From: Naegleria gruberi
Lineage: Eukaryota
DNA length: 64,000 nt
Strand: one strand, 5' to 3'
Assembly: GCA_000004985.1 (NCBI GenBank)
Contig: GG738880.1
Shown here: piece after piece, positions 1-64,000 of the stretch
Numbering within the stretch: the stretch's first letter is position 1
How the letters are laid out: every line of letters starts with the position of its first letter
The notes under the pieces: generated by a model
Seen by the model: only the letters and a program-made list of their open reading frames with translations
The model's database searches: none
Told to the model about the DNA's origin: nothing
Program-made: the position numbers and the translations under genes

Positions 1-633
1 ACTTGTAACTTCAAATTGACCAGGAATTGGATGACCATATTGCATGTTATGGGAGTGGAGATACTTTCCAGTATCGACGTGTTTAAATCTAATTCCTTCG
101 CCCTTTTCCAATTCAGAAGAACTATTTCCACTAACCAATTCAACAATCCAGTTATCACCAGTATCTTGTCCTTCATAACAACTGACTTCTTGTTGTCTGG
201 AGAGAGGTGAAATGTGAAGATGAGAGTGTAATCTAGCTGATGTTTGAGCATGTTCCAATCTGATAACAGTACCTTGTTTAAGGACTGTACCTTGTGGACA
301 TTCCTTAAGATCACTCTTTCCTGATGGATTGTATGCCGATTTAATTACCCAATAACTATTTTCATCACCTTCTCCTGGATAGCAAGTAATTGATTGTTGT
401 CCACTTCCACTACCATATTTTACGGCATGACTATGTAATCTACAAGCCATTCCTTTGTGTCGTAATTTAATAATACTTCCACATGTAACTTTAATATTTT
501 TTGGTTCCGGTGTTTCTTCTTGAAGTGTGATATCATCATCATCGTTGGATGCTTTCACCCGATCGATAACGAGACACAAACTGGCGACTATCAATAACAA
601 GCCAAAAAGTACAAGTAATTGTTTGTTTTGCAT
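1..633 (-). CDS. SDF2-like MIR-domain protein (stromal cell-derived factor 2 family); CDS 3' end runs off the window
   Basis: Minus-strand ATG at 633..631, followed by 211 uninterrupted codons to position 1. It is absent from the ORF track because no stop lies inside the window. Signal-peptide-like N-terminus (MQNKQLLVLFGLLLIVASLCLV). Three MIR-type repeats (GSIIKLRHKGMACRLHSH, GTVIRLEHAQTSARLHSH, GEGIRFKHVDTGKYLHSH) are typical of SDF2/PMT MIR domains. Confidence 0.6.
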   Translation of the reverse strand, partial: MQNKQLLVLFGLLLIVASLCLVIDRVKASNDDDDITLQEETPEPKNIKVTCGSIIKLRHKGMACRLHSHAVKYGSGSGQQSITCYPGEGDENSYWVIKSAYNPSGKSDLKECPQGTVLKQGTVIRLEHAQTSARLHSHLHISPLSRQQEVSCYEGQDTGDNWIVELVSGNSSSELEKGEGIRFKHVDTGKYLHSHNMQYGHPIPGQFEVTS

Positions 634-812
634 TTTTTTTCTTGTTGATTTTTCATTTATCAAACACGTGTTCATCATCCTCTTCGGAATATTGAATTTT
701 ATTGGATAATAGAATTCTCTTTTTAATAAATACAAACTTAGAGTTGTTATTATTGTTAATTATTATTAATTGCTATTATGTGAGGAACTATTTATTAAAT
801 TTAAATAAAAAA

Positions 813-2164
813 ATGATAAACAATCAAATGGTGGAGGAAAATCAAGCCTTTTCGGGATTGGTTTTGTTCGTGAGAAAGATGGGTAAAAAATTAGCCTTTC
901 TAAAGGTGCTCACTCTTGGTCAATGTGATGATGAGAGTATTATTCAAAACTCTACAAATGTTACTCTTTTGCAAGAAAATCAGCAATGTTTGAATTATTA
1001 TTCGAATTTGGTGGGTTCCGTGACAAGAGTGACGAGACAATTAATGATAAAAGGACAAGAGGATTGGGTGAAGAATATTCGTGTTGGAGATTGGATTGAA
1101 GGAACTCTCACTAAGGATTTGTTAAATGATAAATCTCCTCCAATTTTGCAATCATTCTCACACTTGGAAAATTTCAATAATTGGACCAATGATTCATTCA
1201 CAATGTCATTATTAAATAATTTGAGAGATTCATTTACGGAAGAGGAGGCCATCTCTGAAAATCATCAGCAATCCAAAAAGAAGCTCTGTAAAAGTTTTAA
1301 ATTGGGAACCGAATGTACTGACAAGAATTGCGATAAGAGACATTTCTTTATTAATGAGCAGGAACGAGAACAAAATTACAGAGATGAAAATGACCCATAT
1401 TGTGGAGTGAATATTAATCCTCTCAAGTATGTAATTCATAAGAAGGAGAAGAAACAAAATCCACTTGCAGACCTTAAAGAATCACCATTTGCAAATGCAG
1501 ACCTTGTGGACTCTACCCCATTCAACCCAGTTCAGAAAATGGATAGAACAAGAAGGGCTCAAATATTTGCCAAATATCTTGTCGATAAATTTGGTTTGGA
1601 TAATTTAAAGAAGGGATGTGGAGTTTTGGATGTTGCTGGTATGTTTTTTCATCAAAACTGTTCGTTCTTCTGTTCTTAATTATTTCAGGTGGAAAAGGAG
1701 AAGTTTCATACTATTTACTAGCTGATTTTGGAATTCAATCAACAGTGGTTGATCCCAGACAAGCCTCCCTCTCTGAGAAACAATTATCAAAATTGAATTC
1801 CCTCCAATTAGAAGTGAAATACATGAATGAATATTTTACAAGTCAAGAAGAAGAGTGGAAAGAAGATTTCAAAACACTAGTTCAGAACTGCTCCTGTATC
1901 ATTGGGCTTCACCCAGACCAAGCAACAGAACCAATCCTAGATGTTTCACTTAAATATCAGAAATCATTTGCCATCGTTCCATGCTGTGTATTCCCTTCTC
2001 TCTTCCCTGATAGAAAGCTTTCAAGTGGTGAAAAAGTTGTCAATTATGCCTCATTCATTTCTTACCTTTTAGAAAAAGAACCATCCCTTCTCCAACTCGA
2101 TTATTTACCAGTCATGGGTATGAACAAGATCATTCTTCATAAACCAGAACATGAACAACGATAA
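813..2164 (+). CDS. CCCH zinc-finger / SAM-dependent methyltransferase-like protein (TRM13-like architecture), 2 exons
   Basis: Exon 1 is 813..1638 (ATG in an A-rich context; the track M at 702 lies in AT-rich leader). Intron 1639..1688 (GTATGT...TTTCAG, 50 bp, phase 1). Exon 2 is 1689..2164. Splicing gives ...GCGVLDVAG|GKGEVSYYLLADFG, a SAM-binding motif I. Upstream is a C-x8-C-x4-C-x3-H finger (CKSFKLGTECTDKNCDKRH). Confidence 0.5.
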
Positions 2165-2262
2165 TTTATTTCATTCTCACTTCTTCATCATATCTACTCC
2201 AATTCATTGACCTTTCCTCTCATAATCGTTACTTGAAACAAATAACCTAGTTTTTTAACACT

Positions 2263-2271
2263 TTGGCGCCA
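2263..2271. promoter_or_regulatory. E2F-like site TTTGGCGCC about 35 bp upstream of the kinesin ATG
   Basis: Exact match to the E2F consensus TTTSGCGC. It is a GC-rich octamer in an AT-rich leader, and the same TTGGCGCC core recurs upstream of two other genes (near 12386 and 31099). Confidence 0.35.
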
Positions 2272-2303
2272 AAACTATCCGTGACAAAAAATTAGAAAAA
2301 AAA

Positions 2304-5121
2304 ATGCACTCACCAAATTCTTCAACGCTTTCCTCTTCATCAGCCATTCCCTCACCTTTACCTTCTTCCTCCAGCTCCTCTTCATCATCATTCTTCTCCT
2401 CCTCCAGCTCGGATTCCATCAAAGTCTGTGTCAGAGTACGTCCACTCAACGAAAAGGAAAGACTGAAAAACTCACAATCCGTCTGGCGAACCACCAATAA
2501 TACAACCATCTATAGTGTTTCATCACAAGTAAATAGCAATAATAATAATAATAGCAATGGTAATTCATCGAACAATAATAATAATATTGGTAGTAGTAGT
2601 GGTGGTAATTTAGGGATTAATTCAAATATGATGATTCCGATGGTTCCATCGAGTAGTGATGTTAGTTATACGTTCGATCATGTCTATGATCAGAATAGTA
2701 CTACAGATTGTATCTATAATGATATGTGTAAGCATATTGTGACCTCTTCTGTGAGAGGATATAATGGAACAATATTTGCCTATGGACAGACTTCATCTGG
2801 TAAAACATTTACGTAAGTACTTTCGATTCATAATAAGTTTCTGATAGATTAATAATGCTACTAAATTGTTCAAAAATTTGAATGTTTGTGAATATTTTGT
2901 GATTGTTAAATTCAGTATGAAGGGAACAAGAGAAATACATGGTATTATTCCACTCTCAATCAAGGATGTATTTACTACTATCAGTCAAACACAGAGTCGT
3001 AGATTTCAAATTAGAGTTTCGTATTTGGAAATTTACAATGAAGTCATTAAGGATTTATTGGATCCAGAAAATCAAAATTTAAAAATCAGAGAAGATTTTG
3101 TCAATGGAAAGGGAGTCTATGTTTCTGGAGCTAAAGAGGAAGAAGTAGCATGTATGGAAGACATGCTAAAACTCATGGAAAAGGGTGAGCATTATAGACA
3201 TTTTGGAAATACAGCCATGAATGATCAGAGCAGTCGATCCCACACCATATTTAGGATTATGATTGAGTCAATTGATGGTAGTATAGCAAAACAAATGGTC
3301 GAGGAAGAGGATTTTGATATCTATACAACAAATTCAGAAGTTCTCTTCTCAACATTGAATCTTGTGGATTTGGCTGGTTCTGAACGAGTTCTCTACACAC
3401 AGGCACAAGGAGATAGATTGAGAGAGGGTGGCCATATTAATAAGAGTTTACTCACTCTCGGTAATGTTATTGCCAAACTCAGTGAAGGAAATTCGAGCCA
3501 CATTCCATACAGAGATTCAAAACTCACAAGAATTCTCTCTAACTCTCTTGGAGGAAACTCAAAGACTGCCATCATTTGTACAATAACACCTGCCTCACAA
3601 CACTTTGAAGAAACTCACTCCACTCTCAAATTTGCCAACAGAGCAAAGAGCATCAATAATCAAGTTACAATCAATCAAATTATCAATGAAAAGGCCCTCC
3701 TCAAGAAGCTGAAACAGGAAAATCTCGATTGGAAAAACAAATTCCAAGAACGAGTTAATGGTATTGAGGATGAGTTACATAGATCAGAGAGGGAACGAGA
3801 TGAAATTGTAAAATCTTATGAAGAAAAGATTGCCCTCCTTCAAAAACAATTGGAAGAAAAGAATCAATTGGACGACACCATCTCCTCTCTCAGAAAAGCT
3901 CTCCTAGATAAGGAAAAAGATTTAGAATGGATTGAAACAGTGTCAAACAATGAAAAACAACTCTCGAGTCAATTAACACTCGAAAGAAATAGTCTCCAAC
4001 AAGAAGTTAAAAGACTTTCTGAAGAGCACTGCAATAATCTCTCCAAAGTCAAGGAAGATCATACCAAGGAAATTGAAAATCTCACTCTCCAACACAAGAC
4101 CAGTATGCAAGAATTGGTTTATCAACATGAGCTTGAAATACAGGAGCACAATCGAATGTTAACTCAACAACTCGAAGTAGACTACCAAGAGAAGCTGGAC
4201 TCTATTGTAGAAGATTTGAAATCAGAACATGAAAGAGAGAAGGAATCTCTCATCTCTGTTCATAGCCATGCCTTACAACAAGTTCAATCTTCTATCAGTG
4301 AAAGTGAAGCTTTAGAATTCCAAACAACCATTCAATCCCTTCAAGATAATATCAATGAGTTGATTTCAACAAAGGATGAATTAGAACTCAATTTGGATCA
4401 TTCCAGAAATCAAAATTCACTATTATCCAAAGAATATGAAACACTCTCCCATATGATAGAATCCCTTAAAGAACAAGTCGAAGAAAAAGACTCTATCATT
4501 TCAAATCACCAAGAGCAAATTGAGGAATACAAACGTACTTTGGAACGTGTCGATGAGGAATTGACACTTCTCAAAGAGCAACAAATTGATCAACTAGAAA
4601 TTGATCACCTCAAAGATACTGTGCAATCATTGACTGAAACTTTGGAAGAGAAAGATAAGGATATTGAAAAGTTACAATTTGATTGTGAAATGTACAAGTC
4701 AGCTGTTTCCAATCAAAATACAAATAACTTAGAAGAAATAGTTAACGAAAAGAATGCTCACATTTCAAAACTGGAACAAGAAGTAGAAATGAAAGAACGA
4801 ACATTTAAAGAGGAAATGGATGAAGCCATTGCCAGAATACGAGAACTTGAGCAAGAAAAGAATGCAATCATTGTTGGAACCACCTCTCAATTGGAACAAA
4901 TCAATAAGGTTACAGTGGATAATGAACGTCTCACCAAGGAAATTAAAGAGCTACGATCTAAAATAGAATATGGAAAGGCTAAATCCCAACAACTTATCGA
5001 GGAAAGAAAGAGAAAGGAAAATCCAAACCTCGTAGACCATCCGTACTATCCTAAAACTCCAAATTCTGACTTTAAAAAGCTCAAGATGGATGATGAAAAT
5101 AAGGAAAATAAATTTAATTAA
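2304..5121 (+). CDS. Kinesin-7 / CENP-E-like kinesin motor protein with long coiled-coil tail, 2 exons
   Basis: Exon 1 is 2304..2812; intron 2813..2915 (GTAAGT...TTCAG, phase 2); exon 2 is 2916..5121. Splicing restores the P-loop GQTSSGKTFTM|KGT. Switch I NDQSSRSHTIF and switch II LVDLAGSER are present, as is IREDFVNGKGVYVSG typical of the CENP-E family. The N-terminus is Ser-rich and the C-terminal roughly 500 aa is coiled-coil. Confidence 0.8.
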
Positions 5122-5271
5122 TTTTTAATTTTTAATTTTTATTGTTGTGTAAAGATAACCATCAATAAGATGAAATAAGTTTACATTTTGATTTTCATTA
5201 AACAAAACAACCCTATGGTTTTTATGATTTACAGTTTACCTAAAAATTAGTGATTTTATCTGGCCGAAGGC

Positions 5272-6219
5272 TTATTCGTCAGATTCTTCTTCATAGTAGT
5301 GAGTCAACCATTCACGGTGAGCAGCTTCCAATTTTTCAGATTGTGGGGTGGAAACACCAATTTCTTCCAATTCGTACAATCTTTCAATGAACTTGCTTCT
5401 TTGATACATCCAATCTCTCCAGTTTTGAACTTGGAAACGCAAAGTCAAACCCCAGAGAGTGAAACCAACCATCAATCCGACGAAGACCTTTGAACCCATC
5501 TTATTCTTCAAGAAACCATAGTGATAAGCAGTACCCTTTCTCTTTTGTTCAATGAGCTTCTTGGCGGCTTCTTCACCGAACAAAACAGCTTGGTTGCCTT
5601 GCAATTTAGCAGCCAAAGGCTTTTCGAATTGAATGGTCAAACCTTGCTTCAACCACAAATCACGGACCTTTGGATCATAGGCAGCAGCGTCTTGCCAACC
5701 ACCAATGACAGAGTCACCTCTACCAATAGTATTGTTGAAGAGTTCTGGTGGAATAGCCAAAACAACACCTCTTGGGTTAATATTAAGTTCCTTGCTAACA
5801 ACACCCCAATAACTATTTTCAACAGTCTTAGATGGATCCCATAAATCAGCTCTCAATTTGTTCAAAGCATCACGTGGGTTGGAGAAGTCAATATCAGTCT
5901 TTTCTTGAAGAACATCAATGATCTTGTGAATTTTATCTTGGATAGCTTGTTCATTGTGAACAGAGTATGGAGTAGCTTCCAAAGCAGCAGCGTTAGCAAA
6001 ACTAACAGTGTTATCAATGGTGGTGAGAGCGTTACCATCAACGTTGAAGGCAGCGAGTTGTTCGGCAATAACCTTGTCGACTGGCTTCAAAGAAGCTTCG
6101 TGCTTGGCGTATGATTCAGCACAAGCATAATCATCTTCAGTATTTCTGATGGCGTCTTCACCCTTGATTCTTCTTTCCTCTTCGTATCTGTTGAAAAGGT
6201 TGTAGAGTCTAGCGAACAT
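5272..6219 (-). CDS. Hypothetical conserved protein with C-terminal transmembrane segment; strongly biased (highly expressed-type) codon usage
   Basis: 315-aa ORF with a true ATG at 6219. Codons are strongly skewed to C-ending choices (TTC/AAC/ATC/TAC/GCT), unlike neighbouring genes. There is one predicted TM helix (KVFVGLMVGFTLWGLTL). No family recognised with confidence. Confidence 0.45.
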   Translation of the reverse strand: MFARLYNLFNRYEEERRIKGEDAIRNTEDDYACAESYAKHEASLKPVDKVIAEQLAAFNVDGNALTTIDNTVSFANAAALEATPYSVHNEQAIQDKIHKIIDVLQEKTDIDFSNPRDALNKLRADLWDPSKTVENSYWGVVSKELNINPRGVVLAIPPELFNNTIGRGDSVIGGWQDAAAYDPKVRDLWLKQGLTIQFEKPLAAKLQGNQAVLFGEEAAKKLIEQKRKGTAYHYGFLKNKMGSKVFVGLMVGFTLWGLTLRFQVQNWRDWMYQRSKFIERLYELEEIGVSTPQSEKLEAAHREWLTHYYEEESDE

Positions 6220-6677
6220 TTTTTGTATTTTTTTTCTTTCTTTGACCCAAAAAAGAAAAGCGTAGGCTTTAAGCGCATAAGTTGACTCTTACAACTGGCT
6301 TCTTGCTAGCGTTAAAAAAAGACCAAATTTAGACATGTTATAAAAATATTCTCCAGAAGGAACCTCAACAACATGTTGTCTAGCTCTTTATTATCATCAT
6401 TGCAGTGGTAGGATGACAATTTGCAATGATCTTTGAAGTTGTCATTTCACCATTGCTCCTTCACGGAAAGAATAATCAATTCGTCACACTTTAAAAATAA
6501 TTTAAATTGATGATGATAATGTTGGACTGTAATTTTCGGTCCTATTAAAAACAAATAGTCATTAGGATTTTAAATTTAAACACTATACTTTGGAATTATG
6601 ATTGTAATATTTTCTGATGGCACAATTTATGGATTTAATATTTTAATTAAATTATTTGATGGTGATGATGGAAATAT

Positions 6678-7988
6678 TTACACAAAATTAATGGTCACTG
6701 ATTTTTCAGCCTTCTCTATGGATTGTTCATATTCATTTAATTTTGGAAGGATGCTATTTCTTCTACTCTTGTTTCTTCTCATGGCATCGAGAGAATTTTC
6801 CGAATTTTCATCAAACAAGTCATCCTTCTTTGTTAGGATAAACATATTGATATAACTTTCTGCAATTTCTGGAGGTAGCCTCTTTCTGATATTTTCATTA
6901 GGAAATCGTAAGATTTGTTGTGAATCGATGGAGCTCCAAACAGATGTGTCTGACTGTTGAATCAGGTCTGATCTGTCACGTGCAGAATAAACCAGGAGTT
7001 TACCACCAGGTTTTAATATTCTTGCTGCCTGTGAGTAGAATCTCGATACATTGTCACAAATACTGAATCTGATGTCTTGCATGGAGCATGACATTGAATC
7101 ACTCAATGCCTTGTCAATTATGAGGTCAAATGATTCAGAATCGATAGCTCTCATAGTACAAGCATCCATGCAGTGGTCTGTGGAATTTTAAAATTGAATT
7201 TCAAAACTAGAATTACAAATTACTACTTACATTTGATGCAAGTTCCATATTTTTCATGTACCTTTCTCATTCTCTTAATAATTACCTCTGAATAGTCTGT
7301 ACAAATTATATTTTTAAATCCACTCAATACTAGCTGTTTCCCCAATTCTTTATAATTGATATTTCAATATTTAAAATATATATTTGTTAAATTTAAATAA
7401 TATTTTTAAATTATATGAATAAGATGATTAAAATCAAATTAAGAAAACAAACATACTCGAATTTCCACACCCTGGTATCATTATTTTCATATTATAATTC
7501 TTTAAATGTGGTAAAAGAGATTCTTTGAGCTGGGTAAAAGTCAAATGCCAATCATAGTACAATTCTGCAATTCTTTCTTCATATCTACAATTCCAATAAT
7601 CTCTTCCATTTCTGAATTGAAAACTCGAAAATAGATGAGCATTATACTTTTTCCTAATCTTTTTAAGATCAGCTTCTGATGGTTCCATGTGGGCCCATTC
7701 TCTTTCCTCCTGTTCCTTCACTTGTTTCTCATCCACAAGAGTAATGGGTTCTGTATAGTCGGGAGTTTTTGATCGTTTGTCAACAATTGATTCAATAGTA
7801 TCTGCTTGACTCAGAACAGAGACAGCCCTATTCGGGTTTGTTGCAATGATGAGAGGAGCACTGTGATCAGAGAGCTGTTGTTTTTCATCCGAAGTGTTGT
7901 TATCATTAGTAACATTATTATTCGATCCATCAACAGGAACATTATTGTCATCATCATCAGCAGGAGTGTTTGTGATAGTGGTAGACAT
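6678..7988 (-). CDS. Class I SAM-dependent methyltransferase, EEF1AKMT4/METTL13-like (Methyltransf_11), 3 exons
   Basis: Exon 1 is 7457..7988 (ATG at 7988) and contains WNCRYEE...YDWHLTF...IMIPGCGNS. Intron 7348..7456 (GTATGT donor, phase 1). Exon 2 is 7231..7347 (LGKQLVLSGFKNIICTDYSEVIIKRMRKVHEKYGTCIK). Intron 7178..7230 (GTAAGT...CCACAG, about 53 bp). Exon 3 is 6678..7177 (MDACTMRAIDSESFDLIIDKA...). Phases are consistent throughout. Confidence 0.6.
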
Positions 7989-8579
7989 TTGTTTGATAAA
8001 TTATAATTCGAAAATTACAGTAAAATTCGATGAAAGAAAGGACATATGAAGAGTACTCTATCTCCAAACATTTCCCAATATGCTTAATAACCTACCCTTG
8101 AATTGTTATTGTACAATCGAATGGGTTCCGTCGAATTGAAAGAAGACCTTCTCGATGATGCATTCGACCTTAATGGAGCAAGTGGCATTGTTAAACATCA
8201 ATGATCATTAACAAGAGAGAGTGAGTTAAAACGATCAAGAGGAAGTTTGTTTTTTCTTTGTTTTGAGAATTTGATATTTGGAAGACGCTCACACAGCTCA
8301 TCTACGACAGATCAGAACATGTATTGTGAAATTAACCATAAAATTTAAACAAGCCTCTTGGCTTTGCCTCAATAAGCTTGGGCAGAGAAATTTGCTTCCT
8401 TCGAAAAATATTTGAAGCTCCTCATATCAAATAAATATTGAAAATAAAAACATCATCAGCACAAGGCTTGAAAATATATTGTTTTTATTATCATCAAATA
8501 ATTTATTGAACAATAACATCATCATCGTTGATAACCTACCAACAACAACAATTAATAGTAGTAGTAAATAGACAACGGA

Positions 8580-10019
8580 ATGAGAGTAGTAACAGGAACA
8601 GACACTGGCCTTATGAAGGTTGTTGATGTGGTGAAAGGAGAAGTTTTAATAACCATTGGAGAACAAAAGAAAGGAAAAGGATTGAAAAAGATACAATGGG
8701 CTTCAGAAACCAATGATACTGAAGTTGTTTCACTCTACGATGATAGTCAAATTGATTTTTATTGGATTAGTACTGGACAACGTAGATTCTCCATGGTTTC
8801 ATCACTCAATAACATTCAAGGCATGTATTGTGAAACTACATCGGAAGATACAAGAAATGTTTATGTGTGTAATAATCAAGGAATGCTTCATATTTATAAT
8901 TTCCCAATTTCGAAATATAATCTAGTTCAACCATCTGATGATTTCTTGGCCAATCTCGAAAAGAATGAAGATGATGGTTTAGTGAATCAACAATTAGGTA
9001 GTGATGAAGATGATGACGGAGATGATGAAAAACCAAAGAAGAGACTCAATCCAACACTCGGATACAAAGTTACAGAAGATGCCCAAACACACAAAATTAC
9101 CATCGAACCAAAAGTCACAGAATTGAAATTAACAGGAGGAGATGTCAGTACAATGGTAGCTCAACGATTGGATTCCAAGAGACTGGAAATTGCAATTGCA
9201 GGAAAGGATAATTTAATGAAGATTTGGGATGTTGAAACACAAAAGTGTGTCTTTAAAGCAAAGAATGTTCCTCACGATCACTTGAATCTTAAACAACCAA
9301 TATGGGATAATGGTATTTGTTATTTGGGTAGTTCTCATCCAGATAGTGAAAGAATGGAAGCTATGGGAGATGCCTTTGGTAACTTGATTTGCAATAGAAC
9401 AGCCTACCATCAAGTTAGATATTTCGATAGAAGAGCTCAAGAACGACCAGTCCATCAATATTACTTTGAAGAACACAATTTCACAGCCATGTGTCCATCC
9501 ACTGTTAATGTTCATGAAGTGGTTGTAGGTACTGCCATTGGTAAAATGTTCAAGTACAACTTCCAAGAGAAGAAGAATAAGAAGATTAATGTCTATAGAA
9601 GAATTGCCGGAAGTGTCAGAGACATTAAATTCCATCCAAACAAGAAGGTTGTTTGTTGTGTTTCTGCCGATAGATATTTGAGAGTGTACGATCAAGAGTC
9701 GAGACAAATGTTGCACTCCTCCTACTTACTCCAAAGATTGAATTGTCTCTTACTGACCAAGGACAGGTATGTTAACAAGGATGACGAAGATGAGGAGAAT
9801 AGTGAAGACGATGACGGAATGTTTGGTATGAATATGAAACAAGTTTCCTACGAGGAAGATATTATTGATGAAGATGAGGACGAATCACCAGTTAGAGAAC
9901 AACCAAAGAAGAGAAAGCTCGCATCTTCCTCTCCATCAGGATCGAAAAAGACATCCTCCTCCGTAGTCAATAAGCTTGATGATATCAAGAATAGAATTAA
10001 AAAGTCCAAGTTGAAATAA
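8580..10019 (+). CDS. Ribosome biogenesis protein NSA1 / WDR74 homolog (WD-repeat)
   Basis: 479-aa single ORF beginning MRVVTGTDTGLMKVVDV, the conserved Nsa1/WDR74 N-terminus. WD-like repeats follow, then an acidic tract and a C-terminal KKRK-rich tail. Confidence 0.65.
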   Translation: MRVVTGTDTGLMKVVDVVKGEVLITIGEQKKGKGLKKIQWASETNDTEVVSLYDDSQIDFYWISTGQRRFSMVSSLNNIQGMYCETTSEDTRNVYVCNNQGMLHIYNFPISKYNLVQPSDDFLANLEKNEDDGLVNQQLGSDEDDDGDDEKPKKRLNPTLGYKVTEDAQTHKITIEPKVTELKLTGGDVSTMVAQRLDSKRLEIAIAGKDNLMKIWDVETQKCVFKAKNVPHDHLNLKQPIWDNGICYLGSSHPDSERMEAMGDAFGNLICNRTAYHQVRYFDRRAQERPVHQYYFEEHNFTAMCPSTVNVHEVVVGTAIGKMFKYNFQEKKNKKINVYRRIAGSVRDIKFHPNKKVVCCVSADRYLRVYDQESRQMLHSSYLLQRLNCLLLTKDRYVNKDDEDEENSEDDDGMFGMNMKQVSYEEDIIDEDEDESPVREQPKKRKLASSSPSGSKKTSSSVVNKLDDIKNRIKKSKLK

Positions 10020-10153
10020 ATATTGCATGTTGAAAGGAAAGCTAGAGTTGTTTATTGTGCTCCAATTTTTTCGTTTTGGTTCGAATTGTTTGCTTTGCCA
10101 GAATGGAATTGTGGCTCGAAACTGTTGCAAGCGTGTGAAAGTGGATCCAATTA

Positions 10154-10214
10154 TTACCGTTACGCTTCTTTTGAGTTTACAAAAATTTTAATCTCGCTCT
10201 GTTACCGTTATGCG
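10154..10214. promoter_or_regulatory. Two Myb-type sites (TTACCGTTAYGC, reverse complement TAACGGT) plus a CCAAT box in the histone H3 promoter
   Basis: TTACCGTTACGC at 10154..10165 and GTTACCGTTATGCG at 10201..10214, i.e. about -140 and -90 from the H3 ATG. CCAAT at about 10146. The ACCGTTA core also occurs upstream of alpha-tubulin (31116..31123). Confidence 0.35.
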
Positions 10215-10291
10215 TTTTTAAAATAAAAACATCAAAAATTGCGCTTCAAGTGAAACAACAAATCAAAAAAAAATTCAAAACATCTAATACA

Positions 10292-10708
10292 ATGGCTAGA
10301 ACTAAGCAAACTGCTAGAAAGTCTACCGGTGGTAAAGCTCCAAGAAAACAATTGGCTTCAAAGGCTGCCAGAAAGTCTGCCAAACAACCATCAACTGGTG
10401 GTTTGAAGAAGCCACACAGATATAAGCCAGGTACCGTTGCTTTGAGAGAAATCAGAAAGTATCAAAAGTCTACTGAATTGTTGATCAGAAAGTTGCCATT
10501 CCAAAGATTGGTCAGAGAAATTGCTCAAGACTACAAGTCTGACTTGCGTTTCCAATCTAATGCTGTCTTGGCTCTCCAAGAAGCTTCCGAAGCTTATCTT
10601 GTTTCCCTCTTTGAAGATACTAACTTGTGTGCTATCCACGCCAAGAGAGTTACTATCATGCAAAAGGATATGCAATTGGCCAAGAGAATTAGAGGTGAAA
10701 GAACTTAA
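10292..10708 (+). CDS. H3: Histone H3 (139 aa, dictyostelid-type with short N-tail insertion)
   Basis: [138 protein letters not shown]. The true ATG is at 10292; the track ORF starts 14 codons upstream in the leader. No replication-type 3' stem-loop follows the stop, so the mRNA is presumably polyadenylated. Confidence 0.95.
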
Positions 10709-10800
10709 ATTGATCCTCCGATTTAATCACATGAACAACAAAACACAAACCCTAGGCTGAAGTGAAAACTTCAATTTGTAAATTTATTAAAATTTGAAAA

Positions 10801-12102
10801 TTATTTAATTAATTTGTTATTTGATTTCTTCTTGTTCTTTGGAGTGAGAATGACTTGTTTTACTTCCGATTCAAATGTAAAGTTTGCAAGATATTTAGCA
10901 AGGGATGAATCTGATATTTCATCATTATTTCTTTTCTTTTGCATTTCAACAAAGGAGTAAAGCTTGTGCTCTATTGAGATATCCAAACACTTTTGCTTTC
11001 TCATCATTCTAATGGATGAAAGAATGGCACTTCTCCTAGTATGCTCAGTGAGGGTTGAGATGGAGAGAACAAAATCAAGCAAGCTAATGTCATCAGCGAC
11101 TGGCTCAAGGTCTTCAAAGTTGTTTCCAAAATCTGTGGAGAGCATCATGTTGTAATTCTGCAGAGATGGATGAATTGTCATGAGTTCCCACAATGCAGTA
11201 ATAGATGCAAATCTCAAATTTTCATCAGCCTCGTACATGACTGTCTTTTCCAAGAGTGGAATCATTTTGAAGGAATAACTCTCGCTCAACATGCCAATCA
11301 TTGTCAAGACATGAATGCATTGCAATTTGTGAGAAACCTCTTTAGATTCTTCCAATACTGTAATGATACATTCAATGAGTCTAATTCTTTCCTTTTGGTT
11401 GTTTGCCTCTTCATCATCAATTAGCTCATCATATTCGGACAGATTAAATTCAAACTCAAAGTTAACAATCCTATTGATATTCCTATCGATGATATTCTTA
11501 TTCAAAGTTTGAACCTCCAGAGCATCCTCTGATGATGTTCTCCCCAAAGTAAACACATCCTGAATGAGAATCTGAACCATCTCCCTCACAACAATCAATA
11601 TTGCCAAACTCTTATTCATCACTGATTTAAACCTAGCAAAACAATGACACAATATCAAATTCAATCCCTCAAGCATATTCTCCACATCTCTATTACAACA
11701 ATTGATGAATAATATTTCCAAGCACAAGGACAAGATCTTCCTCTCCCGAGCAGCAAGGCTAGTATTACAATTAATTTTCAAATTCAAATTGAATTGATAA
11801 TAATTGGAGAGGAGGGAATTCAAATCCAAGAACCTCTCCAGAATCAGCCTAACAATCTCTTCAATCTTCTCCTTCCCGACATGATGATTCCTATTCACCA
11901 TCAAAAAACCCTTCATCACCAAGAGTAAATTTTCAAAGAGGCTTGTTGAGTTTTCACCATCCCTAATACTTTCCCACATTTCTGCAATGGATTCGATGGA
12001 GCAATCAAAATAATCGAACAGCTTTTGAAAATCTTGCTTTTCAGTGTTGTATTCGCAAAATAAGGCTTGAAGGTAGAGTTTACCAAATCGTTGACTTTCC
12101 AT
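10801..12102 (-). CDS. Hypothetical alpha-helical (ARM/HEAT-like) protein
   Basis: 433-aa ORF with a real ATG at 12102. Leucine-rich helical composition and no recognised catalytic motif. It shares a divergent promoter with the 12444 gene. Confidence 0.4.
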   Translation of the reverse strand: MESQRFGKLYLQALFCEYNTEKQDFQKLFDYFDCSIESIAEMWESIRDGENSTSLFENLLLVMKGFLMVNRNHHVGKEKIEEIVRLILERFLDLNSLLSNYYQFNLNLKINCNTSLAARERKILSLCLEILFINCCNRDVENMLEGLNLILCHCFARFKSVMNKSLAILIVVREMVQILIQDVFTLGRTSSEDALEVQTLNKNIIDRNINRIVNFEFEFNLSEYDELIDDEEANNQKERIRLIECIITVLEESKEVSHKLQCIHVLTMIGMLSESYSFKMIPLLEKTVMYEADENLRFASITALWELMTIHPSLQNYNMMLSTDFGNNFEDLEPVADDISLLDFVLSISTLTEHTRRSAILSSIRMMRKQKCLDISIEHKLYSFVEMQKKRNNDEISDSSLAKYLANFTFESEVKQVILTPKNKKKSNNKLIK

Positions 12103-12443
12103 TTTTTTTAAATTTGAGAGAAAATTATGAATTGATTAAGGAAATTTGTTTTTGTTACAATGAAGGTTTTTGTTAAAGGTGGTTATAATGAAGAGATGAA
12201 ACTTTGTATGAAGAATTGTGAAAATACGAAACTTAACGAAATAGTGAATTTAATTTTTGAGATGAGCAAATTTAAGTTACTTTAGTATTAACCGTTTTCA
12301 TCATCTCATTGTATGATTAAGGGTGCTGTTCTTCCTTCTCAAACTTTCATTTTACAAATTAAGGAATTTCTTAAAAAGTAAAATTGGCGCCACATTGGTA
12401 ACCAATCTCAAAAATAACAGTTATAAATCCAAAGTCATAAAAA

Positions 12444-15400
12444 ATGTTCTCTTTCAATAAGGTTTCCATCAACTCTACAAGATTTACCTCCTTTCTACTG
12501 CTCTTGTTTATATTTCTTGCTCATCTTTCAATAACCACAACTTTAACTAATAAGGAAATAATTTTGCTTCCTTATTGTTCCTCTGTGGTAGTTTCTCCAC
12601 CTAGCCAGAGATTATCTTCCAATTCACTCACAATAACCGTTACAGCACCTAACGATATTTGGTAAGTTAACAAACTTTCCTATGTGAAATGTTAAATTTC
12701 TAATAAGGTTAATCGTATCGAATCAATATAAACCTCTTCAAAACACCAATGTGGATGCAACAATACTTCTGAGAGCCTACGTTTTCCTCTCAAATCCACA
12801 AGGACAAGCCAAATACATTACCTCCGCCTCAATAATATCTTCCACTTCATTCACAGTTCAGTTTACCAATCTTGCAGCTAATGAACATTATGGATTATTC
12901 TTATTTGATGGGATGTCCTATTTGGAGGTGGAAACTGGTAGTGCACTTCGATTGGTTCCACTTTCAATCTTGTCAATTCATGAATACTCGACTGGGAGTG
13001 CAGCATTTGATTCGTTTAGTCCACAGAATAGTTATGAAAGTTCGATGGGAATGTTTTGTATGTCTCTGGCAGGTAGTTCTCTTCCTTTGAATTATGTTTC
13101 ACAAGCTGATAATGTGAAAAGTAGTCAAATTGATTCGATTAGTTTGCAATCGAACAAGTTGAAAATGAACGGAAAGTGGAATGGACAAATATTCAATTAT
13201 CCAATCACTGAATTTGAAGATGGAGGTTATACCTATGAATTATCGAATGAAATTACTGTAAATTTCCATTCACTTTCCAATACTCAACTCAACATTCCAA
13301 TAACTTTACAGAGATATTTAAGTGCTGCCTTCGAACAAGTCAATGCTCTTGATCATCCAGACGAAACAGCAAGAACAGCAGATCCATCCGAATTAGAATA
13401 TCTATTCGTTGGATATTCCATGAATTCCTTTACCTACAAAGTTAGCACCGATCCCAACAATTCTCCAGAATGGACACAAAATCTTTCAGATAACTACGCA
13501 TTAGAAACAGACATCCCAACTCTCATGACCTATCCATACTATCGAGCAGAATTCCACGAGTTGACTTCTGGAAATCCACTCATGACCATCATTATTAAGG
13601 ATGGAGTTTTGACCATGTCCAAGAAAGTTCTAGGAACAACTTCGATGGAATGTCCAATGGGATCTGTCAGGAATGAAAATCAACACTTTTATCGTGGCTC
13701 TACTTTTCATTATATTGCCTATTCGACTATTCATCCAATGTATACTTTTGATTATTCCACTAGAAATTGGAAGTTGAATACCCAAATTGATGTGAGCTCT
13801 GCTGATGGAAACTTGGTTGCCAATCTAACAAATTTTGATAATACTCTCTCTACAGAAAGTTCTGATCATTTAGTTTCGGTTACTTTATCAGATAATGTCC
13901 TTCAAGATTACGAAACTTTCTTCAATGAACACGTCATCATTGGAAAACCAGATCACCGAACTCCAATCTCTTCCATAACTGACCTAGCTCTCCTCCACAT
14001 AGACGATCTGGGCAACTCAATCTCCGGTCCTCTCATCACCCAGGAAGACTTTCGTCAGGAACTTGATTGGAATTTTGGTTTTTGTGATGAGAAAGTTGGT
14101 TCTCGAATGGGAAATCAATTGTCAAACTTTTTTTCTTCGACTGATTATACTATTGAACAATTGCCAGAATATGGAACGAGATTGAGTTATGAAGGTGGTG
14201 TGCAAGTTGTAAATTCTGGGTCAATTGAGATGAAGTTTTCAAATCATGAATTTTTGCAAGATTTCACAATTGAAGTTGACCAATCTTTGTTGAGATATAA
14301 GGAGCCAAAGGTTGATTGGTTGAATTTTACGGTAATTCCTGACTTGTCTTCTAACGGAAGAAATGCTACGATTCAAACAGATTCGTATAATAGTGGAGAA
14401 GCTGTTGGCGAGTTTAGTGTCGAATTAACTTGTTCGAATCAGATAATGATATTTAATTCAACTGTGCAACTGTTTAGTAATGTTGGTAGCGGTCAGAATT
14501 TCACATCTAGATTTGATATTACCAGCGATTTCGAATATTGTAACACTTTATCGATAGTTTCTTCTTGTAATATCAGAATTTCAGTAACCAGACAGGCATT
14601 ATGGACCAATTTACAAAAGGAACTCAGTACCACAAGAAGTGTCACTATTGATTATGGTTATTTCATTCCAAGATGTCAAATTCAAGTCAATGAGCCTTTC
14701 GTTTGGATTGAAACAATGTTATTAGAATCTGCTTATTTTACTCTTAATCAAGAAAGAGGCGAATTCACTAACAATATTTTAGTCACCTTGAAAACCAACA
14801 GTTCACAATCAGCATTCAATCCAACAATTAGAGCCTCACTTATTCCAAATATAGATAATCCATTTCACTCAATTGGAGACTTTACTCAAATAATGCAACA
14901 AGAATTTGTCACTTTGAATTTTACAATTAAGAGCAGTAACATATCAAGAATTTTATCTGAAAGATCACAAAATACCTTCTATACATTCAATATGAATCTC
15001 ACTCTATTAGAAACTCATTCTTGTTGGTCAACTGAAGGAAAGGGAGGTTTATTTCCATTTTCCTTCCAAGTTTTATACGAATGTCCTATTGGATACACTG
15101 GAATACAATGTGATATTCCAATTTGCTATGGTTTAAACTCAACCAATCCAAATGCATGTTCAGGAAATGGAAATTGCATTTCTCCAAATAGCTGTGTATG
15201 TCATGCAAACTATACTGAAGGAAACTGTTCAATTCCTTTGTGTTTTGGAGTGAGGGGAGATAACTCTGAGGTATGCTCTTCGAAAGGCTCTTGTGTCCAA
15301 GCCAATGTTTGTGGTTGTGAAGATGGACACACTGGATTGGAATGTGAAATTCCAAAATGTTTCAATATTGCTGCTAATGAGAGTGTTGTATGTTCTGGTC

Positions 15401-18400
15401 ATGGAGATTGTTTTGGCGTGAATAATTGTTCATGTCACGAATCATATTTTGGTTTGAATTGTGAGCTTTCCAATATATTTTCCAATGTTTCGAATAGTTC
15501 ACTTTCTTTCAATATTTCCACCTCAAATAACGAAACACTTTACGAAAATTCAACTTTTACTTCCAATAGATCAATCGTTAGTGATCAGAATAATACTTTG
15601 AACTTCACCGAAAGTATTAGAAATTCAACAATCAATAATTCGAGCATTTCCATTCCTGAAAACTCAAATTCAACCATTTCACAAAACTTTTCAATGGATT
15701 CTAATTTAACAAACATGGTTATTGATAATTCCACAACCGAATGCAATAGTACATTACTTACAATGTTGAACAAAACTATTTCTTCAAATAATATTTCGTC
15801 TAATTGTTCAGGTTGTGAATTTGCAAATGAAACATTAATTGGCAATGTGAGTGAGATTGTTAGAAACACTTCCAATTATACATATCCAAATAATACAGCT
15901 TCTAATGAAGGTATTTCTGCAAATGACAGTTTATCTTATTGTTCGAATGGCTTGGTAAACGAAACAATGACTAATTTAACAGTTATTGGAAATGAAACTC
16001 TCATGACCAATAACAGTACATCGAGCATGAATTCAACTTCTATTGGAAGCAATAATTTGACTCTTTCAAACGAAACTCTTGTCGATATGCAGAACGGAAC
16101 TAGCTTGAATAGTTCTAATATGGAAAACAATACTTCCACAATTTTGGGAAGGAATGAGACCTTAAATGAGACAATTTATGTCAATTCAACAAGTATTCTT
16201 TCAAATGAATCTGTTATAACAAATGAAACCTTAACCAATCAACAAAGCAACTATACTTCCAATTTAGGAAATTACCATAACAATACTAGTCTCAATACCA
16301 CCCTAAACCCAACCAATTTAACACTCAATGCTTCAACAGTAGCCAACAATTCATCAGAAAACCATTTCAATTTCTCAATTCCAGTTTCTGAATGGTCATG
16401 TAACATGACCACCAACATATCCAACCAATGTTCTGGAAATGGCCAATGCACCTCATCCAGAAACTGCTCATGCAATGATGGTTTTAGTGGCCAGCAATGT
16501 CAATTCATCATTCCTTCTCCAATTTGCTCTGGAAACTTTATCCAAGTTGAAAAAATCATTAACAAAGATCAATCAATTTATCTGGAAAGATTAATGATGG
16601 ACAAAAAGTGTCAGAAAACAATTCCTCTCATGACATATAGAGAAGTGCTGTTGGAGAATGTTACCTATAGTGGAATGAATTTGAGTGATATTGTCAAGTT
16701 GTATTCAGTTTTTGTAGATTCGAATGGAAATAAGCTTATTTCATTCGATTCTCGTTTATTACTCGAAAAGAAAGATATGCTGACAGTTTGGAGAGTTGAT
16801 TCACAAGGGTCTTCCACTTCCAAATTGACCATTCCTATCAATTATGGTATTCACAGTGAGTCGACTGGTTCAACATTTGGTTTAATCAAATTTGTTAATC
16901 AAAATAATGAGCTATTTGCCATAACTATGAAAGATGACAGTTCTATAATTGCTGTTTTAAAAGTAGATTTGGAAAGAAAGCAAGCAAATTTATTATTTGA
17001 TTTTGAAAATGAACTTCTTACCTTTTCGAATATTGTAAATGGAAATCAAGTTTACAATCCAATTACAAACAAGACTATTTTCTCAGTTATTGTAAACTCA
17101 AATCAATCCAACTCTTACCTTATTGAAATAGACCTATCAAGTGATCAGAAAAAAGTGTCAGAATTGAAAATTCCTCAGTTGACCATTGACAGTTCACTTT
17201 CGCTTCTTCTTACAAATCCAACAAGTGGTGAACAATATTTACTATCAAGTGGACAAACAGAAACCACAATAAGTTCCATTCAACCAAATATAGAATCTGA
17301 AAATGTCACTTTTACAATTTTGGCATCTGATTCTGATTTTACAATTTCCAAATCGGATACTGTAATTGTTGAGGAGAAACAAGACGAAAGTGAAAGCAAG
17401 GTTGTGATTCTTAATGTTGATACTGGTATTTCACTCATTGTTTCAACGAATCGATTAGTTTCTAATAGAGAAATCTTTTCAAAAAGTTCACAAAAGGTAA
17501 TTTTTGAAAATCCAAATATTTTGTCAATTATGTCAAGTTCAAATTTGGACTCAATTTCACTTTCCATTTCTTCCATGTCAACTTTTAATGTTCCAATTGC
17601 TAGCTCAGTTCAAATACAAATTGAAGGAAGGTTGACTTTGACAGATGTCATTTCGTTTATTGTTTTTAAACATGAAGAATCTGATTCGATTATTGAAGAA
17701 TTACCAATTCAGACATTGAATAGTCGTTCATTAGATTCGTCTTTATACTATTTCACTACGAGGGATGTTTCGAATAGTTTACCTAAACAACTTTTTAATT
17801 CAAAAACATTCAAGGTGAAAGTTTATATCAAATTGTTGACGAATGATTTAATTGGAAATCCAATTTATTTTCCTACAAATATGGAAATTACCATGTTTAG
17901 ATTTAAATTGGAAAATATTTCGCCAAAATTTGGTTTTTATGGAAATGAATTAATTGTTGAATCTTCATTTATTCCAATTCAAAGTTTAATCTATGTGAAT
18001 TTAAAGATTACTGAACTTTCGAATAGTGTAATGACTATTCAGTGTAAAGTGTTAAATCTTACACATTGCAAATTTGATATTCCATTAATAGAATCTGTGG
18101 ATACAATGGTGCAAGTCAAGTTATCAATCACTAATCTTGGATTAGAAACTGTATACGATTCTTTCCATTCTTTCAGATATTTTGATCCATCCATGGTAAA
18201 TGTCAAAGATTTGACACATTTTGACATTTCTATTACTTTCCCAGATATTCCATATGTAAATTCTTCAATCAAGCCATTAATTTCATTTATTCCATCTAAT
18301 GAAGGAACTTTGTTATTATTCGAAATGAACAAAAATGAAGTTTCGTCTAATAATTCAGCAACTTGTGGAACTGAACTAACTCGACAAATAGTTGGATCCT

Positions 18401-19170
18401 CCGATTTGTTCAACATTTCAAATTCAATTTCGTTTGATGTGAAATTGTTAACTTTTTCAAATATCGAAAATGGAAATTTATTTGAAGTTTGGATTTCAAA
18501 AAGTCAAAACGCAACATTCTTTGCTTCCTTATCACTTTCGAATAGCATTCAAGAATTAACAATTGGTCAGCTCAATATCACTCGAGATTCTGAACTTGTC
18601 AAGAAATCAGTCAATTGTCAGTTTAAATCGAATAGATTGTATCACTTGACGGTTCTTGTGCAAGAATTTAAAATTTCATGGGAATTGAAAGATGTAGAAC
18701 TGAATGCTGTTGAATGTTCAGCTCAATATTCAAAAGATAATTCCAAATTACTTTCGAATAATGGAAATGTGAAAGGATATCAAGTTGCTATTGGTCAAAG
18801 TTTCGAATGTAGTCAATTAGTTTCAGATACTGCGATTATTCCAACATTAGCTTTGAGTGGAATGAAGGAAGTTTGTGTTTCTTGTAAAATATTGAATTTC
18901 CTGTCTGCAGAAAAGGAAATGTCAATCGATTCCTTTTTAGGAGGTTTGATTGGTGGCGTGGGAGGTTTCTTATTACTTTCATTGACAGTTTCCTTGATTA
19001 TTTGTTGCATTATTCGAAAGAAACGAATGAAAACATACAATTACGTCTACCATTCCAGTAGAAACTTGGAACGAAACCAGACAATTCAAGATTTATTCGC
19101 AAGTGCTTCTCCATTGGGTGCTTCTGAGGATTTCGATATTATAGATGAACATCCTTCTTATTTCGTCTAG
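12444..19170 (+). CDS. Giant type I transmembrane glycoprotein with tenascin-type EGF repeats and an N-glycosylation-rich stalk (about 2200 aa), 2 exons
   Basis: Exon 1 is 12444..12661 and encodes a signal peptide (FTSFLLLLFIFLAHLSI). Intron 12662..12707 (GTAAGT...AATAAG, 46 bp, phase 2). Exon 2 is 12708..19170. Cys-rich EGF repeats (CSGNGNCISPNSCVCHANYTEGNC..., CSGHGDCFGVNNCSCHESYFGLNCE). An approximately 450-aa tract is saturated with N-x-S/T sequons. C-terminal TM helix (GGLIGGVGGFLLLSLTVSLIICCII) followed by a short cytoplasmic tail. Confidence 0.6.
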
Positions 19171-19204
19171 AATAAACCAAGAACATTAAACTTGATTTGT
19201 TTTT

Positions 19205-20253
19205 TTATTCGATTATTCTATCGGCAGGATTAACACTTGTATCCAACAATTCCTGTTCCAATTCTTTACGCATTTCACTTTCTTTCATCACATCTTTCTT
19301 TTCTTCTTCATCTGAAACATATGATTCTCCCTGTAAATCACTGGCCAAATGTTCATGCCCATGACTGACATCTTGCATTTTAGGAATATGAGCTGCCTTA
19401 GACAAATATAGTGAAATACTATGTCCAGAATGAAGAAAATGGCTTGCCTTATCAAATATAATATACAAGTGAATGAAAATTTCAATCATTTCGACTGCAA
19501 ATTTTTGCTCGAGAGATTTGGCGCCAACTTCTTTTGCATTTTCATGTCCACTTTCTTCTTTCAATTCTTCAACCAAATAATAGATGTGATTACAGGTTGT
19601 GAATACTGAATAAACGACATAGGTAAAGAAGATAAAAGCTTCGATCCAGTTGATCCAAATTAAGAGTTCCTTTCTCTTGTAAACACAGTATAATTCTCTG
19701 AGATATCTTTCAGTGAACATGATCATGAGAAGTGCCATATATGTATAGGAAATAACAAGTAAGGATTGACTAAGTGTAGTGTCATAGTAGGTGAGATCTT
19801 CCTTTCTTCCCAAAATGATTGAGTTTGCTTGAACATAGGTAATGGAAAAGATCTTTAAATTGTTATTAAATATTCCAAATTAAGAGAAGTAATAGTACTA
19901 ACCTTTAACATTGAATAAATGTACATTCGGAGACGAACATTTCCCAATGTCCACTTATAAATCTTATTAAGCACTCTCTTAATATTTGCCCAGCTCCTTA
20001 CGAAGGTCGATGGATTTTGATGATTAGATTCAAATTTCATATATTGTGAGGATCTTATCGAGGGATGATGATGATGACGATTATTCTTATAATAGTAATT
20101 ATTAGCAACAGTTGATGATGATATTGTTGATACTGTAGAGAGAGCTAAATTTCTATTACTGCCTCTTCTTATTGGATGAACAATTGCACTCTCTTGCTGA
20201 CTACGATCATTCTCATCATATTGTACTTGTTGTTGCTGGCGGTGAGGGAGCAT
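19205..20253 (-). CDS. Hypothetical multi-pass membrane protein, 2 exons
   Basis: Exon 1 is 19903..20253 (real ATG MLPHRQQQQ at 20253; the track M at 20313 is GTG). Intron 19853..19902 (GTTAGT...TTTAAAG, 50 bp, phase 0). Exon 2 is 19205..19852 (...MYIYSMLK|IFSITYVQANSIILGRKEDLTYY...). Several hydrophobic helices and an acidic C-terminal tail. Confidence 0.4.
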
Positions 20254-20514
20254 TTTGTTTTTTCTTTGATATTTGTGGGCCTGTAACTTGATTCCTTTTG
20301 TTTGCGGAAACACAATAATAAAAATCTTCTTGGATTATTAAGGTCAATCAATGGCTCTAGAGGAAATAGTTCTCATTAATAATATATTATGCGAAAATGT
20401 TCGGAAAATGTTACAACCTTAATATTGAAGGAAATTAATGTGTTTATACAATTATTTAACAACATGCTGGTTAAATATTCCTCCTAATTTCATATTCCTT
20501 TTTTTATGACTGAG

Positions 20515-21222
20515 TTAGAGAGTAAGCATGATAATTGTGGAAATAGAAATGAGGATTATGTTCAACACTTGATCAGAGAATGAAGAAGGTGCAGAGTTGA
20601 CTGTTTTTGTGGAGTTTCTTCCTGCAATTACTAGTGATTTAACATATGGATTTTCATTGTTGAAATTTCCAACTGGGAAATAATTACACACAACGATGGT
20701 TCCATTGCTGAATTGGGAAAATCCTGGGACTGTGGCACATTTCTTTCTTGCACAACCTACCTTCTTGGTATTTTCCCAGATCAATTGAGTGTACTGTCCA
20801 CAAACGTGTCCTGATTGGCAACTTGTAGGATAAGTGAAATATTGAGATTCATCAGCCCAACTCTTGACACTTCCTGGAACTATATCTGAAAATCCAATGT
20901 ATAAATTCTCTCCTACAGAACCTTTCCTATAATTATCAGAATGTTCAAAAAGACACTTGTCAACATAACTGGCAGCAACCTTTTCCAATTCATCATCCCA
21001 AACTAAACCTCCCATGCTTGCTGCTGGAGGATTTAATGTCTTACTCAAACGAATTGTATTTTGAGCATCAAGCAAGGCAATCTTCTCAGCTGATGTGAAT
21101 GCATTGAGAGAATTTGTGCTTGTTGAATTATTGCTAACAGTTCCATTATTGACATTGGTACTATTATTGGTGTTAGTGGAATTGTTGACTTGGAGTACCT
21201 TGAATGTAAGGTTTTTGACCAT
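20515..21222 (-). CDS. CAP/SCP/PR-1 domain protein with N-glycan-rich linker and GPI-anchor-like C-terminus (CAP1); N-terminus unresolved
   Basis: CAP signature: WDDELEKVAASYVDKC...HSDNY...GENLY...CGQYTQLIWENTKKVGCARKKC...VVCNYFPVGN. C-terminal hydrophobic tail ILISISTIIMLTL. The first in-frame ATG (MVKN, 21222) has no signal peptide and overlaps the last exon of the upstream CAP gene in another frame. It may instead be the second domain of a tandem-CAP protein. Confidence 0.45.
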   Translation of the reverse strand: MVKNLTFKVLQVNNSTNTNNSTNVNNGTVSNNSTSTNSLNAFTSAEKIALLDAQNTIRLSKTLNPPAASMGGLVWDDELEKVAASYVDKCLFEHSDNYRKGSVGENLYIGFSDIVPGSVKSWADESQYFTYPTSCQSGHVCGQYTQLIWENTKKVGCARKKCATVPGFSQFSNGTIVVCNYFPVGNFNNENPYVKSLVIAGRNSTKTVNSAPSSFSDQVLNIILISISTIIMLTL

Positions 21223-21845
21223 TATAATTTCCTCCTGGAAAATAATCACAAACGACTATAGTTTACGAAAATAGTGCTCTTAATCGGCAAGAAGTGTTAA
21301 AACTTACCAATAGTTCCTCCATTGAAATTAGATTCAAGATTAGTAAATGTTGAACAGGTCTTTTTGGCACAACCAACTTTCTTTGTGGTTGCCCAAACTA
21401 ATTGAGTATAATGTCCACAAACCTTACCACTTTGGCAAGTATTGGTTGTATAGTCAAAGAATTGAGATTCATCAGCCCAACCCTTCACACTTCCTGAAAC
21501 CATATCTGAAAATCCAACGTACATATTCTCTCCTACATATCCTTGTCCATAATCATTGGTTCTTTCAGCATTATGGGCCCAAATACATTTATCAACATAA
21601 TTGGCAGCAACTTGAGCCAAGGCTTCATCCCACACCAATGTTTCCATATTGGAGGATGATGGATTAACATTCAATCGAACATTATTATGTTTATCAACAA
21701 GTGATTGTTTTTCTGATGCTTGGAAGGCATTAAGCGTTTGTCCGTAAATTCTTGTGAGCATTAAATTCATCAGCATCATCATCATGAAGAACATTACTAA
21801 AGTGACGATGCTGCTTGAAATCCGAGAGGGTGATTCTATCATCAT
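21173..21845 (-). CDS. Secreted CAP/SCP/PR-1 domain protein (CAP2), 2 exons
   Basis: Exon 1 is 21308..21845 (ATG MMIESPSRISSSIVTLVMFFMMMMLMNLMLTRIYG is a signal peptide; the track M at 21956 is TTG). Intron 21256..21307 (GTAAGT...CTATAG, 52 bp, phase 1). Exon 2 is 21173..21255, giving ...FNGGTI|VVCDYFPGGNYNGQKPYIQGTPSQQFH*. CAP motifs present: GENMY, CGHYTQLVW, KKVGCAKKTC. Confidence 0.6.
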
Positions 21846-22067
21846 CAGTGTTAGAAGTTGCTTTAAGTGTTTTCTTTTGTGCTCATCTTGGAGAAGGTCT
21901 TGAGGTTTTTGTTTGTGTTGATCCACATTTGTTCTTGATTGCCTTAATAGAAACAAGTAGACTTAATGTGGTTATCCGTATGGTAATCTGCAATGGGTTG
22001 TTGAAATAAACAAATTTCTAATCAGGATGATATTGAGTTGCATAAACATGTTCCAGTTACAGCTTGT

Positions 22068-23492
22068 TTATTGTAACATAATATCTATTTTCTTCTTGCT
22101 AGCTCTCTTCTTGTAAGTATCAGAAACCCACTTGGCCCAACTTTCGAGTTTACACTTCTCGACAGCCAATGATTTTTTCTTTTCCAATGCCTTGTCAATT
22201 TCATTTGCTTCCCTTACGAAATTCTCAATAATTTTGTCACAATAAATTGTATTGGTTATCAAAAATTCTAATCTAATCTTTTTGACTTGAACTGATAAAT
22301 TCCACTTTTCTAAAAAGGTTCTAAAATTTCTTTCTGTAATAGATATCATTTCAGATACCATAGATTTCAAGTAATATACACCCAAATCACCAAATACTTG
22401 CTGAAGATAGGGATAGAGATTTTCATACTTTTTCAGAGCTTTCCATAGTATATTTCCAGAGGAAGCACTTCCAGACTTTTCAAATTTGACATATTCCATT
22501 ATCTCGTTCGTCTTGAACTGCACTAAACTTGGTGAAATTGAGAATATTTCATATTCTTTCATCACGTCCATCACTTGATCAATGTCCATCGTTGATGTAT
22601 ATATTGGAATAGCGTCAGAACCAGAAAATGACGAATTAATATAAACTGCTCTATGATATGCACTAAAATCCATTGATAAAATATAAAAACTCTGTACTAA
22701 AACTCCACATCTAAAGAAAATCAAACTATCATATTCGACACCTTGTTTTTCAATGGCATGCAGGGAAGAGGAATATTTCGAAAAGGTCCCAATCAAGTAA
22801 ATTTTCTCAATCCTGTATTTACGAAATGGACTCCAATATTCATAGGTACTAATAGCGATGATAGCCCTCTTCAGCAGAGTTTGTTCCTTAGTGGACTTGT
22901 TACTTGATAATGCAACAGTTGAAGTAGGTGGTGGAGGTATTCCAAACATTCCCTTCACTGAATTATATGCCGCTAAAAGATCTTTAAATACTCCATCACT
23001 TGATTCATCAGTTGATTCACTCTTCTGCACTTGTGCATCATTCTCTATATTAACATTTTCATCATGATGATCAGCATTAAATTCCTCATCATGCTCCTCT
23101 TCCATTTCCTCCTCAAACTGCAGATAATTTCTTGATATTTTAGTTCTATATAATTTATCCAAAAACAGTTCCAATCTGCTCTCTCTATAATTGATCGGAA
23201 GAAATTCCTTCTCATCTACACAAACAATCTCCTCAATATTGGCAAGACATTCATGAACCTGATGATAAAACCACTTATTGACAAGTGCCAACGACATGAA
23301 ATGTTTCCTCACATCAATAAACGAAAAGGTAATTGTAAATATATCATAGAGTGCATATTCGTGTCGTTTCCATCTTTTGGCAAGGAATTTCTGTCTTCTC
23401 TGCAAAATTTCTGTTGCACTTTTCGGGGTTTTCATAGTTGCTGATGCTGGTGATGAGAATGAGTGTGGAGGTGGTGTGTTGTTTTGATCCAT
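22068..23492 (-). CDS. Hypothetical protein with F-box-like N-terminal motif
   Basis: 474-aa ORF. The N-terminal ILQRRQKFLAKRWKRHEYALYDIFTITFSFIDVRKHFMSLALVNKWFY resembles an F-box. The remainder is unrecognised, with an acidic central tract. Confidence 0.4.
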   Translation of the reverse strand: MDQNNTPPPHSFSSPASATMKTPKSATEILQRRQKFLAKRWKRHEYALYDIFTITFSFIDVRKHFMSLALVNKWFYHQVHECLANIEEIVCVDEKEFLPINYRESRLELFLDKLYRTKISRNYLQFEEEMEEEHDEEFNADHHDENVNIENDAQVQKSESTDESSDGVFKDLLAAYNSVKGMFGIPPPPTSTVALSSNKSTKEQTLLKRAIIAISTYEYWSPFRKYRIEKIYLIGTFSKYSSSLHAIEKQGVEYDSLIFFRCGVLVQSFYILSMDFSAYHRAVYINSSFSGSDAIPIYTSTMDIDQVMDVMKEYEIFSISPSLVQFKTNEIMEYVKFEKSGSASSGNILWKALKKYENLYPYLQQVFGDLGVYYLKSMVSEMISITERNFRTFLEKWNLSVQVKKIRLEFLITNTIYCDKIIENFVREANEIDKALEKKKSLAVEKCKLESWAKWVSDTYKKRASKKKIDIMLQ

Positions 23493-23617
23493 TTTTTTTT
23501 CTGTTGATTATTTCAAGTTCCAACATAGTTCATTGTAAAGTATTTGAGTTACAAAATAATTGGTTTGCTGGCTTTTTATTACAAAATTTAATGTGTTGGC
23601 AGCAATATTCAGATATG

Positions 23618-24956
23618 TTAACCCTTCACACAAACAATTTGTTTAAGGGTATACAAAATATCTACAAGATCCTTTTGACTTTCCATCACTGCATCAATAT
23701 CCTTGTAAGCTTCTGGTATTTCGTCTAGAACTCCTTCGTCCTTTCTACATTCGACATCTTTGGTTTGTGCCCTTAAATCTTGAACGGTGAAGGTCTTTTT
23801 GGCTTGTCCTCGTGATAGTTTTCTTCCAGCTCCATGTGAACATGAACAATAGCTGTCTGCATTGCCCTTTCCAATAACTATATAAGATTTCTTTCCCATT
23901 GAACCTGGAATAATTCCCAACTCGCCCTTTTTTGCAGATACAGCTCCCTTACGTGTAATGTACAAATCTTCTCCAAAGTGATTTTCTAATTGAGCATAGT
24001 TATGGTGACAATTGACTGCTACGAGATCTGCTTTGAAATTTGGATCTGCCACTTGTCCTCCTCTTCTCAAAGATTTAATCACTTCCTCCATCATTATTTT
24101 TCTATTGAATTTTGCAAAGTCAGACGCCCAATTTAATGCAAACCAATATTCATCAAAATAGTTAGTTCCCTTAGTGAGATAGGCCAAATCTTGATTTCCA
24201 TTTGGCAGGTAACCATATGTTTTTAACATATCTTCCTTTGCCAGATCAATAAACACACGTCCAATCATATTTCCAACGCCTCTTGATCCAGAATGTAACA
24301 TAATCCAAACCTGGTCTGTTTCATCGAGGCAAATTTCTATAAAATGATTTCCTCCTCCCAAGGTTCCCAAGTGGTTAATATGATTTGATTCTTCAATGCT
24401 ATCTCTATAGGATTGCTTGATATCTTTAAAGTTTAATATTCTTTCAAAACCATTGTGTAGTTGAGTATCCCAAAGGTCAACAACAGAATTTGGCATATTT
24501 CCCTTTTCATGTTTTCCAAATCCGACTGGGATGACCTTCTCAATGCTATTTCTGATACTTGCGAGCGATTTCAAATCAGTGGCCTTTAAACTTGTCTTGA
24601 CTGCACACATTCCACATCCAATGTCCACTCCAACTGCTGCAGGAATAAGGGCTGTTTTTGTGGGAATAACTGTGCCCACTGTACAACCTTTGCCCATGTG
24701 AACATCGGGCATGACAGCAATGTGTCCATGAATGATTCCTTTTTAAGAATTAGATTTGCAAAACGTAAAATTGGTAAGAACACGTACCCGAATTTCTCAC
24801 TCCAATTAATTGCTTCTTGGCTTCCTCCTCGATAGGTTCCACCTTTGATGTCCAATATTTAGCTTCTGCAAAATTGAATTTTGATTGGCTTGTAGAGAAG
24901 CATCTCAATCCCCTTGTTGATTGGTTCAGAAAATTCTTTAGAAGTAGTATTGACAT
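23618..24956 (-). CDS. rtcB: RtcB RNA 3'-phosphate ligase, bacterial (E. coli) type, with N-terminal presequence-like extension, 2 exons
   Basis: Exon 1 is 24788..24956 (ATG MSILLLKNFLNQSTRGLRCFSTSQ... then AEAKYWTSKVEPIEEEAKKQLIGV). Intron 24739..24787 (GTACGT...TTAAAAAG, 49 bp, phase 1). Exon 2 is 23618..24738. Splicing gives ...RNSG|IIHGHIAVMPDVHMGKGCTVGTVIPTKTALIPAAVGVDIGCGM. Metal-site motifs NHLGTLGGGNHFIE, HSGSRGVG, NCHHNY and SCSHGAGR are present. The MPDVH(L/M)GKG...GVDIGCGM pattern is characteristic of the E. coli-type RtcB clade; eukaryotic HSPC117 has MPDAHWGYG instead. Confidence 0.8.
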
Positions 24957-25060
24957 TTTTTTTGATCTTCTTCCCAATCAAAATGGAACTTTGAAAGAAA
25001 ATGGCTGATTGATGTATTTAAATTTTCATTGATTTTTTAATATAATTATTGTAAAATAAT

Positions 25061-25728
25061 TTACAATTGTTCTTCATAAATGTTTAATTCGACATTGAAC
25101 ATGTCTCCAAATCTAATTACCATTTTGCCTGGTTTGGTGGCTTTTAATTTTACAAAATAGAAAAATTCCACATCATCTCCTTGTAAAATATCCATTGTCG
25201 AATCAGCTTCCTAAATTAGTAAATTGTATTATTTTAAAATAAATAATTAAATAATTATTAATAAATCCTCACCTTTGATAAAACTTCCGAACTAACAATC
25301 ACACAACTTGCCGAATATTCCTGTGATTCATCAAAGTTCGGATTTAAAAAGTCTGAAATTGTATGGCTCTTAAAACTTGATGAAGAATCCTCGAGTTGAG
25401 CAGGTGGTTTTGGCTCTCTAATCTTGTACAAATCTCCCTTTGTATATTTATTTGATGAATAATACACTACAAAATATTTAATAATATTTAAATATATTAT
25501 AATATTACAAAAAATAATATCATCCAATTATGATCATAATTTTACTTCCTGATAATCAATATTATTAAACCTACCATCAATTTCCGATCCAACACTTTTT
25601 ACTATTGAAATTTGTTTAACTTGTTTTCTATTTTCCAAAGCACCTAAAAATACAGCTTCCTTCCTTCTCTTTTCCAATTCCATGTTTTGTTTGGAGAGGG
25701 AGGAGAGATTTGATCGTGATGAGAACAT
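25061..25728 (-). CDS. Hypothetical small protein, 3 exons
   Basis: Exon 1 is 25575..25728 (ATG MFSSRSNLSSLSKQNMELEKRRKEAVFLGALENRKQVKQISIVKSVGSEID). Intron 25467..25574 (GTAGGT...TTTGTAG, phase 1). Exon 2 is 25273..25466 (VYYSSNKYTKGDLYKIREPKPP...SEVLSK). Intron 25212..25272 (GTGAGG...TTTAG, phase 0). Exon 3 is 25061..25211 (EADSTMDILQGDDVEFFYFVKLKATKPGKMVIRFGDMFNVELNIYEEQL*). All phases are consistent; no family assigned. Confidence 0.45.
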
Positions 25729-26048
25729 TTTTTTTGAGATGGAAGCTGGTGAGTTTCGAATGTTGATGAAGAATGTTTCCTTCTTTGAACTTGTTTTTGT
25801 CAGTGAATTTAAATGATTGATTCAAGATCTCAAAAGAATTGAAATATAACATAATATCAATACACTACTTTCAATATTGTAAAGAAAAGAAATGCATTAT
25901 GATTGGTGTCTGTAACATTTCGTTCACCTTCTCAAACAAATATTCCATAACGGCCAAAATTATCCAAGCGAAACTTTTCGTTCACTTTCCATCATCATAA
26001 AAAAGACAAACAACCTAACCGTCCAGACCTAACCACCAATTCATCATC

Positions 26049-26492
26049 ATGTCATTCAAAATATTCACTTCCTCACAATCCATCTTCATAGTGGCCATTC
26101 TATGCCTCTTCCTTCCACTCCTCATCAATGCCGAAGTTTTGCCACCTCACAAGAGACCTTTCCCAGCAGCAAGCATTGTTGCAGCATGTATTGCAGGTGG
26201 CATTGTTTTGGCGGGAATGACTTTGGCCTTTTTGTTGGCTCTCCCTCGTGTCTTGTTGTATTTGAGAAATAAGTTTGTTGTCGAGGAGGAGGAAGATGAA
26301 GAGGAGAATCAAGATGCCGCTCAAGTGGCCAATAATTCGGTTGTTGCAGGTGGCAGTACCGGTAATGCAAATGTTTCTGCAACTACGGTAAATGGCGGGA
26401 ATAATGTAGAGTTGAAGAGTGTGAGTTCTTCGGGATTGTCGAATAATTCATCAAGTGTTGTGCATTCATCGGCTGCCAATTTGGATAATTAA
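26049..26492 (+). CDS. Small type I membrane protein (signal peptide + one TM + acidic and Ser/Asn-rich tail), hypothetical
   Basis: 147 aa. Signal-like IFIVAILCLFLPLLINA; TM helix AASIVAACIAGGIVLAGMTLAFLLAL; followed by an EEEEDEEENQ tract. Confidence 0.4.
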   Translation: MSFKIFTSSQSIFIVAILCLFLPLLINAEVLPPHKRPFPAASIVAACIAGGIVLAGMTLAFLLALPRVLLYLRNKFVVEEEEDEEENQDAAQVANNSVVAGGSTGNANVSATTVNGGNNVELKSVSSSGLSNNSSSVVHSSAANLDN

Positions 26493-26838
26493 AATGTGAA
26501 GTGAAATTTAATTGTATAATAAATATGTTTTAGATAATGAAATTGTTTGAAAATATTAAAAATTAATTTTTCCAATTTAGGATTGTAATAATATTATAGA
26601 TGTTGGTATTTACAATTTAAATTTAAAAAAATTTCATCAATTTCATCGTGTGATTGTTATGTAACTTTTAAAAATTTCATCAATTTCATTGAAATGGAGG
26701 TAACCTAGTAAATAATCGCTCTAGTATTCTAATTAATTAACTATTTAAAGAGGAATGTTGTTTTCGGAGCAGCTTTATATTAAAAAAAGAGCCTAAATTA
26801 ATCTTCTGATCAATTAATAATAATAATAGAAGAAAATA

Positions 26839-29800
26839 ATGTTGGGAATGATTAGGAACTACATACACGAATTTAAAGAAAATGTATTTTGCTCTTGGAT
26901 TTGGCCTGATTTACTTGATCCGATCAAGAATTCGTCTAAAGGGTTCAAAGTCTATGAGAAGGAAAATTTGAATGTTAGAGAGGCAACCACAGAGGAGCAA
27001 TCATATTATGAACATCAATTCAAACTCATTAAAGAAGCAACTGTTGGTATGGAGTTTAATGTTGATGATAATTTAAGCAACAATAGGGAGATGACAGATT
27101 CAACGATGAGCATTGGTAAAACAATTGTCTTGTTGCATAGATTGGTGGGTTGGGTTTTGATTCAAATGATTGGGGTGACTCTGTTCATTAAATTGTGTGA
27201 TAGTGTTGCCTTGTATATGAAGAGAAGGGTGTTTGAGTTGTTTGAGAAGGAAAATATTGAAAGCTCTGACTTGCTGTGGTCTGCCACCTTTTATTTGAAG
27301 ATGGAATTCATTTTCAAGAACTTGAACAGATTCTCTGATAATTATGTTTACATGAAGCAAAATTACAGAAAAACTGTAATCTCAAATAGTATGCAAAGTA
27401 TGGTACTGAGAAAATTATCAAAACTGAGCTACATCCAAAAGTTGACCAAGTTCAATTTTGGAATAGTGGATACAATATTAGAGCAAGATGTTCAGTCGGT
27501 GTGCTCTAACATGTATGATCTCCCACGTTTCTATTCACATATTTTCTATGTTTTGCTATGTGTACTTGCTATATATGATTTGGTTGGATTTAAAGCTACT
27601 TTGATAGGCATGCTATTTCTTTTTGTCTCCTCTCCATTTTACTATCATTGTTTGAAGAAACGAGAGGCCAATTCTGATAGAATTACAAAATTGTGTGATC
27701 AGAAATCTAGTACATTATCCCAGTTTATTCAATCTATTCGATTGATCAAAATTTACACATTGGAAAATAGATTTGTTGAGAAGATTTCTAAAATTCAAGA
27801 ATCCTTCAAGATTCATATGAAATCGACAGAATTTCTTAATTTTATTATTGATGCAATTTACTTTGTACAGAGTTTTGTTGTATCATCATTGTGCTTTTTT
27901 ATTTACTGCTACATTGATGAAAATCCTCTCAAGTTGAGCACAGCCCTTACAGTTGTTACATTAGCAGACTCCCTAAAGTATCCTTTATATGCAATTTCCA
28001 GAAATTTTCAATCAATTATGAATAAGAGGCTTGCCATTCGAAGACTTGGTCATTTATTGAATAGTCCAGAACATTCACAGCACAAGAATCATACTGATTC
28101 TTCAATTGTTGAGATGGAAAATGTTTGTGCTAGTTGGTCTATATCTGAAGAGGATGATACAAATTATTGCATCCAAGATGTTAGCACAACAATCAAAAAG
28201 GGCGAACATATTGGTATTATTGGCAAAGTTGCTAGTGGTAAGAGTTCATTGATTTGCTCTATATTGAATGAAACGCATATCGCAGAGGGTATTGTAAGGA
28301 TTAAGGAAAATTTGAAAATTTCATATGTTTCTCAATCACCTTGGATTAGAAATTCTACAATCAAGGAAAACATTATTTTTGGATGTGCAAACTTTGACAA
28401 GAGCAGATATGAACGTGCATTATTTGCTGCTGACTTTAAATCTGATGTTGAGGAAATGCCAAATGGTCATGATCAAGTAATTGGAGAGCGTGGAATTAAT
28501 TTGAGTGGAGGTCAAAAGACAAGATTAGCACTTGCCAGAGCACTTTATCACAATTCTGATTTATACATTTTTGATGATATTTTTTCAGCAGTTGACATTC
28601 ATACAGCTGACAACATCATTAAGAGAGTATTTGTTGGGGAAAACGCCTTCCTTAAAGATAAGACCGTTATTCTTTCTACTCACTTACTTAAATTAATTCC
28701 TCACATGGATAGAACAATAGTTATGGATAAGGGGAGAATAGTTTTACAAGGTAATTATGACTTTTTGATTGGAAAATTGGAAGAAACTGTGGCTTTACGT
28801 GAGCTCTTTGAATCGGCTACCCATTCTGTTAACAGCAATATAGAAGAAAATCAAGAAAAAACCTCCCAAGACAAAGCACTTGATGAAGAAGAAGAGGAAA
28901 GAGAACCTGAACAAGCTGAAGTATCACAAGCTGATACATCCCAAGCCGACGGTCCTTCATTCTCTCTCATTAGACAATTTTTATTCTCAATTCCCAAGAG
29001 TGCAATTTATCTCTCTGCACTGGTTGCCTTTTCTCTTCTTGAGCCTGTTTCAGGAATTCTTAAAGACTATATATTATCTGAATGGTCAACTGATGAGGAG
29101 TTTATTTATCACTCACTCACATTTTACTTGATAATGTACATTTCACAAGGCTTTATCCAAATGTTTGCAATTACCTTGATCACTCATATTTCTAATAATT
29201 TCTTATATGAACTTGCTGATGTGTTCCAAGAAAAGTTAATCTTACAAATATCAAGAACAAAGCTCAGACACTTTGAAGATATTCCAAGTGGAAAAATTTT
29301 GGACAATATTAGATATATCAATGAAATTAGAGATAATATTAGTTTTAGGTTGCGAGATTTGCTGAGAAATAGTTGGCAAGCTATTTGTTCAACTTTTGTT
29401 GTTATTTATTCATTGCCTCTTTCAATACTAATGCTTTTCGTGTCTGTTCCAATCACAAATTATTTCAGAGGTGTCTATACGGATGTTTCTAACAAAATTG
29501 AACAAATCCAAACTGATTTTCATGATCCAACTCCAACAATTAGTGCGGAAATGTTAGATGGTTTGGAGACAATTAGAAGCTATGGTGTTGAGAAATTTGA
29601 ACATCTCATCAACGACATTAGAACTCAAAAAAAGCCAGTTAATAGCCTAGCATACTGTAAGGAACTTGCATTTTTTTGGTTTTATGCTAGGAATGACTTT
29701 TTCAGAATATTAATTTCCTCCCTTAGTGTTCTTGGAATATTCTTCTATTATTTTTGGAACTATGATCCAAACGCCAATATCAAAATAATTCAGATCACAA

Positions 29801-30729
29801 TAAGCTTATTCTATGTGAGAACTTCACAATTGGTCAGAAGTACAGAGAGGATCATGCATACACTCACCAAGGCAAGAACCTCATTTAATTGTGTTCAAAG
29901 AGTCCAGAAATTTTCAAATTCTATCCAAGAGGAAAATTATGGAGATGACAAAAAATCTCTCATTCAAGAAAGCACTTCTGACGAAGGATTGAGTGTTAGT
30001 TTTGATAATATTTCTATGAAATATCGTGAAGAACAAGATTTAGTTATCAAGAATGTAACATTTAGTGTTGCTCCCGGCAGCAAATGTGCAATTGTTGGTA
30101 GAACAGCAAGTGGGAAATCCTCATTATTCAATTGCTTGTTAAGGTTCCAAGAAATTGAGAATGCTAATAACAGTGGAATTTATTTGAATGGAACTGATGT
30201 GAGAGATATTTCATTACGCACTTTGAGAACATCTATTTCCTTCATTCCTCAATCCCCAGTGCTATTTTTGGGAACTTTGAGAGAAAACCTCGACTTTAAT
30301 AATTATAATACTGATGAGGAAATTTGGCGTGCTATTGAACAGGTTGGAATTGATAAATTACTCGAAAGAAAGGTCTGCAAAGATAATCCAAACATTAAGG
30401 AAATTTTAGACTATTCAATTTCTGAAAATGGAAGCAACTTTTCATGTGGAGAAAAACAATTAATCTGCTTGGCTAGAAGTATTTTGAAAAAATCCAAATT
30501 ACTTTTAATGGATGAAGCCACAGCCAATGTTGACTCATTCACCGATTCTCAAATTCAAAAGACTCTTCGTGGGCCACTATTCAACAATTGCACCATCATT
30601 ACCATTGCTCACAGAATTGAAACTGTTAAAGATTATGATAGAATTATCTTGATGAAATTGGGAGAAATTGAAATGAATGATACTCCATCTCGAGTTTTAC
30701 AATACTATGTAGAGAATTACAATCAATAA
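26839..30729 (+). CDS. ABC transporter, ABCC (MRP) subfamily, full transporter (TMD-NBD-TMD-NBD)
   Basis: 1296-aa single ORF with two nucleotide-binding domains. NBD1: Walker A GKVASGKSS, signature LSGGQKTRLALARALY, Walker B LYIFDD. NBD2: GRTASGKSS, FSCGEKQLICLARSIL, LLLMDEATANVD. Two six-helix TMD blocks. Confidence 0.8.
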   Translation: MLGMIRNYIHEFKENVFCSWIWPDLLDPIKNSSKGFKVYEKENLNVREATTEEQSYYEHQFKLIKEATVGMEFNVDDNLSNNREMTDSTMSIGKTIVLLHRLVGWVLIQMIGVTLFIKLCDSVALYMKRRVFELFEKENIESSDLLWSATFYLKMEFIFKNLNRFSDNYVYMKQNYRKTVISNSMQSMVLRKLSKLSYIQKLTKFNFGIVDTILEQDVQSVCSNMYDLPRFYSHIFYVLLCVLAIYDLVGFKATLIGMLFLFVSSPFYYHCLKKREANSDRITKLCDQKSSTLSQFIQSIRLIKIYTLENRFVEKISKIQESFKIHMKSTEFLNFIIDAIYFVQSFVVSSLCFFIYCYIDENPLKLSTALTVVTLADSLKYPLYAISRNFQSIMNKRLAIRRLGHLLNSPEHSQHKNHTDSSIVEMENVCASWSISEEDDTNYCIQDVSTTIKKGEHIGIIGKVASGKSSLICSILNETHIAEGIVRIKENLKISYVSQSPWIRNSTIKENIIFGCANFDKSRYERALFAADFKSDVEEMPNGHDQVIGERGINLSGGQKTRLALARALYHNSDLYIFDDIFSAVDIHTADNIIKRVFVGENAFLKDKTVILSTHLLKLIPHMDRTIVMDKGRIVLQGNYDFLIGKLEETVALRELFESATHSVNSNIEENQEKTSQDKALDEEEEEREPEQAEVSQADTSQADGPSFSLIRQFLFSIPKSAIYLSALVAFSLLEPVSGILKDYILSEWSTDEEFIYHSLTFYLIMYISQGFIQMFAITLITHISNNFLYELADVFQEKLILQISRTKLRHFEDIPSGKILDNIRYINEIRDNISFRLRDLLRNSWQAICSTFVVIYSLPLSILMLFVSVPITNYFRGVYTDVSNKIEQIQTDFHDPTPTISAEMLDGLETIRSYGVEKFEHLINDIRTQKKPVNSLAYCKELAFFWFYARNDFFRILISSLSVLGIFFYYFWNYDPNANIKIIQITISLFYVRTSQLVRSTERIMHTLTKARTSFNCVQRVQKFSNSIQEENYGDDKKSLIQESTSDEGLSVSFDNISMKYREEQDLVIKNVTFSVAPGSKCAIVGRTASGKSSLFNCLLRFQEIENANNSGIYLNGTDVRDISLRTLRTSISFIPQSPVLFLGTLRENLDFNNYNTDEEIWRAIEQVGIDKLLERKVCKDNPNIKEILDYSISENGSNFSCGEKQLICLARSILKKSKLLLMDEATANVDSFTDSQIQKTLRGPLFNNCTIITIAHRIETVKDYDRIILMKLGEIEMNDTPSRVLQYYVENYNQ

Positions 30730-30873
30730 TAAACAAAAAGATTGAAAATGGAAATCTTCATCTGTGTGAACGATGTCAAAAATGGAACTTTTAATGTGAA
30801 ATTCAATTTTACTACTAATATCACTACCAGGTAAGCTATTAAAAACTAGTGTAGCGATTCTTGCTTATTGCCT

Positions 30874-31123
30874 GTGGCGGACTGATGTTGGGATGTATCC
30901 GAAGTAAGTGGCGGAAAAGTTAACACAGACTGAAACCAGTGGCGGTACACCAGTTTTTGCTTGGGTGATTGAATCTTATCTGGTAGTGAAAATCCGAAAA
31001 TTTTGGATTCATGTTAATTTCTGTAGTTTAGAAAGGCGCATTCACTTCTCATTGTAACCAAACTTAACTTCCCGCCAACACCAATCACATTTCACATCTT
31101 GGCGCCTTTTCTCGAACCGTTAC
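30874..31123. promoter_or_regulatory. GC-rich motif cluster in the alpha-tubulin upstream region: 3x GTGGCGG, E2F-like TTCCCGCCAA and CTTGGCGCC, Myb-like AACCGTTAC
   Basis: GTGGCGG at 30874, 30908 and 30939 (spacing about 31-34 bp). TTCCCGCCAA at 31069..31078 (reverse complement TTGGCGGGAA). TTGGCGCC at 31099..31106. ACCGTTAC at 31116..31123. All lie within 400 bp 5' of the tubulin ATG in an otherwise AT-rich spacer. Confidence 0.3.
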
Positions 31124-31246
31124 ACACAAAAAATCACATAAATCCTCCACAACCTGCCACCTTTCACACCAACAAAAAAAAAATAACATTACACTTCTCA
31201 TTATAAGAAGCTAGTATAAACTAAACTAAACTAATCCAAACTAAAG

Positions 31247-32605
31247 ATGAGAGAAATTATCAATATTCACATTGGTCAAGCCGGTATCCAAGCTGGTGAA
31301 CAAGTCTGGTCCTTGATGTGTGCCGAACATGCAATCAACCAAGATGGTACTCGTAACATTGACTCTACCAATGGCAACTCTGATTGTTCAGTTTTATTCA
31401 GTGAATCTGCTCGTGGTCGTTACGTTCCACGTAATTTGATGGTTGACTTGGAACCATCAGTTGTTGACAGTGTCAGAAATAGTTCTTTCAAGGAATTGTA
31501 TCATCCAGCTCAAATGATTACTGGTCGTGAAGATGCTGCTAATAATTTTGCACGTGGTCATTATACTGTTGGTAAAGACATGTTGGATGTGACTGTTGAC
31601 AGATTGAGAAAGATTGCTGATAATTGTACTTCATTGCAAGGATTCCAAATTTTCCATTCAGTTGGTGGTGGTACTGGTTCTGGATTTGCTTCACTTTTAG
31701 TTGAAAGACTTTCAGTTGAATTCCCAAAGAAATGTAAACTTTCGTATACAGTTTATCCATCTCCTCAATTGGCCACTTCAGTTGTTGAACCATACAATTC
31801 AGTCTTGTCAACTCATTCCTTATTAGAACACAATGATATCTCAGTTGTTTTGGACAACCAAGCCATTTACGATATTTGTAAACAACGTTTAAAGATTGAA
31901 AGAGCAAATTATCGTAATTTAAATCACGTCATTTCTCAAACAGTTTCTGCCATTACCTGCTCATTGAGATTCTCTGGATCATTGAATGTAGATATGAATG
32001 AATATCAAACTAATTTAGTTCCATATCCAAGAATTCATTTCATGTTATCTTCATTGGCTCCAATGATTTCACGTCAAGAAAATTATTATCATGATAATAA
32101 TGTTGCAGAGTTGACTTCATCTGTTTTTGAAGCTGATAATATGATGGCTAAGTGTAATCCAAGAGATGGAAAGTATATTGCTTCTTGTTTGATGTATAGA
32201 GGTGATATTGTTAATAAGGAAGTTACTGATGCTGTCAAAAATGTCAAATCAAAGGCAAATATTCAATTTGTTGATTGGTCTCCATGTGCTTTCAAGATTG
32301 GTGTCAATTCTCAAAAGCCAACTGTTTTGCCAGATTCTGAATTTGCTCAAGTTGACAGATCATGTGCCATGATTTCGAATAACACTGCCATTTCACAAGT
32401 ATTCGAAAGAATGAACGACAAGTTTGATTTACTTTATGCTAAACGTGCCTATGTCCATCACTTTGTTTCTGAAGGTATGGAAGAAGGTGAATTTGCTGAA
32501 GCTCGTGAAGATTTGGCTGCCTTGGAAAAGGATTATACTGAACTTGCTTCCAATTCAGTTGCTGAAGAAGATTCCATGTTGGATGAAGGTGAAACTTTGA
32601 ACTAA
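31247..32605 (+). CDS. Alpha-tubulin (divergent), single exon
   Basis: 452 aa. [21 protein letters not shown]...[23 protein letters not shown]..., with a C-terminal acidic tail [16 protein letters not shown]-binding motifs are conserved. Confidence 0.9.
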
Positions 32606-32992
32606 ATGTTTTTCTAACACAAATGTTGGACAAGAAATTTAATATTTAAATTAGGTTTTAAATATCAACTTGTTCAAATAATTAAAACAAATAAATTATT
32701 TAACTTATTCAATATTCACTCTCTATTATGCCTACCGATTATAGTTAAACTCGCAAGCGTAGCAAGAAAATTATTACTAAACTACTTTCAAGTGGTGGTG
32801 GATGTGTTTAAGGAGGAGATTGATATGGTCGTAGCGAAATTTCCATTCAGGGGGTGAAGTCAGATTCTGAAATTGAATTTTTAATGAGAAATGGATGCTG
32901 GTAAGACATGACACAAAATCTTTTCCAACCCAGCTTACGTGGTACCAAAGCTTTTTGTTACTTTGGGAGTATACATTTATTATGAATGTGAA

Positions 32993-33815
32993 GCGTCGAT
33001 GGTTTAGTGGTAGAATACGGCGTTGCCATCGCCGTGACCCGGGTTCAATTCATTTTGATAGTATGAATTATTGTGATTGTGTTTCAATTTGGGAATTTCA
33101 TTTCCCGTTCTCCAACTCTATGTAGGATTTTACTTTTATTAATATTAATTCTTTTTGTTCAAATTTGTGTGCGTCGACCAATTATCAAATTGTCAACATA
33201 CTAGTACATGTATTAAAATCCGTTACCCGATGGTTAATATTCAATTTGTTTATTATGTGTCAATTTCCGTTACCCGATGGTTAATGTTCTATGTTAATTT
33301 TGTAATATAATGTTTTGAACTGTTTCATCATGTAATGTGTTAATTCAAAGTTTGTGAACATCATCAATGAATAAATAATAAATTTTATTGTGATGACTCC
33401 CAATTAGGAAATTCCGTTTCCCTATACCCAATCATCAATATCTTTAATATTACATTATCAAAATTAATGTGTGAAATACATTTAAATAATAATAATTTAA
33501 AAAACATTGTATTAATTCAATTTCAAAATTGAATTCAATTTCCACATTAGGTAATTCCATAACCCGTTACCTAACTTCCAACTTTTATTTCCAACTTTCC
33601 AATATTTCCAACATTCAATGAAAGAACAACATTCAATGAAAAATTGAAGAACAATTCAACATGATGTTTCACATCATGAATTAAAAATAATGAACAGAAT
33701 TCAACGTGATGTTTCACATCATGAATAATAATAAAATACAACATTCATATTTCCATCATAAAATTAAAAGTTAAATGATTCCAAAAAAAGGAAATTTCAA
33801 TTCCCGGTCGACGCA
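32993..33815 (+). tRNA. tRNA-Gly(GCC) gene split in the T-loop by a roughly 750-bp insertion (probable pseudogene)
   Basis: The 5' part at 32993..33051 (GCGTCGATGGTTTAGTGGTAGAATACGGCGTTGCCATCGCCGTGACCCGGGTTCAATTC) folds as acceptor, D, anticodon (GCC) and the 5' side of the T-arm. The 3' part at 33804..33815 (CCGGTCGACGCA) completes the T-stem and acceptor exactly. The 8-bp TTCAATTC is present at both junctions (33044..33051 and 33796..33803). Confidence 0.6.
33052..33803. mobile_element. Non-coding insertion within tRNA-Gly flanked by 8-bp direct duplication TTCAATTC; internally repetitive (non-autonomous element, hAT-like MITE?)
   Basis: No ORF. Repeated about 20-bp subunits GGRAATTYCNTTNCCCGTT near 33098, 33409, 33549 and 33789. 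Tandem copies of TCCGTTACCCGATGGTTAAT (33219 and 33266). Two copies of a 26-bp unit containing the perfect palindrome CATGATG-TTTCA-CATCATG (about 33655..33730). A degenerate inverted copy of the tRNA 3' end (TGCGTCGACCAATTATCAA) sits at about 33170..33190. Confidence 0.4.
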
Positions 33816-34094
33816 AGAAAGTTTTTAAGTTCTCCCTTTTTTGTTTATTATTTTATATCACAATAAGTAGACATAGTTCTCTACAGTATTCTGAAAAATT
33901 ACCAGTTGACTTATATTCAGTGAGATAATCAACGCAGTTTTGACTCCATAGCAAACCTTTAGACTGATATTATTGCTGCTCTTGAGTTCAATTAGTTCTC
34001 CCACATCAACAAGCCAAATAATCCTTATCCTAATTGTATGAACTTGATAAAATATTAAACTTGAAATTGACAAAAAATCTCAAAAATACTTTAT

Positions 34095-37070
34095 TTACAG
34101 GGTAAGTTTGTTAATGTTATAGTCAATGCCTTGTTGCAACTTTGGTGGATTGAGTTCAAAAAGTTTCTTAATTGCAGAGGCACTTGTTCCAACTTGTTGT
34201 GGAGGGAGAGACTTCTTCGACCTTATCAAGGAATTTTCGAAAAGGTTGAAAAGTTTCAAATCACACTTGCCTTCTTGTGTTTCAAAATATTCTGGATTTC
34301 CATTCTTTACAGTTTCATAGAATTGATGGAGATCTTTCAAACTCTTAAAGATGACATCCTTCTTGGAACTTGAAGTATTAGTTGTGAAGAGAGATTGCAG
34401 TGAGGATTTGAGGCTGACCTTGAAACCATTCTCACCCTTTGATAAACTCTTGAGGCATGACTTGGTTAATGATTCTCCAAAAAATTCGGTATACTCCTTC
34501 TTCAATTCTAATACATCAATGAGGGAGGAAACGAAATGTTGTGAGTTACATGTCTTGGCATCGAAGAGTCTTGTCGAATTCCATTCACAACACATCTTGG
34601 CAAGTTTTTCAACTGTTGAGTAAACAGTGTCAATACCATAGACAGTTGCAATATCAAATGTTACAGCAGAATCTAAAAGATCTTCACTTCTCACCATTGC
34701 AAAGTCATTTCTCCATTCAATAAAGTATGGACCAACAATAACAGCAACAGAAATATCAGTTGGCATTTCAAGGGAGGAATCCTTTTGTGTGAGACTAGAA
34801 TCATAGATGGCAACCTTGACTTTGACAAATGTTGAATCTTGAGAGACCATTTGTTGTTGAGTCTTCATGGTTGTCTTCTTTGAGAGAGTCTTCTTGAAGA
34901 ACTTGGCAATGAATCTATCCTTCATGATCAAATCGAGACCAATAGTTTCAAAATATTGAGATGCAATTGGTGCCTTCAATCTCTTTAACTTTTCAATAAC
35001 GTTGGAGAGGTTGGATTTGGCTCCTTCGGTCAACTTTTCAAGTTCAGACTCTTCTACAAGTTTCATGGTTGATTCCTTATTGATAAAGTGTGTTTCTTGT
35101 ACGTGTTGTCTTTCACATTCTTGTTTGGCAGCATTAATAATTCTCAAAGCAGATCCAGAAGATAAACCCATTTGAATAAGCTTGTTCTTGCCATACTCGA
35201 ATAATTTTCTACCAGTCAACTTTTTCTTGGAGAGAAGTGAGATGATTCTATCAGAAATGAAAACGTCTCTCATCCATCTGGTCAGCTCCTTATTGTCATA
35301 GTTGAGGAAGGCACATTCTGGAATGGAAGTTTCTTGAACCTTTGAAGGTTGAGGCTTCTTGATATTCAATGAACTGAAAGCTTGAGCCAAGTCAGTTTCA
35401 TCATCGAATGGGAATCCCATACCTTCGAGTTCCTTCTTGATCAATCTCTTCAAGTATGAAACAATTCTTTCATTGAATCCTCGTCTATTGTACTTGACAG
35501 AGAGGTCCAAACAGAGTTTACCTTCAACTGATTCCAAAATACATGGTAAACCTCTCTCATTAATAACATTGCATGCTGATTCAAAGTCACCTCTGGCAAA
35601 TGCGAGATGAAGTGGGAAATTGGCAAAGAATTCAAAATCAGTATCAGAAATTGAATTGTAATGACCTTGATTACCATCTCCATTAGAACTTCCACCACTA
35701 CTACTTCCTCCGCCATTATTACCATCTCCTCCATAGGATCCATCGAAATTATTGAAAAAGTCATTTCCATAGCCATGTCCACCACCGGATCCCTGAGTAT
35801 CTAGTACAATTTGTTGAACTACAGATGGAGGTACATAGGTAAAACCAACTTCACCAGAGAAGTGTTGCATTCTTCTCTTGTGATACAGTTTGACTCTACG
35901 AGAAAGATCACCACCATTATATTTTGGAATGAGGAATGAAATAAATCCAAAATCATTTCTCAATTCAATATTGAAAGGTTCCAAAATATCGAGTGGTTTT
36001 TCACAGCCACTATCGAAAAATACTTGAATATTGCCAACACAATCCTCAGGTTTTGGTAAATTATTATAATTAAATCCAACTTGAACAAGAGTATTTTCAA
36101 TACCCATACTTGGTCTAATCCAAACAGTTTCTGGCATTGTATTTGCAATATCGTGATAGAAAATCAATGAACATATTTTGAATAGTTCTTCAGCTTTTTC
36201 TGGTGATAAATTAAACATGGAAGCGAGTTTGTTTTGAGGGATGGCATTAGAGATACTACCACCAGAGGATGGAGAAGAAGGATAACCATAATGTGATTGT
36301 TGCATTTGTTGTTGTGGTTGTTGGTGATATTGAGGTTGTTGTTGGTAGTACTGATTATTATTGTAGGAAGGAGAAATATTATCTTGCATGTATTCATTAC
36401 TGCTAGCAGAATTTGTTGGTGACATTGAATTAGATGGACTTGATTGATAACAATGTTGTGGAATGACGTAAGGAGTTGCCAAATTTGATTTCTTAAAAGA
36501 TGATGGTGAATTTGCAGTACTTTGATTATGAACAATATTAGTTGTAGTGGTAGGCACATCTTGCATAGTTGCTGCTGATTGTACCTTCTTTTGTGTCTTC
36601 TTATTGGCAAAATAGGATCTCTCGGTCAGGACGTAAATACCTGTTGTTCTCAATAGAATTGATCTCATCATTTGTTGTGTTGATGTTGATGAGGTTGTTG
36701 TTGATGATGAATTTAAACTATTAGGACTGTTGGTGAGTGATTCCTGTACTAATTCAAAGACAATTTTCAGCTTCTTATTAGCAACCTTGATTTGTCTATC
36801 TAATACAAATTCTGCCACACATTCACATGATTGTGGTGAGAAGGTGGCTACAACAACTTCCTTTTGACTTTGTTCGGCATTCTTGTAGAGAATCATGTAT
36901 CGCATGTTAGGATTTGGATTTTCGACAATGGCATTGATGAGAACTTTTTGATTTTCATACCAGGTGATTTCTTCAGAATCAACAGAAGGTGATGGTGGAT
37001 GAGCATCGACAAAACCCACACAATCTGCCTTTCTGTGGTCACAATTTGATACTTTCATAAAGCACTTCAT
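34095..37070 (-). CDS. IPT/TIG-domain and ankyrin-repeat protein with Gln-rich region (putative transcription factor, SPT23/MGA2- or CAMTA-like architecture)
   Basis: Single large ORF. The likely ATG is at about 37070 (MKCFMKVSNCDH); the track start at 37151 is in AT-rich leader. Features include a Q/N-rich tract, an IPT/TIG-like beta domain (IQVFFDSGCEKPLDILEPFNIELRNDFGFISFLIPKY...VGFTYVPP) and ankyrin-like repeats (FPLHLAFARGDFESACNVINERGLPCILESVEGKLCLDLSV). Confidence 0.5.
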   Translation of the reverse strand: MKCFMKVSNCDHRKADCVGFVDAHPPSPSVDSEEITWYENQKVLINAIVENPNPNMRYMILYKNAEQSQKEVVVATFSPQSCECVAEFVLDRQIKVANKKLKIVFELVQESLTNSPNSLNSSSTTTSSTSTQQMMRSILLRTTGIYVLTERSYFANKKTQKKVQSAATMQDVPTTTTNIVHNQSTANSPSSFKKSNLATPYVIPQHCYQSSPSNSMSPTNSASSNEYMQDNISPSYNNNQYYQQQPQYHQQPQQQMQQSHYGYPSSPSSGGSISNAIPQNKLASMFNLSPEKAEELFKICSLIFYHDIANTMPETVWIRPSMGIENTLVQVGFNYNNLPKPEDCVGNIQVFFDSGCEKPLDILEPFNIELRNDFGFISFLIPKYNGGDLSRRVKLYHKRRMQHFSGEVGFTYVPPSVVQQIVLDTQGSGGGHGYGNDFFNNFDGSYGGDGNNGGGSSSGGSSNGDGNQGHYNSISDTDFEFFANFPLHLAFARGDFESACNVINERGLPCILESVEGKLCLDLSVKYNRRGFNERIVSYLKRLIKKELEGMGFPFDDETDLAQAFSSLNIKKPQPSKVQETSIPECAFLNYDNKELTRWMRDVFISDRIISLLSKKKLTGRKLFEYGKNKLIQMGLSSGSALRIINAAKQECERQHVQETHFINKESTMKLVEESELEKLTEGAKSNLSNVIEKLKRLKAPIASQYFETIGLDLIMKDRFIAKFFKKTLSKKTTMKTQQQMVSQDSTFVKVKVAIYDSSLTQKDSSLEMPTDISVAVIVGPYFIEWRNDFAMVRSEDLLDSAVTFDIATVYGIDTVYSTVEKLAKMCCEWNSTRLFDAKTCNSQHFVSSLIDVLELKKEYTEFFGESLTKSCLKSLSKGENGFKVSLKSSLQSLFTTNTSSSKKDVIFKSLKDLHQFYETVKNGNPEYFETQEGKCDLKLFNLFENSLIRSKKSLPPQQVGTSASAIKKLFELNPPKLQQGIDYNINKLTL

Positions 37071-37796
37071 GATGATGATGATGGTAATAGGAAGAAAATA
37101 ATAAAGATAAGGATATAGGAGAGAGAGGATGATGAATTGGTACCGAGGCAAGGCAGGTTATATAATTTAAAAAGGATCACTCAATATAAGTATATTATAC
37201 CTAGGTTGTGGATAGAGGTGATCTCTTCAAATTCTTTGTTGTTGGAGTGTGGTGTTGTTGGTTGGACACAGACTTCAAATCTTGTCTTTTTTTTATAATG
37301 TTGTGATGGATTAAATTATTGCTTCGGAACTGAAACACAAACATGTTAATGAAAGAAACTGAAGGAGAAGAGCGTACCTGAAAGCCAACAAGTCTTCCAA
37401 AAATATTGGTTGACTGAAGAGTGGCTTCAGTAAACTATCAGTTGCAACGAGTAGTAGAATTAGTTGTTGATGAGGTTTAACTTTGACTTGGATGATGAAG
37501 AAGAATGAACTGAGGTTGAATTAATTTTACGTCAAATAGTGAAAATGAATTAATATGAACTGTAAGTATAGGATAATTTAAGTGAACTGTAATGAATTAT
37601 CTACAAAGTTGTTTATTGTAGTTTGATATTTAATTATATACTCAAAGAATACACAATTCTATTCTGACTCATTTATTACCCAACCACATCTTTCTTTTTA
37701 ATACTTGTTCAGCATTATCTTAATACCCTCTAAAGAACAAGTCAAGTTTTGCCCGCCAAAATTGTAGTTTTCTAAAATACAACAATTAAAAAAAAA

Positions 37797-39716
37797 ATGT
37801 CTTCTCATCCTCAATCAGAATCTTCATCAACAAGGATTGAAGAAGAACATTGTGACAATTTAAAGATGGAGGAGTTGGATGTCGCTGTTTTAAAAAAGGT
37901 TAATTCAGTTGAGGAAGTTGTAGGGTGGAAACAAATCTCATCGGAGGATGTAATCTTGAGAAGAATTCTCAGTTTTTGTAGTTTCCAAGAACAATCATCA
38001 ATGGAACTTGTCAACAAACAATGGAGGAAGTGTGTCAATGTTGAGGGGTTTGTATTGGAAAATAATAAGAAGAATATTGAAAAATTCGATTCGGAATTAT
38101 TTCCAAAACTCTTAGCAAGACATGGCTCAAACCTGAAATCGTTCAAAGTCACAGCTTCTTACTGGGAACAAAAGAATACAAAATTGATAACACCCCAAAT
38201 ACTTGTGCAGCTGTCTAAATATTGCCCAGATCTTGAGGAGCTTCATATTCCAATGTGTCACAATCTTACAGAATCTGATATCAATCCATTGAGAGGACTG
38301 ACCAAGTTGAACAAACTTGAGAAATTGGATTTGAGTGGATGTAACCTCACTGATGATCATTTGAAGAGTCTGACTGGTCTGAGAAATATCAGGGAACTAA
38401 ACTTGAGCATAAATCGATATGTGTCAGACTTGGGAATCAAGTATCTTTTCCAAGCTTCTGATAGTCTTATTGGAAGTAAGATTGAAGCTTTGGATTTGAG
38501 TTTTACTTCAGTCTCTGACAATTCTCTTCTCTGCCTTAGATCTTTGACCAACCTTAAACAATTGCACTTGATGCAGTCCTCCATTTCTCCGAAATGTCTT
38601 TCCCAACTTTTAACCTCCGAGGGTGGCCCAACAATTGAGAAATTGAATCTCCTCAATTGCACCAACATTACCTCCTTGAACTTTTTAAAAAATTATTGTA
38701 AATTACGAGCACTTATGGTTTCCTTTTCTCAAAAGGACCAAAGATCAATCAATGATGATATTGACTTTATTGAAAAACAAACTTCCCTGAAAGAATTAGT
38801 TCTAGTTGAGGTAAATTTACTAAACTCTCCACTATTGGAAGCTATTTCAAAACTGTCACAACTTGATACACTCAGTTTGAGATGTAAGAGAATTGAACTC
38901 AAGAGCAAGCAACTTCCAGACCTCCTTTCCAAATTGACAAACCTCAAAAAACTTGATATTTTATGCGAACAAGTGGATCCTATTGAAGAAGGAATTTTGG
39001 ATATCATTTCTCGTATTCCTGAATTAGAAGCTGTTTCAGTACAGTGCCACAGAAGGGCAAAGGCCATTAACTTGTTAGATGAAATTTTAGGCAAGCTATC
39101 TCTCTCAAAAATGGGCCACGCCCTTAAACACTTCTCAGTTCAAGTTCCTGGATATACTCTTGGCGAGTCTGGTTTCAGATTCCTCTCCAAATGTTCAAAT
39201 CTCGAAGCATTGGATGCTCCAATAGGCGATAATATTAGAGTTTCTGCAGAGACTCGTTTCAACAATCTTAAATCACTTCAAATTCAACAAGTTACGCCTT
39301 CCAAAGCAATCTCTCAGTCAACATTCGATTCTCTTATCAAAAGTACCAATGGAAAGCTAGAAAAATTAGTAGTCAAATCTGGAAAAGGCCTTTTATCAAT
39401 CATTGATAGTCTTGCCATCAGTTCCCAACAATTGCAAGACTTGGAGCTAGATCTCGAGATTATGAATGGCAAGGATAATTTATGTTGCAGTCTCGATGCT
39501 TCCTTGACCTCTTTAACAAAAATGTTAAATCTTGCCAGACTTTCCCTCACAGGGTGTGACAAGTATTGGTCTATTAACAAGTCAATTGTACCTTTGGCTA
39601 GAAATTTGAATTACCTTACTGAGTTGGCCCTTCCATCAGCAAAGATTTCCTCCTCTTCACCTCTTCTTTTCGAACGTCTCTTCCCCCAAACCACCATCCA
39701 ACAATCCTCTCAATAA
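37797..39716 (+). CDS. F-box / leucine-rich-repeat protein (FBXL-like)
   Basis: 639 aa. N-terminal F-box-like motif (SSEDVILRRILSFCSFQEQSSMELVNKQWRKCV) followed by multiple LxxLxLxxC/N LRRs (LEKLDLSGCNLTDDHLKSLTGL, LNLLNCTNITSLNFL, ...). Confidence 0.6.
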   Translation: MSSHPQSESSSTRIEEEHCDNLKMEELDVAVLKKVNSVEEVVGWKQISSEDVILRRILSFCSFQEQSSMELVNKQWRKCVNVEGFVLENNKKNIEKFDSELFPKLLARHGSNLKSFKVTASYWEQKNTKLITPQILVQLSKYCPDLEELHIPMCHNLTESDINPLRGLTKLNKLEKLDLSGCNLTDDHLKSLTGLRNIRELNLSINRYVSDLGIKYLFQASDSLIGSKIEALDLSFTSVSDNSLLCLRSLTNLKQLHLMQSSISPKCLSQLLTSEGGPTIEKLNLLNCTNITSLNFLKNYCKLRALMVSFSQKDQRSINDDIDFIEKQTSLKELVLVEVNLLNSPLLEAISKLSQLDTLSLRCKRIELKSKQLPDLLSKLTNLKKLDILCEQVDPIEEGILDIISRIPELEAVSVQCHRRAKAINLLDEILGKLSLSKMGHALKHFSVQVPGYTLGESGFRFLSKCSNLEALDAPIGDNIRVSAETRFNNLKSLQIQQVTPSKAISQSTFDSLIKSTNGKLEKLVVKSGKGLLSIIDSLAISSQQLQDLELDLEIMNGKDNLCCSLDASLTSLTKMLNLARLSLTGCDKYWSINKSIVPLARNLNYLTELALPSAKISSSSPLLFERLFPQTTIQQSSQ

Positions 39717-39744
39717 ATTAAGTTATTTATTCTTCATTGGAATA

Positions 39745-42700
39745 TTATTCTTGAATTCGGGTCGAATCCCATCTCTTCAAGAATAGGACGTTAAGCTTTG
39801 ATGCATTGAGATTGTACTTCTTCATGACATTGACTCTAACCTTATCAAATACAAATTGATTTGTAATATCAAAGAAGGATCTATCATATGATTCTGGATC
39901 AATGACAAATACTCTACGGTCTCCATAAAAGTGTGAATTGGCATCTACCAAATCTTGGAACCAAGGAGATTTATCAGCATGTAAACAACTGTAAACTGGC
40001 TCTGAACTAGTCTTGAATTGGAAGTCACACAAGATATGTTCTCCATTGTGGTGAGCATAACCGAACACCACCAATAATACATAGTCTTTGAAAATAGATC
40101 TGGCAGCAAAGCAAAATTGGAACATTGAGTCATCTTGTTTCACCTTGGTGGCTTCATCCAATTGTTGAATTTCACAAAAATGTAAACCTGACATTAATTG
40201 TGAAATGAATTCCTTAGCTTTGACAATTGTTGATTTGTTCTTACCAGTTCCTTCAATCTTTGGAATAGCCATTTTAAGGTGGAAAGAAGACTCGAAATTT
40301 TCCCACAATGTCAAAAAGTTTTCATGAAGTAAATTAATTGGCTTTGTGAGAACGTGAGCCATTTTGATCTTGAATGGTTGGCATCTAATTGTTACAAGTC
40401 CTTCTTGCTTGTTGCCTTCATCCAAAAGATCAATGGTTCCTGAGGACTTGAGATGTGTACATTGTATAATAATATTAAAACAATAGTGTCCAAGTTCTGA
40501 CATTGTAAATTCCAAATCAAATTCATAGGATTGATTTACAGACAAGTCACCAATATTACTTGATGCTTGTTGAGTCTTTTCAAAGAGAGTAAGTGGACCT
40601 TCGAGGCCAACTTCGGCTGTTGTTTTGAAAATATCACATGGTGAATTATTATGTACCTTAACGTGGAGGAATACAGTATATGAGTCAGGCATAACAGAGT
40701 AGGAAGCTGTTACACAGATAGGATCACTTGGTTGGGAGATAATTACAGAGTGGAACTTGGATTCAATGTTAGTTTGTCTAATCTTTGTATTGGCTGAGGT
40801 GGCTGTCAAGAGTTGTTTACCCTTCTTGAGTTGGTAGAGATCTTGTTCGTGCAAATTTGAAATAATAGAGTTGAGTTGTTGAATGCCTTCAATGTAGGAG
40901 GTGAGAATTCTTTCATCTTCTTCCGAGTAGTATGACTTGAAGATTGGGTGATCCTTGTTAAATACCTTACCATAAATAAGTTCAATATCTGACTTGGAAG
41001 CATTATCTCTTGTTATATTGTACTTCATAGCATAATCAACTTTCAATAAAGTTTTTCTGATCAAATCGGCAATATCATCCCTAGTATCGAGTTGTTTCTC
41101 CATCAACATTTTCAAATATTCAAAAGTATCTCTAAGTTTTGGAGTAAATCTCAAACAAACACTGAGTAAACAATAGAGGAGAGTTTCAATCTTTTCCTTA
41201 CTGGACATTCCACCAGAGTTTTTAAGAGTTGAAGAAATCATAAATCTGGTATGGTCAAATACCAAATCACCACTTTCTCTTCCAGCAGCTTGTTTTTGTA
41301 ATTCAACATAATTACTAAGAATACACATGGACATGACTTCAGCAAATTCAGTCTTCATCTTGAGAATGATATCCAAACACTTGTTCAAAATCTTTTGAAT
41401 CTTCTTTCTTTGATCTTCATTTGTATTGAATGATGTGTAGGATTCTCCACACAAATCTGTCAAAACGAGGGCGAACTCTGAAATACTTGCAATTAACCCA
41501 TTAGAGTCTTTCCACGTGAGAGAATTCATTGCAAATTCACAAATGCCAATTCCAACATCCAACCAAGCATGAATGAGTGAATAATCAATGGCAGAGTCTG
41601 TATTCTTTTCAACATTATTGTCATTCTTTGGTGTAAATGGCTTTTGAGTCAAGTATTCACGACACAAACAGAAGAGAAGTTCATTTCTGATTTGTTCTTC
41701 AAATTGTGATTCTGGAACAGTTACAATCTTGGAAATGAACCCTTCTCTCAAGAAGAGGTCAATTTCAACAGGTTCATTCAATTGATCTAAAAGTTTGAGG
41801 AAGTGTTGTTTTGTTCTTGTGTTAATACTGCATTGAATAAGAGTTCTGACTACACTTGATAATATGTACATTCTATTTACGTTGTCACTAACTTTCAAAA
41901 TATGTTCCACAAGTTTCACACAAACAGTATACTTATCACGAACAGTATTTAAAACTGAACAAATATCTTTCATAAGATCATCATAGAAGAAGGATGATTC
42001 TTCTCTGTATAAAAGTCCAAGATAGGCATTTGTTGCATCATCAATTAAATTATTAGTACAAGCTGTCAAATCGCTTGTCATTGAACTATCCATAGCAGTT
42101 AATAAGATACAGTGTGCTGTTTCCAAAACTGTGGCACATTCAACACTTTGAAGCATTGGTCTCAAAACATTTGTTACACTAATCATGACTATTTTCACAA
42201 TAATAATTATAATTACACTATTGTCAAAACCTACCATTATCAAAGGATGAATTGGAACGATCCAATAATTGTTGATGTGAATATTCGTCTTGTAAATATA
42301 ATGAAATGAAAGTAATTGGTCTCAAGGCAGGGTATCTTCTTCTCACATCCATACACTTGAGTCTTGACAAGAGGATGGTAAAATGTGGCTTCATTGCAGC
42401 AATCCATTGCATACTTTCCTTGGTGACAGAAATTGGCAAAGATTCCGCATGAAGATGACGAGCACAATCTCCACAAATAAATTCTCTCAACTAAATTCCA
42501 CACACACCCAATATTATTATCATCATCATCACAACAATATAATAAACCTACCACTTCAAATCCAACAAATGCAATTTCTTGATTATCATCTTTAATAGAT
42601 TTAATCACCCAATCAGAGAAATACTTTGCTGTTGATGATTCACTTGTATTTTGTTGGAAAGCTGTTGATCGTAAAGTCTCGGATTGTCTCAACGAAATTG

Positions 42701-43412
42701 CCAAACACTTTAAAAAGTGAAGAGCAGCAATTCTAACATGATCATATCCATACTTGAAAAGACATTCCTATTTATCATTATATGATGATGAAGATTATTT
42801 TGTATTATTATTATAATAATTAATATATTATCAAAACACGAATATTCCAAGTATTGTTTGTTTAACATTGTTATTATATTCACATCATCCGTATGATCCA
42901 AAAGATGTGTTATTTGATGATGATGAATAATTTGATGAGTTGTTAGAGTGATAGATGATGAATTAATTATCAAATTTAAAAGATGATCAAAGTACGCTCT
43001 CCAATCAATCTGCACATATAAATTAACTACATACTTCTATTTGTCTACGATTCTTTACGAAAAACTCTTGAAGTTGAGTGCTAATACCACACAAACCAAC
43101 CACTGTTCTAAAAGCCCAGACACACAAATCAGGATTTGCTGATGAATTGGTCATATCATCAACTACAACTTTCATAACAAAATTCCAATCGTGTCTACTC
43201 GTTATGGCACATCCTTTAATTAACTGATAACAAAGTTTCTTCACCAATGGATCGGATGTCTTGACCAAAACAGCATTAATCACAGTAGATACATAATTTT
43301 GTATATCCTTTCCGGCTGTATAGAGACGATGAAGAATCAGCAGGGCATTGGTCTGTTTTGTTGGATCGGAGGAACTTAACTCTGCAGCAATACTAATATT
43401 CTCCAATTCCAT
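39745..43412 (-). CDS. TSET/TPLATE complex subunit TPLATE homolog, 5 exons (about 1131 aa)
   Basis: Exon 1 is 43059..43412 (MELENISIAAELSSSDPTKQTNALLILHRLYTAGKDIQNYVSTVINAVLVKTSDPLVKKLCYQLIKGC...). This aligns with the plant TPLATE N-terminus ...LRSNDALRQSSALLQALQQSAAGRDISVIAKSAVEEIVASPASAVCKKLAFDLIRST. Intron 43010..43058. Exon 2 is 42884..43009. Intron 42768..42883. Exon 3 is 42552..42767 (ECLFKYGYDHVRIAALHFLKCLAISLRQ...). Intron 42491..42551. Exon 4 is 42235..42490. Intron 42189..42234. Exon 5 is 39745..42188. The total of 3396 nt is in frame, with all phases consistent. The exon 2 boundary (GTGAAT donor) is the least certain. Confidence 0.55.
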
Positions 43413-43787
43413 TTTTTTTTTAAATAATAAAAAATTTGATAATTTTTAAAGAAATCTCACAAGAATTTCAAAGATGCAAGAGAATTGCAATTTGGTTTCT
43501 TGTAAAATAATTACAATAGTATTGGAGAAAAGGAATTTAAATTAGAGAGATAATCTGTCAATGAAGGATTTTAGTTAATTCTTAAGAAGCCATCTTCTGT
43601 TCCAAATATGCATGTTGTCAATTGGCAGAATGCTCTTAATTCATAGTGAGAAATGTGCTTTGAAAATTGTGAATAACAGTTCACAAGCTGCCTTTCAATA
43701 AAATTCATTATTGCACACTCTCACTTTGAAATAATAACTCACTTTATTTTCTCACAAAAACTCTATAATTTCATTCTTTCTTAATAA

Positions 43788-46172
43788 TTAAACTGAAGAT
43801 AAATGTTGGAAAGCAAATAAGGCAAATGATTGGAAAACCAGAACAAACAATAAAGAAACAACCAAACATTGGAAAATTCTCATAGAACACAAATAATAAG
43901 TTGAGGATTCTTCAGAACAATCTTCATCGTGGTAATCTTGATCGTGTCTTTCATCGTGCTTGGAATTGGATGCGGCTAGGTCAGTATCATGGTTGGATGG
44001 AATGATAATTGGTTGAGAATGATCATCGTGGAGGTTATGGTGGTGTTCATGTTGTTGATTCTTTTTTGGTTTCGTATAGTAAATGCATTCGTCTTCGTTT
44101 AAAATTTCTTCGTCGTCTGCGTCAGATTCTTCAGATTCTGAAGTGAATTCGTAATTAATTACTTCACATGGACTCTTCTCTTCTTCTTTCAAATGTTGAA
44201 TAACTTCTTTCGGATTTGAAACTTTATCTGAAATCAATTCTTGTTTTGGCGGGAATTTCACAATGGAAAGTTTGGATGGTCCACTAGCTCTGAAAGGAGG
44301 ATTGACTATTTCTTTTGGTTGTTCTGGTGGAAATTGGAGAGGTGGAATGAAAACAGAATTGCAGATTATTTCATCACGATGCTTTGGAATCATCATCTTG
44401 GTTTCTGTTTCAGGTTTCTTTTCGAATATAATCTTGTCACTTTCTTTCTTATCTTCTAGATGAATCATTGGTTCATCCTCAGTTGCAACTTGTTGTTGCT
44501 CATCTGCACTTCCATCAGGACCAATAACTATCCAATGAATCACCTTATGAAGAATCAACCAATAGTAAAGCAAATTCATTGCAGTTGACTTGATGAAATT
44601 TTCAATTGGAGACAAACCACAGTGATTCATCTTGTACTTATCAATAAAATCTCTCTTCTTATTGAATTGAAGAAGTAATTGACGAAGTACGAGCATACTT
44701 TCCTTATGAAGATCATTTCTAATTAATTCAAAGTCTTCAATTCCTTCTTTGGATTTTCCTGACATTCCAATGGTGAGAATATCGAATGATCTCATCTTGA
44801 GATGCTTGGCCAATTCTCTCTTTTTATCAAGAATATTTCTGTCATTGCCAACTAAATCAGTTTTTGTGGCCACTACCAAATATGGAATTCCTTTCGAATC
44901 TAAATAGTGTTGAATTGATTTGGTAATTTGCAATTCTTTTTCATTAAATTCAATTGGAATGGTTAGCATTACCAAATCATGGCACATCACTTGTTGAATC
45001 CTGCCACCTGCCTTAATATTCTCGAATCCATACTCAACCATCTTGTCGCTCATTTCACTTGCAAACATTCCAACATATAATTGTGAAAGTAATTTACAAT
45101 AATTTGGACATTGGTCTTGAGAATCAATTCCTGGCATGTCTGTAAAGATAATTCTTTGAGTAGTGATTTGATCTGAAATGTCAGAATCTATTGGTTGAAA
45201 CATGACAGAACATCTGGAGATGTTTTCATCCCATTTGTAATAGGAAAGTTGGGATTCGTCTTGTGTGACTTGGTGGGTTCTGGTACCATGATCTAAATTT
45301 CTATAAATTGGTCTGAAAACAAGTTTAGGATATGATTCAGAGTTTGGAAGAATTCGTTCACTTTCGAATTCCATAACTGAGGAAAGCAAGGACTTGAGTT
45401 GTGATTTTCCACTTGATGAGCAACCAGCCATGATAACATTCAAAGAAGGAAGTTCTTCACTCATCAATTGTTCCATTTTCCTATTATGGATGTTCAATTC
45501 ACAATTGACTTGCTTTCGTAAAGTTTCCAATGATGGCAAATGATTCATTCTTACATTATTCTTCATTTTAGGATTCAACAATCTAGGAGATGATCTTTCT
45601 GAACGAGGAGTCATTTCACAATCTGAACTAAATGAGGAATAAGCCATTTCGAATAGAGATTGTTTTGGAATTTGGACTTCTAAAGGAGATCTCTCAATTT
45701 CTTGAGTACATTCAGATGAGGAAGTTGAAATCTCAGAAACACATGAATCTAACCTTTCCAATTTGAGATTAGTTTGGAAAGATGACGAATCTTTCAAATC
45801 TTCCTCAGGAATAATTAATTGTTGTGAATTAAACAATAAAGGATCTTCTGAGGAGTATGAATCAGAATCTAGATTGAATAGTAAATTATTACAATAAACT
45901 GGATACTGGTTGAAACCAACATCACTTGTGCTGTTGAGTGGCATGTAACCTAATCCGAAACAAGTATTCGAATCACGAAGAGAATTACTCAATCTTTGAC
46001 TTGTGGAGAAGGTTTCTTCAATAGTGGTGGTGTTACTAATTTGAATTGGAGAGGCAATTCGTTGGAAATTCTTATTCGAATTTGATGATGGTTGTTCGAA
46101 AGTAGAAGAATTCAAACTTTGTTTAGCTTGCTCTTCATGAAAGTAATCTGAAACAATGATTTTATCTTTCAT
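43788..46172 (-). CDS. Dynamin-superfamily-like large GTPase with C-terminal transmembrane anchor
   Basis: 794 aa. G1 MAGCSSSGKSQ, G3 IIFTDMPG, G4 VVATKTDLV. Followed by an acidic/His-rich region and a C-terminal hydrophobic helix (IFQCLVVSLLFVLVFQSFALFAF). Confidence 0.45.
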   Translation of the reverse strand: MKDKIIVSDYFHEEQAKQSLNSSTFEQPSSNSNKNFQRIASPIQISNTTTIEETFSTSQRLSNSLRDSNTCFGLGYMPLNSTSDVGFNQYPVYCNNLLFNLDSDSYSSEDPLLFNSQQLIIPEEDLKDSSSFQTNLKLERLDSCVSEISTSSSECTQEIERSPLEVQIPKQSLFEMAYSSFSSDCEMTPRSERSSPRLLNPKMKNNVRMNHLPSLETLRKQVNCELNIHNRKMEQLMSEELPSLNVIMAGCSSSGKSQLKSLLSSVMEFESERILPNSESYPKLVFRPIYRNLDHGTRTHQVTQDESQLSYYKWDENISRCSVMFQPIDSDISDQITTQRIIFTDMPGIDSQDQCPNYCKLLSQLYVGMFASEMSDKMVEYGFENIKAGGRIQQVMCHDLVMLTIPIEFNEKELQITKSIQHYLDSKGIPYLVVATKTDLVGNDRNILDKKRELAKHLKMRSFDILTIGMSGKSKEGIEDFELIRNDLHKESMLVLRQLLLQFNKKRDFIDKYKMNHCGLSPIENFIKSTAMNLLYYWLILHKVIHWIVIGPDGSADEQQQVATEDEPMIHLEDKKESDKIIFEKKPETETKMMIPKHRDEIICNSVFIPPLQFPPEQPKEIVNPPFRASGPSKLSIVKFPPKQELISDKVSNPKEVIQHLKEEEKSPCEVINYEFTSESEESDADDEEILNEDECIYYTKPKKNQQHEHHHNLHDDHSQPIIIPSNHDTDLAASNSKHDERHDQDYHDEDCSEESSTYYLCSMRIFQCLVVSLLFVLVFQSFALFAFQHLSSV

Positions 46173-46384
46173 TTTATTTTCTAAGGCTAAAATACAAAAA
46201 TGTACTTTCAGTTTTTGAATGAAACGTTTTTAGAGAATTTCTAAAAATGGAAATTGGTAAAATTTACAAAAGAATTAGAAAATGGAAAGAGAGTCGACTA
46301 TCTGTGTCCATTCTATAACAAAGGCAAGTATAATTCCATAATAGAATTTGGGTTGTTGGATGACTGTTCTATTCGAAACTTCCT

Positions 46385-46630
46385 CTACTTTCTGATAATC
46401 ACATAAATTAGAACGAAAGGAGCAAACACAATCACTATTGGAAAACATAAAATTCCCAAACTCACTCCAATAATCCAAATTGCAACTGTCTTTCCAATTT
46501 CATTATTCGAATGTTGCCGATTTGCAACAGGTGCAGATGATGTCGAAGGTGAAACTAAAAAATTCGATAAATCACCACTACTCTGATTATTCTGATTCTT
46601 TGCATTCATCATCGAGGCCTCTGTCACCAT
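46385..46630 (-). CDS. Small hypothetical membrane protein (possibly with a downstream exon)
   Basis: 81-aa ORF with a Ser/Asn-rich N-terminus and a TM helix (IWIIGVSLGILCFPIVIVFAPFVLIYVII). Weak evidence. Confidence 0.25.
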   Translation of the reverse strand: MVTEASMMNAKNQNNQSSGDLSNFLVSPSTSSAPVANRQHSNNEIGKTVAIWIIGVSLGILCFPIVIVFAPFVLIYVIIRK

Positions 46631-46814
46631 TTTTTTATTTGTGAGATCTTACTTCTGACATTTTGACAGCATGTGTGGTCGAGTTCATGGTGGGAATTGG
46701 GCTTTTAGAAAATTGTAATATTTTTGGAGGAAACTTGCAAATTGGGAATTATTGTAAATCCACAGTGTTCTAATTTAGTAAATTAAATTGTTAACAACAA
46801 TTGAAAGTTTCAAC

Positions 46815-48191
46815 TCAGAAATTAGCTATCATTTCGATATCATCACTAATAGCATTACCACCAATATCTAGCTTAGTTAATTGAGTCATTGTGTTAATGT
46901 ATTTAGCTCCTTCATCACTAAGATTATTGTAAGTAATTGAGAGATGAGTGAGTTGATTCAGTTGACTAACATATTTGGCACCTTCGTCGGTAATGTTATT
47001 GCGACCAATATCAAGTTTTCTTAAATTCTTCAATTCACTTATATGTTTGGCACCTTCATCTTCAATGTTGTTGTAAAAAATATCCAAACTAGTTAATTGT
47101 TTCATTTCACTAATAAATTTGGCTCCTATTGATCCAAGACGATTGTAACCAATGTTCAGATTGGTCAGTTGGTTCATTGTTTTTAAATGTCGAGCTCCTT
47201 CTTCACCAATTTTAGCACCACCTATACTAAGATCGGTTAATTGTTTCATTTCAGTAATGTATCTGGCTCCATTAGGACCTATTCCATTTGCTCCAATACA
47301 TAGAATAGTTAATTGTTTCAACTCGCTTACAAATTTGGCACCATTTTCATCAAGCCTGTTGCCTTCAATAAAGAGATAGGTCAGTTTTTTCATTTGGCTT
47401 AAATATTGGGATCCTAGGTTTCCTAGATTATTGTAACCAATATCCAGATGAGTCAATCCTTCCATCTCACTAATGTGACGAGCTCCTTTATCACCAATAC
47501 GATTGCCATGGATGTTAAGATTAGTCAATTGTTTCATTTGACTAATATATTCAGCTCCAGGTTCTCCAATATTATTATTGCCAATATTCATGCAAGTTAA
47601 TTGGCTCATTTGACTAATATATTTGGCTCCTTCGTCCATAATCTTATTGTTACGAATATTAAAATTGGTCAAATGTTTCAATTCACTAAAACATTTAACT
47701 CCTTCATTACCAATCTTATTGTCCTCAACATTAAGATTAGTTAATTGTTTCAATTGAGGAATGCACTTGGCACCTTCATTACGAATCTTACTACGTATAG
47801 TAAGATTATTCAACGATCCCATAAACTCCAATACATGGCAATCAAATGTATTGAAATATTGGTTCACGTTAAGACTTTGAATATTTTGTAAAAATCGTCC
47901 TCCCAATGTCAATTCATTTTCACATTTCAATGAAAGAAATTTACATCTTTCCAACACGACATTCAACCACTGTTTCGAAACCAATGCACAACTCATCACT
48001 ATAAATCTAAAATCATCCCGAAGAAAAGATAAAATTTCATACAATACATCATCGGGCAATATTTCTTTATCAGAATTTAATTTTTTAAATTTTCTTTCTG
48101 ATTGGAAATTGCTAATTATTAATTGATCGTCGGCTACATGCGATTGATCATTGTGATCATCTTGAAAGACTTTTCTATTTCGTTTGCTCAT
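46815..48191 (-). CDS. F-box / RNI-like (ribonuclease-inhibitor-type) leucine-rich-repeat protein
   Basis: 458 aa. F-box-like LPDDVLYEILSFLRDDFRFIVMSCALVSKQWLNVV, then about 12 regular 24-residue RI-type LRRs (LTxLxIGxNxIGxxGAKxISxMKQ). Confidence 0.6.
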   Translation of the reverse strand: MSKRNRKVFQDDHNDQSHVADDQLIISNFQSERKFKKLNSDKEILPDDVLYEILSFLRDDFRFIVMSCALVSKQWLNVVLERCKFLSLKCENELTLGGRFLQNIQSLNVNQYFNTFDCHVLEFMGSLNNLTIRSKIRNEGAKCIPQLKQLTNLNVEDNKIGNEGVKCFSELKHLTNFNIRNNKIMDEGAKYISQMSQLTCMNIGNNNIGEPGAEYISQMKQLTNLNIHGNRIGDKGARHISEMEGLTHLDIGYNNLGNLGSQYLSQMKKLTYLFIEGNRLDENGAKFVSELKQLTILCIGANGIGPNGARYITEMKQLTDLSIGGAKIGEEGARHLKTMNQLTNLNIGYNRLGSIGAKFISEMKQLTSLDIFYNNIEDEGAKHISELKNLRKLDIGRNNITDEGAKYVSQLNQLTHLSITYNNLSDEGAKYINTMTQLTKLDIGGNAISDDIEMIANF

Positions 48192-48290
48192 TTTTTTTGA
48201 ATATTTATCAAATAAGAAATAGTCAACTGGAAAGCTTATGGAATCAGTTGTTCAAGTGAGTGATTAATTGTTCTGCAATCGTGTTGTAAT

Positions 48291-48363
48291 CCCCCTTAGC
48301 TCAGTCGGTAGAGCGTCAGACTGTTAATCTGCAGGTCGGTGGTTCGAGCCCACCAGGGGGAGT
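48291..48363 (+). tRNA. tRNA-Asn (anticodon GTT)
   Basis: TCCCCCT TA GCTCAGTCGGTAGAGC G TCAGA CTGTTAA TCTGC AGGTC GGTGG TTCGAGC CCACC AGGGGGA G. A 7-bp acceptor stem, canonical D-arm, anticodon loop CTGTTAA, T-arm GGTGG/CCACC with TTCGAGC loop, and discriminator G. Confidence 0.75.
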
Positions 48364-48515
48364 TGTAATTTTTGTTTCTGACATTTTGAACCAAATATTT
48401 TTCAAAGAAGAATGTTCTAAACTATGAAGAATTAAGCTGAATATTCTTCAATAAGGGAGTGGTTCTTTTGCAAAATCAATTTTGAGCTAAGAAATTTTGG
48501 AGTTTCTTTTGTTTA

Positions 48516-49241
48516 TTAACACAACAACTCTGAAATGGAAATTTTCATTCGTCTTGTAGTGGAGGAGGACCTTGTCGAGATCAATTGCTTGTGAGGTTTC
48601 GACATCTTGTGTTGTTTATGTATCTTGCTGTTATTTGTCTGAAGAGTGAATGAATCAATTTGATCCCACAATTTACTGTACAAGTCTTCCTTTTCTGGAA
48701 AGTGAACATTCGAATAGGTTCTACTAGGTGAATGTTCTACTGTAGTGGTCGTTGTAACAGTTGTTGTTGGTGAAGAAGGACAATTTGGAAAGTTAGCAAC
48801 AATATTCGAATAGACAAGTTTCGTACACTTATTACCAACAAGTGGTGATGGAGGTGAAAGTTTAGAAAGATGAGCTGGTCTTGGATAGAATGAGGCTGTG
48901 TTAGTAGTTTTGATTGTGGTTGGTGCGTAAGGCATGAGTAAGTTAGCAATATTGGTATGTGAAAGATTATTCGAAAGTGGACTATTTGTTGGATTAATGT
49001 GAGGAGATCTTGGAGAATTGGTTTGGGGTTGATTGTGAGTGATGGAGGTGGATGTTGAGGTTGTGGAAATGGTTGGAGGTGAAACGCAAGCTGTTTGTCT
49101 TTGAGCTGAAACAGTATTCGAATCATTAGAAGACGAAACTTCTGATCTTGTAGGTGATGCAGGACTGCCAGTTGTCAATTGACCATTCTCTGTTGACAAT
49201 GTTGAAGCGTAGAGTTGAAATAACTTTTTGTTTCTCTTCAT
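48516..49241 (-). CDS. Hypothetical Ser/Thr/Pro-rich low-complexity protein
   Basis: 241-aa ORF with ATG at 49241. The composition is dominated by S/T/P/N and no domain is recognised. It could be a real low-complexity protein or a spurious ORF. Confidence 0.3.
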   Translation of the reverse strand: MKRNKKLFQLYASTLSTENGQLTTGSPASPTRSEVSSSNDSNTVSAQRQTACVSPPTISTTSTSTSITHNQPQTNSPRSPHINPTNSPLSNNLSHTNIANLLMPYAPTTIKTTNTASFYPRPAHLSKLSPPSPLVGNKCTKLVYSNIVANFPNCPSSPTTTVTTTTTVEHSPSRTYSNVHFPEKEDLYSKLWDQIDSFTLQTNNSKIHKQHKMSKPHKQLISTRSSSTTRRMKISISELLC

Positions 49242-49907
49242 TTCGTATTATTATTGTGTAGACGAAAGTAATTTCACTTGTTTCACTTTTTTTTGTTGGT
49301 GAGATTCGTGCTTATGCATTAGAAAGGGTGAATTTAGAATGAGAAAAGCGATTGTTTTTTTGCGTGTCAAATGGTTGACATCCGACAGTTGGAGTTAGGA
49401 TTCGGCTGATGTGAAGATGAATAGTTTGCCGAATCTCTTTATGATTGTAAAGTTTGAATGACACAAACACGAATCCATAAGTCATCAACGAATCCGTAAC
49501 GAATCACCATCACCAATTGATTAATACCATTTGTGTAATTTGTGTTTGTGTTTGGAAGTAAACAGTTTTTTGATATTGTAATCAAACTATACAGCATTCA
49601 GTTACATTTTTGATTATTGAAAATGCAATTACATTGATATGTGTTTGTATTGTATACTCACAATTATTATTGGCACAACCAACTTTCTAATTGATAAATC
49701 AAAAAGGAGTTAAAACTCCGTCATGCTGAAATTGTTATTTCTTAATACTCCAAGCTACATTTTTCAAAAAAAAACTCAATAAGTCATCTCCGAAGAAGAA
49801 AATTTCAAGCTCTATTTCTCTACTACTAACCAGTAACAATGTACTAAGATTCACAACATGACCTTACTTCTAATTTAAAAAAAAATGAAATCAATAAATT
49901 CTTCCAG

Positions 49908-50572
49908 TCTGTTTGCTGTTGTTGCAATGATGCACTCCTTAATCCTTCTGATGATAATGGGAGAGTTAAAGTTCTTCATTCTGGAATTTCTTCTGGAGAT
50001 GGTGTAACAAGACAATTTTCAATCTCCTTGACTTGTGATGTGAATGGTCCTGAACGTCCAACACTCACAACTTCTGGTGAACCAAGAGAGGGAGGCACTA
50101 CAAACTACACACCTCAGAAAGATACTAAAGCAAGAAATGAGCTAAAACAAAAAATTAGCGTGAAACAAAAAACATGTGCGACGAGAAAAGCAAGCCAAAA
50201 AGAATCGTTTCCTAATCCTTGCTTTGGGTGCGAATAGATTGTAGTGATATTATCACTTATCAATTCAGTGGTTCCTCAAAGATTGCTTGTCCTGGTGCTG
50301 TTCCAATGCCAGTTCCGGGAGGAGATGATTTGCCATTACGTCAATTCGGATTTGGAGGATTGATTATGACATTGGCTCTTATTGCTCTTGCGCTTTACTT
50401 TATCATTGGATTCCTAGTGATGAAATTCAAATTGCAAAAGACTGGATTGGAAACTATTCCACATGTTGCTTTCTGGAAGGATTTGCCATTCCTTTTCAAA
50501 GATGGTGTCATGTTACCTGTTGATCTCATTAAGGGACTTACTGGAAAAATGAAATATCAAGATGTTGCTTAA
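49908..50572 (+). CDS. Mannose-6-phosphate receptor homology (MRH) membrane protein, cation-dependent MPR-like; partial and uncertain gene model (5' exon(s) not resolved)
   Basis: The frame entering at the strong acceptor TTCTTCCAG|TCT (49908) encodes ...NPSDDNGRVKVLHSGISSGDGVTRQFSISLTCDVNGPERPTLTTS. A putative intron 50077..50237 follows (GTGAAC...AATAG, phase 1). The last exon is 50238..50572: DCSDIITYQFSGSSKIACPG...TM (LIMTLALIALALYFIIGFLV)...KTGLETIPHVAFWKDLPFLFKDGVMLPVD. This matches CD-MPR blocks (VMISCNRH..., DCFYLFEMDSSLACS, TM, FPHLAFWQDL). An upstream ATG at 49885 gives a signal-peptide-like MKSINSSSLFAVVAMMHSLILLMIMG in a different frame. Confidence 0.4.
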
Positions 50573-50780
50573 ACTAGATAGCAAGTTATTCGAATATGAT
50601 TGAGAATATTTGTAAAATTAACGTTTTTTTGTTTGGATGGATTAATAACTCTAATACTGATTCAGTCATAACATTAAAGTTTTAATCCTTCATCTCTAGC
50701 TGTTGCCATTATTCACACTGAAACCCTATTAATACATTTTCAACCTGTCAAACTTCAATAATAAAATAAAAAACCCCAAA

Positions 50781-53700
50781 ATGCCATCCAAGAAGAAGAA
50801 GCAGCCAAAAACGCCTTCTTCCTCCTCTTCAGAAGATGAAGATCATCTCCAACACAACAACAACAACACTTCACCGCTTCCCTATGTTTCTTCTTGGTTA
50901 CCTCCTTCATTGTTGCATTCTCCGTCATCACCAACGACAAATTCATCATCACCGACTACGATTTACGCGCCAACAACGTCTCAAGGTGTTGTAGGAAAAT
51001 CAAACTCTAAGAATAAGAAGAAGAATAATCGGAATGATGATGCTGATGAGAATCATGATGGAAGAAATATTAATATTAATAATTTGAATAATTTGAATAG
51101 TAATAATAACGTTGATAATAATGATGAGAAAACACTCTCTGATATGGACGATGAGTGGAATCACATCATTGAACAATATCACTCCCTCATCAGGAATAAG
51201 CAAAATAATGAACATGAGGCTAATCATGATTTATTCAATATTATTGAAGGAAATTCGGCCACACCAAATTATGGAAGTTATGATGATCAATATAATTTAC
51301 CTTCATATGCTGATAGGAGAAAATCAATGCTCGTCTTTCCAACATCAACCATCCTCTCTTCATCACCAAATAACAACAATAATAATAATAATAAGGAGAA
51401 TGATAAGAAGAAGAAGAGAAAGTTTGCATCACTGAGGAGGAAGAATAGAAATCAACAAAATTTACCAAGTGATGAAGAAACAGAACAACAACTCCATCAT
51501 CATCACTATAATGAAACAGTGCAGCCAACAGATCCTGACTTTCCAACATTGTCCTTCTGTGATTTAATGTTAATTGGAGCTGCCACTCAACAACATCCGC
51601 ATGGATTATTGACAAGTGCCACAACAGCAACAACAACAACAACTTCTGGAAGTGTTAGCACGACTCAATCTCCTTCATTGCCGATGGGAATGAGAAATAA
51701 CATTGGAAGTAATTTGCTGGGTTATTACGATCATCATCATCATGCATTATCTTCTTCTCCAATGCTTGGTGGTTCTCCTTCTCTCTCTTCACCAAATGTG
51801 ATTGGAAAAGGTAATGGAGATTTTGGTGGTGGATTTTCACAAGTTGACAAGTCGTTGAATCTAATGCTATTTCCAAATACAGCATCCACAACTCCACTAT
51901 CACCTTCATTTCCAACAAGTACTGCGCTCAGCACTAAACCACTTTCATTGGATTTATCAAAATTAAAAGCAAAATCAGCAGCTAGTCAGGCAGCTAGTTG
52001 TCAAACACCTGAAGTTTCGGATAAGAAGAAGATTTTTAAACGAAGAGAAAGGTCTGCATCATCATTTTCATTAGGAGGCAGTAAACAACATCCAGATAGT
52101 CCAAGTCAGAGACATCACCGATTGAATAATTCAGATTCAAATTCAAATTCAAGATTACAACAAGGAATGTCATTCACAAAGTGGTCGGAACTCATTCAAA
52201 ACAATGGTGCATTTGCGAGAATTAATAACATTTCGCCCTCTTCACCTGCTCTGGGACAGAATGATGAAGATTCACAGAGTAATGGAAATGCAAATGATAT
52301 TCTTTCACATGATAGTACGGAAATTTTCGATCAGTTGGAGGATATTCTTTCCTATCAGCTGCCAATCAGCCCTAGGTATAGAACCTATTCTAAATCATCG
52401 AATACAAGGAGGGATACCTCCGAGACACTCAATGATGAAGAGCAACAACAACAGCAGCAGTCACAACAACATGATGAAACACGAACGAGTGAGGATATTA
52501 TTGGAGATGAGGAAGAGGATGAAATGGACGATCTCATAGATGGAGCCATTAGTAATTTCAATCGAGCCACTGACAGTAGCACTGAACAAGGAGATAAATC
52601 CTCTTCAAATAATCCTGTGGATTTACAATTTGCATTGATTGGAAGTCGTGGAAAGATGGCCGATTGGGTCAAAGAAAAGGAGAAGGAAAAGGAGACTCTT
52701 CCACAAAATTTGCCATCTCTTAGGGAGGGAAGATCTCCACAAGAGACTAGAAAGGGAGACCCCTCACGACAACACATTTCAAAAACTAGATTTTCATTCA
52801 CTTCACGCTCTGCAGTTAATTTGAATTCTGTTAACAATAATCAAAAATCACTTATTGAAGATATCGATTCTGAAAAATCGACATCATTTACTGAGGGAAA
52901 TTCTCCTCAATTTAGACCAAAGGGAAGAAAGAGAAGTTTAAGCCATATGATGGTTAATGCAAGTGTTTGCTTGCATTTTGCAATTGACAAGTAAGTAATT
53001 TGTTATACTTTCATTTTTTAACATTTCTAATTATTATAATACTTTCGTGTTTTTTATAATATAGTTTTAAGGGAATTGATGAATTTATCAAGGAAGAACA
53101 AGAGAAGGTCAATCTTAGAAATGAAAATAATTCAACCACTGATGATCAATCATTCTGTGTCCAGTTACATGTCTTGCACAGAGTCAAGAAATCTAACAAT
53201 ACCTATGCATGGATTTCACTCATTCACACTCAAAATGTAAACCTCCTCGATTTGGAATCATTCAACTCATCAGACAAGAGTAAAATCACATCTGATGTTG
53301 TCCATTTCGAAACTAGTGCTACCTTACCATTCAATTTTGAAAAGATTACACCACTCCTCTTTGCACTCATCAGTACACGAACAAATCAAGTGCTAGGTTC
53401 CTATGAGGGTTGTTTGGCAGAGATTTGTGGAAGTCAGCAGCTAATGATACGAAGAAAACTCATCAAGCAAAAGAAACACTTTTGTGATTTGGTAGTCAAG
53501 GCATCCATACCACCAGGAAATGAGAAACGACTCTCAGTTTTGGAAAATCTTGGAAATACCGTAAGGGAGCAACTCTCGCTGGCTCCACCTCTCGATTTAT
53601 TCAATGATATTCCCACAACAGAGTCTCCTCTCATTTCAGATTCGAGCTCTTCAGTAACTCCTGATATGAATAATGATGGTTCACTCCTGAGAAAGAAATT

Positions 53701-56138
53701 AAGAGTCGAAAGAAAGAGAAAGAAATCAACAAAAATTGAGGAAATTTATTTGGATTTTGATGAAATACAAGCCAAATTGGAAAAGAAGTACAAGGATTCT
53801 TTCCTTGTAGTGAGTCAACAATTCTACACTGATAAGAATCAATTGGGATCTTTCATTCCGCTCTACACTAGTGAAACTAATACCAAACTCACAAAAACAC
53901 CCTCCTTTGAACCATTTTCTATCAAACCTACTTTAGAATTCACCAATATCACCTTCAGATTCGAACTGTTTTATTGGGTATCAATCGACAAGCAACAATA
54001 TGACGATTTGGATGTAATGTCACCACGACAATACAAACAATCACCAATTGACGCAAAAAAATCATCAAACACCAGAACAACCACCATAGGTCACTACAGA
54101 AGATTAATTGGAGCAACAGAAGTTACCTATACTGATTTTATCAAATTCTTTGATTTACCCTCTGTTCCAACACCTGAATCGACAAGTTCTTCCTCCACTA
54201 GTAAACCTCTCAAAGGGGATAATGATCTATTGTTGGGACCATTCTTCCACATTTCTAGCTCTGGACTCACCGAAGCTACCAATAGCACAACCACACCAAG
54301 GAAAACAAGAAAATCCCTGAAAAATGTTACATTTGAATCAGAGGAAAAGTCCAACAATTCGAATAGTGGACCCCCAACGAATAGAGTTTCTCCTCTTACA
54401 ATGAAATTACTAGTCGATCGTAGAATTCACATTATCAAAGAGGAAACACTTGCTCCACAAGGAATGGATCCAGTAGAAGATGAAAATAATCCATCAGTTG
54501 TTCACAGAAGAAGAAAGGTTCTCACTGTAGTAAATGTTCAGAGTGGATCTCTCACATTCAAGAGTGTCAAGGAGAGAAAGGTCTTTATTGAAGAACAATC
54601 GGATTTGGATGTGACCTATACATTCCTTGATTATATGAAAACTGGATTGAGATTTAAATGTTACTTTGCTCTCGATTTTACCAAAGATAATACGTAAGTT
54701 TCATTTAACTTTTTAAATCTTTACAATTTAGTGAGCCGAGAAATGAAGGAAATTTACACATTGCTCCAAAAGGACAAAAATCCATCTATGAACAATGTAT
54801 TGACAGCATCAGTAAGAGAATATTCCAATATGATCCAAATATGACCGATTTCCACTTGGTTGGATTTGGAAATGATACACAGGAACCAGTTTTCAATTTG
54901 TACAGTAAGGGAGACGACCTTCTCGAGGAGGAAACTTCATCTTCTTCCATGTATTTTAGAGATGACAATGCCTCTGCAAGCTCTGAGGATAAGTCACAAA
55001 ATTACATTTACTCTGTATTATATCCAAGATATTATCCTCCTTTGAAAATTCATCAACTTTCACCAGTAAGTTTTTCACAAATTTTAAAATTTTACAATTA
55101 ACACTTGTAAAATTCTTGTAATAATTTGGAATTTAATAGATTTATCGACAATATATTTCGAGCACGGGTGGAAATTTCAAGCTCACCATGCAAGATTGTG
55201 TCAAAACTCGTCATTATGCCTTCACAGAGACAAACGTTCACAAGGGCACCAGAGATTTGACAAATGCCAATAGATTTAGCTATGATGATGGTTTGAAACA
55301 TGAGAAATTGAAACGAATGTCCTCTCCAGAATTTATTCACCTCAATTATATTGATTCTCCAAAGGTAACAACCTCTTCACTTACCCACCAAGGCAACAGT
55401 TTCTCAAGCAAATCACCAATAGTTGGCTCTTCCTCTATGGAAAGTGAAAAGAAATCAGCAAGCAAATCGAGTCTTTTCAAAAATAACATTTTCGAATCAC
55501 AAAAAGTAACCTCCAAATATGCTCCAAATGATTATTATCCAGTAATTTCTGATGTTATTGATTTGAGTTGTAATTTGAAGAATGAGGAAAGTATTGCCCA
55601 AACTCTTCTCTATCTCTACAGAGAACAGCAAATGTCAAAGATGGGTCATAGAAATTCAACCTCTTCCACACTCTCCTCTGATAGTTCTACCATGATGAAT
55701 ATTACACCAGTTCTGTACAATATTTTGGTAATCTTGATACCGAATGACTTTATTCATGTTGAGGAGACAATTTACAAATTTGTGGAGGCTTCACATAAGG
55801 CTGCTCTCTCAATTATTGTCATTGGAGTTGGAAGTGGATGTGGATTCAAAACTCACAGATCTATCAATACGAACACTGATTATGTTAGTAATAATTCTAC
55901 CTCTGGATCTGGAGGAAGAACTCTCCAATACAGAATTCAAACCATCATTCCAACAACAACTGATTTACAATATAGAGGATTGAGAGCTGCTCGTGGTTGT
56001 GTAACATTTGTAAGATTGAACGATCATGAAACTGTAAATGAGGCAGTGGAAGCAGCTTTGCAACACATTCCAAAACAAGTTTGTCGCTACATGAAGATGA
56101 AAGGTAGAGAAATATTATCATCCGGAAATAATCAATAA
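50781..56138 (+). CDS. Copine-like protein (two degenerate C2 domains + vWA domain) with a 737-aa low-complexity N-terminal exon, 4 exons (about 1723 aa)
   Basis: Exon 1 is 50781..52990 (N/S/Q/T-rich). Intron 52991..53064 (GTAAGT...ATATAG, phase 2). Exon 2 is 53065..54693 (C2-like regions; ends ...FLDYMKTGLRFKCYFALDFTKDN, the copine signature). Intron 54694..54731 (GTAAGT...TTTAG, about 38 bp). Exon 3 is 54732..55065 (...HIAPKGQKSIYEQCIDSISKRIFQYDPNMTDFHLVGFGN...). Intron 55066..55139 (GTAAGT...AATAG). Exon 4 is 55140..56138 (...ILVILIPNDFIHVEETIYKFVEASHKAALSIIVIGVGSGCGF...). The exon total of 5172 nt is in frame. Confidence 0.6.
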
Positions 56139-56444
56139 GCACTTTCATTGTGTGGCTGGAATTCAGGACCAATAGCTTGATGTATATTCCTTTAAATTAT
56201 TCCTGTACCATTCCATAGTAACTACACTTACGTCCTACTGGACACAAGAATAACAGAGCCAAACTTGTAGTCCATATTGTTGAATAACCACTCATTTTGT
56301 GAGGAACAGTGGGGTTGATATCCGTTCGCATTGAATGGAAAAGTTGATAGACTCTATTGTTGTGAAATTTCTCAGCTAATTCAAAAAAGGGCTTCCCAGT
56401 GAAATAATAAACTGATAATTGTTTGAAAAAGTGATGTGCAAGTG

Positions 56445-57083
56445 TCAAATTCTTCTTTCCAATATGAAATACGAAAATCCAAATGGTTTCGTTTCAATAT
56501 ACTGTAAGACTTGTTCCCAGAGTGAAAAGAAACTATCCAATGTTCTCAAATCTGGTATACTAGTAAAGGTACTAAATTGAAATATCTGTATATTCATGAA
56601 TGTGGTCATTATATGATATATCACTTTTCTTCGTTTCATATTCAAAGTAATGATTGGCAATAATTTCTTTGCAACTTGATTGACCATATCCTTTCGAGTG
56701 GCATTCAAATTGTTCAACATTGATTTTAAATATCTTTCAGTTTTAGTCATCGAATTAAGTATCCAAACATTTGAATATAAGTAAATATTCTCCAAACTTC
56801 TATATCGTGAAATTGTTTTTTTTCGTAAATAACTGCTCGCCATGTTGGCTGCCATTTCACATTCCACTTGTGGATGATCTATGTATTGATGAAACTTTAT
56901 CAAATTCCTAAAGGAAACCTCCCAAAAATTGGTATCATCATTGTCCATTATTAATCTATTCAATCTTTTACAGACACACAACAAATTCCTTCCCGAATAT
57001 GAAATCATTAAAAAATCACCAATAATATTAAAGAGAAGAATGTGATCGGGTATTCCCTTGATAATTTCTGTCATTTTTTTCAT
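56445..57083 (-). CDS. Hypothetical protein with F-box-like N-terminus
   Basis: 212-aa ORF with ATG at 57083. The N-terminal IPDHILLFNIIGDFLMISYSGRNLLCVCKRLNRLI resembles an F-box. The adjacent ORF 56197..56448 in another frame could be a further exon. Confidence 0.35.
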   Translation of the reverse strand: MKKMTEIIKGIPDHILLFNIIGDFLMISYSGRNLLCVCKRLNRLIMDNDDTNFWEVSFRNLIKFHQYIDHPQVECEMAANMASSYLRKKTISRYRSLENIYLYSNVWILNSMTKTERYLKSMLNNLNATRKDMVNQVAKKLLPIITLNMKRRKVIYHIMTTFMNIQIFQFSTFTSIPDLRTLDSFFSLWEQVLQYIETKPFGFSYFILERRI

Positions 57084-57149
57084 CTATTTCAAAAACGTGC
57101 GATTATTTCAAATCTCAATCTTTACAAAAATAACCTTTATTTTAAATAT

Positions 57150-59573
57150 TTATTGAATTTCCTTAGCAAAGAAAGTAGCATCTGGTCTATCAGCTCCAAG
57201 TAATTTGGTGATAGATTCGAGTGGCTTAGTAGCTGCTTCAGTTGACAAGACAGACTTCAAAGATGATGAGAATTTAGACATGTCACTTCCTGACAATCCT
57301 GAGGCAAAGATGTGGGCAGCAACAATTTCAGTATAGAGTTCAGAATAGTATGGTTGGCTTTCAAGGTTGAACAATCTCTTAGAGAAGAAGGAAATGTTTG
57401 GAATCAATTGTGTGTATGGCTTGCAAAAACGTGACTCAATGGAGGAGAGAATTTCGATTGGTGTACTTTGAGAAGCATCGATTGGTTTGAAAACTTCCAA
57501 TTCGAACAGAGAGTAAACCATTTGTTGAACTAATTCTAATGGATATTGTGTTGGAGTTGTAGAAAGTTGTCTGGCATATTCTTCAGGTATTGGTTGTTTT
57601 GAACCTCTGTGTGAAAGATTTGCCAAGAGGAATTCGGTATTTTGTGGTAATCTTTCAAAAACTTTACGAACAACCTTGGACAAGAGATTAGTTTCAGAGA
57701 CAGCAGATGAACTTTGGCTGAGAATGTGGAAGAGAGCTTGACCAAAAGCACCAGACAAACTCTTGAATTGTTTGAGATTGAGTGTGTTTGAAACACTGTA
57801 GATGTGATCTCCCAAGTTCATTTGAATAACAGCACTCTTCAAGCCGTTTTCTCCAGAAATTGGATGGAGCTTAGCCTTATCAGAGGCATAAGCATCAAAA
57901 TGTTGAGTCTTTTCTCTTTCAAAGAGATCGAGATAAATGTGACCAACAACCTTACCATTTGAAACAACGTTGAGTTTCTTGATATTGAGTGGTGACCAGG
58001 TTTCAGATGGAGCCAACTTTTCTGGAACTACCTCAACACCGAAAGCTTGAGAAGCAACAGTCTTTGTTAAACCGTCCAAAACAGAGCTCAATGACATGTA
58101 GTTTTGAATATCAGATGGCAAGTAATTAACTCTAACACGGTTATAGTGGAGATTTGACAATTGCATAATATCAAAACCTGGAGTGAAAAGCTTCAAATCT
58201 TCAGCAGTTTGCTTTGACTTGTTGTAGAAACATCTCTTAAGAACTGGATCAGTCATTCTGGTAATCTTCAATTCAGACAATTTTTCAACTTCCTTCTTGA
58301 TATCGATTTGTTCCTTCAATTGACCAATAACTTTAACAAAGTCATCAACCTTTGGTACGTTATTATTGGACATGTTGACAGTAGCAATCTTCATTTCAAC
58401 AAATGATTGATATCCAAGAGTCTTGGCAAAAGCATTGGAAGCATCAATAGCGGAAGCAACCTTTGAGTTGAATTCATTATCAGCTGAACCAGTAAAGAAT
58501 TTCTTGGTAGCTTCATCAAACAAATCGGTTCTGAGACTTTCTTCAGAAACATTTGTAAGAATAGCTTCCAAATCCTTTTCCAAGTTGAGAAGAATAAACT
58601 TCTTCTTCTTTTGAACTTCCATCTTTAAAGACTTGCTGTGAGCTTCTGGAAGTTCATAAATTCTCATAGATCCTCTAACCTTAGTATTAACATGAGTTTG
58701 AATATAATCGTTCAATTCTTTAACTCTCTTTTCAAAATCTTCCTTAGCTTCAGTGAATTTTTCACGGCTAGATTCCACACCATAAATATTTCTAACTTCA
58801 TTAGCGAGTGGAGTATCCAAAACGAGTGATTGTGTGGCCTTTCCGAACTTTTCATTTGTGAGAGCACGTTGAGCAAAGAATTGTGAAAAGTTATCATGGA
58901 TTTCTTGAGCGGCAACAGCAAGGTCTTCAAATGGATGCAATTGAATAAAAGCCTTCAATGACGACAAGTAAGAGAATCGCAAATTAGTTAATTCGAGAGT
59001 ATTTCTAGAGACATCTTCTCCCTTTTCTATACTACTAACCAAATCATCAACTCTTCCTTTAGCAAGAACCAATGAATCTCTCATTGATGAAGCATCCTTG
59101 AAATGTTTCAATCCAAAATATCCGGTTTGTTCAGAGAGCTTGGAAACATCAATATTCTTGCTAGTGTTCACAAATTCAGCCAAAGATGGTGTTTTAGCCA
59201 ATTCAGCGATATATTTTCCTGTAACTTTCTTCTTTGGGTAGAGTTTTTCAATAGATGGTGGTTTTGGTTTATCGAGTTCTGAATCTTTAGAAGCTCTCTT
59301 CATGGCTAACTTTTCCTTATTTCTTTGTTCGAGAGCAGCCTTCTTTTGGTCCATTCTCTTTTGGTGTTCCTTTTGTTGATTTCTCTTTACTAAATCCTTC
59401 TTTCTACCACCGGCAACATCCTTTTTGGATCTGCTAATTGTTGATGAAGCAGCAGCATTGAAGAGGATGTGATTGGAAGTCAAGTGAGAGGTAATAGCAA
59501 CAGAATTTGAAGGAAGTGAATTTCCTAATAATGTTGTAGTCTTTGAAAGACCGTGTTTCCAGACAGAGAACAT
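57150..59573 (-). CDS. Mitochondrial intermediate peptidase (M3 family)-like protein lacking the HEXXH zinc motif (putative pseudo-peptidase), presequence-like N-terminus
   Basis: 807 aa. N-terminus MFSVWKHGLSKTTTLLGNSLPSNSVAITSHL resembles a presequence. TGYFGLKHFKDASSMRDSLVLAKGRVDDLVSSI matches the MIP N-terminal block (TGLFG.P.L..P.GF..LA). At the position of FHEMGHAMHSML the sequence reads SGAFGQALFHIL, and no HExxH occurs anywhere in the ORF. Confidence 0.5.
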   Translation of the reverse strand: MFSVWKHGLSKTTTLLGNSLPSNSVAITSHLTSNHILFNAAASSTISRSKKDVAGGRKKDLVKRNQQKEHQKRMDQKKAALEQRNKEKLAMKRASKDSELDKPKPPSIEKLYPKKKVTGKYIAELAKTPSLAEFVNTSKNIDVSKLSEQTGYFGLKHFKDASSMRDSLVLAKGRVDDLVSSIEKGEDVSRNTLELTNLRFSYLSSLKAFIQLHPFEDLAVAAQEIHDNFSQFFAQRALTNEKFGKATQSLVLDTPLANEVRNIYGVESSREKFTEAKEDFEKRVKELNDYIQTHVNTKVRGSMRIYELPEAHSKSLKMEVQKKKKFILLNLEKDLEAILTNVSEESLRTDLFDEATKKFFTGSADNEFNSKVASAIDASNAFAKTLGYQSFVEMKIATVNMSNNNVPKVDDFVKVIGQLKEQIDIKKEVEKLSELKITRMTDPVLKRCFYNKSKQTAEDLKLFTPGFDIMQLSNLHYNRVRVNYLPSDIQNYMSLSSVLDGLTKTVASQAFGVEVVPEKLAPSETWSPLNIKKLNVVSNGKVVGHIYLDLFEREKTQHFDAYASDKAKLHPISGENGLKSAVIQMNLGDHIYSVSNTLNLKQFKSLSGAFGQALFHILSQSSSAVSETNLLSKVVRKVFERLPQNTEFLLANLSHRGSKQPIPEEYARQLSTTPTQYPLELVQQMVYSLFELEVFKPIDASQSTPIEILSSIESRFCKPYTQLIPNISFFSKRLFNLESQPYYSELYTEIVAAHIFASGLSGSDMSKFSSSLKSVLSTEAATKPLESITKLLGADRPDATFFAKEIQ

Positions 59574-60110
59574 TTTTTTTATATTATTAACTACACGTTA
59601 CGGAAGAAGGGAGTGGTGTTGTTGATGTTGTTTTACGAATAATTCACTGTTGTTGTTATATTGTTGTGTGAGTTTGTTCGAGGATGAAGGCAAACAACAG
59701 CAAAATATTTTTTTTCTCGTGCTTCAAAAAATGCCTTGCTGTTTTTTACAAAATTATTCTCTTCTTTATCATTTAATTAATTAATTTATTATTAATGATA
59801 GAGACTTACCAGTCTTCCCTCCTTATTTACATCATTATTGAAAAAACAATACAATTCATCATCCTAGTCATCATCAGGCTATTTTCTGCTATAACCAAAT
59901 TGGACTCGCTACCTTATTAATACAATTTTTGTGAGTTCGAATCACTGCATGATTTTAATAACCACCAAAAAACAAAATCAAAAAAATCAACAACATTTCA
60001 TCTTTTGCTGCATCATCATCAGAAGCGCACTTATTTACCCCTACACCTACTACCGCGAAGAAAAACATCACTGATAATCAAACTCTCAACAACAAAAGAA
60101 ATTCTATAGA

Positions 60111-60875
60111 ATGCATCATCAATTTGATACTACAACAGAACATTCTCAACCAATTGTTCCATTGGATAATGACAATTCAATCGATCTCAAAAACAAGCAG
60201 ATCATTGATGAAGAAAAGGATGAAGCTTCTACAGCTCCAATGTGTAAAGAATTGAAGGAATTTACTCAAGAATTGGAAGATTGTTTTAAAGAAGGAGAAG
60301 GAAAAGTCAACCCGGAACATGTCAAACAAATCTTCAGAAAATATCTTGATAAGATTGACTTGAGTGATTTGGAAGCCTATTGTTTGGCTGATACAAGAGC
60401 TACCTATACTAGAAATTTAATATTTAAAAATCCATACTTTTCATTGATTGTTCTCGCATGGAATCCACAACAACACAGCTCTATTCACAGTCATGCTGGA
60501 TCGCAATGTTGGTTCAGATGTATGAGAGGACAAGTCAAGGAATGCAGATGGATGATTGACCCAACTCATGACCAATCACTCTGTCCTTCAGAACCAACAA
60601 AGGAATTTATTGCCAATGTTAATTCTATTGGTTATATTGATGATAACAATGGTGTTCACTGCATTGTGAATACACGAGATGAAATTAGTGTCACTCTCCA
60701 CTGTTATGCTCCTCCATATGATTCATGTGCATGCTACTCTGAAGAAACAGGTGAAGTCTATAGAGGAAAAGTAATGTTTGACAGTATTGGAGGTGTTATT
60801 GATACATCACATCCTTCAAAGGAATCAGTTGTAAGTAGTACAATTTCCAAAATTGAAAAATTTCTAATTATGTAA
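60111..60875 (+). CDS. Cysteine dioxygenase type I (cupin)
   Basis: 254 aa. YTRNLIFKNPYFSLIVLAWNPQQHSSIHSHAGSQCWFRCMRGQVKE...VTLHCYAPPYDSCACY matches the CDO cupin motifs (H-x-H metal site, conserved C and Y residues). Confidence 0.7.
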   Translation: MHHQFDTTTEHSQPIVPLDNDNSIDLKNKQIIDEEKDEASTAPMCKELKEFTQELEDCFKEGEGKVNPEHVKQIFRKYLDKIDLSDLEAYCLADTRATYTRNLIFKNPYFSLIVLAWNPQQHSSIHSHAGSQCWFRCMRGQVKECRWMIDPTHDQSLCPSEPTKEFIANVNSIGYIDDNNGVHCIVNTRDEISVTLHCYAPPYDSCACYSEETGEVYRGKVMFDSIGGVIDTSHPSKESVVSSTISKIEKFLIM

Positions 60876-61387
60876 ATAGTATAATTTTTTGAAAGAAGAA
60901 AAGGAATTATAGATATATGGTAACTAAAAGATGTTGTTCAATTGGAACAATCGTTTATCATTTCTAAAAATTCATTGAATTTGTCAAATTCTCCCTCCTT
61001 TCATTGTACAGTAATTAACTACCAAAATTTAATATTTATTGATTTTACAAAACGAGTCTTGTAAATTTTTATTTCCAAATAAACCATTTATCTTAACTAA
61101 ACTTTCAGTCCTCAAGCTTTTCAAATCGATGCTTCCAATAAATCTGGTTCAATTTCAATGAGGTTAAATTATCCCTTAGTAATTGAATTACCAGCAATGC
61201 ATCTCTTTCATCTCCATGGCTAGAATATATTCTGGACGTCCAACACCAAGTGCTTATTCAACATTATTCAAGACATTGGTAAAGCTCTTTGAGCTTTTTA
61301 ATCTTCTTAGAAGTAGATGTAGTGATTGAGGTCTCCGCAGAGTTTGCAATGAGGGCAAGGTCGAATTGTATCATTTCAAACAAAAAA

Positions 61388-63477
61388 ATGTCTGAAGCAA
61401 AGAAAAGGAAGGGAGGAACCCACGAATCAAAGAGAAAGAACCGAAAAAAAAGCTACAGTGATCGGGTTGTAGTATCAGCACAATTAGACATTCTCACTAG
61501 TATTTATATCGATAAAGAACCATCTGAAAAAGACTTGGAATGTGAATTAGCTGTAATAGAGAAGGTGGTTTCCCTTACCAAATTGGAGGGAAATTGGGAT
61601 CCTCCAAAACAAAAAGAAAGAACTTTATTCATCTATTTTCTATCGGCCTTTGGAATTAAACTTAATACTTCCCCTGATTGTTTTTCAAATGTTCAAAAAG
61701 AAATGATTTCTAACATTCATGAGTTGTTGACTAATTTTGTTAATTGTAAACAGGACATAAAGTCACTACTTTTGAACTTTAAAGAATTGGGTTTATGTAT
61801 TGAAAAGAAAAGGGATTGTTTTATGGAAGTTTACAAACCCAAACTGGATTTGGAATCAGTTGACCATTTAACAAATCTCATGATAGAATCGCGTATTTTG
61901 TCTGCTCTTGCACCTCCACATAGAGATTCAACAACCAAAACGGAACAAGAACTTACCAGACAGGTATTTGGACCATTATTTGAATTTACAGCTCTGTTTG
62001 AAGGTTGCTCTGGAAGCTCGTAAGTAGATGAAATATTGAATGGTTATTCATGTTTTCTTAAGAAATTCCAGTATTACTCCTTTTGTATGTTCTGGAAATG
62101 AAGGGAGTAACTTGAGTAAAATTATCCCCAATCTCCAACCAGACGACTTTACATGTGTTCAATATAACTCTAAAAAACTCATTAAGATTATTAGAGAAGA
62201 CTCTCCTGAAGAATATAACCACCACACTATGCACAAGGATTTTATTCCATTACTAACAGAAATGAAACTATGTTTAGCTCTTCTTGTGAGAGAATTAGTG
62301 AGGGATTCAGAGGAAGATTGGCACAACCAATTAATGGTATTGGGCGTGGCAGGAGAATTGAATCAATGCAATTTATATGCACTTTCGTGTGTCCCAGAAT
62401 TTAAAGAAGATAGTATTGAACTTGAATATAGATTAACACATGTTGGATCATACCCTCACTATGACATTAACAAACGAATCGAACTTGTTTCCATTTTAAT
62501 TTCAAATTTATTGCCTAATAGGGAAATGGTGAAACAAACCATTACCACTTCAACGCCTACAATCAATACTCCTTCAAAGAATAAGGAAAGACAATTGTTT
62601 CCAACTGTTTTGGGTTATAAGGAAGATACTTTCAAAATTCAATACGAGGATGGTGAAGAAGAAGCTAAGGTTAGATGCTGCAAAGTTAATGCTATTGAAT
62701 GTGTTGTAAAACGATCTTATTTACAAAAAGAGGAAATGGGCTTTTTGACTTTAAATTTACCAGTTGACTTGTACTGTTTGGATTTTTCAATCTCTTTAAA
62801 AGGAAAGTGCCTTGCAAAAATGTTGCTAGATGAAGAAGAGATTGAGGTAAGAGCATTACTCAATAATATCATGGCAATTCTTTTAAGATTAGAAAGAAGA
62901 AAGTACACACATAACGATATCAAACCAGAGAATATTGTTTTATATGATGGACATTGGTTTTTAATAGATTACGAAACCCGTACACCTTTTACCGATTTTG
63001 ATGAGCAAAATAAGTGTTACTTGAACGGAAAAGATTTATTGGTTAGTAGGTGGTTTTCAAAAGGTAAGTGCAACATATTTCAATAGAAAATTCAATGTGC
63101 TAGGCTATCGATGTCCTGAAAGACTCGAATATTTCAAATTCAATGGTATATCCTATAAGGGAAGAGTTTCACCCCAGAGTGATGTATATTCTTTAGGATT
63201 GGTAGTATTGGAAGTACTTTACAAAAAAAATTTACCTAATTTGGAATTTTGTAAGGAAGTTGAAAAGTATCTGAACTCACTCAAAAATACATGTCGAGAT
63301 GTTAGTCTTTTGAATGTTTTGACTTTGATTTTAAAAAAGGAATTCAATGAAAGACCAAAACCTTCAGATCTTAAGGAATTTTTTAATTCTGAACCATTCA
63401 AGCAATATTATTTACTTTTAGATAACAAATATCACTATATGAATCTATTTCCCACTTCTGCTAATGATATATTTTAA
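61388..63477 (+). CDS. Divergent protein kinase-like protein (atypical motifs; possible pseudokinase), 3 exons
   Basis: Exon 1 is 61388..62019 (ATG MSEAKKRKGG). Intron 62020..62062 (GTAAGT...CTTAAG, phase 2). Exon 2 is 62063..63063. Intron 63064..63103 (GTAAGT...GCTAG, phase 1). Exon 3 is 63104..63477. The catalytic-loop region reads YTHNDIKPENIVL (HND instead of HRD). LIDYETRT stands in place of DFG, the activation/APE region is GYRCPERLE, and subdomain IX reads SDVYSLGLVVLEVLY. No clear glycine-rich loop. Confidence 0.5.
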
Positions 63478-64000
63478 GTATATGAGTTTTTCCTTAATTG
63501 ATTTTTCCAATCCAATCTCTAAAACGTTGATTTCAACCATTATTCCTTTCACGTTATCACTTCTAACAGGTGTGTATTGGGCCTTTACAAATCCCATCAA
63601 ACACTTATGTGAAAGAGTCGTAGAGCTTCCCTTATTGCCATTTTCAATAACTACAGAGCTGTCAAATTGGGAAAAGGAAACGAAAGAAGGTCCACTTGCA
63701 CCATTGAAAGAAATTAACTATTCGATAATGGAATTACCTTCAATTACTCCATAATATTCACCAGAAACGCTTAACTTTCCTCCAATAATTGGATTACCGA
63801 TCATGTTTACATTTTGATGGATTGTGGGCTTGAATAGGATTAGTTCTAATAAATGTTTAAATTCTCGATATTGTTTGAACTTAAATCCAAAACTCTCAAC
63901 AATGGAAATTCAACTTAAGAATGAAACAAACCTTGAGGTGCAACTGTTGCAGGCATTTTTTCTAAGTGTTACACAGTAAATTTATTTAGTTTGAGGTTGT

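Follow-up and report, generated by a model that had tools for sequence, protein, structure and literature searches.

The gene and its surroundings

A gene for an RNA ligase of the RtcB family, made up of two exons and one intron, lies on the minus strand at 23618..24956 of the window, by which we mean the whole 64,000-nucleotide stretch of Naegleria gruberi contig GG738880.1 that was analysed (Table 1). Splicing yields an open reading frame of 1290 nt that encodes a protein of 429 amino acids. This protein is an exact match to N. gruberi EFC42397.1 (XP_002675141.1, D2VLJ2; locus NAEGRDRAFT_69798), so the public annotation must have used the same intron, and the coordinates and strand of the original prediction were right. 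The sequence cluster to which it belongs consists of ORF calls from genomic DNA and the NCBI model.

Table 1: Coordinates of the features of the N. gruberi RtcB gene within the window.
Feature	Position	Strand	Description
Exon 1	24788..24956	-	169 nt; codons 1–56 and first base of Gly57; kept in related-strain contig L004
Intron	24739..24787	-	49 nt, phase 1, GT-AG; CTAAT branch-like motif 13 nt before AG
Exon 2	23618..24738	-	Remainder of Gly57 to Gly429, plus TAA (23618..23620); entire catalytic core
Presequence-like N-terminal extension	24882..24956	-	Residues 1–25 (MSILLLKNFLNQSTRGLRCFSTSQS); missing in bacterial homologues
His358 codon	23834..23836	-	Alignment equivalent of E. coli His337; within invariant SCSHGAGR motif
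Asp95–Cys98 (D-I-G-C) codons	24614..24625	-	Match E. coli Asp75/Cys78 metal-site residues; invariant in 17/17 aligned sequences

Translation must start at the ATG at 24956 (minus strand), because a TGA stands in the same frame eight codons before it and the next in-frame ATG is that of Met66, within the conserved MPDVH motif. In the spliced protein, HIAVMPDVHMGKGCTVGTVIPT occupies residues 62–83 and GVDIGCGM residues 93–100. If the intron is not removed, the frame ends at a stop codon 12 codons inside the intron region, directly after NSGTCSYQFYVLQI.

The intron reads GTACGTG...TCTAATTCTTAAAAAG, with CTAAT, and ends AAAAAG; its removal restores both the frame and the homology over the junction. 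Bacterial RtcB homology spans that junction: exon 1 residues 30–56 (AKYWTSKVEPIEEEAKKQLIGVRNS) align with E. coli residues 11–36, and exon 2 carries on the alignment with IIHGHIAVMPDVH against E. coli IFKHIAVMPDVH. Residues ~30–56 have the pattern K-x-W-T...E-x-x-A-x-x-Q in common with the bacterial RtcB N-terminus. The first exon had been predicted to add about 25 residues; the protein does have some 19–25 extra residues, but exon 1 encodes 56, of which ~30–56 already align with the bacterial N-terminus.

A second line of evidence came from genomic contigs (L001 and L004) of a closely related Naegleria (run ERR1078381). There, the intron measures 53 nt, having acquired a 4-nt insertion and three substitutions, and its GT/AG ends are identical; differences affect 12 of the 430 codons of the coding sequence. 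Since a frame-breaking change in length is tolerated only in non-coding sequence, this comparison supports the intron. Cross-junction homology and the length difference together bear out the 49-bp GT-AG intron first proposed, and the RtcB gene, judged by comparison between genomes, carries one spliceosomal intron. The adjoining upstream gene has a 62-nt intron of its own (GT...ACTAAT...AG, at 25211..25272), removal of which restores its frame too.

Seven of the ten long open reading frames in the window encode exact matches to N. gruberi NEG-M proteins, all on one 416,450-bp scaffold. Alpha-tubulin (31247..32605) is one of these exact matches, and EFC42396.1, encoded directly downstream of the RtcB gene, is another; close by there are also genes for an ABC transporter, a pair of CAP-domain genes and one for a giant protein with EGF repeats. 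The GC content of the gene is 38%, against 34% for the window. With N. gruberi genes, including that for alpha-tubulin, on its flanks and an intron within it, the gene is genuinely eukaryotic, as had been claimed. Among its neighbours in the window there is no gene for RtcA, RtcR, archease or any other pathway partner, and hence no rtcBA/rtcR operon context; a gene that has passed into a eukaryote would be expected to lack such a context, and membership of the protein family does not require it.

Protein family and bacterial affinity

The Pfam RtcB profile (PF01139) matches residues 49–429 over its full length (positions 1–426 of 426), scoring 409.6 bits against a cut-off of 27 (E = 2.5e-122). 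When an AlphaFold2 model of the protein (pTM 0.78) was compared with known structures using Foldseek, the top 16 matches were all RtcB/RTCB structures (E-values 4.6e-22 to 8e-17), with TM scores of 0.71–0.74 to the Pyrococcus horikoshii and human proteins, and no other family gave significant matches.

In alignment with E. coli RtcB, residues D75, C78, N167, H168, H185 and R189 of the bacterial enzyme correspond to identical residues D95, C98, N187, H188, H205 and R209 in Naegleria, and H280/281, K299, H337, R341 and R345 to H301/302, K320, H358, R362 and R366. The roles of these active-site residues are reportedly known from mutagenesis in the Shuman laboratory and from P. horikoshii structures; His337 is the GMP acceptor of the E. 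coli enzyme, and H358 is its counterpart in Naegleria. Over residues 26–429, the related strain differs by seven synonymous and two non-synonymous changes, a ratio that points to purifying selection. These features show Naegleria RtcB to be intact and under selection, and very probably active.

The protein shares its Pfam family, its fold and its active-site histidines and cysteine with human RTCB (HSPC117) and P. horikoshii RtcB. It nevertheless falls outside the HSPC117-type subgroup, whose members run to ~480–505 amino acids, whereas the Naegleria protein, at 429 residues including its leader, is without their insertions. E. coli RtcB (RtcB1, P46850; encoded in the rtcBA operon) is the closer likeness: it is of similar length, aligns end to end as far as the C-terminal ...LKQIVCVKG and has every one of the catalytic and metal-binding residues that we checked, so that the same GTP/Mn2+-dependent sealing of 3'-phosphate and 5'-OH ends may be presumed by analogy. 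Unlike the E. coli gene, the Naegleria copy is nuclear and split by an intron, encodes a leader of ~20–25 residues and stands among unrelated eukaryotic neighbours rather than in an operon with rtcA and rtcR.

Pairwise comparison, using E. coli RtcB and human RTCB reference sequences checked against databases, gave 55% identity to the former over 410 residues (E = 1e-156) and 26% to the latter (E = 3e-33), with 74 gap positions (17% gaps); PDB chains from archaea, human and Thermus reached E-values of only 4e-27 to 1e-22, those of HSPC117 and archaeal type lying at about 1e-23. The top matches were N. lovaniensis (65%), Willaertia magna (61%) and eight environmental proteins (59–64%), one of which must be eukaryotic, since genes for a P5-ATPase and Piezo lie on the same scaffold. 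Next in rank came mainly bacterial RtcB proteins at 55–60% identity, Legionella being first among those named; the named non-eukaryotic top matches were all bacterial RtcB proteins of 396–412 amino acids.

A neighbour-joining tree was built from 223 sequences (100 bootstraps, rooted on human RTCB), a set without kinetoplastid or diplonemid sequences. N. gruberi grouped with N. lovaniensis at 94% within an 11-member eukaryotic clade supported at 100%, which was nested among bacterial sequences at a great distance from human RTCB; the deep nodes were without support. This nesting implies bacterial ancestry by gene transfer. The original prediction had assigned the protein to the E. coli clade rather than to HSPC117, had made its clustering with HSPC117 the point to check and had read the gene as horizontally acquired; identity and tree position, among bacterial RtcB and not with human RTCB, agree with all of this, and the interpretation as a whole has already appeared in outline (PMC4408790, PMC12699882). 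The bacterial sister of the eukaryotic clade in our tree was a group containing Legionella, at a bootstrap of just 28%; given that value and the AT-rich amino-acid composition common to both, we dropped Legionella as the donor.

Other eukaryotes share this type of enzyme. The orthologues C9374_004658 of N. lovaniensis and ABK040_002136 of Willaertia magna, both within the 100%-supported clade, also have acid-free N-terminal extensions; where the N. gruberi gene has its intron, the N. lovaniensis model has an additional segment. The amoebozoan Cavostelium apophysatum has an E. coli-type RtcB that is 67% identical to bacterial proteins versus 59% to Naegleria and that falls outside the Naegleria clade in the neighbour-joining tree, a hint from sequence of a separate acquisition.

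Short motifs proved a poor guide to this placement. The GVDIGCGM string cited as part of an E. coli-clade signature is indeed present. The contrast of G-K-G with G-Y-G was discarded as a clade marker, as close E. coli-type relatives vary at this position (HCGIG, HYGIG, HWGIG). The string MPDAHWGYG, put forward as typical of HSPC117, does not exactly match the RtcB of human (LPDVHSGYG), Pyrococcus (MPDGHQGYG) or Thermus (MPDIHWGYG). With the motif unreliable, the placement of Naegleria RtcB rests on overall identity and the tree.

Our placement can be set beside two published surveys. Unciuleac & Shuman (RNA, 2015; PMC4408790) credited N. gruberi with 13 classical RNA ligases and two of the RtcB family, EFC42397.1 and EFC45815.1; a second RtcB, for which the original prediction suggested a search, is thus on record. 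A paper on the diplonemid mitochondrial proteome (BMC Genomics, 2025; PMC12699882) presented an RtcB tree of 1,183 sequences, in which maximum likelihood, in agreement with our own tree, put Naegleria into a clade 1 that also contains E. coli RtcB1, Myxococcus xanthus RtcB1, kinetoplastids and diplonemid RTCB1. Its authors proposed that the clade-1 eukaryotic genes were of bacterial origin and acquired by a common ancestor, and predicted most clade-1 members to be mitochondrial. That RTCB has been transferred horizontally more than once is an idea taken up again in a 2026 review.

That the nearest non-eukaryotic relatives are bacterial, including Legionella, a dweller inside amoebae, might be taken as a sign of bacterial contamination, of a recent unexpressed insertion or of a pseudogene. 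We consider this wildly improbable and ruled it out: the gene sits between Naegleria genes within the 416-kb scaffold, is interrupted by a spliceosomal intron, resembles its host in GC content and forms a fully supported clade with its N. lovaniensis and Willaertia orthologues; its frame is intact, its catalytic residues are kept and synonymous changes outnumber non-synonymous ones; and its identity to any bacterial protein found is at most ~60%. It is almost certain, in our judgement, that a eukaryotic nuclear gene here encodes a functional bacterial-type RtcB.

The N-terminal leader

The N. gruberi protein has 65 residues before MPDVH, versus 43–49 in bacterial homologues, most of which have an acidic residue within their first ten positions. 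In members of the Naegleria clade with a complete N-terminus, and in Cavostelium, 54–87 residues precede MPDVH and the first acidic residue falls at position 16–42 and, with a single exception, never before position 24. Leaders of this kind were thus found in Naegleria, Willaertia, environmental eukaryotes and Cavostelium, and bacterial homologues are without them.

Presequence character was assessed by hand, from composition, hydrophobic moment and motif. Residues 1–25 of the N. gruberi protein include three basic residues, seven Ser/Thr and no acidic residue; the first 30 residues (MSILLLKNFLNQSTRGLRCFSTSQSKFNFA) include four basic residues and eight Ser/Thr, again with none acidic, the first acidic residue being E31. 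The maximum helical hydrophobic moment is 0.74, and the AlphaFold2 model has a helix at residues 2–12, with pLDDT below 50 for residues 1–9 and 12–31. A signal peptide was also considered and rejected, the hydrophobic run ILLL extending, by eye, over four residues only.

Leader sequences cannot be aligned between species. Many of them nonetheless have in common a motif consisting of an aromatic residue followed by two Ser/Thr residues (RCF-ST, ISF-ST, KF-ST, FF-SS, YF-SS), and we infer a resemblance between this motif, R-C-F/S-T in the N. gruberi leader, and an R-3/R-2 processing site. Of the five amino acids that differ in the related strain, three lie within residues 1–22, each of these three being a change to Ser or Thr. 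The presequence-like N-terminus of the original prediction therefore stands as a feature of the sequence, and one that recurs in eukaryotic orthologues. The leader behaves as a mitochondrial presequence would be expected to, which is not proof of import.

Location, role and significance

A mitochondrial location for Naegleria RtcB seems to us rather probable on the evidence of its leader. The full proposal—that a functional ligase of E. coli RtcB1 type, made from a N. gruberi nuclear gene and imported by means of its leader, works in the mitochondrial matrix—is the reading we favour, with some reserve. Under this proposal, the start at the 24956 ATG would add a basic, hydroxylated, acid-free leader of ~20–25 residues, most likely a mitochondrial presequence, which may be cleaved near RCF/ST. 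The mature enzyme in the matrix would then reseal mitochondrial tRNA or rRNA cut by an endonuclease. By the chemistry of the family, RtcB would guanylylate His358 using GTP and Mn2+; a 2',3'-cyclic phosphate would be opened and the GMP passed to the RNA 3'-phosphate, giving RNA(3')pp(5')G; and the 5'-OH end would attack this intermediate, so sealing the break.

A matrix location agrees with the published prediction for the clade and with the reported location of the Trypanosoma brucei homologue: T. brucei RtcB, like Diplonema papillatum RTCB1, groups with Naegleria RtcB in clade 1 and has been reported in the matrix, although the same source flags conflicting localisation ('but see also [127]') (PMC12699882). 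Neither of two mitochondrial datasets adds a direct call for the N. gruberi protein: XP_002675141 was not found in the part examined of the supplement to the N. gruberi mitochondrial proteome (Horváthová et al., 2021; PMC8134430), and the part examined of the supplements to the diplonemid paper held no per-protein localisation call for Naegleria (PMC12699882).

Alternatively, the bacterial-type RtcB could serve as a general RNA-repair ligase in the cytosol or nucleus, with its extension acting as a non-targeting tail or in partial or dual targeting. The possession of 13 classical RNA ligases and two RtcBs, which has been read as a specialisation in general RNA repair (PMC4408790), would fit such a role, as would the lack of unanimity over the T. 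brucei homologue and, within the part of the proteome table examined, the missing identifier. Yet an acid-free, basic and hydroxylated leader of variable sequence occurs in every named or eukaryote-like homologue whose N-terminus is complete and is lacking in bacterial ones, a pattern typical of targeting peptides, whose composition selection preserves; the in-frame stops leave the leader ATG as the one place where translation can begin; and most members of the clade have been predicted to be mitochondrial (PMC12699882). We regard a cytosolic or nuclear repair ligase as possible, at appreciably lower odds than the mitochondrial proposal.

A tRNA-splicing or HAC1/XBP1-type ligase, the role of HSPC117/RTCB in animals, is improbable. 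The chemistry would be compatible, given that E. coli RtcB performs both tRNA and HAC1 splicing in yeast (PMC4931112). However, the second RtcB, EFC45815.1, is a more natural candidate for that job; the protein considered here shares just 26% identity with human RTCB; in T. brucei, whose RtcB belongs to clade 1, it is Trl1 rather than RtcB on which tRNA splicing depends (PMC12699882, PMC4931112); and a presequence-like leader argues against splicing in the nucleus or cytosol.

Returning to the mitochondrial proposal, a more ambitious version holds that the enzyme has a dedicated, constitutive job in mitochondrial RNA processing that goes beyond stress repair—for example, joining or re-joining pieces of tRNA or rRNA after the manner of diplonemid RTCB1, for which a dedicated role in joining fragmented mitochondrial transcripts has been proposed, a role that Naegleria RtcB is not known to have—and that the heterolobosean and Cavostelium copies, with their presequences, mark repeated recruitment of bacterial RtcB to mitochondria. 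This version strikes us as speculative and unlikely.

Much of this picture is already in print: the gene model, the count of two RtcBs in N. gruberi, the affinity to E. coli RtcB1, the inferred transfer and the prediction of a mitochondrial location for most of the clade. What our analysis adds is comparative proof of the intron, the finding that the leader recurs in a eukaryotic clade with 100% support, and a hint that Cavostelium acquired its gene separately. Naegleria RtcB shows cleanly how a eukaryote can domesticate an RNA-repair enzyme of bacteria, the gene having gained an intron and a leader of targeting type, and it adds to the unusually large repertoire of RNA ligases in this organism. 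If the enzyme is mitochondrial, this would point to the joining of 3'-phosphate and 5'-OH RNA ends as a normal mitochondrial activity in Discoba and in some amoebae.

The RtcB locus and its neighbours

The gene upstream of the Naegleria gruberi RtcB gene terminates at 25061, leaving only 104 nt between its stop codon and the RtcB ATG, so both the promoter and the 5′ UTR of RtcB are necessarily very short. Other features are listed below. The protein encoded by the alpha-tubulin gene falls in a cluster of at least 90% identity with the N. pringsheimi alpha-6 tubulin. An Rfam scan of the window at the gathering threshold listed tRNA-Asn alone, without the tRNA-Gly(GCC) called by ARAGORN.

Coordinates of neighbouring genes, tRNA genes and the environmental homologue P0004
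Feature	Sequence	Coordinates	Strand	Details
Two genes in tandem with a CAP (cysteine-rich secretory protein) domain	Window	20515..21956	-	Directly downstream of RtcB neighbour
Intron of gene upstream of RtcB	Window	25211..25272	-	62 nt, GT...ACTAAT...TTTAG
Alpha-tubulin gene	Window	31247..32605	+	No introns
tRNA-Gly(GCC)	Window	32992..33063	+	ARAGORN
tRNA-Asn(GTT)	Window	48290..48362	+	ARAGORN; also in Rfam scan
P0004 gene	L002 (ENA scaffold GROS21-1 scaffold_844)	8001..9320		

Orthologues in Naegleria and environmental relatives

In our protein alignment (A2), the annotated N. lovaniensis orthologue (P0002, C9374_004658) lacks the conserved I-x-H-x-H motif and carries an additional segment, LSEYSKTWSHHSPLP (columns about 88-104), which coincides exactly with the site of the N. 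gruberi intron (window 24739..24787). The extra segment looks like the product of an intron translated through in the N. lovaniensis gene model. Two slightly different versions of the RtcB locus, on contigs L001 and L004, were both recovered from a single run of an environmental data set (ERR1078381); their amino-acid substitutions relative to the window are not the same, and they are two Naegleria haplotypes or strains.

Eight metagenome or Logan proteins (P0004-P0011) group with the Naegleria and Willaertia RtcBs in one clade with 100% support. All eight were called as single uninterrupted ORFs and seven possess leaders (presequence-like N-terminal extensions), the exception being P0009, in which the N-terminal region is shorter. 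As P0004 is adjoined by P5-ATPase and Piezo genes, the source of these proteins is uncultured amoeba-like eukaryotes.

Inteins and N-termini among E. coli-type RtcBs

The top NCBIfam match of the N. gruberi protein is an intein-containing RtcB model (NF052663), with the match confined to the extein part and far under the cut-off; the Naegleria gene contains no intein. Inteins are common in this RtcB clade, judging from the large insertions that split many close 50%-identity representatives (545-766 aa, two matched stretches).

Unusual basic N-termini also occur in further E. coli-type RtcBs: P0016 and P0018 (Logan, 410 aa) begin with leader-like sequence, and P0074 (Logan, 435 aa) begins with MGKNRKKRKNRKRRKEKRD, a start more reminiscent of a nuclear localisation signal.

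The amoebozoan Cavostelium apophysatum also encodes an E. coli-type RtcB (P0078; EukProt EP01114, transcript), with a long, basic N-terminus free of acidic residues. This protein shows 67% identity to E. coli-type proteins versus 59% to Naegleria and is placed outside the Naegleria clade, which together suggest that Cavostelium acquired its RtcB from bacteria separately from Naegleria, the enzyme likewise having been given a presequence-like leader.

Follow-up and report, generated by a model that had tools for sequence, protein, structure and literature searches.

A 744-bp insertion with an 8-bp target-site duplication in the T-loop of a tRNA-Gly(GCC) gene of Naegleria gruberi

Comparison of a filled site with its empty orthologue shows that 744 bp of AT-rich, non-coding DNA entered the T-loop of a previously functional tRNA-Gly(GCC) gene in the lineage of Naegleria gruberi NEG-M, with duplication of 8 bp. 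The gene lies in a 64-kb stretch of DNA, called here the window (G+C ~34%). An α-tubulin ORF 390 bp upstream of the tRNA matches N. gruberi XP_002675064.1 exactly and the ORF downstream of the locus is 100% identical to NAEGRDRAFT_80454; judged by these two identities, the locus is nuclear DNA of N. gruberi NEG-M (Heterolobosea). The first-pass annotation had set the insertion beside the tRNA-targeting elements of dictyostelids; as the host is Naegleria and no dictyostelid, that comparison falls away.

The split gene and its orthologous site

The 5' fragment of the gene (GCGTCGATGGTTTAGTGGTAGAATACGGCGTTGCCATCGCCGTGACCCGGGTTCAATTC) holds the acceptor 5' strand, the D arm, the anticodon arm, the variable loop, the T-stem 5' strand and most of the T-loop, while the T-stem 3' strand, the acceptor 3' strand and the discriminator A lie in the 3' fragment (Table 1). 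Both promoter boxes fall in the 5' fragment, the A box whole and the B box with 10/11 of its positions (GGTTCAATTCa). The octamer TTCAATTC stands at the two junctions as a direct and perfect repeat, and both junctions are clean, with no deletion and no filler. When the halves are joined, ARAGORN returns a clean 71-nt cloverleaf, tRNA-Gly(gcc); by our own calculation, the probability that the 12 bases needed to finish the tRNA exactly should turn up within 1 kb by chance is ~6e-5. ARAGORN also places a tRNA on the unjoined locus (32992-33063), but only with acceptor and T stems that are forced and do not pair. On the Rfam tRNA model (RF00005) the split locus (32993-33063) reaches 21.2 bits, below the gathering threshold of 29 bits, and at that threshold it goes unreported; the tRNA-Asn of the window scores 67.9 bits. 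The original Pol III terminator begins 6 nt past the 3' fragment, the same arrangement as at the other tRNA genes examined.

Table 1. Features of the interrupted tRNA-Gly(GCC) locus, in window coordinates. L020 and L034 are the metagenome contigs described in the text.
Feature	Position	Strand	Remarks
tRNA-Gly(GCC) 5' fragment, nt 1-59	32993-33051	+	identical to L020 207-265
Left TSD copy, 8 bp, TTCAATTC (tRNA nt 52-59)	33044-33051		
Insert, 744 bp	33052-33795		absent from orthologue L034
First T4 run in the insert	33053-33056	+	next T5 run at 33152-33156
GGGAATTTCATTTCCCGTTC, interior copy of right-junction GGAAATTTCAATTCCCGGTC, 17/20	33091-33110	+	0/1000 shuffles reach 17/20
Degenerate inverted copy of tRNA 3' end and trailer	33161-33188	-	TGCGTCGACC = reverse complement of GGTCGACGCA
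Two 38-nt repeat copies	33208-33292	+	33208-33245 and 33255-33292
Short tandem repeats	33576-33641	+	TTCCAAC(T/A)TT ~4 times; CAACATTCAATGAAA twice
Tandem unit of ~45 bp, two copies	33653-33726	+	each with hairpin CATGATGTttcACATCATG
Right TSD copy, 8 bp, TTCAATTC	33796-33803		
tRNA-Gly(GCC) 3' fragment, nt 60-71, CCGGTCGACGCA	33804-33815	+	identical to L020 and L034
T5 run, original Pol III terminator of the tRNA gene	33822-33826	+	conserved in L034

In the JGI metagenomes, CCGTGACCCGGGTTCAATTC led to a single contig of Naegleria type (L020). The tRNA-Gly(GCC) gene on this contig is intact, has a T5 terminator of its own and agrees with the joined halves at 71 of 71 positions; it scores 66.9 bits on the Rfam model against the 21.2 of the split locus. 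Coordinates, ARAGORN and this intact gene confirm the earlier division of a 71-nt gene into halves of 59 and 12 nt. The point of insertion after nt 59 also stands, but the size first given, 752 bp, does not: that figure counts the insert together with one copy of TTCAATTC.

The orthologous site was reached via the 90% cluster of the tubulin, on an ENA metagenome contig of 2,579 bp (L034) whose tubulin is identical to that of NEG-M at 451 of 452 aa. Positions 30968-33020 of the window align to 29-2070 of this contig at 95%, and the alignment picks up again at 33796, which corresponds to 2072. The T-loop of the contig reads GGGTTCAATTCCCGG, with a single TTCAATTC and no insert; leader, tRNA 3' end, trailer and T5 are all conserved. 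The pair of filled and empty sites thus identifies 744 bp plus one octamer as an insertion with an 8-bp target-site duplication (TSD), in agreement with the first-pass annotation, which had argued for an insertion rather than an intron. No tRNA was found at the corresponding place in N. fowleri (L001) or in the more distant relatives L033 and L035-L037. Only L034 is close enough for informative synteny.

The L034 gene carries a lesion of its own: the anticodon arm has lost 22 nt between CGG microhomologies, and by its sequence this copy is also dead, by an independent route. To read L034 as an excision footprint instead of an empty site is less likely, since a footprint would need a 31-nt one-sided deletion and one added base, whereas a simple 22-nt deletion between the microhomologies, in a site never occupied, is more economical. 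Over the tRNA positions common to the window and L034 there are 0/49 substitutions, against 23/354 (6.5%) in the upstream spacer (P ~0.04 if neutral). Given this identity and the perfect TSD, both lesions seem young compared with the separation of the two lineages; a further source of the 0/49 identity could be concerted evolution among tRNA copies. The best reading of the two sites is a recent insertion that is specific to the N. gruberi NEG-M lineage.

Make-up of the insert

The G+C content of the insert is 25%, compared with 20-36% in the neighbouring spacers sampled. It contains no ORF longer than 57 aa and, besides the host tRNA, no Rfam match at E<=1. On the tRNA strand there are eight runs of at least four T, the first of them 2 nt past the left junction. 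The A/T skew inverts mid-insert, from a T-rich left half to an A-rich right half; A is abundant in the last third, and an A7 run stands there at 12 nt from the right end. A likeness of this skew pattern to divergent promoter regions was compared and the idea dropped. The termini read ATTTTGATAG... and ...AAAGGAAAT and share an inverted match of 4 bp, ATTT...AAAT, which has a chance of ~0.009 from composition (own calculation, post hoc). Alignment of the first 30, 60 and 100 nt with the reverse-complemented last 30, 60 and 100 nt reveals no terminal inverted repeat (TIR; P 0.50, 0.74 and 0.25 against shuffles). There is no significant subterminal inverted repeat within the insert, no fold-back (DNA fold z -0.91) and no long inverted or direct similarity between its two halves. 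A poly(A) or microsatellite tail is absent at both ends (right ...CCAAAAAAAGGAAAT; left, as the reverse complement, ...ACTATCAAAAT).

The description of the insert as non-coding DNA built of short repeats holds. Its two 38-nt copies are 84% identical, start 47 nt apart and each contain the exact 20-mer TCCGTTACCCGATGGTTAAT, which occurs just twice, as had been noted; a weak third copy lies at 33402-33439. The fourfold GGRAATTYC motif was also recovered, as GGRAATTYC..CCC in three interior copies and at the right junction itself. The hairpin CATGATGTttcACATCATG lies at 33660-33678 and 33705-33723. All repeated motifs have one orientation and, within the window, are confined to the insert. The repeated CCGTT(A/T)CCC and GGRAATTYC motifs are candidate protein-binding sites.

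Parts of the insert resemble the target. The right-junction 20-mer GGAAATTTCAATTCCCGGTC consists of 6 nt of insert, the TSD and 6 nt of tRNA, and the interior copy in Table 1 was judged against dinucleotide shuffles; weaker copies are found at 33407-33426 and 33550-33569. The tRNA-only part of the 20-mer matches the interior at 12/14 (P 0.014). The degenerate inverted copy of the tRNA 3' end that the first-pass annotation had seen does exist, matching at 15/19 without gaps over 33161-33179 (P 0.004 against shuffles) and at 14/20 (P 0.014). As the acceptor stem is self-complementary, a reading of this segment as leader and tRNA 5' end in direct orientation (TGTGxGCGTCGA) is just as good. Local alignment of the whole tRNA to the insert is not significant (P 0.09); significance is limited to the 3'-end and junction matches. 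We take these target-like matches to be genuine: earlier targets may have left them behind in the insert, or they may be recognition sites similar to the target.

A second copy of the insert was found by blastn neither in the window nor in 196 kb of Naegleria and other loci. The 20-mer TCCGTTACCCGATGGTTAAT has no exact match in the JGI metagenomes, IMG/VR or the GTDB genomes, and the insert has no blastn match in plasmid and phage collections; the N. gruberi genome is not among any of these. Its six-frame ORF pieces, concatenated, match none of 5.8 billion proteins. A 19-mer of the hairpin repeat has one IMG/VR match of 26 nt, in a giant-virus MAG, which was rejected as a relative because the similarity stops there and a match of that length is roughly to be expected by chance. 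The larger ORFs of the window that were scanned contain no transposase domain. A local origin of the insert was likewise discarded, there being no similarity to the surrounding 64 kb. Traits of the locus that are mobile-element-like comprise the clean 8-bp TSD, foreignness to the 64 kb, motifs restricted to the insert, the 17/20 copy of the junction, the ATTT...AAAT ends and the inversion of skew.

Origin of the inserted DNA

The duplication is clean and neither flank has lost a base, which favours an enzyme that makes staggered cuts and joins foreign 3' ends over capture of DNA by end-joining. For integration, the two strands would have been cut 8 bp apart and the single-stranded gaps then filled in. 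An 8-bp stagger occurs in hAT, P, some MULEs and a few others, and elements without TIRs occur in MULEs and Dada. On the leading reading the insert would belong to an unclassified repeat family of N. gruberi as a non-autonomous mobile element, and a DDE-type transposase with an 8-bp stagger and no need for long TIRs would have moved it in trans; hAT-like, non-TIR MULE-like or Dada-like elements are possible models for such a transposase. A non-autonomous DNA element mobilised by a DDE-type transposase is our tentative choice, and we place it somewhat short of probable. Repeats make up ~5% of the N. gruberi genome (PMC6125883); they are mostly unclassified, with a small fraction assignable to known TEs (PMC12344493). 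Against a DDE element stand the lack of a second copy in the window, in the 196 kb of loci and in the collections without the N. gruberi genome, and the lack of a significant TIR, of fold-back and of a transposase gene among the window ORFs scanned. The motifs are moreover unidirectional, whereas classical hAT and CACTA subterminal regions have both orientations at both ends, and the length of a TSD cannot by itself separate DDE transposition from target-primed reverse transcription.

That same length had been the sole ground on which the insertion was first assigned to hAT or P, the classical form of which would be a MITE: a short, TIR-bearing, non-autonomous element integrated with an 8-bp TSD by a hAT or P transposase. 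The insert is like hAT-family MITEs in its 8-bp TSD and in being short, non-coding and AT-rich with short repeated internal motifs, and CCGTTT and CCGTTA (reverse complement AAACGG and TAACGG) presumably recall the subterminal hexamers of Ac. It is unlike them in lacking TIRs (typically ~10-25 bp), YARNG termini and fold-back: no TIR extends beyond 4 bp (P 0.25-0.74 for the end alignments), the termini ATTTTG.../...GGAAAT misfit the hAT ends and the fold is not hairpin-like (z -0.9). At this single site, TTCAATTC half fits the hAT preference nTnnnnAn, with the T at position 2 but T, not A, at position 7. By generic MITE criteria, too, we found no TIR, no hairpin fold (z -0.91) and no further copy in the 64 kb and 196 kb. 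We do not favour the hAT/P assignment, and a MITE of this kind appears distinctly unlikely. The absence of TIRs and ORFs, the A-rich last third and the A7 run near the right end would suit a 5'-truncated non-LTR retrotransposon or a SINE-like retroposon integrated by target-primed reverse transcription, for which the length of the TSD would be incidental; only a non-coding, 3' UTR-like part would then have been copied. R2, Utopia and Tx1-type non-LTR retrotransposons use redundant RNA genes as safe havens, and their truncated copies are, like the insert, non-coding and without TIRs; the insert differs from them in having no RT-related sequence or tail and in being known from one site. Multicopy RNA genes are known to harbour site-specific LINEs (PMC3706591; PMC4640811). 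A retroposon is a serious rival but nevertheless unlikely, given that neither end has a poly(A) or microsatellite tail, that the same strand is rich in T over its left half, something uncommon on the sense strand of a LINE, and that there is no tRNA-, 5S- or 7SL-like head in Rfam and no protein match to the six-frame ORFs. TRE5, TRE3 and DGLT-A of Dictyostelium are retroelements whose insertions keep a fixed distance to tRNA genes, on the upstream or the downstream side, and do not fall inside them; the insert would resemble these as a tRNA-gene-associated mobile element in an amoeboid protist, and is unlike them in lying inside the tRNA gene and in a host, Naegleria, from a different eukaryotic supergroup.

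The target-like interior sequences bear on an element that homes to the T-loop of tRNA-Gly, either Dada-like and without TIRs or mobilised by a site-specific recombinase with TTCAATTC as crossover core. Both the copies of the right junction and T arm (17/20; 12/14) and the fragment resembling the tRNA 3' end (P 0.004) look as if earlier targets or a target-like site had been carried along. In the sections on its targets, the description of Dada (Kojima & Jurka 2013, PMC3706591) places these elements, which lack TIRs, inside multicopy small-RNA genes, namely tRNA and snRNA genes, tRNA-Gly of Perkinsus included, with short TSDs of 6-7 bp that can look like 8 bp; the same source reinterprets an apparent 8-bp TSD of Dada-U1 and Dada-tIA as 6 bp and mentions non-autonomous, internally deleted derivatives. 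The targets it reports are, however, the anticodon region or the A box and not the T-loop, and Naegleria is absent from the Dada hosts in its Table 1 (PMC3706591). The target-like sequences of the insert sit at non-matching distances, and no subterminal inverted repeat was detected that has its mirror image in the target equally far off, a feature of Dada-U6 and Dada-U1. A single insertion is known, and with tRNA genes occupying ~0.2% of the window, one hit among many insertions needs no targeting. Prokaryotic integrases also use the symmetric T arm or 3' end of tRNA genes as their site and leave a short identical core at both junctions, but the DNA they integrate brings a replacement tRNA 3' end that keeps the gene intact; here the repeat is 8 bp, the tRNA is restored at neither junction and the gene is destroyed. 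We give a homing element a slim chance, and it would be a long shot that the insert is a non-autonomous member of an undescribed, TIR-less DNA-transposon family of Heterolobosea, made T-loop-specific by target-like internal motifs that recognise the T arm. Non-mobile filler DNA (from the rDNA plasmid, the mitochondrion or elsewhere in the genome), captured when a double-strand break in the tRNA gene was mended, would account for an insert that is single-copy in all sequence searched (the N. gruberi genome not among it) and has no transposon hallmarks of ORF, TIR or fold. End-joining, however, usually leaves microhomology, small deletions or filler, in place of which we see a clean 8-bp duplication and two intact halves; the insert has no similarity to the surrounding 64 kb, and its lack of ORFs speaks against gene-dense mtDNA, so that capture has a very slim chance. 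Archaeal and red-algal tRNAs can have introns elsewhere than at 37/38, and a non-canonical T-loop intron, of BHB type or of group I/II, was considered together with two unrelated tRNA remnants. An intron of 744 nt would have its eight T runs, starting 2 nt past the junction, stop Pol III; Rfam finds no group I/II or other family at E<=1, none of the nine possible 3' boundaries (0/9) ends in the G that a group I intron requires, and the insert is absent from L034. The Rfam null, the T runs and the empty orthologue exclude an intron of any kind. The possibility of unrelated halves, which the first-pass annotation had raised, was checked as well: with an overlap of exactly 8 nt, the two halves together reproduce a single intact gene at 71/71. 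The probability of either is negligible.

Fate of the gene and wider bearing

The tRNA-Gly(GCC) gene of the window is dead, as neither its T stem nor its acceptor stem can form. By the logic of Pol III promoters, the retained A box and near-intact B box could recruit TFIIIC. Pol III may thus still start from the 5' fragment; such a transcript would stop at the first T4 run of the insert or at the T5 run that follows it (Table 1) and would be without the 3' acceptor strand. The landing of the insert in a tRNA gene was probably a tolerated chance and not targeting. It could be tolerated because tRNA-Gly copies are redundant, with an intact identical copy on L020 and an orthologue that was independently broken in the sister strain.

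The event is of a known and routine kind, the knockout by mobile DNA of one redundant tRNA gene, and would gain modest interest only if copies of the element turned out to be specific to tRNA T-loops genome-wide. It is a record of recent insertional activity in the genome of N. gruberi, whose repeats are few and for the most part unclassified, and the pair of filled and empty sites fixes the exact ends of the inserted DNA. Should other copies share the T-loop position, target-specific DNA transposition into tRNA genes would extend to Discoba, and a T-loop-specific element would be a compact one of known ends, suited to work on the way in which a transposase recognises a tRNA gene. If Dada-like targeting of the T-loop is true, it would represent a safe-haven strategy so far unreported from this supergroup and from this position of a tRNA.

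Two inactivations of one tRNA-Gly(GCC) copy

The split tRNA-Gly(GCC) has its ortholog on L034, a metagenome contig from a near-identical Naegleria (a sister strain), where the gene is free of the insert. That ortholog instead has lost its anticodon arm through a deletion of its own, 22 nt long and bounded by CGG microhomologies, and the NEG-M insertion site lies 1-4 nt from the right edge of this deletion. As NEG-M carries the insert and L034 a separate anticodon-arm deletion, the same tRNA-Gly(GCC) copy has been inactivated twice, independently, in sister lineages. The spacers flanking it turn over fast: between well-conserved flanks one segment has been replaced by unrelated sequence, and two indels separate window and contig, one of 33 nt and one of 23 nt in L034.

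Within the insert, four segments resemble its own right junction, the T arm and the inverted tRNA 3' end. Matches of these kinds are above those in shuffles; the segments could be old targets carried along, or target-like putative binding sites.

Features of the locus and their counterparts
Feature	Window	Strand	Counterpart	Detail
RtcB tRNA-splicing ligase gene	23621-24712	-		Pfam PF01139, E 7.8e-119
33-nt indel	~32793-32825
Truncated tRNA-Gly	32992-33063			72 nt, ARAGORN
Split tRNA-Gly(GCC)	32993-33815		L034 2043-2091
Target-like segments	33091-33110, 33161-33188, 33407-33426, 33550-33569
Replaced spacer	33950-34036 (87 bp)		L034 2241-2472 (232 bp)
Inverted block	37797-42243		N. fowleri L001 7655-13282	832-aa ORF, 84% identical; LRR protein, 48%

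Genomic surroundings

Relative to N. fowleri (contig L001), N. gruberi has a downstream block in the opposite orientation. Only in N. gruberi do the tRNA-Gly and the ORF NAEGRDRAFT_80454 stand between the alpha-tubulin gene and this block, which places a rearrangement breakpoint in or near the tRNA-bearing spacer. The RtcB gene lies 8 kb away from the split tRNA, a proximity that we take as coincidence.

A separate observation concerns 28 metagenome contigs (L003-L031 without L020; JGI samples Ga0224501 and Ga0224511) that have in common the 20-mer CCGTGACCCGGGTTCAATTC and a conserved sequence downstream of it (...GTATTTCAAGGGATTTTTCCCTGGCTGATC). The 20-mer sits within a repeat that looks like a high-copy, tRNA-derived, SINE-like element and has no relation to Naegleria.

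Annotation of the truncated gene

ARAGORN calls a tRNA-Gly from the truncated gene, tolerating acceptor and T stems that are mostly unpaired, whereas its Rfam score is below threshold. This pseudogene could therefore enter automatic annotation as a functional tRNA.

What the first reader, a model, noticed from the sequence alone, without database searches (positions are those of the whole stretch)
57150..59573. Mitochondrial intermediate peptidase-like protein with the HEXXH zinc motif replaced (GAFGQALF): candidate pseudo-peptidase
The N-terminal region matches the MIP/M3 family: a presequence-like start, then TGYFGLKHFKDASSMRDSLVLAKGRVDDLVSSI versus the TGLFG...P..F..LA block. At the position where M3 enzymes have FHEMGHAMH, the sequence is SGAFGQALFHIL, and there is no HExxH anywhere in the 807-aa ORF. 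All zinc ligands of the catalytic motif appear to be lost while the scaffold is retained. This suggests a non-catalytic role or a degenerate paralogue.
Basis: partly seen in the sequence, partly recalled or inferred. Interest (0 to 1): 0.55.

Follow-up and report, generated by a model that had tools for sequence, protein, structure and literature searches.

The report
Inactive mitochondrial intermediate peptidase paralogue, Naegleria
This Naegleria gruberi gene encodes an abundant mitochondrial protein that keeps the whole fold of the processing enzyme MIP but has lost every catalytic residue and gained a strongly basic N-terminal helix. It is a conserved "dead enzyme" with some other, still unproven, job.

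Summary
The window is Naegleria gruberi nuclear DNA, not a dictyostelid. ORF 57150-59573 (-) is the intronless gene NAEGRDRAFT_80457 (807 aa).

- **Homology:** the protein is a true M3A/MIP homologue. Profile-profile probability is 100% (E 1.5e-66 over 632 columns). The AlphaFold model (pLDDT 84) matches neurolysin and thimet oligopeptidase.
- **Lost residues:** all catalytic positions are replaced. HExxH is G608-A609-x-x-Q612, the third zinc ligand Glu is K633, and the catalytic Tyr is E745.
- **Not a decaying gene:** dN/dS is about 0.17. Published proteomics finds the protein in purified mitochondria (45 peptides, 61.6% coverage), at roughly 11-fold the signal of the intact MIP paralogue that N. 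gruberi also has (HELGH present).
- **Wider family:** it belongs to a monophyletic HExxH-less family (15 sequences: Naegleria, Willaertia and unnamed eukaryotic contigs). Most members whose N-terminus is available also share a Lys-rich N-terminal helix that canonical MIPs lack.

The function is inferred, not shown. It is most likely a non-catalytic binding or scaffold protein. The only non-peptidase structural neighbour is the kinetoplastid mitoribosomal protein mL70, which is a lead and not proof. I rate it a new variant of a known kind, of moderate interest.

The parts
57150..59573 (-). Complete single-exon CDS (807 aa plus stop) of the pseudo-MIP, NAEGRDRAFT_80457 / XP_002675148.1
   Evidence: ORF list. 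100% identity and full coverage to the NCBI protein. The translation was checked.
59430..59573 (-). Presequence-like N-terminus, aa 1-48. It is Ser/Thr/Asn-rich, has no acidic residues and is disordered in the model. The cleavage site is not known.
   Evidence: Composition and pLDDT below 50. The published table gives mitochondrial scores of 48 (PSORT II), 82 (MultiLoc) and 40 (TargetP), and detects the protein in purified mitochondria.
59214..59438 (-). Family-specific polybasic region, aa 46-120. It has 26 K/R in 75 residues and net charge +16. It includes a predicted long helix, aa 56-97 (nt 59283-59408).
   Evidence: Charge count. Helix 56-97 has pLDDT of about 90. Equivalent Lys-rich stretches occur in N. 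fowleri, Willaertia, P0012, P0022 and in the upstream exons of L001, L002 and L004. They are absent from the canonical N. gruberi MIP P0090.
59028..59126 (-). MIP-type N-terminal block TGYFGLKHFKDASSMRDSLVLAKGRVDDLVSSI (aa 150-182)
   Evidence: Aligned to the 'GLFG..L..P.DF' consensus of canonical MIP-like sequences and to STGLIGL of N. gruberi MIP.
57153..59150 (-). Full-length M3A (thimet oligopeptidase/neurolysin/MIP-type) two-lobed fold, aa 142-807
58548..58646 (-). Family-typical 'YELP...KKKK(F/Y)...L' segment (aa 310-342), with the KKKK run at aa 322-325
   Evidence: Conserved in Naegleria, Willaertia, P0006, P0009, P0022 and P0087.
57915..58043 (-). Best-conserved block, aa 511-553: the beta-sheet of the catalytic lobe (FGVE..KL.P.ETW.P..KK..V...G.IYLDLF.R). 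It is shared with active M3 enzymes.
   Evidence: It holds most of the family's invariant or near-invariant residues: F511, E524, Y547, L548 and D549. Strands are predicted at 514-518, 531-538 and 541-551. Most distant hits align best from about aa 487 to 560.
57738..57752 (-). Degenerate zinc-binding motif G608-A609-F610-G611-Q612, in place of H-E-x-x-H
   Evidence: G-x-x-G-Q is conserved in all five Naegleria/Willaertia sequences.
57675..57677 (-). K633 at the position of the third zinc ligand (Glu of 'DFVE.PS', neurolysin E503)
   Evidence: Column mapping shows Glu in 61 of 63 canonical sequences. The numbering to neurolysin follows the alignment together with my own knowledge of neurolysin.
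57339..57341 (-). E745 at the position of the catalytic-loop Tyr ('YYSY', TOP Y612 / neurolysin Y613 equivalent)
   Evidence: Tyr in 59 of 63 canonical sequences, and Asp/Glu in 10 of 14 family members.

Best explanation
The gene encodes a catalytically dead paralogue of mitochondrial intermediate peptidase (family M3, subfamily A), which I call a 'pseudo-MIP'.

**Shown**
- It has the complete M3A two-lobed fold and the MIP-type N-terminal block.
- Both zinc-binding His, the catalytic Glu, the third zinc ligand Glu and the catalytic-loop Tyr are all replaced (G608, A609, Q612, K633, E745). It therefore cannot work as a gluzincin.
- It is translated, is enriched with mitochondria, and gives more signal than the intact MIP that the same cell also makes.
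- It evolves under purifying selection.
- It belongs to a monophyletic family of HExxH-less MIP-like proteins. The members whose N-terminus could be read, apart from the divergent P0014, share a strongly basic N-terminal helix inserted between the presequence and the MIP core.

**Inferred**
The protein acts without catalysis, as a binding or scaffold protein in the mitochondrial matrix. The retained clamshell, whose beta-sheet is the best-conserved part, would serve as a protein- or peptide-binding module. The polybasic helix would dock it to a polyanionic partner, most plausibly mitochondrial RNA or the mitoribosome, or otherwise the acidic inner membrane. Which partner is unproven. I put the RNA/mitoribosome version at about 0.25-0.3 and a peptide- or precursor-binding (holdase or regulator) version at about 0.25-0.3.
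For: - **Identity and ORF:**
- **Homology:** orthologues hit PF01432 over profile positions 2-452 of 457 at E 1.9e-15 and 5.6e-18. hhalign of the family against canonical MIP-like sequences gives probability 100% and E 1.5e-66. The family profile against neurolysin gives E 5.9e-39. BLASTP to N. gruberi MIP gives 20% identity and E 8e-13.
- **Lost residues:**
- **Selection:** dN/dS is 0.17-0.18 at dS 0.33-0.36 for N. fowleri against N. lovaniensis, and 0.15 for N. gruberi against N. fowleri, where dS is saturated. The gene sits divergently next to a CDO_I gene in all three Naegleria species.
- **Expression and location:** PMC8134430 Supplementary Data 2 reports 45 unique peptides, 61.6% coverage and log2 intensities of 25.5, 28.5 and 30.7 in the three fraction columns (N:1510, N:1520, N:23).
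- **Intact paralogue:** XP_002673512.1 = P0090 has H525, E526, H529, E554 and Y672, and log2 intensity 27.2.
- **Family:** the top 11 non-Naegleria/Willaertia hits of the exhaustive search all lack HExxH. The NJ tree recovers the family as monophyletic in 90 of 100 bootstraps, nested among MIP-like sequences.
- **Basic module:** net charge +16 in aa 46-120 against -2 for the rest of the protein. It is shared across the family.
Against: - No binding partner, complex or phenotype is known. The function is entirely inferred.
- The abundance match to mitoribosomal proteins is weak evidence. Their size-normalised values span about 20.6 to 24.4, and unrelated proteins fall in the same range.
- To my knowledge N. 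gruberi mitochondrial rRNAs are not reduced, so there is no obvious need for a protein replacement of the L1 stalk of the kind mL70 provides in kinetoplastids.
- Loss of canonical residues does not formally exclude some other chemistry.
- I had no model coordinates, so I could not check whether the substrate channel stays open or where the basic helix packs.
Confidence: 0.8

Rival explanations
1. It is a structural mitoribosomal (or mitoribosome-associated) protein: an M3-type peptidase recruited into the mitoribosome, equivalent or even homologous to kinetoplastid mL70. The basic N-terminal helix would bind rRNA. This is a specific version of the main explanation.
For: - mL70 also appears in the profile search of PDB sequences, though only at E 0.83.
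- Kinetoplastids and Naegleria are both Discoba (my own knowledge).
- The +16 polybasic helical extension is typical of ribosomal protein extensions.
- Size-normalised intensity is 24.2, against 24.0-24.4 for uS9m, uL3m, uL23m, mL49 and uL13m.
Against: - The sequence link to mL70 is not significant.
- The mitoribosomal abundance range is broad.
- The authors of the proteome filed the protein under proteases, not translation.
- No N. gruberi mitoribosome structure or complexome was found in the library.
Confidence: 0.25
2. It is a non-catalytic peptide or precursor binder. The dead clamshell would still capture extended N-terminal segments or octapeptide-type presequences of imported proteins, and so act as a holdase, a sorting factor, or a competitor/regulator of the active MIP.
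For: - The whole two-lobed channel architecture is retained at high model confidence.
- The best-conserved block is the beta-sheet next to the former active site. In M3 enzymes this sheet pairs with the substrate backbone (my own knowledge of TOP/neurolysin structures).
- It is in the same compartment as MIP, MPP, Icp55-type and PreP enzymes, and gives about 11-fold more signal than MIP.
Against: - This does not explain the family-wide polybasic N-terminal helix.
- The catalytic Tyr position has become a conserved acidic residue, and most channel residues could not be evaluated.
- There is no experimental peptide-binding data.
Confidence: 0.25
3. It is still a peptidase (or other hydrolase) that uses a non-canonical set of residues.
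For: E640 (the 'MLE' Glu), H655, D549 and Y743 remain conserved, and an acidic residue is conserved at the former Tyr position.
Against: - Those conserved residues are also conserved in active M3 enzymes, where they are not the catalytic set, so they mark the core and not a new site.
- Across the family the former ligand positions are filled by G/R/K/Q, A/T/E/K, Q/T/E/V/N and K/N/S/Q. No replacement metal-binding triad is conserved.
- No member keeps more than two of the four zinc-site residues.
Confidence: 0.04
4. It is an artefact or a decaying pseudogene: a mis-annotated gene whose real exon structure restores HExxH, or a duplicate drifting neutrally.
For: The N. lovaniensis orthologue is interrupted by a 1-nt frameshift and is annotated as two genes. 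The N. gruberi sequence falls below Pfam detection.
Against: - The 807-codon ORF is uninterrupted and colinear with orthologues down to 36% identity.
- dN/dS is 0.15-0.18.
- There are 45 peptides and 61.6% coverage in purified mitochondria.
- The motif helix is modelled without a gap at pLDDT about 95.
- The same substitutions are conserved in all five sequences of the Naegleria/Willaertia group.
- The N. lovaniensis frameshift lies in a GG run of a long-read assembly and both halves stay in frame and conserved, so a sequencing error is the likelier cause.
Confidence: 0.01

Closest known systems
Mitochondrial intermediate peptidase (MIP / Oct1 / MIPEP), MEROPS family M3, subfamily M3A
   Same: Same fold along the whole length. 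It has the MIP-type N-terminal 'TG(L/Y)FG' block and the 'HP' helix, and it is mitochondrial. The NJ tree nests the family among MIP-like sequences and not with OpdA/TOP-type ones.
   Different: No HExxH, no third Glu ligand and no catalytic-loop Tyr. It has an extra polybasic N-terminal helix and a KKKK insertion. It shares only about 20% identity with the cell's own active MIP and gives about 11-fold more signal in the proteome.
Thimet oligopeptidase / neurolysin / organellar oligopeptidase (solved M3A structures)
   Different: They are active zinc endopeptidases with an intact HEFGH...E site. They lack the MIP N-terminal block and the basic extension.
mL70, kinetoplastid mitoribosomal large-subunit protein (PDB 7aih chain BM)
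   Different: 6% identity and no significant sequence match (E 0.83). It is shorter (457 aa). I could not test homology to M3 specifically, because the mL70 sequence was not retrievable with these tools. No evidence places the Naegleria protein on a ribosome.
Core 1 / Core 2 subunits of respiratory complex III (inactive M16 relatives of the mitochondrial processing peptidase). This comparison rests on my own knowledge.
   Same: Precedent for a mitochondrial presequence-processing peptidase paralogue that lost catalysis and was kept as a structural component.
   Different: A different peptidase clan and fold (M16 pitrilysin, not M3 gluzincin). Its partner complex is known, whereas none is known here.
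Other HExxH-less M3 homologues seen here (P0055 TOP/neurolysin-like, P0041, P0054, P0065)
   Same: Independent examples of M3 proteins with a degenerate motif. P0055 even has G..GQ (MGMLGQALYN).
   Different: P0055 is a close neurolysin/TOP relative (E 2e-86). P0041 and P0065 fall outside the pseudo-MIP clade in the tree. P0054 and P0055 were not in the tree. None of these four was checked for the basic N-terminal module.

Membership tests
Peptidase family M3 (Pfam PF01432), as a homologue | Significant sequence match to the M3 domain over its full length | tested here: met
   N. gruberi alone gets no Pfam hit. The orthologues do: E 1.9e-15 (57.6 bits against a cutoff of 27, profile positions 2-452 of 457) and 5.6e-18. 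hhalign of the family against MIP-like sequences gives probability 100% and E 1.5e-66. The family HMM against neurolysin gives E 5.9e-39.
Peptidase family M3 (Pfam PF01432), as a homologue | Two-lobed, mostly helical M3A fold | tested here: met
   [not shown]
Active M3 zinc metallopeptidase | HExxH motif (two zinc-binding His plus the catalytic Glu) | tested here: not met
   No HExxH anywhere in the protein. The aligned positions are G608, A609 and Q612.
Active M3 zinc metallopeptidase | Third zinc ligand Glu about 25 residues after the motif | tested here: not met
   K633 in N. gruberi. N, S, V, K, Q, R, G or D in 13 of the other 14 family members. Glu in 61 of 63 canonical sequences.
Active M3 zinc metallopeptidase | Catalytic-loop Tyr ('YYSY', TOP Y612 equivalent) | tested here: not met
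   E745. Asp/Glu in 10 of 14 family members. Tyr in 59 of 63 canonical sequences.
Active M3 zinc metallopeptidase | Zinc content and peptidase activity | not testable with these tools
   This needs recombinant protein, metal analysis and substrate assays.
Mitochondrial intermediate peptidase (MIP/Oct1) subfamily | MIP-type N-terminal block (GLFG...) and grouping with MIPs rather than with TOP/OpdA | tested here: met
   TGYFGL aligns to the GLFG consensus and to STGLIGL of N. gruberi MIP. In the NJ tree the family is nested among MIP-like sequences when OpdA-like sequences are used as outgroup. This is a distance method and long-branch effects are possible.
Mitochondrial intermediate peptidase (MIP/Oct1) subfamily | Mitochondrial localisation | tested here: met
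   Published fractionation proteomics of N. gruberi shows rising signal across the three fraction columns (N:1510, N:1520, N:23), with 45 peptides (PMC8134430 Supplementary Data 2).
Mitochondrial intermediate peptidase (MIP/Oct1) subfamily | Removal of N-terminal octapeptides after MPP cleavage | not testable with these tools
   Not expected given the lost active site. The cell has a separate intact MIP, P0090.
Pseudo-peptidase (non-peptidase homologue retained for function) | Homologous to a peptidase, catalytic residues lost, and still expressed and under purifying selection | tested here: met
   Homology. Lost residues. dN/dS 0.15-0.18. Abundant protein. The substituted motif is conserved in orthologues.
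Kinetoplastid mitoribosomal protein mL70 | Structural similarity | tested here: met
   [not shown]
Kinetoplastid mitoribosomal protein mL70 | Sequence homology | tested here: inconclusive
   The 78-sequence M3 profile lists 7aih_BM at E 0.83 (11.2 bits). The pseudo-MIP-only profile does not list it at E up to 10. The mL70 sequence could not be retrieved for a profile-profile test.
Kinetoplastid mitoribosomal protein mL70 | Physical membership of the mitoribosome | not testable with these tools
   Only an abundance comparison was possible, and it is compatible but not diagnostic.

The most novel reading that the evidence does not exclude
The pseudo-MIP family is an M3 peptidase that an ancestor within Discoba recruited as an RNA-binding structural protein of the mitoribosome. 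Kinetoplastid mL70 would be its extremely diverged descendant. This would give mL70, so far an orphan 'lineage-specific' ribosomal protein, an enzymatic ancestry, and it would show stepwise conversion of a presequence-processing enzyme into a ribosome component.
Probability: 0.12. Interest if true: 0.7.

Novelty: new variant of a known kind. Interest (0 to 1): 0.45.

Why it matters
- **MIP has no known inactive relative:** it is one of the few conserved presequence-processing enzymes of mitochondria. I found no description in the searchable literature of a conserved, abundant, catalytically dead MIP paralogue.
- **Annotation:** databases label these proteins 'predicted protein' or 'Peptidase M3A/M3B catalytic domain-containing protein'. 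A mitochondrial proteome study counted this one among proteases. That overstates the proteolytic repertoire of Naegleria, including the pathogen N. fowleri, which has an orthologue.
- **A model for dead enzymes:** the protein gives about ten times the signal of the active enzyme and carries a new polybasic module. This points to a repurposed function that simple experiments can reach, such as gradients, pull-downs or cryo-EM of the mitoribosome.
- **Limits:** pseudo-enzymes derived from peptidases are common, so the finding is of moderate rather than high surprise unless the ribosomal link proves true.

Tried and rejected
- **Pfam scan of the N. gruberi protein:** no M3 hit even at E up to 10. 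Only the orthologues hit.
- **First AlphaFold run:** a 5-sequence alignment gave pLDDT 47, which is unusable. It was replaced by a 78-sequence run.
- **A1 profile against PDB:** only chance hits.
- **Word-indexed homologue search with the family alignment:** it added only the N-terminal half of the N. lovaniensis gene and two OpdA-like proteins.
- **Same search with the 399-aa fragment of N. gruberi MIP taken from the paper:** nothing found. The full protein was instead recognised among the representative hits as P0090.
- **AFDB Foldseek library:** not available.
- **Taxon of the unnamed family members:** not resolved. The SRA run numbers are not in the literature library and the clusters carry no names.
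- **Andalucia 'additional MIP-like protein':** the two proteins annotated as MIP in its supplement have ordinary MIP- or TOP/neurolysin-like N-termini, judged by eye, with no Lys-rich extension in the displayed N-termini. I judged this not relevant.
- **The other N. gruberi proteome paper:** it does not list the protein.
- **Searches for mL70 descriptions:** one review sentence only. A search for 'mL70' alone returned noise. Valach 2020 and Soufari 2020 do not mention it in their held text, and Ramrath 2018 is not held.
- **P0054 and P0055 as possible bridges to mL70:** neither hits it.
- **Abundance as evidence for ribosome membership:** it looked striking with the first 9 mitoribosomal proteins but weakened once more were read.
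Full report
**What is there.**
The ORF at 57150..59573 on the minus strand is real, uninterrupted and 807 codons long. Its product is identical to the Naegleria gruberi protein XP_002675148.1 / EFC42404.1 / NAEGRDRAFT_80457, annotated only as 'predicted protein'. The window is therefore N. gruberi nuclear DNA (about 35% G+C) and not a dictyostelid. Orthologues exist in N. fowleri (63% identity), N. lovaniensis, an unnamed ENA contig (66%) and Willaertia magna (36%). The gene lies divergently next to a cysteine dioxygenase gene (60111-60875), and this pairing is kept in N. fowleri and N. lovaniensis.

**Is it an M3/MIP relative?**
The N. gruberi protein alone does not reach any Pfam threshold. 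It matches neurolysin only at E 0.023. The family evidence is much stronger.
- The N. fowleri and N. lovaniensis orthologues match PF01432 end to end, at E 1.9e-15 and 5.6e-18.
- A profile of 15 family members matches neurolysin at E 5.9e-39.
- hhalign of that profile against 23 canonical MIP-like sequences gives probability 100% and E 1.5e-66 over 632 columns. This runs from aa 142 to 807 of the query and from aa 68 to 736 of N. gruberi's own MIP.
- An AlphaFold model built on a 78-sequence alignment is confident (pLDDT 83.9, pTM 0.81). A first model from 5 sequences was useless.

**Are the catalytic residues gone?**
There is no HExxH or HxxEH in the protein. In the 78-sequence alignment, 61 of 63 canonical sequences keep His, Glu, His and the downstream Glu ligand, and 59 of 63 keep the catalytic-loop Tyr. 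N. gruberi has G608, A609, Q612, K633 and E745 at these five positions. G-x-x-G-Q is conserved in all five Naegleria/Willaertia sequences. The residues that remain conserved (E524, Y547, D549, E640, H655, Y743) are also conserved in active enzymes, so they mark the core and not a new site. A zinc-dependent gluzincin mechanism is therefore excluded on sequence grounds.

**Is it an artefact or a dying gene?**
No, for three reasons.
- The ORF is colinear with all orthologues, and the motif helix is modelled without a gap at pLDDT about 95.
- dN/dS is 0.17-0.18 between N. fowleri and N. lovaniensis at unsaturated dS (0.33-0.36). It is 0.15 between N. gruberi and N. fowleri.
- Horvathova et al. 2021 (PMC8134430, Supplementary Data 2) list this exact protein in the N. 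gruberi mitochondrial proteome. It has 45 unique peptides, 61.6% coverage and log2 intensities of 25.5, 28.5 and 30.7 in the three fraction columns (N:1510, N:1520, N:23). Its best BLAST hit there is an insect MIP at 2e-09.

The N. lovaniensis copy is annotated as two genes because of a single missing G. Both halves stay conserved, so an assembly error is the likelier cause.

**Is there an intact MIP?**
Yes. The same table lists XP_002673512.1 (85.6 kDa), whose best hit is Phytophthora MIP at 1e-116, plus a thimet-oligopeptidase-like protein. The 399 residues printed there are 100% identical to P0090 from my representative search. P0090 carries HELGH (525-529), E554 and Y672 and matches neurolysin at E 4e-53. 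The two N. gruberi paralogues share only 20% identity (E 8e-13). The active MIP gives log2 27.2 against 30.7 for the dead one, a difference of about 11-fold.

**A wider family.**
An exhaustive profile search of 1.84 billion representatives gave 108 hits at E up to 1e-3. Every hit above the first canonical M3 (P0006 to P0014), together with P0016 and P0022, lacks HExxH. Canonical 'TLFHEFGHALHS'-type sequences start at E 9e-15.
- These relatives come only from unnamed Logan, ENA and JGI contigs. Their G+C ranges from 27% to 51%.
- Several are split into consecutive ORFs, consistent with introns, so they are eukaryotic nuclear genes of unknown taxa.
- In a neighbour-joining tree the 15 sequences are monophyletic in 90 of 100 bootstraps. 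They are nested among MIP-like sequences and are not sister to N. gruberi MIP. This is a distance method, and long-branch attraction cannot be excluded.
- None of the 15 keeps the full zinc site. The former Tyr is Asp/Glu in 10 of 14.

**A new module.**
Between the presequence-like N-terminus and the MIP core, aa 46-120 carry 26 Lys/Arg and net charge +16. The remaining 687 residues have net charge -2. Residues 56-97 are predicted as one long helix at pLDDT about 90. Comparable Lys-rich stretches, followed by a 'QNI(D/N)F...G(Y/L/F)(L/F)G' block, occur in N. fowleri, Willaertia, P0012, P0022 and the upstream exons of L001, L002 and L004. The canonical MIP P0090 has none. A 'YELP...KKKK' segment is also typical of the family.

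**How it probably works.**
Shown: it is a non-catalytic, selected, abundant mitochondrial M3A-fold protein with a polybasic N-terminal helix.

Inferred: it binds something and does not cut it. Two versions are about equally likely.

*(a) Association with RNA or the mitoribosome.*
- The basic helix resembles a ribosomal protein extension.
- Size-normalised intensity (log2 intensity minus log2 kDa = 24.2) equals that of uS9m, uL3m, uL23m, mL49 and uL13m (24.0-24.2).
- More mitoribosomal proteins widen the abundance range to 20.6-24.4, which unrelated proteins also occupy.

*(b) A peptide or precursor binder.* This would use the retained clamshell, whose beta-sheet next to the former active site is the best-conserved block. 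It does not explain the basic helix.

**Literature.**
No paper in the searchable library names this gene or describes an inactive MIP paralogue. The Andalucia 'additional MIP-like protein' is an ordinary M3 protein, as judged from its N-terminus. Diplonemids have three intermediate peptidases whose status is unknown.

**Verdict.**
The finding is a distinct, previously undescribed subfamily of dead MIP paralogues. I rate it a new variant of a known kind, of moderate interest. It would become considerably more interesting if the mitoribosome/mL70 link were confirmed.

Noticed in passing
[not shown]
   Followed up: partly
L008:3018-5482 (N. lovaniensis PYSW02000028.1): The N. lovaniensis orthologue is annotated as two genes (C9374_006609, 299 aa, and C9374_006608, 493 aa). 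The cause is a one-base deletion (AAG GCC read as AAGCC) near locus position 3900. Both halves stay conserved, so this is probably an assembly error.
   Followed up: yes
P0055, P0054, P0041, P0065 (distant hits of the representative search): Four further M3-family proteins lack HExxH, in what appear to be separate losses. P0055 is a close thimet oligopeptidase/neurolysin relative (E 2e-86) whose motif became MGMLGQALYN, the same G..GQ pattern as in Naegleria.
   Followed up: partly
PMC8134430 Supplementary Data 2, part 18 (N. gruberi XP_002682703.1): Next to a canonical presequence protease (116.5 kDa, E 0), the N. gruberi mitochondrial proteome holds a second PreP-like protein of 113.9 kDa. 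Its best hit is only 1e-10 and its abundance is low. It may be another diverged or inactive peptidase paralogue.
   Followed up: no
L001:2931-5397, L002:977-3295, L004:2454-4699: Family members on unnamed Logan/JGI contigs are split into consecutive ORFs in different frames. The upstream pieces encode a presequence, a Lys-rich stretch and the G(Y/L/F)(L/F)G block. The gene callers truncated these proteins, and the genes probably contain introns.
   Followed up: partly
window 50781-56138 (+) and 60111-60875 (+): The neighbours are a cysteine dioxygenase type I gene (PF05995, E 1.7e-21) and a large gene of several ORFs that ends in a copine domain (PF07002, E 8e-09). N. fowleri and N. lovaniensis have the same gene content around the orthologue, but the copine-like gene appears to be in the opposite orientation relative to the pseudo-MIP.
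   Followed up: partly
window 56445-57083 (-): A 212-aa ORF lies immediately downstream of the pseudo-MIP and has no Pfam match. N. fowleri and N. lovaniensis have a small gene (199 and 186 aa) at the same place but on the opposite strand relative to the pseudo-MIP.
   Followed up: no
PMC12699882 (Diplonema mitochondrial proteome): Diplonema is reported to have 'three distinct intermediate peptidases' plus two other M3 metallopeptidases. Whether any of them is catalytically dead, or related to the family described here, was not checked.
   Followed up: no
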